From Paragordius varius (taxonomy: Eukaryota; Animalia; Nematomorpha): a stretch of 64,000 nt of DNA. Shown in pieces: positions 1 through 64,000 of this stretch. The notes below the pieces were generated by a model. It saw only the letters and a program-made list of their open reading frames with translations, ran no database searches and was not told the DNA's origin. The stretch is taken from assembly GCA_964247055.1 (NCBI GenBank), contig OZ176050.1, forward strand, positions 2,852,001 through 2,916,000, in the 5' to 3' direction. Every line of letters starts with the position of its first letter. Position 1 is the stretch's first letter. The translations under genes and the position numbers were made by a program.

Positions 1-2466
1 CCTCATCAGCAATGATTATCACTCAATTACAGTACAAAACCGCTATAGTTGATAATATCTCGCTTAATAAGGTTACAATTATCCCTTGTTTTTCATCTTT
101 AATCAACCATACTCACTCCCCGTGCCGAGAAATTATTGGGGGTTAAGAGTATTGGCGCGGGTTGAGTTTTCTTCCTCATCAGCAATGATTATCACTCAAT
201 TACAGTACAAAACCGCTATAGTTGATAATATCTCGCTTAATAAAGTTACAATTATCCCTTGTTTTTCATCTCAACCATACTTACTCCCCGTGCCGAGAAA
301 TTATTGGGGGTTAAGAGTATTGGCGCGGGTTGAGTTTTCTTCCTCATCAGCAATGATTATCACTTAGTTACAGTACAAAACCGCTAAAGTTGATAATATC
401 TCGCTTGATAAGATTACAATTATCCCTTGTTTTTCATCTTTAATCAACCATACTCACTCCCCGTGCCGAGAAATTATTGGGGGTTAAGAGTATTGGCGCG
501 GGTTGAGTTTTCTTCCTCATCAGCAATGATTATCACTTAGTTACAGTACAAAACCGCTAAAGTTGATAATATCTCGCTTAATAAGGTTACAATTATCCCT
601 TGCTCATCTTTAATCAACCATACTCACTCCCCGTGCCGAGAAATTATTGGGGGTTAAGAGTATTGGCGCGGGTTGAGTTTTCTTCCTTATCAGCAATGAT
701 TATCACTTAGTTACAGTACAAAACCGCTAAAGTTGATAATATCTCGCTTAATAAGGTTACAATTATCCCTTGCTCATCTTTAATCAACCATACTCACTCC
801 CCGTGCCGAGAAATTATTGGGGGTTAAGAGTATTGGCGCGGGTTGAGTTTTCTTCCTCATCAGCAATGATTATCACTTAGTTACAGTACAAAACCGCTAA
901 AGTTGATAATATCTCGCTTGATAAGATTACAATTATCCCTTGTTTTTCATCTTTAATCAACCATACTCACTCCCCGTGCCGAGAAATTATTGGGGGTTAA
1001 GAGTATTGGCGCGGGTTGAGTTTTCTTCCTCATCAGCAATGATTATCACTTAGTTACAGTACAAAACCGCTAAAGTTGATAATATCTCGCTTAATAAGGT
1101 TACAATTATCCCTTGCTCATCTTTAATCAACCATACTCACTCCCCGTGCCGAGAAATTATTGGGGGTTAAGAGTATTGGCGCGGGTTGAGTTTTCTTCCT
1201 TATCAGCAATGATTATCACTTAGTTACAGTACAAAACCGCTAAAGTTGATAATATCTCGCTTAATAAGGTTACAATTATCCCTTGCTCATCTTTAATCAA
1301 CCATACTCACTCCCCGTGCCGAGAAATTATTGGGGGTTAAGAGTATTGGCGCGGGTTGAGTTTTCTTCCTCATCAGCAATGATTATCACTTAGTTACAGT
1401 ACAAAACCGCTAAAGTTGATAATATCTCGCTTGATAAGATTACAATTATCCCTTGTTTTTCATCTTTAATCAACCATACTCACTCCCCGTGCCGAGAAAT
1501 TATTGGGGGTTAAGAGTATTGGCGCGGGTTGAGTTTTCTTCCTCATCAGCAATGATTATCACTTAGTTACAGTACAAAACCGCTAAAGTTGATAATATCT
1601 CGCTTAATAAGGTTACAATTATCCCTTGCTCATCTTTAATCAACCATACTCACTCCCCGTGCCGAGAAATTATTGGGGGTTAAGAGTATTGGCGCGGGTT
1701 GAGTTTTCTTCCTCATCAGCAATGATTATCACTTAGTTACAGTACAAAACCGCTAAAGTTGATAATATCTCGCTTAATAAGGTTACAATTATCCCTTGCT
1801 CATCTTTAATCAACCATACTCACTCCCCGTGCCGAGAAATTATTGGGGGTTAAGAGTATTGGCGCGGGTTGAGTTTTCTTCCTCATCAGCAATGATTATC
1901 ACTTAGTTACAGTACAAAACCGCTAAAGTTGATAATATCTCGCTTGATAAGATTACAATTATCCCTTGTTTTTCATCTTTAATCAACCATACTCACTCCC
2001 CGTGCCGAGAAATTATTGGGGGTTAAGAGTATTGGCGCGGGTTGAGTTTTCTTCCTCATCAGCAATGATTATCACTTAGTTACAGTACAAAACCGCTAAA
2101 GTTGATAATATCTCGCTTAATAAGGTTACAATTATCCCTTGCTCATCTTTAATCAACCATACTCACTCCCCGTGCCGAGAAATTATTGGGGGTTAAGAGT
2201 ATTGGCGCGGGTTGAGTTTTCTTCCTCATCAGCAATGATTATCACTCAGTTACAGTACAAAACCGCTAAAGTTGATAATATCTCGCTTGATAAGATTACA
2301 ATTATCCCTTGTTTTTCATCTTTAATCAACCATACTCACTCCCCGTGCCGAGAAATTATTGGGGGTTAAGAGTATTGGCGCGGGTTGAGTTCTCTTCCTC
2401 ATCAGCAATGATTATCACTCAGTTACAGTACAAAACCACTAAAGTTGTTAATACCTCGCTAAGTTA
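1..2466. repeat. Tandem satellite array, 168-173 bp monomers with a 513-bp trimeric higher-order repeat; runs off the left edge
   Basis: The motif CCT(C/T)ATCAGC starts at 1,174,342,515,685,855,1028,1198,1368,1541,1711,1881,2054,2224,2397. Monomer lengths are 173,168,173,170,170,173,170,170,173,170,170,173,170,173, then a diverged partial unit. From unit 3 on, 173-bp units carry CTTGATAAGAT and TGTTTTTCATC; 170-bp units carry CTTAATAAGGT and TGCTCATC. Confidence 0.97.
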
Positions 2467-3246
2467 CAAAATAATACAAATAATTTGTCAACAAGAATTA
2501 ATATCATTTCTCATTGACTCGCATGGAACCAATAATAAAATGCACATCACAGTATTGATAATTAAGTCAAGATTATTAGGCGTACAAACATGGCTATCAA
2601 AAGCCTTTATTAAAATTAATGTTTTGTTGTTATTTATTGAGAAATAAATATAGATATTGTAACAACTATCCTATGTTTATATAAATACATATATAAACGG
2701 TTAGGTAGGCCAGAAAATTAGGCCCTGATTCCCAAAAAGCTGTTATATACCTCAATCGATACAGCACTCATGAGTATATTTTTCTTAACTTAAAACATTC
2801 AAAATTTTCTTATCAGTTTTGATCTACATTGGATAAAACTATTTGTTCCATTTATCTCAAAAAATCATTTCGCTCATCTATACTAAGTCGGAATGATGAT
2901 TTCTTGATTGGGCTTATAGAAAATATTAAATTTGGTTTTATTGGCAAGCTGCATATAAAAAGATTAACTCAATTGAGATGTTGATATATTGTTGAAAAAT
3001 TTAATATTATAAAGATATCAGATAAGTGACAATTAGCTTTAAGTCTGGTCTATACAAAATTTGCAGGTTGTATTAAATCCATATTTGGGTTGTTTATATA
3101 CGGTTGAATTAATTTCATCTTCTATATATAGTATTTGCCAGCCCATAGTTAAAAATACAAAAATTAAAATAGTTATATGATTTTATTTTATTTATGTTGC
3201 CAAATCATATATAAAAAATGCAATCGAAATCCATCTTAAAAACATA

Positions 3247-4590
3247 TTAGGTGATTGATAAGTTCCCGATTTAGCTTAGAAAGGAGTCAGCTAAAAGTAC
3301 GCAGGCGATCATTTTGATACAGTTTGTTGATCTAACATTAAACTACAAATAACTACAATTTGAGTTCCCAAAAACTAGTGTCTTTGTGCCTATGAACAAA
3401 AAGGATTTTGAAAGTTAACGTTTGTAAGTAGAAACATTTAAAGAATATGCTCTATTGATTAACAAATGTACAACACGGTTTTAATATTAAAAGTTATGAT
3501 TTGATGTATTTGTGGTATGTGTGGTAGATAGATCTCACAACTGCCAAAACATCAAATTCAAGAGTTTCATGTTAACAAAACTTAAAAGCAATGGAAATAG
3601 GCAGCAATATTACATGCACCACAAAAAACAATCAATAGATGTTTTCGAGCAATGCGAAACCAATAAACTTCATCAATGAACTCCAGACAATCTGAATGAA
3701 CGTCAAATCGAAAATCGCAAAGTGACAAATCACAAGGGAAATTTACTTTTGCATCGAATTGGAACGGGTGATGGTAATAGCTCTATTTAGTAAAAACAAA
3801 GCATCGTTACTCTCACCTTTCTAAACCAATCCATCTACATTAGAGGTGTAGCTAGAGGGGAGAAGGGGGCTGATCCACCTGGCACCATAGTTGAAGGGGC
3901 GCCGGATTTTAAAAAAAATTTTTATTTCAAAAAATAGGTAGAAAGTTGTTATTTTATACACAAAAAAATCACCCATTTATGAGTGGTCATGACCATGGTT
4001 TAAATTTTATTATTTTTTTAAAATGCGAGGAGTCACATGAGGGAGGGGACGTCATCACGGAGTAATGCTACAGGCGCCAGAAATGTAGGCTACACCTCTG
4101 ATCAACACCAAGGCTAAATCGCTTCGACACAAAGACCATGCTCTGTGTCTGATGTATAGAGCAACACAAACTTTTGAGGTCCTGTGAAATTGTTAAATAT
4201 AAGACTATGGATAAAAAATACCTAATTAAAACCATGCATTAATCAAAAACAACGGGAATGAGCTTAAAAACATGGCATGATTTTGTTATATGAAAAAGCT
4301 GTCTCACACACCAAAACCAATCTAAGACACCTTAACGCTTCGAAACAATTTCCCTATCCGAACTATCTTGTCCTCATCTTAAAAGGCAAACCTGCGCAGC
4401 AATACTCTAATAATCGAAGACGTTGTAAAATGGCTTGGCGAATGGTTTTTTGCTTAAGAAACCAACTTTTCTGACAGGGCATTGAGACACCACCTGAGAT
4501 GAGCAAAATGTGTAGAGGCCGATGAACGATTGACTAAAATAAATAATTGACTCTTTACTAAAAACCGGTAAAAACTTATGAATACACTGG
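3247..4590 (+). mobile_element. Decayed mariner (DD34D, Mos1-like) transposon, copy A, interrupted by a MITE
   Basis: Left TIR-like TA|TTAGGTGATTGATAAGTTCCCGATTT at 3247; right TIR-like AAAACCGGTAAAAACTTATGAATACACTGG|TA ending 4590. Frame-broken transposase motifs: LNERQIENRKVT, LHRIGTGD, PSTSTPRLNRF, EDVVKWLGEWFF. Confidence 0.85.
3841..4100. mobile_element. ~260-bp non-autonomous TIR element (MITE) inserted into mariner copy A
   Basis: Termini TAGAGGTGTAGCTAG and TAGGCTACACCTCTG are inverted repeats (11-bp perfect core); GC-rich subterminal blocks. Removing the element plus one AT restores mariner codons CCA TCT ACA TCA ACA CCA AGG (PSTSTPR), implying a 2-bp AT target duplication. Confidence 0.75.
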
Positions 4591-5830
4591 TAAAAGCCAT
4601 TGTTGACTAAGCCTTCATGATATCCAGAAAATGCATCTTAAACTAGACGTGTTTTTTCCAAAATTATTAATGGCACGGAACCATTGTAAATATATGGGCC
4701 ACACGATTCCCGGACAGAAATACGCTAGAGTTCCGACCCATATCCTTGGACCAAATTTAAAAAACGCTGCATTACACTTTGGGAAATGTTAATTGAAAGT
4801 TTTATGGCTAACCTTTATTTGCTTCAATCAAAATGTCTTCTAAATGGCTATAAGCATTTATAATAAGATTGCATGTTTCTCATAAAATTTTACCAAAAAC
4901 ACAATTATTAGAATTGTAAATGTTATTACATAAGGTCACAACTGAGGATTTATTAACGGACGTAGTAAAATTTACCTTAAGACATTTAAAAAAATAATAA
5001 TTTTAATAAACTCGATGTTAATTTGATATATAATTATTTAACATTAAAACATAGAGGGGTTTATTATTGGTATTATTATAAATAAAATTTAAATGGTTGA
5101 TTTTCAAAAAATAGTTCGTATATATGGTAAAAACTCTTTTTATGTAGTTTAATTTTTTATTAGAAAGGCAATATTCGGCAACAAAAACATACAGCTAAGG
5201 GTTTATTAACAATTGCCCATTTTAGGAAAATATTTTCATTGATTAATACGCAAGGTTATAAAAATTATTCTAAAAAGATTTAGAGCTTTGAAAGTTTTTT
5301 TAAATGTATTTGGAGTAATCTATGTTGATTTGTTGAGTTAAAACAATTTAATGTGAAAAATTTATTCTAGGATATTTCCTACTTGATACAAATCTAATTT
5401 TATGATAAAATGGATTAAAACTTTTGATTAGCTATAACTTTTATCAACGTTTTATCAAGCAATAATTTCTTACTGTTGGGCCGGCTCAAACCTTAATTAT
5501 CTACAAAACCTATCTTTTAAAAATAAATATCCAATATTACTATTTATTAATATATACAGATTAGATTGTCTTTTTTACCTTTTAAATTTAAGGTAAGCTC
5601 AAACTTATCAAGCTATCTCATTTGTCTCAGAACTGACAATGTTGGAAAAATTATAATGTTTAGGATTAGAAAAGCGTATAGTATACCAGCCCGACACATT
5701 AACCATTTATCCATTAAACTTTCCAATGATTATATACATTATATTATTTTATATTTATTTTAAAATATTTATATCTTAAAATATAATTGCACTTATAATA
5801 TTATTACATGTTAAAGAAATTATCATATAT

Positions 5831-8800
5831 TTATATGTCAGATATTGTTTGAGGTAAGGGTTTGCCTTTAGTTTGTGGTAAAAACCAAGCGGCACATATA
5901 GCAAGTAATGTCAATAAAATAAGTAGGATGGAATAAATATTTGGATGTTTTTGATTCTATAAATAAAATTTCAAAATACAAAACATAAATTATTAAACGA
6001 ATAACACTTTTTAAAGATATTTAACGGATATTTTGAGCAAAATTACCTTTACATTTAATAACTTTTGGTAGATATTAATTACATTGTTTGTTGGAAAATA
6101 TGTAACCTTAATTAGTTTTTGATAAACCCAAAAATATGCAGTTTTCCTTTATAATTCTTAAATAATTATTATACCAAATATGAAAGAAAAGGCGCCATCA
6201 CGTATCCAATTCTGCCAAATGCATTGTTAATACCATATCCCATGTTTCTAATAAATTTTTTTAAAAACTTAATATATAAATATATATAAAAGCTGATCTC
6301 ATATGTTTTTACCGGTATTTCTGGTAAAACAACATGTATACTAAAAGTAAAATATTCTATCGGCTTATACACATTTTCCCCATATCTCAGGTAATATATG
6401 AATGTTGTACCAGGAAATTGATTTGCGGAAAACCATTCACCAACCCATTTTTACAACATCTTCGAAATCATTGAAGTGCTGCTCTGCGAGTTCGCCATTA
6501 TGCAAAGCGCCAAGTCAGGAGAATTCAACAGATGCGGAAAGATTTCTCAACAAAGCTATATCAAGATGCTTTCACTGTGTTTGAGATGGAGCCTTGTCAT
6601 TAGAAAAACCACTTTGCCATGTCATGAGGCCGATTTCCTTCGTTTTAGGATTAATGCATGGATTTTAAATTCATTATTTGTTTGACAAAGCTCTGTATAT
6701 TAAGGGTTTACCTATCTTTAATACACACCGCTCTGGCTTTTTTGCCAAAGCGATTTGGCCTTAGTGTTGATCGGGCTTTGGAAAGAAGGCCACGTTTTTT
6801 GGCTTTGACTTTAAAATATAAAGCTACTTTTCATTACATGCCAATTCGATGCGAAAATAGTTCTTTTGTAACGTTGAAGCAGGTTTTTGGACCTATTAAC
6901 TGAATTAATTTGTCGTCTTTTGCATTACTGATTTTTTGTCACTTATGTAATGTCTCTGCAATAATTATTAAGTTTGACTCGATCAATATTCAATATGCTC
7001 TTGCACTTATGCGTCTTCGCTGTTATGCGGAGCAGAGCGTACATACGCTTTCCCATACCACATTTATTATTTGGAAACCATGTTTCACATATGCTAACTG
7101 AGAGATCATGTTTAACACATGCTCTGTGACAGCAAACGATAACTTTTAATTACCATTTACTGACAATGCGTGATACAAACTTTCTTTTTCACTTAAAATA
7201 TTGACATGATTACTGTATGATAGACGTTACTTTTTTGACGAACTCACTTTGCTTGTTGGCCGTTTAATGTCAGATGAACAAAATGGGGTCTGCTTCTTAA
7301 CGATCGTCGGTACTTTTCACTGACCCCTTCTCTTAGTTAAATCGGTAATAACTTATGACTACACCTGGTATATATATGTATGATTAAAAGGTGATTTAAT
7401 TGTCCAAAAACATCTTATGTAAGTACATAAAATTTGGTAAATGAAGAAAAACCAACATTGTTGCAAAACAAACTAACCTTAAAGGAGTCGGAAATAATTC
7501 TGCCACATACAGTAAAACAATTACCATGGATGCTCCGTTAAATATCCGCAAAATCATAAATGTACTGAAATCCAATATCCATTTTTTCTTTTTGATTAAA
7601 AACATTTCATGGTTTCCTATAAAAAATATAATTGGTTACAAAAAAAAATATTTTTTATATATATGACCGTCTAAATATCCAAATATGTAAAAATTACCGG
7701 TAGAAATTGTAAGATGGCTTATTAGGACTAAAATAACCAAGCTATTTAGCAATAAAAGAGGCTTGCGTCGCCCATATCTACAAACAAAAAAAGCATCATT
7801 AAAAAAATTTATGATTAAACCAAATTGTGCTAATTGATTAATTAATTTAAAGTATAATTTTTATCGATTTTTATTTACACAATCATTATTTTAAAATGTA
7901 AAAAAAAGCATAACCTCAAAGCTATAGTGCCAAGTATTGTCATAGGTATTTCCATTGTACTCGACACAATAAAATTAAGGTATTGGTTACCTGGTAATAT
8001 ATGAGTCCCGTACAGCATAGCCATATAAATTTGAAGAATGGAAAATCTAAAAACAGTCGTAATTTTTATTATAAACACCTAAATTAACACTTCAACATCA
8101 ACCTCGATCCAACATATTAAAATTAATCCTGAATATATGAATTATCTGTTTCTGGTCAAATAAAATCGCATTTATGATTTAATATTTCCGTTTTATTTGA
8201 ATAATATAGTGTTCAAATTTATTATAAATAGGTTATTTTGCTAAGTGGTAAACCAAAGTCAAAGAAAAATATTTAATCTCAATCGTATCGTTTGCAAAAA
8301 TACAAAATTAAAAATTCTGTAAAGTGCATGGATCAAAATATTAAAAGATAAATATATTTAAGTGTTTCAGGGGTATTAAAAGTGTTAATGTTAGATGCAA
8401 AATATAGTACGTTAATACTGCCGTAAGAAAGGTAATTTTCACCAATGGAGGACAAAACAAATCCATAACTTTGAGTGGTTTGTTCGGAGATAATATGGTA
8501 TCTAAAGTAAATTTAAACATTTGTTAACAACTATTAATTTTATTTAACTAGATCCATACTAAAACTGCGAACAGAATACAAAACGGAAAAATGATTTACA
8601 AATCAAAATATTTTCTACGCAATACTAGCCGAATTTATGGGGGGAACGTTTTGAGACGGTTGAAATCGAATGAGGCCTTCCCCAATGTCCATTTCTTCAT
8701 CGTCTAGATTAGTAACTTGCGGTAGAGTTTTAGAAATCGTATGGTTTTGAATCCTAAAAGCTACATTATTGTTTTCGTTATCTCCTTGCAAAATATTAAG

Positions 8801-11800
8801 CATTTGCTGATAGTTGGGCATAACATACCTTTTAGTTTTGGAAGATTGAGCCGATTTGATGAGCAGTTTAGTGGCAGTTTTAAACCGTTTCTTACTTATA
8901 AGCCAAGGGATAGATTCATCAATGAAACTAGTAACAGAATACATTAGAGTTGAGGTTTTACTTAAGTAAGGGTAAGGCTTAAATTGTATTTAGGACCTTT
9001 AAAATTTTTAAGATTGGTTTGCTAGGGCGTTAAGCAATTTTGAGTATTAAACTGTCAGAGATCGCTTTATTACTCCACCACAAGTTTTATTTAACGAAAC
9101 CAAAAATGGCAAATTAAACAAAATAACTGTTGTTTTTATATCAATTTTAATGGGGTAAACAAAAATGTTTGTTAATGAAACTTAATAATCCAAATTTTTT
9201 ATTATTGGGCTAATAATACAAATATTCGTTTTTATACCATTTACAATTCAAATTCACCCCTGAACAATTCAAATTATATGTTTTTTAAGATTAAATTGCC
9301 TATATTTTTATATATTTTTAAAATTAATACTGAAAAAATAAAAACTATGCCATAAAGATATATTTCATATTAATAAAGAGTTGTATTAGTTCGAAAACAC
9401 AATTTATTTTTAGGGTGAATTTAAATTGTTTAAGGGTGAATTTGAATTGTTCGAGGGTGAATTTGAATTGTTCAAGGGTGAATTTGAACTGTAAATGGTA
9501 TATCTCAAATATTTAATTAAAATATTAAATCTCTAAGGCATAAATATGTTACTAAAATGGGATTATGAAGAATCCAATGATGAGGGCTGTAAAATTTTGC
9601 AAATGTTTCCAATACAAAATATGATAAGCCAGATATGAAAATATGATATGGCCCAACACAAAGTATAGGGTAGTTAAAACACACAATAGATAGCGTTTAT
9701 TCGTGGGCAACAGTTCTGAGTTAAGTACCATAATACATAAGAAATTACCCTATATTAAAATATAAGTGAAATTATTTTACCGCATGTCCAATGCCTTGCA
9801 AAATTCGGAAAAATCCAAAAGTAGCGTAATTCATTCGAAAGATTCCTGGTATTAATGTACAGAGAGATTGTAATAAAGTGCAAATGCCTAAAACAGGTTT
9901 TCGCCCAAACATATCTGAAATAAATGAACAAACGATTGCTCCAATCAGGTTTCCCACCATAAACACCGAAGAGGCCAAGGGAATTAGGTATTCACTGTGA
10001 TTTGTCAGATTCCACTTTATATAGATATAATATGCATTTTATAGAAATAATAGTATAACACATATAAAAATGTTGATATTTTTACAATAAGTGAGTAAAT
10101 AGGCTCAAAAATTTGGGATAAAATATAGATTTTTAAACGAATAATAAGGGTTATTGATTTTTAGGTTATCAGGCTCATTTAGTTTCCTTAGGGTAGATCT
10201 TACCGATACATTAATGACTGTAAATGTTAACGCTTTTAAAAATAACCATTCATTTAACATATGTTTCCTCTCTGATAAAAAAAATATATTGGTATCTTTT
10301 TTATAATCATATATTTATTAATTAAATACTATATCTATTTGATTTATAATGCATTATTGATTGCATTCATCGGTAAAACCGGTTATTTGATTGGGTAAAA
10401 ACTCAACCGCATCCCTAAGAGGAAAAATAGGAATGGTCAAATTTCATGCACCAGGTGTAGCCATTCTTTATGGTTTATTTGGTAAAAAACTTGTAATTTG
10501 AAGGAAATCAATTTTAGATAGAATATTGTCCGCCGGCTACTACACATAAGTAATATATGAATGACATTCCAGAAAGGCCGGTTGTTTTTTTGCGGAAAAC
10601 CATTCGCCAAGCGAGTTTCCACATCTTTGAAATTATTTGTTTTTTTACATGTAATACTTGTGCCAATCGACATTGAGTTTATTGGGAATCATCCCCCCAT
10701 AACTCTTGCATTTTATCGTTTTCGTAGTTGTGAGGCCTTCCAGAGGGCCCCAGACAAATTAACAACATTTTAATTTTCAAAACCATGAAAGTTTTAATCG
10801 AAAGAGCATGTTTATCATATTTTCCATCGACAGTTTTTTTCATCTGATGGTATAAGAAAAGAGAACAAGTACAATTTGGGTATTAAATGACATACCCTAA
10901 TTTTTGGACGGTTTTACTTGCGTGTGTTTTGTTTAATTTCAGATTAATAAAATGGCGTGTGTGTCAAATAAATCGGGTGCGTACTTTTCATCTACGACTT
11001 CTCATATTAAAACCGCTGATGCTTATGACTACACCTGATGAACTAAATATTGAAAATTATATTTTGAGCTTATCAAAGAATTATTTATTAACAATGTTTT
11101 CGATTTTGGTTTTTTTATAAAAATAAAGAATTTTAAAGGTTAGAATGCGTATACTTAGCTCATGTGCTAAATATTAAAAAAAATTGTAATAAAAGCTAAC
11201 GTTTCGGAATATAGTATATATTTTATTATACCTTAAAGCACCCTTTACATTAAAAAATTTAATTCCAAAATTTACCTTCTGTCATACTATTAATTTTATT
11301 CAATATGGATATGTTAAAAATATAGCGCTCGACTTTTTTCCATTAATTTTTAGATAAAACTTATTTTATACTATTGGAGCGTAAACAATGTTTATTTATA
11401 AAAAATATATATTATAATGTGCGGGCATTTGCATATTTACTTTAATTATGGAAAACATTGACATAACTTTATTTAGCCGGAGAACAAGAAACACTTGGTG
11501 TATTAGATCTAAAAAAATATAATCCAGAATTTTCTTATAACTATCGATATTGTTACCGTTTTTATTGCAGACGTTTGTATTTATTTTATATTTTTCTGTT
11601 TTTTGGCTTAATAAGCATTTATAATATGAAATAGGTAGGACCTTTTAAAAAAAGTCACTAAATTCTTTTATAAAATTAATATTTTATTAAAGAGAGTTAA
11701 AATAATCATAATTCTGCAACCATAGTTGTGGTATCGATCCCGGACCTGTTAAATATAAAATTAGCTTACGATACGTACAAAAAATTAAATTTATATTCTA

Positions 11801-12402
11801 TTGATTTTATGCCGCAAACTAGAGAAAAGTAGCGTATGTAAGTTGTTGAAAGCTATGGTATTGAATATATATTGTTTCGATAACAGTTACATCATCATAA
11901 AATACTCTTGTGACTAAGTTAAGCTTGTTTCATAAAAATAAACTTGCAAAATATTCGGTTTTCATATATTTAATTATCTATTGCAGTTAAAATAATAATT
12001 ATATCAGTGAATTTTATTATTATCTACCTTTTTAACCAATCCATATCGATTACAAGATGAATGTGTACCATTTATATTTTTAAATATTCCATCCCATTTA
12101 ATGGATGAAAATGGGAATTTAGACAATGAAACATTGTTAGTCTGTCGAGAATTGAAAAAAGACAAATTTTTGACAATATTATATTTATTATTATAATCCC
12201 TAGAGTTGATGTCTGTATGGTTGGTTACTTCAAAGTTAGTATTGTAACAAGAAAGTTTTTCATTGGTTATAAATGGGATCATATTGATTTGAAAGGAATG
12301 GCATAGCATAAAAGATGATATTAACATGTAATTCTTAATGTGATACAAATTGAGACCATTCTCATTCATAAATTGTTCCAGAAAGACATTGTTTGCTAAC
12401 AT
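5831..12402 (-). CDS. SLC22 / organic cation-anion transporter family (MFS), multi-exon
   Basis: ATG at 12402, TM1 plus Cys-containing extracellular loop (12028-12402); WNL..LASSVFMVGNLIGAIVCSFISDMFGRKPVL (~9776-10007); LAYHILYWKHLQ; FIDESIPWLISKKRF; YVAELFPTPLR|NMGYGINNAFGRIGYVMAPF; final exon FLPQTKGKPLPQTISDI* with TAA at 5831-5833. Exons between 12027 and 10008 are only partly resolved. Confidence 0.88.
6288..7368 (-). mobile_element. Decayed mariner copy B inside an SLC22 intron
   Basis: Minus-strand terminus TA|CCAGGTGTAGTCATAAGTTATTACCGATTT at 7368. Motif remnants STLRPNRFGKK, RHGKVVFL.DKAPS, SPDLA, EQHFNDFEDVV. Collinear nucleotide similarity to copy A. Left boundary degenerate and approximate. 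Confidence 0.85.
9233..9502. mobile_element. Foldback-like MITE with 21-bp subterminal tandem repeats, copy 1 (SLC22 intron)
   Basis: TIRs TATACCATTTACAATTCAAATTCACCC / GGGTGAATTTGAACTGTAAATGGTATA. The unit AAGGGTGAATTTGAATTGTTC occurs about 2x on the left (inverted) and 4x on the right. A second copy is at 37867-38187. Confidence 0.85.
10451..11038 (-). mobile_element. Internally deleted mariner copy C inside an SLC22 intron
   Basis: TIRs CCAGGTGTAGCCAT (10451) and GCTTATGACTACACCTGA (to 11038). Internal TGCGGAAAACCATTCGCCAA..CATCTTTGAAATTATTTG matches copy B near 6424. Confidence 0.8.
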
Positions 12403-12972
12403 ATTTTTGATATACGGATGGAAAGGATATATTATATTAGCTTATAAATGAAAATAAAAGCTGATTTTAGCAAATCTATGTTGTCCACATTGTATATTTA
12501 CGCGAAAAAAACCGTAAAATTGGTTTTTTATTCACGGCGACAACCTTCACAAGTTTATTTGGCAGTAAAATTAAAACAAATATTATAAATGACTATTAGT
12601 TTTTTACGTAAAACATATAATACACACATGATTTTAAGTTCTATAAATAAGTTCTACATCCTGCTTTAGGCCTTAATTATTATAATAAAAACGTTATAAA
12701 CAAATATTATTAACTTAAAAGCCGTATAGTAGTTGTTTTTAAAATATTTAGACACAAAAAAACAACAGTTATCTCAATATTTTTGTGACAGAGTCCAAAA
12801 GCGTCAAGTTAGAAATATAATTTAAAGCACGCTATGCTAAATAAATAAAATTTATTTTTGATTGTCCATATAAATATCAAATTTATATATATATATTAAT
12901 AAATTTACAAAATAGAAAATTCGTATATAAAATCTAGATAAAAATGTTATCACAAAATTTTGGATAGTGTTG

Positions 12973-15900
12973 TCAACTTTCAAAACGCTTTCTCAAATCT
13001 GCAAATGTGATTGATAATGCATTTTTCATTGTGTCGTTTCGTTCATCTTGATTATTTTTATTCACAATTATGTGATTATTGATAAAAAGGTTATTTTCAC
13101 AATTAATTGGTCCAATATTATCTGGGTCGTTTATATTATTATGTGGAGATAGTAAAGTGCTTATAAAATTATTTTCAAAGGCATCGTCAGTATTTGCGCC
13201 CTTTGGAGTAGTTGTTAGAACCTGGGGTAAAGGTTCATCGAAAATTGGGTGGAAATTTGTTGCAGCTTTAGATTTTTCCATTATAGGGGGAGGATGACCT
13301 AGTAATTTAATTAGTAAAAACTCACAAATTTAATATGGTAATTTTTTTATTAAAAATTTAATTACCGTTTTGAGTTTCGAATGATGGACTATGTTCATCG
13401 TTTGTAATGTTATTTGGTAATGAATTACAGATTTTGTTGTTTTTTAGTTCCTCGGATACATTTTGAGCAAATGTGCATGTAGGACTAGATTGAACATTTC
13501 TGTTAACAACCAATTTTTCTTGGGGCGTTGCTTTAAGCTTAAAGTTGTTATTAATTTCTGACTCAACAACAACTGAATGCCAAACAGAATGAGATTTTTC
13601 GGAAACTACAGTCGAGTTCATGTGATGTTCCTTATTAATTTGGTTTGTGTAAGAAGTTTTTAGATTCGTATTGTATGATTGATGTAATTCAATTGAAGGC
13701 TGTTTGTTAGCTAATACATCATTAGGGTCCATGAAAGAATTGGCAAAATTATTAAGCATTTTCCTTCCCTTATGCCGTAAAGATTTGAAACTAAGTGTTG
13801 AAGTGTTGAAATCATTTATTTCCGCATGGTTTGGTGAAAAGAAAGGAGAACTTTGTATAATGTTGGATGGAAGAAAATTATTAGTTATATTATTATCAGC
13901 CAAATGACTTAAACCATATTGTTTGCGACTCTCTTTTCTGATAAAATAAATATGATAAAACAAATTTTTCATTTATATAAAACCAAATTTTTGACTTTAA
14001 AAATGAGCAGAAAAATAAATACTTGAAACGTTGTCCATCACATTTTTCATTTAATTTATGATTGATAAAAAGAGAAATCCTATCAGCTAATTTAGGATTT
14101 ATAGTTGGTGCAATGCTTAATTCATCCAATTCATCAGTGAGGTTTTTGGTAAAAATCATGCTGGAACCATCTGAATTATGTGTAACACAGTCAGAAAAAC
14201 GTTTTTGTGCAAGTGTTTTAAGAGATACTGCACTTTCATAGTATGATGTGGAAGCGTATGTTTTGAAAAAAAGGTAACGCAGAGTATTTGTAGCTGGATC
14301 TGATATACTCTAATAAAAGGTGATATATATGAAGTTACATACTACAAGTTAATTATTTAAATAATTCATGAAAATAATCATATAATTATCGAATCCGATT
14401 AAAATTTTAGAAATTAACGTAAAAATGTGTATCGCCTTAAACAAACACATTAGCAATATTAGTTAATAATATAGCATCAACCCCTAATTGGTAAATAGTT
14501 TGAAAAAACTTTTTATGTAATAATTAATATATATATTTCATTAAAATATTACTTCAACGTTTCCATAATTTTCGAAGATGTGTTGTTTGTGTTTAATCAA
14601 ACATTGTTCCATTCTAACATGGAACTCCTGTAAGCTTTCATGGCATTTAACACCGTGAATTACAAGTCCCATTTCCAACAGTGGAATCTAATATAAAAAG
14701 TTATTCTTGTAATTGTAAAGGTGATAAAAATTGATTATATATTGGTTGGCTTATTAATTTTTCGCATAAAATTATAAGGGTACTTTATTAAAAGCCTTTT
14801 TTAAATCAAGGATGATAAGGTTTTTAAGAAAATTAAAGTTGAATGTCTCGGAAGGAATTTTGAGGAAGATAATTTTGCTTGAACTTGAAACAATTCAAAT
14901 CGACTAATGTTAGTTTAGAAACTTTTATACCGATATTTTTCTGCAGATATGAAAAATGTACATTTTCTGTCGAAAACAATTGAAGAAATTAAGACTTCAC
15001 ATGAAGGAAAAAAAACATACTTAAAATAACCTATAAATATTATAAGGTAAATGTGCTATCAATCATTTTTTACCTCACAAGTGAAAATGGGATACAAACA
15101 TAAAAAGTACCGGCAAACTCAGCAAATAATTAATTTTGAATGTTTTACAAGGAAAATCAACCAATTAAAAAAATTACCTAAATCAACCTAAATAGTCATC
15201 GTCAATCCTGATGAAAAAAAACAAAAAATTATCGTTTTTGGGAAAATACCATCAGTAATAACACTTGCCTCAATACAAAAGGCCTAATTGATATAATTGG
15301 TATCAGTCACACAAATAGAAACGGCTTATAAACTGGGTGGTATCAACATATAAATCCTCTAGATCTTCGCAACCTTATAGAAATAAAGCCAATCAATTAC
15401 GATCATCTTTCTCATATATTAACGACAACAATAAAAAAATCGATCGACAACGAAAGAACTCAACATGATAAAAAGAGATTGTTATGTGAAAAAATTGAAT
15501 ATTCCACACTAGTTTGACATCAAATTTGCAATCCAAAACGTATTTAGAAATTGTGAAAGAATTATACCACAGACTTAATGGTCAACCTGATCACCAGCAT
15601 GATATAATTAAAAGAAACTCCTAACACTCATTTAATTTATAAATTTTACTTGGGACACTATCAATTGCTTAAGGTTAAGAACTAATGTGGTATCTTCCGG
15701 ATTTTCTTCCAAATACTTGTCATTAAGAAAGGCCTATAAGATGGATAAATATTGATGATTTAATAAAATCAATGTTATACACCATTTATTTTTACTCATT
15801 TTCTACATGAAAAGCGTCAAATTTACAAATAATCAAACTTCTTTGTAAAAGTTAGATCTTTATATTTAATATTTAGCAGTTTTTCAATATTTTTTTCTCA

Positions 15901-18900
15901 AATCAAATAAAGATAAAACACTCCAAAAAACCTTTTCATAATTTGAGATACCGCCCATAACTGCCGGATCAACTATGCCATTTAGTAAAAGGCTAAGCGT
16001 ATTAACTGAAGAGTTTGCAAAATTATCACTCAATATTCCTGACGTCATACGCCTTGGGACAGAATTTCTATTAAAACTTTGATTTTCTCGTGGATTTGTC
16101 CCAGGCGAACACTTATTAACATTATTATTTAAACTACTATTATTATTAATTCCGGGCAGATTTTTTGTATGATCGCTATGTAAAAGAGAGGACAACTGTT
16201 TTTCAATAGATTCGTTTGAAAGGGTTATCAAGCTATTATTTGATTGATATGTTGGTAATAGATGTTGTTTAATGGCCGATTTGAGTTTCCTATTCGTTTC
16301 TTCCATAGTTTCAATGGCATTTTGCAGAGGACTAATATTTATCTATTTATGCATAGTATATATTATGATAATTACTGAATAAAAAGGGCGAATACGAAAT
16401 TTCCGTCCAAAAATCTGCAATTTATATTTAATATAATAAAGTTTATACGATTTGGCCAGTAATATATATGTATATAAAAACTGACACAGTGTTTTACACG
16501 TAAATAAACGGCAATAAAGGAACGTATTTTTATGTTTGGTTTTTACCGTATCTCCCCACTGTATTCCAAAAATAAACCATTTTTACAAATTAAAAAAACA
16601 TATATAAATCCTTACCACAAAAGTATCCAGGATAGGGACTAATTTTAACATTGAGGGCAGAGGGAATTGAGCATGAATAATGGTTTTTTCCACCCATATG
16701 TCCTAAATAAGAAATTACACTTCGAAATATATTTGCTTAAAATATTGTACTAAATAAAGCTTTTCAGTGCAATTTTTTACCGCAAATTCGTTTCCGTGGT
16801 TAGATTGGGAATTGTTAGTTTTCTTGGAAGGGAGGGGCCTTGTGTACTCAAAATCTTTGATTCCATTGTATTTATAATAGCTATGAATATAAATTAAAAT
16901 TTCATATATAATTTGTTAAACAATTTTCCAATAAGTTATTTACGAGCTAATTTGATCGGATACAAGGATGGTGGTGTCGAATTCTTTACAGTGTTCATTT
17001 ATGGGTGATATTTTATTAATTTGGATAACTATAAAATATAATAAACTCAATTAAAAAACTTTTTTTGTTGGAATGTTCAGAATACCCCTTCTCATCATCA
17101 TCAACATCATCAAATTTTGGTATTGATTGAATGTCAGGTAAATTAATTATCTATAAAATCCATGAATGACACATTTATTAAATAATTTCATGAATTTTAA
17201 AAATAATTTAAACTTAAAATATAAACTTGTGCATCTGGATGCATTTCCTTCATTCGCTGTATAAATTCGGCTATTCGTTCAAAAGCATTACCTCGGTAAA
17301 CAAATTCTTTATTCTGCAATATAAAAAAATTTAAAATTAATGTTTTTCCAATATTTGTAGGAAAAATTGCAGTTGTATTCATATATGGTGAAAAACTAGT
17401 TTGCAACTCGTGGATAAGCCCATTACATATAAAAAAATAGTATTATATTTAAATTGTAAAAATAAATTTAAATAAAAGAAAAAAAATGTCTTCTGCTATC
17501 GTAGTGCCCAAACCAAATGTTTTTTGATTCCAAAAAGTAATAGTTTCAGTTTTACAAACGGTTTCCCTTCCAATTAGCATTGGGGAAAAAATAAATTTCA
17601 TACCCTATATTTGGGTGGAAATTCGATTCCTATAAAGGCCACCCTGTAATATTCTATTTCGGGCCTGACTTGAGTCATTACACAGTTATATAGGACGGAA
17701 ATTAGTTCGTGCCAACGACATATTTGTCCATAATTAAATGTGGTAGAATTTGTGTAAAAGGCTATGATTTCATTGCATATAGCGATCGCAGGTTCCCATA
17801 ATTTAGCTCTTGCAAAATATTCAATGGCACATTTGTAATGTTTAATCTTGTCACATTCATCTACCGTCGTAATTAGATTAATTTAAATGTCAAAAAAATT
17901 ATATAAAAAAATAAATGCTAAATAACCTTTTAAATTCCATTCAAGGAGGTCGGCTTTCCGTTTATATACGTAACCAATTTCACCCCAATCTTTATTAGTA
18001 TAATGGATATGTGATAGTAAATCAAGATATTGTTGATAAATATCCCAATCTCCTATCAATCGAAAATATTCGGCCAAATTCCAAACAATGAACGTCTGAA
18101 AATCAATCTGATGCATTGAAGCGGGTAAAATGTTTGAATCTAGCAAAGATTCCTTAATTAAACGCCGTGATCCAGGGATCAGGTTAAATTTAGAACTGTT
18201 AACACAACGGAAATGATGTAGTAATTGGATTAAATCCAAACAATGCTTAGAGAAAGTGTTTAAAAATGTGGAAGTCTCTGTTTCCGAGGCGAATGAGGCA
18301 AAAAACGAGGAGAAATCTACTGAGAATGTCTGTAAATTGTCCAGTGACAAGTTGGTATTATTAAATATAATTATCAAATTATGCAAAATTGTATCACGGA
18401 ATGATGTATCAATATTTGAGATTCTGTGTAAGGATTGTCGTACAAAGAGATTATTGGTAATGTCATGTGAGCTTGAAGGTGGAAAATCAACACATCCGGT
18501 GTTTTGCACAGTGTTTAAAATATGGAATAAGCGAGATGTGTTCAGCCCGCTATACCGTTTTTGGTCTAAATCTGACACGATATCCCTAAGTAAAGCTAAC
18601 ATTTGCATTCGCGTATCTTTCAGAACACAACTAATGATAAATGAAAGCAAATGCTGCATCAACCTCTCATCCAGGATATAAAATATTTTAAGGGTATGAG
18701 GTATTGATCTCCAAAAAGTCATAATTTCTTCTATAAGCCCTAATTTAGTTTGAGTAGTATCAAATGGATTTGAATCTAAACTAATCCAATCTGTATAAAA
18801 TTTACTATGAGTATCAACCATATCCTGCAAACAAATAAGTTGCATATGCATAAACATAGTATTTAAGCGGAAACAATATTTTTCATATAGGGCAATCATG

Positions 18901-21900
18901 TTTAAGAATTTCCAAACACTATCCGGACTATGAGTGGAGTCATCATCGTATGAACATACCAAATATTGCGTGATTGGAGTTTGATATAATTGAGACGTCC
19001 GTCGAATATATTTTAAAACTTTACTAACAATTTCATGGACATGGAGCCTTAATGCAAGCCATGTGGGAGGATAGAAATACGGTTTTGAAGTTTTGGGCAA
19101 GTCTTCATTCACTAACTCTGATAACATAGGAAAACAATAATGAGAAATAAAAAATGATAATATTTGATATTGTACATCGAAGACTGTCACTAATTGAACG
19201 CCATACAAATTATCATCGTCTCTATTGTTAATTTGTTGGGTTATGCATTGTAATCCCTCTTCAAACATTTCATAATTTATAGTTTCAAATATTACGAATA
19301 TAATGGTATTATAAGATTGATAAAGTTTGAAATTATGAATTCTATTTTCCAAATATGGTATACAAACCAATAGCGTTATGTGGTCAAAGAGGAAAAACCA
19401 AAAAGGGTCTTTTGTGCCCGAAAAATGTTTTGAAGGATAGCATAATACCATTTTTATAATATTAGCATTGATTGTTTCATACACGGTCAAAAGTTCAAAC
19501 ATATTCGTTAACAGTACAATAAAAGTATCCCCATTTTTAAAGAATGTATCTTCATTAAAAATGGGAGTGCCTTTTATGGTACAGTATGAATTGTTCAAGA
19601 GATATGTAATAAACGGTAAAAGTTGACGGTCCCACAACACAAGAAATATATCGATATCCATTATATGGCGAAGACTCTTTAAAATACCGATTAAGCATTC
19701 AATTCTTTGGGTCTTGAAAGCACTAAAAGGTAAATTGCACAGAATATCAATTATGAGCGTAAATAGGTGAGATGGTTTTGACACAAGCTGATTGAAGTGT
19801 ATTGATGCAGGCACCAAATATTTTAATATGCCGGCTTGGATAAGTGATGCTTTGGCATGACAAGTTTTGATGGTTTCGTTATTAGCAGCGTTAGAGTTAG
19901 TGTGCACCGAAAAATCGACATTGCTAAAATTAGCATTAGAAGATGTAACTGAGTTTTGCTCCTCCCGTCCACTATCATTGGAAAGAGATAGGTTAGTCCC
20001 TGAATTCGTCTCTAAATCAAAAACTGTTGGAAGACTAATTTTATTTTCTGCCGAAAAGTCGCTAGAAAAATGATTTAAAGAATGATTTTCGTTATCGTAA
20101 CCAATAAGCATAAAATCGGTGGCTAATTTTAACAAACATGTTATATCGTTCTCATAATCTTGTAGATCAAACTTTTTCCCGTTAGGATCCAATAAGGCGT
20201 AGTGATCAATGGATTTAATGGAAAAAAGAACTAAAAATTCACTAACTTTTAGTATTTTTAGCAAAATTTCATGGGAAAGTGTAAGTGAACATTTATAATA
20301 TTTGTGTAAGGAATCGTTGATGAATGAGATATTGTTATTATTTGATTTCAACGATTCTAAGGAAATATGCTGAATATTAATGGTTTCATACTGCGACACG
20401 GATCTTTGTAAAGTGTTTAATGGTTTTGGAAATTTGTTATAGAAAACATGTCCTAAATGTAAGTAGGTGCAAAGCAACTTCAGAATTTTTCGATGAATCA
20501 ATGTTGAGCTAAAACTTCCCATAAGATAATTGTCAATTACATTTTTGTAATGAGAATATTTTCGGTCTGTAACGACGCCCAAGACTGATACCAAAGCTTC
20601 AAAAACAAGAAAATCCATTTCATCAAGCTCGTTATATTGTGGTTTTGCCGCATATATTAGTCTGTATATAAATATAAATACATTATTGATAAAATTCAAT
20701 GTTAAATGGCAAGTGAAACGTCAAATATATTTTTGCAATAAATTCATTTGTTTTATCATAAAAATAAACATTATTAATTTACTCATTATCTTTTTGTTGT
20801 TCCACGTTTTCAATGCAATCATAAATTGTAGCTGACAAAGAATTATCCATATCTATATCATCATTAGTAGGTTTGTAATCATCACATATTGGGCGCTTAA
20901 CAACAAGTATGGCAAATAGGGCATCCATTATATCTGGGAGATATTTGACAATTTCATTTGCTTCAATTTTTGGCACATTTTTGAGGATGTCCTGTAAAAT
21001 AATTGGATCCCTACACTCATTCCATGACAATAAACGGAGCAATATTTCTAAATTTTATTTAGCATACAAATATAAACACTTTTATTTAGTTTATTTGAAA
21101 CTTTAAATAATGGTATTAAGATATCCTAGTCATATTGGTACTAAATAAATGCCAAAATAAATTATAAGCTTTTCGGCTTACCGTTCTGCGTTAATTTTGT
21201 CGAGAAAAGAGCTGATTTTACAATGAATGAATCTTTCAAAGAAGCCGCTAATCCAAATTGTTTTTCCAATTCCTCGGTGGTTTCTAATTTTGTTTGCATA
21301 AATTAACTTCAAATTTTATATATGGATATTAGAGCAACAAACCACTTAATCCTAACCTTTTATCTACATTATCATAAAACTGCCATATTAACTAAAAAAA
21401 TTTAAGTAATTATATTGTAGAGATTTTATAATTTAATATAATCTGTAAAACATAAAAGTAAGAATATTTATATAAAGCGTAACAAACTTTCCATATTCAT
21501 AGCAAAAGATGTTGGATCAATCTTTTGTTTAGGCTTAACCGCTGATTTTTTCCATGATAAATTATTTATGCTTTTTTTCTTAGGCCTATCAACCATTTTT
21601 ACAGAGTTGGAAACGCCAAAACTCTTCATAAGAAAATCTTTTGAGGGCGATTTTTTTATGTTAACATGCTTAATCCCCGTGTTATTTGATTTTGGTGAAA
21701 AACTGTCCGAAACATCACAATCCTGAACCTCAAGTTTGGTGTAAGGTAATTTTAAAAAATCTTGACAATACTGTGAACCAATCCACTTTTTGACATCAAT
21801 CTACAGCGCATTAAATTAATTTAAATTTTCATGTTTGATACAACTTTATTTAATATTGCAACAATAAAAAAAATATACTATTCTGTAGACTAAGAGATGA

Positions 21901-24900
21901 TGGTGGCCATTAGTCAGGGCAGTATATGTATTTGGCCCAATCAATGGTAAATAAGAGAGGGCAAATGGAGTTTCACTCTTATCTTTAGCTAAAAAAACAC
22001 ATTAAGGTACAATTTATAATATTAATGATTTTTAGAAAAACACCACCTTACAAGGCTTATTTTTGCCAATTTTTCTATTTTCATATCCTATTGATATTAA
22101 AATGTGGTGTATAAACTCTTTACAGTGGTAAAAGAGCATAAATAAATGATAATTTTGACGTTATAATTATGGGAATTAAACACAATAATGATTGTGAATT
22201 TAATTTAACGAAACCTATTAACGAAACGGGAAAAAAAAGGTTAAGTTAAAAGATATGATGGAACAAAACTTGACGCGATTAATAAAAAGAAAAAAAAATC
22301 AATAAGTAGGAAGATTATAATTGAAGAAATAACATTAGAGACGGTGTGTTCATTCATATTTTTAAAAAAGTTCCTTTTTAATGTTTAAAAGATGTTGTTG
22401 TGGTATTGAAAGTGTATTATAGCGATTAAAGTAGACTTCATTGTGTTTCAAATAGGCAATTAAAGTAAAGATTATGGGAAAAAAATAATTAGGTGGAAAA
22501 CACAATAACATCCCAACATCATCTTATCACCTTAAATGTTGAAAGGTTATAAAATAATTTCATCCTTGGATAACAAAACAATAAAAAACAATAATATAAC
22601 TTTTTTGAGACTACAGATAATTGCGCATCCATATAGTTAGATATGCATGTTTCAAAAAAAGGAAATCCTGTTTTAGTTTGAATTTTTAACAGACGATTGT
22701 TTGATAATTAAACACCACTATCCTAATTATTCGCTAGTTAAGGATGGCTTATCTTTTACGCTTTACGGAAATTAAAGAAGGGGGTCGAAGAGCAATTACT
22801 AATGCATTAGATGAAGGTCAAAATGAAACATCTTCATCTTATCGTAACAAATGTGGCCTATTTCTCATAAGCCTTTCCTCCAAAATTTTACGGGAAGGGA
22901 GAGGTATGGGTGCCAAATCTACGACACCCAATCTCTATTCCAGATCCATTTTCTATGGAAATCACAAATGGTCAATTACGTTTTCCTTAAAGTATAGAAA
23001 GGCAGCGAGTACCGCCGAAACTAGAAAATCATCTATCGTAGAATCAAAAACCACCACAGAGTCTAATGTGGTATCTGAAGCGAGCTCAGACGAATACTTG
23101 GCATGTTATCTAACGTGGCGAAACGAAAATCAGGGTCAAATGACATGCGTTTTGGACATGGTTATAACCTTAATCCATCCCTACCATTACAGCAATAATG
23201 TAAGACTTGAAATTTATAATTGTGAATTCAATGCACAAAAATTATCGTACGGAACGAATCGCTTCGTTAGCCTTGAACAATTAATCAATTTCCTGCCATC
23301 CAGTGCAATAAATTTTGAGGGCTGGGCCGGTGACAGTAAAAGCAATAACCTATACCAAAATGATAACGATTCGATTGCCGGTGCTTTTTTAATTACCCAA
23401 CGCAATTTGTTGGATACAACCAATGAAAATAATTTTTTTATTCAACTTGAATTGCGACACATACGTACCTACTATGAACAAACGTTTACCCTCAAAGATT
23501 TCCTATTCAATTTCAACCGAGATGAAAAGTTTGCCGTAAAAGGAATAGATGGTAATGCAACAAAGCAATCGGAAAGAGATGATGACAATTTGGATAAAAA
23601 ACATTATAGACATTTACCCAAACTCCCTTTGATGGGAAAAAAGGCACCGATAACACAGGAAACATCCATCATATCCAAATTTATTATCTTACCCAGACCT
23701 GAATTGGAAAAAAGTTTTAAAAAGAAAAATATTGCAAGAGGCAAAATTACTGATACTCTACGCAACGATCAACAATATGGACAGAATGATACGGACAAAG
23801 GAGCTATAAATAAAACTCTACGCGTAGAAAAAGGTCCTTTTGATTACAAAAGCTTGAACATACTAAAACCGATTCCACAACCCATCGTTAAGAACGAAAG
23901 TATGCTTGAAAATGTTGAGCGTACACAACAGGGTGCATTTTTCAATTATGGGAAATTTGAATGGAATATAGTTGTTTTACCCATTATAGAAATCGTTTCC
24001 GATGAACATGAAAATTTAGAAAAAAAGCCACAAGCAAATGATCCACGAGAACTTAATGGCAGCGTACGCAAACGTAGTATTACGGATAAATTACTACTAA
24101 CAGGTATTGGTAGTGTTTTTGGTGCTAAAACAACCGACAATACAAAGGATAACACTGAAACCATAGAGCCTCAACGGAATTCATCCGTAAAAGAAATTAT
24201 ATTTTTTGAGGGCCTAATTTTGGGTCGCAAGAAGCTTGGTAAATCTCGCATAAAATATTTTTATGTGCTCAAAGGGTTTCGCATCTTTTTTAATCGACAC
24301 ACTCACGTTGAACAAGAATGCCATTTGGAATATAGAGTAACTCTTATTCCATACCCTGAAATGCGTAAAGTTAAAATAGAGGAAAAAGAGGAGAGACCAG
24401 CCAAAAATTCCTTAATTATACCAGAAATAATTGAACCCTTGGAGAGTGGCGCATTGCCCATAATTAATTCGGAATCAGGAGATGACTCCATCAAAAAGGA
24501 GAAAGAGAAAAAAGATGATTCCAACAACAACAACATGTTAAGTGCCGATTGGCTCGACAATTTTTTGAAGAAAAGATCATCATCAACTTACGCAAGTTCA
24601 CCACTATTCCCTAAAGTTAAACTTCACAGATCGGAAGAGGAAATAAACAAGGTAGATAACAGTGGTGTTTCCGTTAAAAGAGTATCCATGTTACGTTCAC
24701 CATTCAGGTCAAGGAGTAGAATGATGTCACAAATCACAATGCCTGATGCCACGAGCGAAAATGAGGATATAAAATTAATCCCAAAACCACCTGACTGGTT
24801 AATGATGGCCCATTGTAGCAAATTACTAAGTAATCGATCTACGAGTAATCAAATGTTTACGGTACATGAGAAACAGGATGAATGGCACAATTTTAGGCAC

Positions 24901-27900
24901 AAAATATTTACACCGCTAGATTTTAAGCAAAATTATGTTGATACCAATTCTATACTGTTTGACAAAAACATTTTACCACCCAATCTCTATTTCAATGCAC
25001 GGAACAAAAATGGTGATGATGAGGGTGGACCAACTGAACGAGCATACTTGCTTATAAATAATAAGGTTGAACCAGAATGGCCCCCGGATGAACCAAATAA
25101 TGATGGGAATGAGGATGTGGATGCCGTGTTTGGTAGCCAAAAAAATAATTTAGATATGTCCGTTAATATGAAACAATACAAAATTTATCGGCCATCACAC
25201 ATACCCATTTTCCCAAATCTGCGGGAAAGTAAACGATCACGCAAATCAACTATGGTGAGCCAAGGTATACAAGGCCAAGATGGTGCTAATGAATCATCAC
25301 TAGGTGCTCCCCCTGCTGAGAAAAACAATGAATTTGAAATGAAGATAGTTGTGTACATTGAATTGTTGGATATATGTAATGTGACACATTTACAGCCTAC
25401 GGTAGAGTTGGGAAAATATACGTTGGAAAACTTTTATGAACCAACCACATCAACGATGGATGAGGAGCAAATAGCTTGGGCCCTTGAGGTAGGTAGTCGA
25501 TCAGGGTATCTCAATATGGCGCTATATTATTCGGATCTCATTAACATACCTCGGAATCATTTAAGGTACATAGCATGGGAGATACAGTTGATTGCAAACC
25601 CAAACAAACTGGCAACACAGGCCGAGACCGAAGTGACAAATTCAAAAACGCGAGATAAAAGTCCAAAAGTGCTTTCAAGAAAAAATTCTAGCAGTCATGA
25701 AAAGGATGAACCAAATTTTAAATCAAAGTTACCCAAATCTGCCCATAAAATCTTGAAGGAATTGGTCAGAACGGGAACAATCGATCTCACTGATAAAATA
25801 GCGAAAATGGATAAAAATTTGGTTAAAAAGAATGAAACAAAAATTAAATCACCCTATTACGATGAAAATAATCCGCCACTCTTGATTAAAGATGTGGGAA
25901 TTGTTAAAACAAACAATCCCTATATGCAAATCGATAAGGAAATTTTATATTCCACACCGCAATCCCAAAAGTATATGAAATATTATGTGCAACAAACAAC
26001 GAACACAGACACGGGTACTATAATGCGAACCCCATATCTAATTTCTGAGGTAAAATTAATCATATACTTTTTTTCTTTTTTTGTGATAAATGAACGCGGA
26101 CATAAAGTGTTTCAAAAACAAAATATTACTTTTAAAAATATCTATGTAAGCAATGTAAAAAATATTATTATTTTTCAGATATTGGATCCTAAATGTCCAT
26201 TCCTATGGGACAAAAATCAATTAAATATCAGGTTAGAATGGAAGGATAACATACTTCTCTCACAAAATAACTATTCGCAAATGGATGAATTGGTATGGAG
26301 ACAATACACGTATATGAGGTTAAACTTTTAATTATAATATTGTTGAAGGTTATTGATTATTAATATTAGAAAAAATATGACTATGTTTATGTTATATTGT
26401 TTAGAAATGAGTTGTTAGCCCTACGCAAGGATAATTTCATGTTAGAAAAGGAAATGGTAAATTATCAAAAAGCAATATCACTTTTAAGCAATAAAAAATA
26501 ATGTATAACGTATTTACAACTTATTTTTACCTGTATTGTATTTAGCATATAAATATGGCAATAAGTTTAAATTTTACATTAATCGTAGAGGATATAATAT
26601 GTAGGTATATATCAAATAAATATTTTCATGCAATATATATATATATATATATATATATAGATATGCATATATATGTACCATAAAAAGAATGTCTTAGGAC
26701 AAACGTAAAGCGCAAATGACATTCATGAAATAATTCTACAGGCAGCGATAACTATATATTAGAGTAAAAATATTAATTAGCGTACATCATATAAAACACA
26801 TTACACATATTAAAACGGGCAAAATATCGGGGGGAAAAACAATTTGTAATAATTTAATAGCAATCAAAACGCAAAAGAATGCATAAAAAACGGTAAAGTA
26901 AGATAAACTTTAAAGGATTCATCCCACTTCGGTTTATCATCGTGATACACAACACATGATTTAAAAGTCGTGACCAATGCGTTAGGCTCATTTGATATTC
27001 CCTTGCAAATCATATTCTGGCAGAGAAGATAAATAAAAAAGCAAAATAAAAAAATACTTTTTTACCAAAAAAGCTTTAAAGTTTAATAATTTTTGTAAAA
27101 ATATGCATAAGTATTTATAACAACGATAATAAACTTATTTTGGCCGAAAACAGGACAACTTTTAATTAATCTTCAAAACATGGGAAAAATAAATGTGAAC
27201 AAATTTAAAATATAAATTGGCGGTATTGTGTTTTATTTGTAGTCAAATTTATTTTTAGACAATGAGCATGATAAATTTAATAATATATGAAAATTCTCCT
27301 TAAAATAAGTAAAGCGCAAAAAATTATATTAGAATAATATAAATAATTTATTTTGGTTTAAATATATCGAATTTTTTATGTAAATCTCAATATACATTTT
27401 TACTATAATAATCAATTTATGATGGTTTAAAACCCTAAACAGCAATCTTATCAACAATTTTAAGAACTAATAACGATAATACCATCAAAGTTGTTTTTTA
27501 CTTATATTAAAGCTTAACTAGTCGTTGTTAACATATAATTGTAAGAAGCGAAAGTTATTGTATTAATTTGTAATTAGCAATAATTAAATTACATTTCTAA
27601 TAAATTTAAATATTTTTGAATTTACAATTCCAATTTATCGTAATTTATGTATTAAATTATAAAAACTTTCATAACTTACGCCTTATATACCTATATGAAA
27701 GGTGATAACAAACATTAAAGATGTCTTGTTTTAATTTGGGTTATACCGTCTTTTATTTAAGCGTGTGACGATATAACAGCTATAAAAGCGGTTTAAGAAT
27801 ATTTTTTACGATTCTCAATTAATATATTGTAGCAATAAAATTAAATATTTTTGATTGGTTGTATAAATTTGAAAATGTAAAATATTTTTTACTCTACACG

Positions 27901-30900
27901 TCTGTAAAAATTTAGAATTCTCAAAAATATAAACAACAAAAAAATTTCACAGATTCAGACGTATTCATGCTTAAATTTAAATAAATTAGCAGAGGTTTAG
28001 ATATTCAAGTGGTTAGCGAATTTTAGTTTTTGCATACTTTTACTTATATGGCACTTGTTTTTTATTAATAAATAATAATTAACAACCAAATAATGAAGCA
28101 TTCTTTGGAGGCCTAATTCACTCAATCTAAAATATCAAGTCTGTAAAACAAACATATAGAATCTGGAAAATTGACACGATTTTTTTATATAAACAAATTT
28201 TCGAGTATTTTTTATACGAAAAAAATGTAAGATATTAAATTACTTCAATTAATTTGCCTGTTTTATCGTGCAAAGTTACATCGACCTGAATGCTTCTCTC
28301 ATCTATTTGTAGGATTGTTTTAGCGGATGATTTGTGGCTTGAATCGCTTAGCGATAAAACATTGCGAAAAAGTTCAGCAGCCACCAAAGTTATGTACAAA
28401 TCATTTCGAAACTCGTCTTAAATAAATCACGGGAATTAATATTGAGCGTGATTAAAAATAAATGAATAATAAACTTACTTGGTTGAATAATTTCAGTTGA
28501 ATCCATACGGCCTATTTTAACGCTGTTTCTTGAGATTTTAGTATCCTGTGATAGAGAGAGATATACATTTTATATGTTAAAAATAGAACTTTTGTGTATA
28601 TGGCAACTCGTAACACTAGTTTAGTACAAAAAATATTTGATAAGTATAAGAGTTTAAATAACGAAAATTAATTTGACCCAAAATCATATTTGAAAATATA
28701 TCATCTTATAAATATTTAACGCAAGGAATTACTAATTACTAAAATGACCGTTTATACCTAAATTAAAATATGTATAGATTTATATAATAATTCAAAGTAC
28801 TCTTTTTATATATGATAGATTCAAACTAAAATTGGATAATAACTCCAATTTTATCAATATACTTTTAGAAATTGATAAAAACTAAGTAATAAATGAAGGT
28901 AGACCTCATCATTCAATTTATCAAAGCGCTTAAGAGAAACCCATATTCCCAAACCATTATTATTTATGATTTCAGGATTTTGAATGATTTTTTTAATAGC
29001 TTGCGTTGTACTTTCATGCTCCACACAACTAATTTATAAGCATTATAAAAAACTTATTATATTATATCATATAATTTAAACAAATTTGTCAAAGGATAGA
29101 ATTAAAATCTTTTAATAAATGAAAAATTAGCAATATAATAAACGACAAATCGCATACCTAAAAATAATATTTGAAAACGAAAAATATAAACTAGGTTCCA
29201 TAAAATTTAACCCTATTCTTATCATTAAAAAAATGTTAATCGTTAGTAAATTTATATAAACATAAAAAATTACAAGTATGTTAAACATCACATAAATGTT
29301 GGGAACTGTAAAAAATTAATTACAGGGAAAAGGGGATAAAATGTTGAATCGATGGATCCGTATTACAATCACCGCGCAAATATTCAGTAATATCCAATGC
29401 TATTTGTATATAAAAAAAATATAATTATTTATCAATAAAATATATGGAAGACAAATATTTTTTATATAGTTAAACCATATTTCTAACATAATTTTTTTAA
29501 TGTAAAGTAACGTTTTAGGCTGGGTATTAAGGAATTGTAAATTGTTAAGACATTCAAATTTTGTTTAACAATTTGATATTAATGGTTTTCTTTAAAAAAA
29601 TAGTCTTTTATTTTTCATGTTTTTTTACAATTAAAATTCTTATTCGGCATATATAAACGAAAAAATATCCTATAATTAAAATAACCTGCAATCGCATAAG
29701 GACGTCTAATATTATGAGTCAATTTTTCAATATCTTTCATTAGTGATGTATTAATATCCATAGTTCCTATGCACAAAAATATAATTTAATTTTTTATTTT
29801 CAATTAAATTGTATGAAAATCATATTAATAATCGATTGTGACTAAAAATGTTGCGAATTCATGTAGAAAATTTACAACAATTTTTATATTTCAAATCAGC
29901 TTAGGCCATCCATATCATAAAAAATCTAGCTACAACCGCTATATATACTTAATGTTCATGATATAAAATGGACAAACAATTTAAATATATAAATATATAT
30001 ATATGTAGCGAATCTCCTAACTACGATTGCCATGGATTAATAGGTAAAAAAGGAGCTTCTATTAAAAAAATAATTAAAAAAAGGGGCGATAAAAAATGAA
30101 CGTGGTAATTTATTTTAAATAAAGGGTTGAGCCATATAATAGACAGTTCCAGCCCATCAGCTTTATTTAGTAACGCATTTATTACGTTTTTGGATGGTTT
30201 CTCTGATTTTTCTATCATGTTGATTTTCAATTTATCTAATTTCCTAGACTTGTGAAGAAATCTAATTAGAAAATCTAAAGGAGCCATAGCCTAAGGGTAA
30301 AAGACCATGAGCAATACATCAGCAAAGGCAAATGGGCCAGTCAGAACTTATTGGCACAAATAATCATACAATAATTAAAGTTGAGAAGGTCATAACTAAT
30401 ATTAAAATCAACATAAAACGAAAATCAGGAAAACCATTGAAATCCAAAAACATAAGGCATAATTAAATAAATATGATGGGCTGGACCTGTCTACTATATG
30501 GCTCACTTTTTATAATAATTTATTTATTTTTTTATAAATAAAAGCTCCTTTCTTTTTACATAAATCCAGGCATTCATAGTTATGTGATTCGCTAACAATT
30601 ATACATAAACATTTTAATTGCTAATGTCCACTTTTTTATAACATCACTTGCTATACATATATATATATATATATATATAGCGGTTGTAACTAAATTTTTT
30701 ATGATAATGGATGACCTAAGCAGATCCAAAATATGATTTTTCTTAATTTTTTGTAATTATCGAGGATTCACATTTTTAGCCACAATAAATTATTTATATT
30801 ATTATTTAAATATGCGCAATCTCTCCACTTTTTGATTCATCAAGTCAATGATGGACTCTATAAATCAATTTTATAACTTGAATTTTACCTACCGATATGA

Positions 30901-32344
30901 ACGGCCCGACAAATTAGATAAAATTTGTGAGAGTTAGGAACATCCTTCAAACCAACATTCTGTAATATAGTTAAAAAATAAATGATGTTGCATCTAAATT
31001 ATAAATTTAATAATCATCATGAAATTTACCGTAAAAATAGCTTGATTATTTCCACAATATGGAGTCTTTTGGTTATTGAATGCAATAGAGTTTACAGAAT
31101 CATGCGTGTGATCCATTTTCTCAGTATTATATAGGCAATTATTCATGAATCGTAACATCATTTCATCCGTGCGTTCAGAATTAAATTGTTGAGCATTACC
31201 CGTTAAATGTTTAATGTGTTGATGTTGATTATTTTTTAAACTAGGGTAGTTTCTGGGAGTTAATTGTTCTTGATTTTTCCATACCATGTAAAAGGTTTGA
31301 CTAAAAAAATAAATATATCATATATATTAACAAGTTATATATACAAAAATATAATTTTTTTCATGCAACATAGCCCGAGTTATTTTACCCAAAAATCTTA
31401 GTTATTCAGATTTCTTCCAAAATGACTAAAAACTATGATCCAAATAGATATGTGACGACTAATTAATGAACCTGATCAATAATTATGGAAAAAAATCATC
31501 AAGATGTAATGATATATTTTGATATTCATTTTTTTATTTTGATTATTACCATAAGTTATGCTTTTCAGGATTATATGCCTTAAATTTGTCGGAAATGTAT
31601 CAGGATATTGCATGCGAAAATAATTTTTATAAATTAGTAAAAAACCAATAAATATTTACTGCGCGTGTCAAATTGGTTATTGATATTATTCGGACTCGAA
31701 GGTTTTAGGTGTTTAATCAAATAAATTATTCAAAGAAAATATATATTATTTTAATAAAACCTTATATAATCCTGTTTTTTGGAATCATAAATAGAAAGGA
31801 ATAATTCGATTGATCCCGTGTTACCTTGTTTCGTAAGATTTCGGGCAGTAGATAAAGATTCAGATATTAAATTATTAATTTCGACATATAAATGACATAC
31901 ATTCCGTGATGATTCGTATGAATAACAAATATTATGAGTAAAATTTACTTTAATTCAAACAACTTTTCTTGGTCCACATGCTAAAATAAAAATTATAAAA
32001 TTACGCAAAAAAAATTATCCAAAAAACGACAATTAGGAGTGTTAGTGACTAGTGGCAAACAAAGAGCACTAATATTATATTTTTAAAAAATACTTATTGC
32101 ATATATTAATTTGATGGAGCATATTTTGATAAAGCTGAGATTCCTCAACCTATACTTTTACGATAATGTCGTTACATTCTTTGTAGATTCTGTGTCCATA
32201 ATATGTTTTTTCTTTATCAATGCCATTAATTCTCGTTTCAAGAATATAAATTTTGGATCATTTATCTAAATTATAAATTTTGAAAACTTTATACAGCACA
32301 CCCAATTTTTCAAACCAAACATTACCAGTTTTTACAATTTCCAT
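12973..32344 (-). CDS. Dedicator of cytokinesis, DOCK-A/B (DOCK180/CED-5/mbc-like) Rac GEF; 5' end unresolved
   Basis: N-terminal helical exons at ~32090-32344; IELFLSIYDS (~31780-31860); NQAIFT|NVGLKD..LICRAVHI|GTMD..IRRPYAIA|ALDITEYL..QHFIPF; GLGIWVSLK. DHR-1 exons: EFRNDLYITLV (~28232-28409), FKSCVVYHDDKPKWDESFK (26909-27016), LSLPVELFHECHLRFTF (26679-26751), AKDKSETPFALSYL (21879-21988), STKLTQN. Armadillo exon 17927-20661. DHR-2: KEFVYRG, ISPLQNAIETM, LLNGIVDPAVMGGISNYEK, IPLLEMGLVIHG. Low-complexity tail ending FADLRKRFES* at 12973. Confidence 0.9.
14900..15560 (+). mobile_element. Possible very decayed retroelement RT remnant (Penelope-like?) in a DOCK intron
   Basis: Only weak, stop-ridden similarity (TSENGIQT*KVPANS; TKELNMIK..KLNIP) to recalled RT thumb motifs; no intact ORF. 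Confidence 0.2.
22744..26501 (+). CDS. Uncharacterised ~1180-aa protein with MATH/TRAF-like beta-sandwich blocks and a C-terminal coiled coil, nested antisense in a DOCK intron
   Basis: Exons 22744-26049, 26179-26318, 26405-26501 (GT-AG; TAA at 26499-26501); AATAAA at 26615. MATH-like blocks: FYGNHKWSITF..YLACYLTWRN..CVLDMVITLIH..SYGTNRFVSLEQL; FFNYGKFEWNIVV; AWALE..LYYSDLINIPRNHLRYIAW. Tail RNELLALRKDNFMLEKEMVNYQKAI. An in-frame TAG at 22735-22737 is also a possible acceptor, so upstream exons may exist. Confidence 0.85.
26635..26660. repeat. (TA)n microsatellite; similar runs at ~30655-30678, 33205-33230, 50757-50778, 52515-52530, 53201-53228 and 61716-61731
   Basis: Directly visible dinucleotide runs. 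Confidence 0.9.
29822..30802. repeat. ~1-kb imperfect palindrome (arms ~410 bp, spacer ~160 bp) filling DOCK intron 29767-30892
   Basis: The left arm 29822-30232 aligns collinearly with the reverse complement of 30395-30802. Examples: GCTTAGGCCATCCATATCATAAAAAATCTAGCTACAACCGCTATATA vs GCTTAGGTCATCCATTATCATAAAAAATTTAGTTACAACCGCTATATA; GAGCCATATAATAGACAGTTCCAGCCCATCA vs GAGCCATATAGTAGACAGGTCCAGCCCATCA. Confidence 0.88.
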
Positions 32345-33518
32345 GCGTTATGCATATGTTTAGTGCTTAAATGAAATTTATGAAGTAAAATGTGGCTTTG
32401 TAGAAAGCCTGAAAAATTGTTGACAAACACGCACTTGTATATATATTTATATATATATTAAACCAGAGTAAGAATTATTTTATCATTGATAAAATTGAGG
32501 ATGGTATAGCCGCTTTTTTGAATTAACTATGTAGTTTTGCCCTACCATGGGAAAAATTAGAGGGGTATCTAGAGAAAATAGAGATCCTCAGAGTTTTGAT
32601 TTTTTACTACGTGTTTGATACATGGAGGCCTCATCTATTATTTCTTACATGCGCGGAGAGTCACCAGCTATTTTCAGAAATACATCAGGTCATAAGCTGC
32701 TAGCATGAAAATAGGAATTTACGAAATTGGCTTTTAATCAATTTTCAAAAAGTGTATCACTGTGTTTTTATCCGTTATAAATCAATTATTCCCTATGTCA
32801 TGTTCGTCCCCATCCTTCATATGGCGTTTTTGAACTGATAATAATTATAAATCCGGAAAACCCATAGGATTATCGAATTATAAAGAAAAACCTAATTAAC
32901 AAAAATTATGCTGAAAGTGACGGGGCTATTTAAACTTTTTCTGTAGTTAGCGCCTTTCTCAGAAAAGGAGAAAAATATGTTAAATTTTGAGCGTTTTTCC
33001 GAAAATCTGAAGACTTTTAATAAATTTTTTATATTTTCCCCGGAGTAAGGTGCATATTAAATCTCGTTTTTTTCCAAAAAACTAAAATTCCAATAAATAT
33101 TAGCTAGCGAATGATTATGAAATAATAATTATTTTTCTGATGGCCGCTTAATTTGATATTTAACTCTTTAAAACAAATTAGATTGGATAAAATAAATTAT
33201 TATACATATATATATATATATATATATATATGTTTAGTAGAAATATAAAAAATATAATGCTCTGTTTATTTCTTCTTGTCATAATATTGGTGCGTAGCTA
33301 TGTATACCTAAAATGTTTTTTGTTGTATTATTGTCAAGTGGTGAGCCGGACTCTTATACTGTGTGTGTGAAGTAACAAGTTTCACAACTATAAAAATTTC
33401 CCTGCATTTTTAGCTAGGGCAGGCGAGTGTTAGAATTGACAAGTCTGGATGCAGTTTAAGTCCTTACCATTTTATAAATGAGATAAGCACTCTAAACGAA
33501 AAATATTTGTTTAAAAAT

Positions 33519-34035
33519 GTCATTTGTATTGTGTAGATGCTGTTGATTTCTACCATTGGTTTTAAATAACTACAAACAAAACTTTAACTCATCAAACTAT
33601 ACGTATCTATCATATACTATATTTTTATCTTACAACATGATCAACCAATTAAAAAAATAATTTCTTTAATTCTTTTGTGCGGGTATACTATAATTAGGAT
33701 CATTTGAAGGTATGTAAAAATATGTAAATAAAATTAATTGCTCTATCGGAGTATAGGCACTGCAAATATTGTCATTTGTGTTGTGTGGATGCTGTTGATT
33801 TCTTCCATTGGTTTTAAATGACTAACAAACAAACCAAGTAAATCATCAAACTATACCTATCTATCATATACTATATTTTTATCTTACAACATGATCAACC
33901 AATTAATAAATATATATTATCATAAGATCTTGAAATTTTTTTTTGTTGTGCGGGTATACTATTATAAGGATCATTTGAATGTATATGAAAATATGTATAT
34001 AAAATTATTTGCCCTAATCAGAGTATAGGCACTGA
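33519..34035. repeat. Diverged tandem duplication, two units of ~252 and ~265 bp
   Basis: Units start GTCATTTGT at 33519 and 33771. Both contain ATCTATCATATACTATATTTTTATCTTACAACATGATCAACCAATTAA, TGTGCGGGTATACTAT and GAGTATAGGCACTG. Confidence 0.9.
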
Positions 34036-35563
34036 ATAAAATACGGTATAAGTAGCACAATTGAATTGATTGATGATATGGTTAACTTAACTGTAACTTT
34101 ATTTAGTAAGATATCAAATCTTAATCGTATTATTATTAACTGTTTTGTTATGGTTTAAGCTTGACAAGGTACTGATACTCCAGCCGGCTATTTTTAAAGA
34201 CCAATAAATGGTTGAATACTACTTGTTAACTATAACTTTCTTAAGAAAATTATTATTATATATATTTCGCATTTTAAATTGAACATTATAAATTGTTTTT
34301 TTTATAAAAGAAGACTCGACTTGATACGTTTATTCTTCACGCCAACAATTTTTAGGTAGAAGTAGCGAATTGAATGGTTTACAAAACTCTCTTCATCAAA
34401 ACTTTGCTAAGGGATTTATCCATGCTTTCAGTAAAAAATCTTTTCTCAAAAATTAGCATACCTCTCTATATTTGTCTTTCTCTTCGGCCCTTCTACTTTA
34501 ATCCCATTTTAAACAGGCTTTAAATTTTTGAGACACATCAGGCTAGCTAAGTCTAAAAAAATTGGTATAACACTTACCTTTTCAATTTTTTGTTCCAGTT
34601 TATGTATTGAATAGTTTTATATCCCAAAGTTAAATTTCGTAAATATAGAGTTTTGAAAGTTATTTTAGTTTAATCATATGTATATGATAAATAAATATTA
34701 TATCTTTACAATTTTGTGACACTTATTGTGTCTATTGGGACAGTCCCGAAACTAATAAGATGATATTAAAATCAAAATATATTAACATTTTTTTGGTAAA
34801 TTAACTTGTGAATTTTTTAATAATTTCTTCTAACCATAATATACATTTATTGCCCGTTGAATTGCGCAGTGTCTACCAAAAAAATATGATAAAATATACA
34901 TATTCTGATAGGAAAATGTATCAGCATGTTGCTTTTGGCCCTTGCGAGTGATATAAGAAAGTTATTTACACTTTTGTGATAAGTGCTCCGCATCTGAAAA
35001 TGGCAAAATTGGCCCACATCTTTCATAAGTATTTTATCAAAGCTAAAGGCTTCATTCCAAAAATTATTTATAAAATATATCATAAAATTCATGTAAAAAC
35101 CTATGTGGGCTACGAAAGACCTAATATTTTTTGCTCTTCTAATATGAACTAGTTCTCTTAAAATAATTAATGCCGAGATGGCTTCATAAAAATTTAATTA
35201 TATACTAAATTTTGATATAAATATTATTTTAAAATCAATGCATACATTTTCCAAAAATTTATTCGAAAATTTCGTTGAAGTTTTTTTATCCTTTGAAACA
35301 TGATGGCTAATGCCTATTTAGAGCCTAAATACAAAAATTTGGTTACAAAAAAAAAGGACAGTTCATGATTGTAAAATTTAATAAACTAAATATAAGGGTA
35401 CAGATATGAGTCAATTGTAATCTTATTATTTAATACTGAGGTCAATTTAGAGAAAACTCATTGTAACAGTGATTTTTACCCGATCATTAAATAAATAGAA
35501 TTATTTGGCGAAAGGATTTCAGCTTTCCTCGTGTTTTAATCATTACTCACGTTTATAGTTGAT

Positions 35564-52095
<16,532 letters not shown>

Positions 52096-52530
52096 ATTTT
52101 ATACATATGCATATAAATATATTAATTATCACTCTATTTCTTATCATAACACTATTTATTTACTTTTTTATATTTTTATAAAGACGCACTATCCTGTCGC
52201 ATTTTAAATCCCCTTTGTATGATGATTGATTTTGTGGAAAAAACCTTGTTTGTTTTATTATTATTTTAAAAAAATATATAATGTTTTTTTTAAACCTCAT
52301 AATCATCATTTTTAGCAAATTACATTTCATTTTTGTTTGCCTTATATTTAAGTACACAATTTTTCTTTTATATTTTTATGTACCTAACACCCAAATAATT
52401 TATAGCTAATTTATAAATACTTTTTCACATTGAATATTAATTTTAAGGGTTATCGGTTGACGTTAATAATATATTACAAAAGTATTTCATTGTTACAAAA
52501 GGGTTATTTATGCATAATATATATATATAT

Positions 52531-53196
52531 TATTGTTATTGTAGCAAAGATCGTTGTCGATTTATTGCTTTTTCAAAGGTGTATTTTCTCCAGTTTATTC
52601 GATTGTAAGTGAGTGATGTTAGCTGTTGTAAAGAGAGATTGGTTTCTTTGGTTAGGTTTTCGATCCAGCGCATCTTGCAGCGTCCACGTTTCCTGGATCC
52701 TTCGACCTTGCTTGTCATTAGTTGGAATTCCAAGTCATTAGCTCTGGTAATGTGACCAAAGTATGATAATTTCATTTTGAGACACATGCCAATCAGGTGT
52801 ATCTCGGGGTTTATATTGTCAAGGATTACAGTGTTCTTTATTTTGTCTTTCCAAGTGATTCGAAGTCTTCCGCCAGCACCAGATTTCGAAGGCGTTAATG
52901 TATTTTTCGTCTACTTTTTTATTGTCCAGCTTTCTGATGCATATAGCATGCTAGGAAATATTAGGGCTTTAACTAAACGGATTTTTGTTTTAAGTTTGAT
53001 GTCATGTGATGACCATAGTTTATTAAACTTTAAAAAAACTAAAATCATGATTATAAACGCTCATAACCACTATAACAACATATCTTTTCACAACCAACAA
53101 ATAGAAGTAGTGTCCCAATACACTTACCTAGGCAGTCTTCTAAATACAACTAACAACAGCACCCCAGACATCAAAAGAAGAATGGGAATTGCTAAG

Positions 53197-53200
<4 letters not shown>
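52531..53200 (-). mobile_element. 5'-truncated RTE-clade non-LTR retrotransposon with an inverted 5' segment
   Basis: Minus strand ~53028 to 52531: FNKLWSSHDIKLKTKIRLVKALIFPSMLYASESWTIKK..AFEIWCWR..KLSYFGHITR..KVEGSRKRGRCKMRW, then a TAA/CAA-like tail. Plus strand 53023-53200: LNFKKTKIM..IEVVSQYTYLGSLL..DIKRRMGIAKT. (TA)n on both flanks. Confidence 0.9.
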
Positions 53201-53234
<34 letters not shown>

Positions 53235-55255
53235 CCCTATGCGTTTTTCAATATAATACTTTTGGGGCCCCGGCTTAAAAAGGAATTCAGAATTACGCAG
53301 TTATCAAATTAACCGTTTTTGACAAAGGCTAATCATAAAAAACCAATTGTGCAATATTTTGAGGTAAATCCCATTTTTTTAAATTTATGATAAAAATTGC
53401 ATAAATCGATAGCTGCCACACACCTTAAAATTACAATAGGTTACCAAAATTTTTAAATAACCATGTTGATTTTGATAGGACTACTTATCTTTTTATATAT
53501 AATTTTTATCGCGCACGCCGGATTTGTTGTGTTAAATAGGATGGGATCGTATCATTGAATAGCGTTTTGGATTATAAGCATTACACATTGCAACAGAATC
53601 CCTATACTCTTTTATAATATATGTTTTCAATGAATTGTGTCAAAATTATGCAGTGTTAGATGGATAGCTAATTTCTAGTTATCTGTTTCTTAATTTGATT
53701 TAAATAAAACGTATTTTTCTTTTATATAATAAATGTTCTCATAATTTTTTTTCTAAAATGGCATATACCCTAAGAAAAATATGTAAAAAAGGTCTTTAAT
53801 TTAAGATAGAACCTATCGACTACTTGACTTTCTTTCTCTCTTATTAGGAGCCAAGTGTAGAAAATGTCTAACCGGAATCATCACTTCGGATATCTACGTA
53901 ATTTTATTATATAATACCAAATTGTTGCTAATATTAGTTATTTGATTGTAAAAATTTTAAAATAAAATATCGCATAATTATTGAGGCAATTCATCATTTA
54001 ACTTATTTTTTGCATATATTAGCCTTAATCAAGCGATCCCGATTTAAAATTTTATTAGCCTAAACACTCAAGAGTTTTCAAAAATCTAGGGTGTATGATA
54101 TCGTGCTCTGTTTCAAATTTGTGTTTTGATTGAAATTAATATAAAAAAATACAATAATATTTGAAAAGATGAAAGGTAAAGATTTTTTTATGATATTGCT
54201 TAAAAGTAAAAAATATCAGCTTCTTTTTTCAACCTAACCCTATTTAAATTAATATTTTTTAGCCAATACGATTTGGATTTTTAATTAGAGGTGAAATTAG
54301 AATCGATTTGGTAAATTAGAGAGTAAAAATATTGTTCACTTCAGTTTTTTTACTTTTTAGTCAAGAATCTTTTACGCTAAAACCCTCCCACAGCGACTGA
54401 CGTTATTAGAAATTTCGGAGCGGTTCGCCTTTGAATACTTTTTAAATTGGTGTTTTATTAAAGGCCGAATGCCCTATATGTTCGATTATTGCGTACCCCT
54501 AAATAAATAAAGCTTAAAATTTCAAAACGTTTTCAGTAAAATTGCATCAAATTCTTGAGTTTTGGGATTTTAAAAATAACAGCTTAATCCACTCTAATTA
54601 AAAGAGGGAAAAGGACAAAAAATATATATTTTCTTTCCAAATGTGCTGTTTGAAAAAATATTACAAATTATTTGGAAAGATAAAATTGAAAACAAGAATT
54701 ATTGAATCGAACCCAATACACCCTTTGCTTCCTTAAAATAAAACTCTCATACTTTGGTCACACCAGTGTTATCCATAAAACACAACTGGTGCAGTATATA
54801 TTTAAGAATTTAATTAACACTTATATTTAATTTTAATTAGAAGATATAAGTCGCATTAGTGCCAAAAATTGCGGTTAAGTATTAAAAATAGTCTCGTTAT
54901 ACGAAATAAAAAACAGCCTTCATTATACACAGACGGTATAATGATTAAAAATTCATAATTATCATTTATTATGATAATATGTATTTAGAGAGTATTGTAA
55001 GCAAAACAAAGTAAAAAATACAATGTCAATTTAATTTTCGCCTACGTTCTACATTTTTGGCTACCAAAATTAATCTTTGATTACCGATAACTTTTGACAA
55101 TTGTTAATAATTATTACCTCTTTAAACTTTTTGGCTATTGAATTGCTGTAATAATAAGTATAGAGTAATTTCAGTATTCACGATAAAAATTGATATACAT
55201 AAACAAGATTATAAGGATGATAAATTTAGTTTTAATTTTTGATTCAATTTCACAA

Positions 55256-58200
55256 ATGAAAAACTATATTCCAAAATTACTAAAGTTTAAATCGTTATGG
55301 ATTCATTTTCGAACTTTTTTCTTTCTTTTCTTGACAGGAGCCATCATGGCAACCTTGGCTTTTGCTATTGATTTCCTTACAATAAAACTTCATACGGGTA
55401 TAAATTATTTTTTTCTCTGATATATTTTTATTGAGCAACTAACTTTAAAACCGGTTATTTATCTATTAAATTTCATAAAATATCTAATTTATCCCATGTA
55501 TTAAGGTCGATCTTATATTTTGGAAAAATTCGGATGCGAACCATCTTACATTGGTTTTGTTGTTTGGGCAATTTTTATAGTCCTTCTATGGATGTTTGCT
55601 GCAGCCATTTGTGTAATCAGTCCGGTATCTAAAGGTAACATCAAAATATTAAATCTTTTTTTTAATCTAATGTTTACGTGTAATACTATAAAATACGCCC
55701 AAATGAAACTCTCGATTGGAAAAATAAAAAATGTAATCATTATACCGTAGAGCAGAGTCCAACACGCTTTTTTCGGTATGCAAAAGGGCTCTAAAAAATG
55801 TAAAAATAAAAAATTCAATTTCAATTAAAAATTAATCATTATTTACAACAGAAATTCGGCTTAATTTATGATAGCAGCCGCGAAGAGATTTGTGTTGGGC
55901 ACCCTTATCGTACAGTTTTCCAAACGCTACCCCGTTTAAAATTATATTTATTTATGCATCATATTAGAACTATGTACATATATATTCTATATATAGGTTC
56001 AGGAATTCCAGAAATAAAAACCTTTATTTTGGGCTTTGAACCGGATTGTTTACTTCAATTTTTTACTTGGGCAACGCTGCTCGTTAAAATAATTGGTTTA
56101 ATGTTAGCGACGGGCACTGGGCTCCCGGTCGGGAGAGAAGTTTCAATATTTACAATAACATATTATTCGCATTTTAGGGTCCTTTTATTCACATTTCCAG
56201 TATTTGTATTATTAAACTTGCCCAATATATATACAAACGGGATTTAGAACAAGTTTTTTTTCTTATAGAATTATTAAAAAAATAGGATCTCATAAATAGA
56301 AAAGATCTTTTTGTCATTGGCTGTGCCATAGGAGTGGCAATATGTTTTTCGGCTCCCATAGGAGGTTTATATTATTTTTATTATCTAATTTATCTCTTTT
56401 TTTCTTGATTGGAAATAATTTCATAATAAAATATAATAGGTGTTCTTTTTAGCATTGAAGCAACATCCAAGTATTATGCCTTAAAGAATTATGGAAAAAG
56501 TTTTTTGGGTGGAACATCGGGCGCTATTATTTACAAATTGTTTGATCTAGCTTTTTACCAAAAAAGTAAGTTACCAAATTTGATAGTAAATTATGTTTTA
56601 CAGATTTGTCAGAAACGCATTTAGCCACTAGAATGTTGGATAATTTCTCAATATCACCCAAAGAACTTTTCTTATACGTTGCGATTGGGTATAAATGGAA
56701 TTGTGATAACGGAATATAGGATTATTTGCGGAATATTTGGATCTACATTTAACCTATGTCTGAAATATATAATAAAATTGTTGAACACCAATTATCTTAA
56801 AATAATTTATAACAGGTATTTTTTGCATTACCTATAATATATTTGATAGATGGTGGCTTTACACATTTATAGTTGCACTTTATTTTGCCAGCGTTACCTA
56901 CCCACCGGGGTTAGGAAAGTATTTTTGGGCACAGGTATATTTTATTTTCAAATTTTAATTATTTTACCGTTTTTTTAAAATTAAGGAAACCTAAAATGTT
57001 TTTGTAAAGTATTTGCGATATTGTCATTTTTATAGCCTGCTTAATATTTTATCCCAATTAGATAAATTATTAGAGCAGCTTTGTTTATTTGTTTCTTCTT
57101 ATGATATTCTAAATTATATGGTGTAAACATTTTTTAAATTACTACACAACTTGTACTGAAAATTGAAACTATTTATTTAAACTCTATCGTTAGGGGATAA
57201 GTTTTTCCAAAATGTTTTTGGTTTCGCAAAAGAATATAAAATGTTAAAAGAAAATCATCGCCTTCTACACATTTCTCATCTGTCAAGTAATATAGAATGG
57301 TCGCGCTAGAAAAATTGATTGTCTTTTGTGGATAATTATTTGTCGAGCCATTTTCTAATGTCTTCGAAATTATTGAAGCTGCTATGCTAGAGGGTTCCGC
57401 ATAAATGCGAAGTTGTATCAGAAAACGTCAGTAGAGTCCAGCCAAAGAAGAATTTGCAAGGTGTCACTAGTTTTTGCTACGAGAGACGGCGCATTTCCAT
57501 AGTCCATCCGGTCGTTTTTGGATTAATGCATGATTTAAATTAGTCATTTGTTGGCTAATCGTGTATTAACGGTTTCATCGGGTTCCAAAAGTTAATAATA
57601 CACAATATCACTTTGGTCCCACCAGATACAGAGGATAATCTTCTTGCGTTGCCATTTTTGTGATGATGGATTGGCTTAGCAAGGTAAAGCCACGATTTTT
57701 CCGCCTTGGTATCATCACCCATCCCAATTCGATAAAAAAATGCTTTATTACCACATTAAAGCAGGATTTCACGAGTAACTTTGTATTTTTGACATGTAGG
57801 TTATTGAAATGTGGGACCCACATACTGATTTATTAATCTTTGTTTCCGGTTGCTCATAGACATTATTGATTGTTTTTTGTGACATGTAATTCTTCTGCCA
57901 ATTCTTGTTAAGTTTGAGTTGGGTCATCCATGATAACCGTTGCCCTTTGGAAGTGTACCTACACTCGTTCACATAAAATCACAACTTTTCACTTCTAAAC
58001 TATGGTTTCTCATGCGTCAACCGATAGTCATGTTCCCCATATATTTCTGCTGAGCGATAATTCTCAACAGCCTTTTTCTTCTGATAGCAATGCGAAAAAA
58101 GTTCCTTACAGTCATAGAATGATAACATTAAGCCTCAAATTTTTGGCGGAATTTAATTGTGGGTAATTTTGTTTAATGTGAGAAACAAATTGGGGTCTTT

Positions 58201-60627
58201 TACAAATAATCGTCTGCATACTCGTTGACGTCTTCTTTTAATTAACACGATGCTCACGATTACGCACAACTTTGCAAAATACCTATTTATTTTTTTTATT
58301 AGCTAACTCAACCCTTAATTTTAAAACACCTCTTCTACAATAATACGATTGGAGAAGGGCCTTTTTATCATTCTTACTTACTAGAACCGAATTGTTATGA
58401 TGTATACACTAATAATACTTTAGCCATTGCTGGAAGACTGATTATATTTACAATTTATCAGGTTCATTATATATTTCTTTGGTTTACAAAATGGCTTATA
58501 CATTTCTAAATAATATTTAGACAAATTTTAAATTTACAAAAAATTACCGAATTAAATAATTTCTAATATAAAAAATATTTTATCATAATCTATCTTTTAC
58601 CACGTATAATATTCATATAATAGTATGAATAATTTTATATTTGGGCGTTTATTTAAATATAAAAATTGCTAATATAATTTTTCTTATTTTGGTTTAGCTT
58701 AGCGGAACTTTGTTAATATTAACTCTTCCGATGCCCACCGGATTGTTTGTTCCGGTTTTTATTACAGGTTGAAATTTTTAATTATTTTAGGCGCCGCATT
58801 GGGTAATATGTTCGGACTTTTGTCTTTTAGATTTATGCGCAGTTTGTTTGCTTCAAACGAAAATTTTATACGTGGCACGTTTGCTATGATTGGTATTATT
58901 AAAATCCTATAATTTAAAATTTTTAAAACTTCTTATTTATGATAATTCCTTAAATTATTATTTTAAAAACTGTCTAAGCATCATAAAATTAATTCGGTTT
59001 CGTGAATCAAAATAGGGATGTGCGAAAAAATATTATAGAAGCCTGTTAATCAAACTTTGATATTATTTAAGATTGAGTATAGAGAAGTTTTTTGCGGGTA
59101 AACATTATGGATTTCTTTGTTTAATTACATTTTGTGGTTTTTTTTTCTATGAAGAGATTAATGTTAATAATAAGCCTACACAAAATTTATTAACCAATTT
59201 GATTTACAAAACTAAAACCTCAGTTTTATATGTAAATTTTTATTTCACCACCAAGGGGCTGCCGCTTTTACGGGTAGTGTGACCCAAACCATATCGACAG
59301 CAGTCATTGTTTTTGAAATGACTGGTCAAACCACAATCCTTTTTCCAGCCATGGTATTTTATGATTATCATTTATTATTTAAAATCAATTTTATCAAATA
59401 TCATAACTTTGGTAATTATTATGATAGTTTACCTCACCTTATAATATTTTTTTGGTAGATTTCAGTATTATCAGCCAACGCAGTATCTCATTTTTTCGGG
59501 CCATCGGCTTACGATGTCTTGATTGTCAGTAAAAATCTCCCATATATACCTGATGAGACCAAAATTACAGTATTTCATAATTTTTTAAAGGTGAATAGTA
59601 TACTGCAAAAGATTTTATGATGGATGTTAGAAATTTTAAATGTATTGACATGAAAAATTATAAAACGTTGCAAAGCTTAGTCTCATTAATTGACAATCAA
59701 GTGTTTGATCAAACTGAATACCCAATCATAGAAGATTATAGTTTATAATTTTTTTAACGAAAGAAAGTTCTAGATTTCTTGGAACAGTGAATAATGACAT
59801 TATAAAGTCATATTTGACAGAAAAAATTGGAACTATGCCTGATGAAAACATGTATACAAAGAAGAAAAAATCCTATAAAATGGTATAAGCAATTTATATT
59901 GATATTTAACACTTAATGTTAAAAATTTCCATTCCTTTTATGGTAGCCCGCTTCTTCCTCTCTCAAAATTATAATCCTTTTGCGCTTTAAGAAAAATTGT
60001 GTTCGGTACTAAAACCAGCTCAAAAAGAGATAATAGTTGCTCTGCTTTAATAAACATTTACAAATCACTACTTATTTTTTGAGCGATTTAATTTATCAAG
60101 TTTTATTTTAAATCGAGAAAACCGTTAAATGCTTTTTTGCCACTAATTCCATACTTTTTCCAATATATTAAATATTAAGCCTTCCCCCATATTCCACAAT
60201 ACAAATATTAAATAAAATATTTACATATTATTCAATCTTAGAATTTGATATATGGAAGCTTTTATAATGGTTTAAGCGTGGAAAAATTGAATGAAACAAT
60301 CGTTTGGGAAGATTTGCTGAAATTTAATAGAGGTGCCTGTCTACAAGTTGGAATGCAAACACCTCTTGAAAAAGTTATTTTTTACGGATTATGCGGAAAA
60401 ATATGATTGTTTTACACACTAAAAATTTAAAAAATATAGCTAAAAAAAGGTTCATTTGTTTTGCCTAAGGTTGTAACCAATAAATATATTTTTGATATTA
60501 AAAGACAGTATAGTTAACTATTAGGGCAAATGTAAATTCAGTTAATCTTTGTAAAATGGGTCTCTTTGCAGTGCTTGATATTTTTAAATCCATGATTGAT
60601 TCATTGAATGCGTATTTAGAAATATGA
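55256..60627 (+). CDS. CLC family chloride channel (CLC-1/2-like channel type) with CBS domains
   Basis: GSGIPEIKT (~55997), GLPVGRE|GPFIH, FSAPIGGVLFSIEAT, LPMPTGLFVPVFIT|GAALG, AAFTGSVTQTISTAVIVFEMTGQ, GPSAYDVLIVSKNLPYIP; CBS-like YPIIED..FLGTV and LQVGMQTPLEK. Start codon and last exons (stop placed at 60625-60627) are less certain. Confidence 0.88.
57190..58260 (-). mobile_element. Decayed mariner copy D inside a CLC intron
   Basis: Minus-strand motifs WVPH, RIGMGD, ILCIWWDQSDIVYY*LLEPDETVNT, QQMTNLNHALIQKRPD, FNNFEDIRKWLD. 5' leader similar to copy B. Ends degenerate and approximate. Confidence 0.82.
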
Positions 60628-61071
60628 AACGGCTCCCCTTTATTTTTTCGGATAAATTAATATTAAACCATCTACAAGTGATAAAAATATAATACTGCTA
60701 ATTTCTAGTACTGAAAATATTCATATTATAGGACTAGGGGCTCTAAATCCGTCTTTTATATTTTAATTTATATGGTTTTATAAATTGATTTATATATCAT
60801 TAGCGAAATCACAAACTATTTTATTCATTTTACACCACATAAATTATCTAGATTTTTGAACTGAATGCCGTTTTGAATGCCAAAATAATTTACATCACTT
60901 CGATGGGTCGATTGATTGGAATAATAAACACAAAAAAGTTACCTCTACTTGGAAATTAATCAAACAATTCATGTGGCAATTTATATATACATTTAATTAT
61001 ATATGAATTTGTGTAAATTTTTTGTTGCACTCTTACATATAAATAATTACAAAGAATAAATAACATGCAAT

Positions 61072-63162
61072 TTATGTCGCCGGGGTATTTTGAGTAATGG
61101 CTTCAACCCGTTTTTTGTATTCCTCGTTGTCAGACGTAAGTTTTTGATGATCGGATTTTAATTTTTCCAAATCTTTGGCATTATCCTCGATGGAAGCTTT
61201 CGATTTTTCCATTTCTGCCACAATAATGGCTGACCTGCCTTTCACGTCGTCTTTCTGTTTTTTTCTTGTGTTTAATGATTCCTCCAATTTTTTATTACTT
61301 TCTTTTTGCTGTGCATATATTAATTTTAATTAAATAATTATAAAATATTGATATTTTGAATAGACAAAAAAGAAACCGGACCGAGGTGGTCAATGGACGA
61401 AAAAAAGAGTAATTTCTAAGATATTGCCTAAAATTTCATAACTAGGTTTTGGTTCTTTGTGGTTTCGATTCCGGTTCGACGCCCTGAAGAAAACCATCAT
61501 CTTTCAGGCTATTAGGGAAATAATCCACCAAAATTAAATTTTAACAGTCGGATTTTTGTGAAATATTTTTTTAAAAAAAAATTTATTAAAGTTGTAAATT
61601 AACAAATGGAAATTTTATTTTTTGAAATTATGGTTGAAAAGTTGAGTATTTTCCTTAAGGCCTAAATACTCATATCACGAAAACTAATATACATTTTTAG
61701 GAATTTTGAATGAGGAATATATATATATATATTGCATGGCCCTCTAAATTTTTGCAGCTTTTTCATATACAAAATTTTAAGTGATCCAAATGGAATTCTT
61801 AAATAAAATTTTCCGACCAAATTTTTCCAAATTTCGGCTAAGAACTAGTAAAAATTGTTGAAAATAGTAGTTTTTACATTAAGTTTAAAATCTAATAAAA
61901 TATATTGCCCATATATTTTGCGAAAGTGGCCTGTAAGATTTTTCGAATTAACTACCCACGAAGTCATTTGTGTTGGACACCCCTGCTTTAAATGCAAAAT
62001 CATACATTTTAAAATAAACATATGTTAAAGTTTTTTTGTTTTTGGATATATTTTCATCAAAACAAATATTAATTATTAATTTTGCGTGATAATTTTATTA
62101 TAAATTTATATCTTTATTCCAAAGTTATAAATTAAATAATTATATTTTTTTAATTTTTTACCTATAATTTTTTTAATACTTATTATCTATATATATTTTT
62201 AAAAATGGAAAATGCTGGCCTTGTGATCTGTTTCCGGAAAACCGGTATACCCATTCAAATCCCAATGTCGAAAAATTATAATCATTAATTGCCCCGACAA
62301 TAGCTTCGCCCGTTTTTTGAAATAGGCCCCCAGTTAGGGCCCATCCCGTGTGAAAAATGGGTTTTTTTCGAAAACTCCACAAACATCGTGTCTTGGGACA
62401 ATTTTCTTGAGATGTTGGACCATTCAATTTCAGATATGATTTCTTTTCTTATATTCGATTGCGCCGAACATAGTCGGCTCGCTATTTAATTTAGGCCCTC
62501 TTTTTACCCGCTCCCCCCGTAAAATGCCATTTTTTTTAAAAGAATTAGGTCCACAAAAATAATTTTTTAAATCTATTTTTCGCCCAAGTAAACAATATCT
62601 TAGTATGAATGCCCCGTTTTGAAATTCCTATGAGATTATAGCTAAAATAATGTTTCGAAATAATCCACATATGTGGATAATTTTATTGTCCTTTTTTTCA
62701 AACAGCCTCTCCCCCTCCCAGAAGTCCGAAGGATTTCCTCGGGCTGCCTAGCAGCACGAGATTTACGCTAGTAACTTATAAAATAAAATCCTTTTAACTT
62801 AATTACCTACCGATATTCCATTCTTCACATTTATCAATCTTATATTTTTAGTTATCATTCCTTATGTCGTGATCATAGATGCTGTAATTTATTCGCAACT
62901 ATTAATTTTTTTATTAAAACCTCTATCATAAATAATCAAGTGGAAGCAAAGAAAAATTTAAGAGCAACAATCTAAAACACCGCAAAACTTTCTAAAATAT
63001 CTAAAAACGTGAAAATTTCAATAAACATAAGAGAATAAATAGGTAGTGATAAAAATTATGATTATTCTAATAGAATACTTTACTAGCTGTGCGGCAAGAT
63101 TTTAACCAACCAAGAGTACTTGCGATGGCGACAACAGCTGCTCCAATGGTTACAGGGTCCAT
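61072..63162 (-). CDS. Unknown gene: coiled-coil last exon (61072-61308) and candidate first exon with a hydrophobic N-terminus (ATG 63162)
   Basis: Acceptor CAG at 61309-61311, then QKESNKKLEESLNTRKKQKDD..DLEKLKSDHQKL..EAITQNTPAT*. Candidate start MDPVTIGAAVVAIASTLGWLKSC. Internal exons and the linkage of the two ends are not resolved. Confidence 0.45.
61735..61986. mobile_element. Possible hAT-type non-autonomous element terminus
   Basis: GTGTTGGACACCCCTG near 61970-61985 (reverse complement CAGGGGTGTCCAAC) resembles recalled hAT termini; no partner terminus or TSD found. Confidence 0.3.
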
Positions 63163-63345
63163 TTTAGAATAGATTAGTAGATGAATTTGATGTATTAACA
63201 TATTTTCCGATTATTTTCATTAAATACACATTTAGGCCAGGATAGTTAAGAATTTAATTAAATTTTAGTTAATTCAATAAAGAACGATGAGTATATTGAG
63301 GTGTTCTAAAAAACTTTTTAACCACATTGTATAATAATATTGTAT
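63163..63345. promoter_or_regulatory. Candidate bidirectional promoter (183 bp between divergent ATGs)
   Basis: Inferred only from the head-to-head geometry of ATG 63162 (-) and ATG 63346 (+). Confidence 0.35.
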
Positions 63346-63994
63346 ATGGGTCAAACGTGTTCATGCTGTAAGAAACTCAAATTTTGGAAAAAGTCTGACA
63401 CTATAGATCCAGAAACTAGAGGTAAAGATATAATACCAAAAGCTCCACCCTTACCCACAAAAGTTAAAATACGAGATTCCGAATCCATTTTAAATCCAAA
63501 CTATAAACCTGGTGAAAGTTTATCTTCAGATACGTCTTATACAGGAGCGGATCCTTGTTCTGAGGAGAGTAGTCATGAAATAATGGCAGCAGACTCAGAA
63601 GCCGCTCTTAAAAAACTAAATGAGCGTAAAAAACCACAAACGAATTTATATCCCTCCATATATCCGCAATCCCTTACTCCATATCCATACTTTTACAATA
63701 GCAAGGTAGGAAGTAAACAACAACCAATACCTATTAAACGTCAGATTCCGTTTGAGCACAAAGTCCAGGAAATCCAATCGGATCCCACTTTTTCTTATGA
63801 ATGGGCAAAAGTTAAAGATGGGAATGCCTTAACGCATGTGTTAAGCATAAAAAAACACGAAACCGATGCTCATCAGTTAAAGGCATCGACTGACACATTG
63901 CCTGAGCCACAATTTTCTCAAATAAAACCTCAAGAAACACCAAAAATTAAATCCGACATTAAGGATATGATAAGCAATGTTATCAAACCAAACG
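63346..63994 (+). CDS. First exon of an unknown protein with an N-terminal myristoylation/palmitoylation motif; continues beyond the window
   Basis: Stop-free frame MGQTCSCCKKLKFWKKSD..KAPPLPTK..VIKPN of 216 codons ending at a G|GTAAGT donor (63994/63995). Not in the ORF track because it has no stop inside the window. Confidence 0.75.
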
Positions 63995-64000
63995 GTAAGT

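Follow-up and report, generated by a model that had tools for sequence, protein, structure and literature searches.

Genes that lie on the opposite strand inside an intron of another gene are well described and frequent in animals. In Drosophila, ∼6% of genes are given as intronic in PMC3786989, which also covers a known pair, 2mit inside an intron of timeless2, and PMC3192792 places ∼63% of human nested genes on the strand opposite their host. This paper also cites a study of nested pairs, 109 from human and 752 from fly, in which expression was not correlated, and reports that human cell models have demonstrated transcriptional interference at nested genes. Here, we describe a host and its nested gene in a horsehair worm, Paragordius varius (Nematomorpha), within a 64,000-nt stretch of contig OZ176050.1 (positions 2,852,001 to 2,916,000; hereafter the window, in whose coordinates all positions are given). 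As in the animal pairs covered by these excerpts (2mit/timeless2; the human pairs of PMC3192792 and PMC11694760), the nested gene, or guest, is a complete gene with its own signals, on the opposite strand and within one intron; here the guest fills 80% of that intron. The initial annotation had ranked the locus as the strongest candidate in the window for an undescribed system. We do not retain this ranking: the layout is no new kind of system, and the locus is very probably an ordinary host/nested pair, in which a minus-strand DOCK gene holds an independent plus-strand coding gene in a 4.7-kb intron of its DHR-1 domain.

The host, which would encode a Rac/Cdc42 GEF, was recognized from a series of exon matches; Pfam and other searches, for DOCK and guest alike, were run exon by exon. 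Pieces matching the Pfam DOCK-C2 profile lie collinearly on the minus strand and span profile positions 3-185. The first (28417-28238, profile 3-46, E 0.002) falls in the exon that starts the C2 domain with RNDLYITL... (28244..28417, minus strand, 5' boundary approximate, donor GTAATT at 28243). The second (27061-26867, profile 44-83, E 7e-6) covers a 108-nt exon whose boundaries were read directly and which encodes ...VVYHDDKPKWDESFK (26909..27016, minus strand). It is followed by a 73-nt exon encoding LSLPVELFHECHLRFTFVLRHSFY (26679..26751, minus strand, profile 77-96, E 0.012), which lies between the acceptor TATATAG and the donor GTACAT (GT at 26678-26677) and ends in phase 1, its 3' end reading ...TTT TAT G. 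A 110-nt exon (21879..21988, minus strand, donor GTATAT at 21878) then encodes (A)KDKSETPFALSYLPLIGPNTYTALTNGHHHLLVYRI and matches profile positions 102-135 (E 8e-5), and the end of the domain (21302-21165, profile 154-185, E 0.011) lies at the exon 21182..21302 (minus strand, 5' boundary approximate, donor GTAAGC). Each of these matches alone scores below the Pfam gathering score, as expected for pieces of only 24-65 aa.

Downstream of the C2 pieces, TPR_DOCK matches occur at 21054-20782 and 20699-17886 on the same strand. The second of these lies in a large exon with a 938-codon open frame (17883..20699, minus strand), which runs from the TPR/ARM region into the start of DHR-2 lobe A, scores 46.5 bits against TPR_DOCK (cut-off 27) and has DOCK5 as its best PDB match (E 3e-6). 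Within DHR-2, the match to lobe A is weak at 15.3 bits, and that to lobe C scores 26.4 bits, the cut-off being 26. On one strand, the host thus has the domain order of DOCK-A/B GEFs, with C2 (DHR-1) first, TPR/ARM next and then lobes A and C of DHR-2, and this order, together with the codon phases, points to a DOCK-family gene that would carry DHR-1 and DHR-2 on a single polypeptide. Compared with DOCK-A/B GEFs it is very divergent, and the DOCK5 match is the only pointer to its subfamily. Word-based protein searches with the 938-aa exon, taken whole or as residues 1-130, returned no relative, including no Gordionus DOCK; full-length DOCKs probably lie beyond the length range that was searched.

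The initial annotation had joined the exon at 26679-26751, ending in a phase 1 G, to the exon at 21879-21988 as one contiguous DHR-1 motif, and coordinates, phases and C2 collinearity all agree with this junction. The acceptor side on the minus strand reads TTTTTTTAG and then CT AAA GAT AAG, with the AG at 21990-21989; the phases are compatible, and the junction codon G+CT encodes Ala. The residues HSFY and this Ala are exactly the five needed for DOCK-C2 profile positions 97-101, and therefore no exon is missing between 26679 and 21988. The resulting GT..AG intron (21989..26678, minus strand, 4690 nt) splits DOCK-C2/DHR-1 between profile positions 96 and 102 and is, as had been claimed, the longest that could be delimited locally, the neighboring DOCK introns measuring 78, 157 and 1227 nt. 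It is long because the guest gene occupies it: the guest coding span runs from 22744 to 26501, and what is left without the guest is 932 nt of AT-rich DNA, inside the 78-1227 nt range of the neighbors. The guest coding span and its AATAAA lie entirely within this one GT..AG intron, which is flanked by collinear DOCK-C2 exons, and the guest is in this sense nested.

On the plus strand, the 755 nt from the DOCK acceptor to the guest ATG (21989..22743) presumably hold the promoter and 5'UTR of the guest, with a GC content of 0.257 against 0.368 in the guest CDS. The coding sequence starts at the same Met-Ala-Tyr as the protein of Gordionus (Nematomorpha), the guest's only close relative. Coding exon 1 (22744..26049, plus strand, 1102 codons) is homologous to Gordionus P0001/P0003 (E 5e-123), and P0001 terminates at the same residue as this exon (...LITE against ...LISE). 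Exact look-ups retrieved a record for P0003 and none for P0001 or P0002. Intron 1 (26050..26178, plus strand, 129 nt, GTAAAA..TTTCAG) is in frame and lacks a stop, so that the raw reading frame continues past exon 1 (22744-26331, 1195 codons). Coding exon 2 (26179..26318, plus strand, 140 nt) encodes ILDPKCPFLWDKNQ... and matches the P0003 C-terminus; exon 2 of Gordionus is 60% identical to it (E 4e-18). After intron 2 (26319..26404, plus strand, 86 nt, GTTAAA..TTTAG), coding exon 3 (26405..26501, plus strand) encodes (R)NELLALRKDNFMLEKEMVNYQKAISLLSNKK followed by the stop (26499-26501) and aligns with the Gordionus C-terminus NELAALRRENISLEKEMFNYQKAISLINSKSP. Both small introns sit at exon-boundary positions of the Gordionus protein, each at the same residue. 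An AATAAA at 26615..26620 (plus strand) is the likely polyadenylation signal. The earlier description of an opposite-strand gene of ∼1180 aa that fills most of the intron, with its stop at 26501 and an AATAAA at 26615 near the DOCK donor, therefore holds: the product is 1180 aa from three coding exons, and the two signals lie 178 and 59 nt, respectively, from the DOCK exon.

The length of the guest frame is far from what chance would give, since the longest open frame in 200 shuffles of the intron was 166 codons versus 1197 observed, and the chance of 1102 open codons by composition is ∼1e-36. Among the variants listed from DNA runs, 17 guest coding changes are synonymous versus 7 non-synonymous, and the coding indels (12, 12 and 3 nt) are all in frame. 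From the exon 2 donor to the stop, four indels are listed (26326, 26368, 26369 and 26400); each is a single base and lies inside the predicted intron 2, the only place where single-base indels occur, and a 4-nt insertion is listed immediately past the stop. This pattern of variants indicates that the guest reading frame is under purifying selection, and host and guest both appear to be genuine, selected genes.

The guest had been called an adaptor-like MATH protein, an assignment that is upheld by fold and by remote relatives and is not matched by a Pfam hit of its own. A Pfam scan of the guest protein gave no family at E<=0.1, including MATH (PF00917) and MATH_2 (PF22486), and a sequence profile search of the PDB returned only a spurious designed-protein match. 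In the AlphaFold model, which has a mean pLDDT of 50 and is of low confidence outside two beta-sandwich cores, residues 36-244 superpose on the USP7 TRAF domain with a Z of 14.1 (rmsd 1.9 Å, 124/138 residues) and form the eight-stranded antiparallel beta-sandwich of TRAF-C/MATH type. The second domain of the compact relative P0014 is also a MATH domain (Z 11.2 versus USP7), its top nine matches all being MATH, TRAF, Siah or meprin, and P0014 matches Pfam MATH_2 at 47.2 bits. We found 16 remoter relatives, with E values between 6e-11 and 8e-4. The ones looked up come from crab, mite and annelid and are uncharacterized, some of them under the name "MATH domain-containing"; of ten that were scanned, seven match Pfam MATH or MATH_2. 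Conserved motifs are collinear between the guest and these relatives along the whole length, and W407, R518, D906, W912, D931 and R937 are invariant. The absence of a Pfam match of its own means that MATH membership of the guest rests on fold and transitive homology. These data support placing it in an uncharacterized animal family in which two predicted beta-sandwich domains of MATH/TRAF-like type are combined with a short coiled coil at the C-terminus.

Described members of this fold are the USP7 N-terminal TRAF-like, SPOP MATH and TRAF2/6 TRAF-C domains, which share the eight-stranded beta-sandwich; SPOP and TRAF6 score close behind USP7. The guest differs from them in an identity of only 8-15% and in having no BTB, RING, zinc-finger or protease domain, with two MATH domains, a short coiled coil and hundreds of inserted residues instead. 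Its family kin include Scylla KAK8379270.1, Dermatophagoides KAH9511141.1, Owenia CAH1779752.1 and Gordionus CAK9299855.1, the last with exon boundaries that match those of the guest. Compact family members are mostly 305-510 aa, with a few of 609-831 aa, versus 1180 aa for the guest, and a stretch of ∼223 aa in compact members corresponds to 854 aa in the guest and 889 aa in Gordionus. In this lineage, insertions that are probably disordered enlarge the guest by ∼630 residues. Judged by its fold and by what other MATH proteins do, the guest would most likely be an adaptor or scaffold that recognizes short peptide motifs, in the groove of the beta-sandwich.

We then considered whether the nesting might itself be a functional unit, in which antisense transcription of the MATH gene and of DOCK interferes or regulates, giving coupled or exclusive expression and a layout kept by selection. 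The guest stop and AATAAA lie near one DOCK exon and its ATG is 756 nt from the other, a closeness at which polymerases on the two strands would have to cross, and the interference reported in human cell models is a precedent for such an effect. Conservation of the nesting in relatives, which the initial annotation had proposed as a check, was not borne out: no DOCK host surrounds the family members in Owenia (annelid), Dermatophagoides (mite) or Scylla (crab), and across the Gordionus locus, which spans 46.5 kb (OX940785.2, 34,706,783-34,753,302), tblastn and motif scans were negative for DOCK exons and motifs alike. A DOCK host paired with a tandem-MATH guest was absent from the search results of this analysis, and we found no described pathway that connects DOCK with this MATH family. 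The survey cited in PMC3192792 also speaks against systematic expression correlation of nested pairs. Nothing found here links DOCK and MATH functionally, and we consider a functional unit unlikely; both the "undescribed system" and DOCK-MATH co-regulation are speculation. Also improbable, and somewhat more so, is a scenario in which the guest moved into, or was enclosed by, the DHR-1 intron in the horsehair-worm lineage, and in which its antisense packing against the DOCK exon would force mutually exclusive expression of the Rac GEF and the tandem-MATH protein as a lineage-specific switch.

The locus could also be an assembly artefact, in which two DOCK fragments were misjoined around an unrelated gene. 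A (TA)n-rich simple repeat (26624..26677) abuts the DOCK donor and breaks short-read contigs; these do not span it, and independent assembly support ends ∼70 nt before the donor. On the other side of the question, two studies provide contigs over the acceptor side and the entire guest gene, and the two DOCK exons agree in residue and codon phase, have proper splice signals and lie on the right strand and in the right order, a fit that a chance misjoin would not yield. We therefore regard an artefact as very unlikely. The five sequencing runs that contain the stretch behave as DNA, with contigs over non-coding parts and without splice joints, and five other species-labelled runs contain next to none of it; the 26679-to-21988 junction and the guest mRNA are thus predicted from sequence logic and homology.

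Least credible of all is that the guest is a retrogene or mobile element inserted into the DOCK intron, an idea suggested by one very long exon of 1102 codons, by an insert that makes up most of the intron and by the missing Pfam match, and largely refuted by two spliceosomal introns at positions common to Gordionus, by a repeat search without flanking direct or inverted repeats or element-like termini, by the absence of transposase or reverse-transcriptase domains from the Pfam results, by membership in an animal gene family that has a single locus and, elsewhere, multiple exons (genes spanning 3.7-29 kb), and by the purifying selection on the guest. An Rfam search gave no match.

Under the preferred reading of an ordinary host/nested pair, the guest would be an independent plus-strand unit that has its own stop and poly(A) signal, two small introns and, presumably, a promoter region. 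Transcription of the DOCK pre-mRNA would run across the guest, and splicing would remove the whole guest unit from it, while the guest would be transcribed separately from the opposite strand. Host and guest would in this way be transcribed, spliced and functionally independent of each other.

The main value of the locus lies in annotation: gene callers that rely on ORFs only or are blind to nesting would split DOCK or miss the guest, and both models are fixed by the present coordinates. The pair also adds a data point for Nematomorpha, a very poorly studied phylum. Finally, it brings to light a conserved, uncharacterized tandem-MATH family that insertions of hundreds of residues have lengthened in two genera of horsehair worms, and in which an intron at the same position measures 129 nt here versus 20.7 kb in Gordionus.

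The initial annotation placed a complete antisense gene inside the intron that splits the DHR-1 domain of a DOCK gene, and this layout is correct: two phase-compatible C2 exons flank the intron at 21989-26678 (4690 nt), which encloses the guest gene. The surrounding sequence is AT-rich animal DNA (GC 0.24-0.38) in which the Pfam DOCK-C2 (DHR-1) profile is matched in strict order over a series of small minus-strand exons: profile positions 3-46 at 28417-28238, 44-83 at 27061-26867, 77-96 at 26751-26679, 102-135 at 21988-21879 and 154-185 at 21302-21165. On the same strand, TPR_DOCK follows at 21054-20782 (positions 4-36) and at 20699-17886 (positions 40-97, 46.5 bits), the latter in a 938-codon exon that also holds a weak DHR-2 lobe A; DHR-2 lobe C comes after this exon, at 16306-15884. 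DOCK5 is the top match of the host among solved structures. The 938-codon exon (17883-20699) is unusually long compared with the 73-110-nt C2 exons, and word-based protein searches found no relatives of it because the region is so divergent. Beyond the DOCK 5' end, plus-strand clathrin heavy-chain exons at 35632-36114 and 50086-50469 (Clathrin_propel E 2e-10; Clathrin repeat E 5e-10) indicate a second large gene.

Read on the minus strand, GTACAT directly follows the DOCK exon ending at 26679 and TGTTTTTTTAG directly precedes the exon starting at 21988. One base of the first exon (G) and two of the second (CT) form an Ala codon; together with HSFY, four residues left unaligned by Pfam, this Ala supplies exactly the five residues for profile positions 97-101, which leaves no gap between the two exons. 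The neighboring DOCK introns that could be delimited measure 78, 157 and 1227 nt. The one weak point of the join is that all short-read contigs break at 26624-26677, a (TA)n-rich palindromic tract abutting the DOCK donor site. We rejected a wrong assembly join, which would not yield two C2 exons that agree in order, strand and phase and fit together to the residue.

An open reading frame of 1195 codons (22744-26331) runs along the plus strand of the intron; the longest in 200 shuffles of the intron was 166 codons. The sole close relative among 5.8 billion proteins comes from the horsehair worm Gordionus sp. m RMFG-2023 (E 5e-123). A partial Gordionus model ends in ...TPFLITE at the point where the window has ...TPYLISE then GTAAAA, and the full-length isoform P0003 continues with ILDEKCPFLWDKNQ... 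to the C-terminus NELAALRRENISLEKEMFNYQKAISLINSKSP; its C-terminal part is matched in the window by exon 2 (26179-26318) and exon 3 (26405-26501, stop TAA). This boundary and these matches give three plus-strand coding exons (22744-26049, 26179-26318 and 26405-26501) and a protein of 1180 aa, bearing out the original estimate of about 1180 aa; searches were made on single exons. Intron 1 (26050-26178) is 129 nt long, in frame and without stops, so the raw reading frame runs through it; its retention would add 43 residues with the frame unbroken. An AATAAA at 26615-26620 (plus strand) lies 59 nt from the DOCK exon. In the Gordionus RefSeq annotation, P0002 and P0004 are separate loci, LOC135926282 (596 aa) and LOC135926925 (561 aa), that share a 90% cluster with an 1177-aa ENA model, and the orthologous gene may be split or duplicated there. 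A mobile-element origin of the guest was rejected, as both of its introns sit at conserved positions, neither direct nor inverted repeats flank it, and Pfam found no enzyme domains in it. No RNA families were found near it.

The sequencing runs that contain the stretch give contigs over non-coding parts and without splice joints; they are therefore DNA and provide variants, not expression evidence. Among the variants listed, 17 of 24 guest exon 1 substitutions are synonymous and 7 non-synonymous, a ratio that rests on part of the variant list and is indicative only. The coding indels listed are 12, 12 and 3 nt long. Single-base indels occur at 26326, 26368, 26369 and 26400, every one of them inside predicted intron 2, and there is a 4-nt insertion at 26506, shortly after the stop. 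Such variation is what a functional coding gene shows, and it lends the intron model independent support. Over 21400-27100, four runs (X1-X4) with two organism labels from two studies show 95-99% identity and many variants in common, which points to a highly heterozygous organism or to closely related taxa.

No Pfam family was found in the guest protein. An exhaustive HMMER search retrieved sixteen further relatives (E 6e-11 to 8e-4); those named, from a crab, a mite and the annelid Owenia, are uncharacterized, some labeled 'MATH domain-containing', and Pfam MATH or MATH_2 lies near the N-terminus in seven of ten relatives scanned. Pairwise and multiple alignments share motifs in the same order over the whole protein length, with W407, R518, D906, W912, D931 and R937 invariant. 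In an AlphaFold model of guest exon 1 (mean pLDDT 50, confident in cores only), the best structural match of residues 36-244 is the USP7 TRAF-like domain (Z 14.1, rmsd 1.9 Å, 124 residues), and SPOP and TRAF6 score nearly as well. The second conserved region, modeled from the compact relative P0014 (pLDDT 79), is predicted to form a MATH sandwich (Z 11.2), its top nine matches all being MATH, TRAF, Siah or meprin. The family thus comprises two MATH domains and a short C-terminal coiled coil. A stretch of about 223 residues in compact members corresponds to 854 in the guest and 889 in Gordionus, and the model predicts no structure for the extra guest residues (pLDDT <50 at 260-387, 435-488 and 539-859). 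Relative to compact members, which are mostly 305-510 aa, the guest has about 630 low-confidence, probably disordered residues in and near the second MATH domain (260-387, 435-488, 539-859 and 970-1071), and the Gordionus region is expanded much as the guest's. From its fold, the guest would have an adaptor-like, peptide-binding role.

The nesting was not found in the relatives examined. In the Gordionus locus (OX940785.2:34,706,783-34,753,302; 46.5 kb), guest exon 1 occupies 10001-13294 and exon 2 occupies 33982-34122. Intron 1, at the same codon position, therefore spans about 20.7 kb (13295-33981) versus 129 nt here, a 160-fold difference; no other genes are called in this locus. Eight DOCK exon peptides searched against it by tblastn had no match above chance, and four DOCK-C2 motif patterns gave two stray one-pattern matches only. 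This negative reaches 10 kb; as Gordionus introns are much larger, DOCK exons could lie farther off. The same patterns recover the window's own exons, with one similar chance match elsewhere in it. Among called genes around family members in Owenia, Dermatophagoides and Scylla, no DOCK host was found. The nesting is therefore not ancient and at most specific to the lineage of this horsehair-worm genome.

It is textbook knowledge that animal genomes contain genes nested in introns, most of them oriented opposite to the host. The DOCK/guest pair is likewise a gene in an intron on the opposite strand and belongs to this known kind of arrangement. The evidence does not support the proposal that it is an undescribed system. 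Published figures put about 6% of Drosophila genes in introns (PMC3786989) and about 63% of human nested genes on the opposite strand (PMC3192792); one study, as cited in the latter, reported no expression correlation across 109 human and 752 fly pairs. Interference is described as possible in particular nested cases (PMC3192792; PMC11694760). The tight antisense packing, with the guest AATAAA so near the DOCK exon, may have regulatory consequences, and the observation is useful for annotation.
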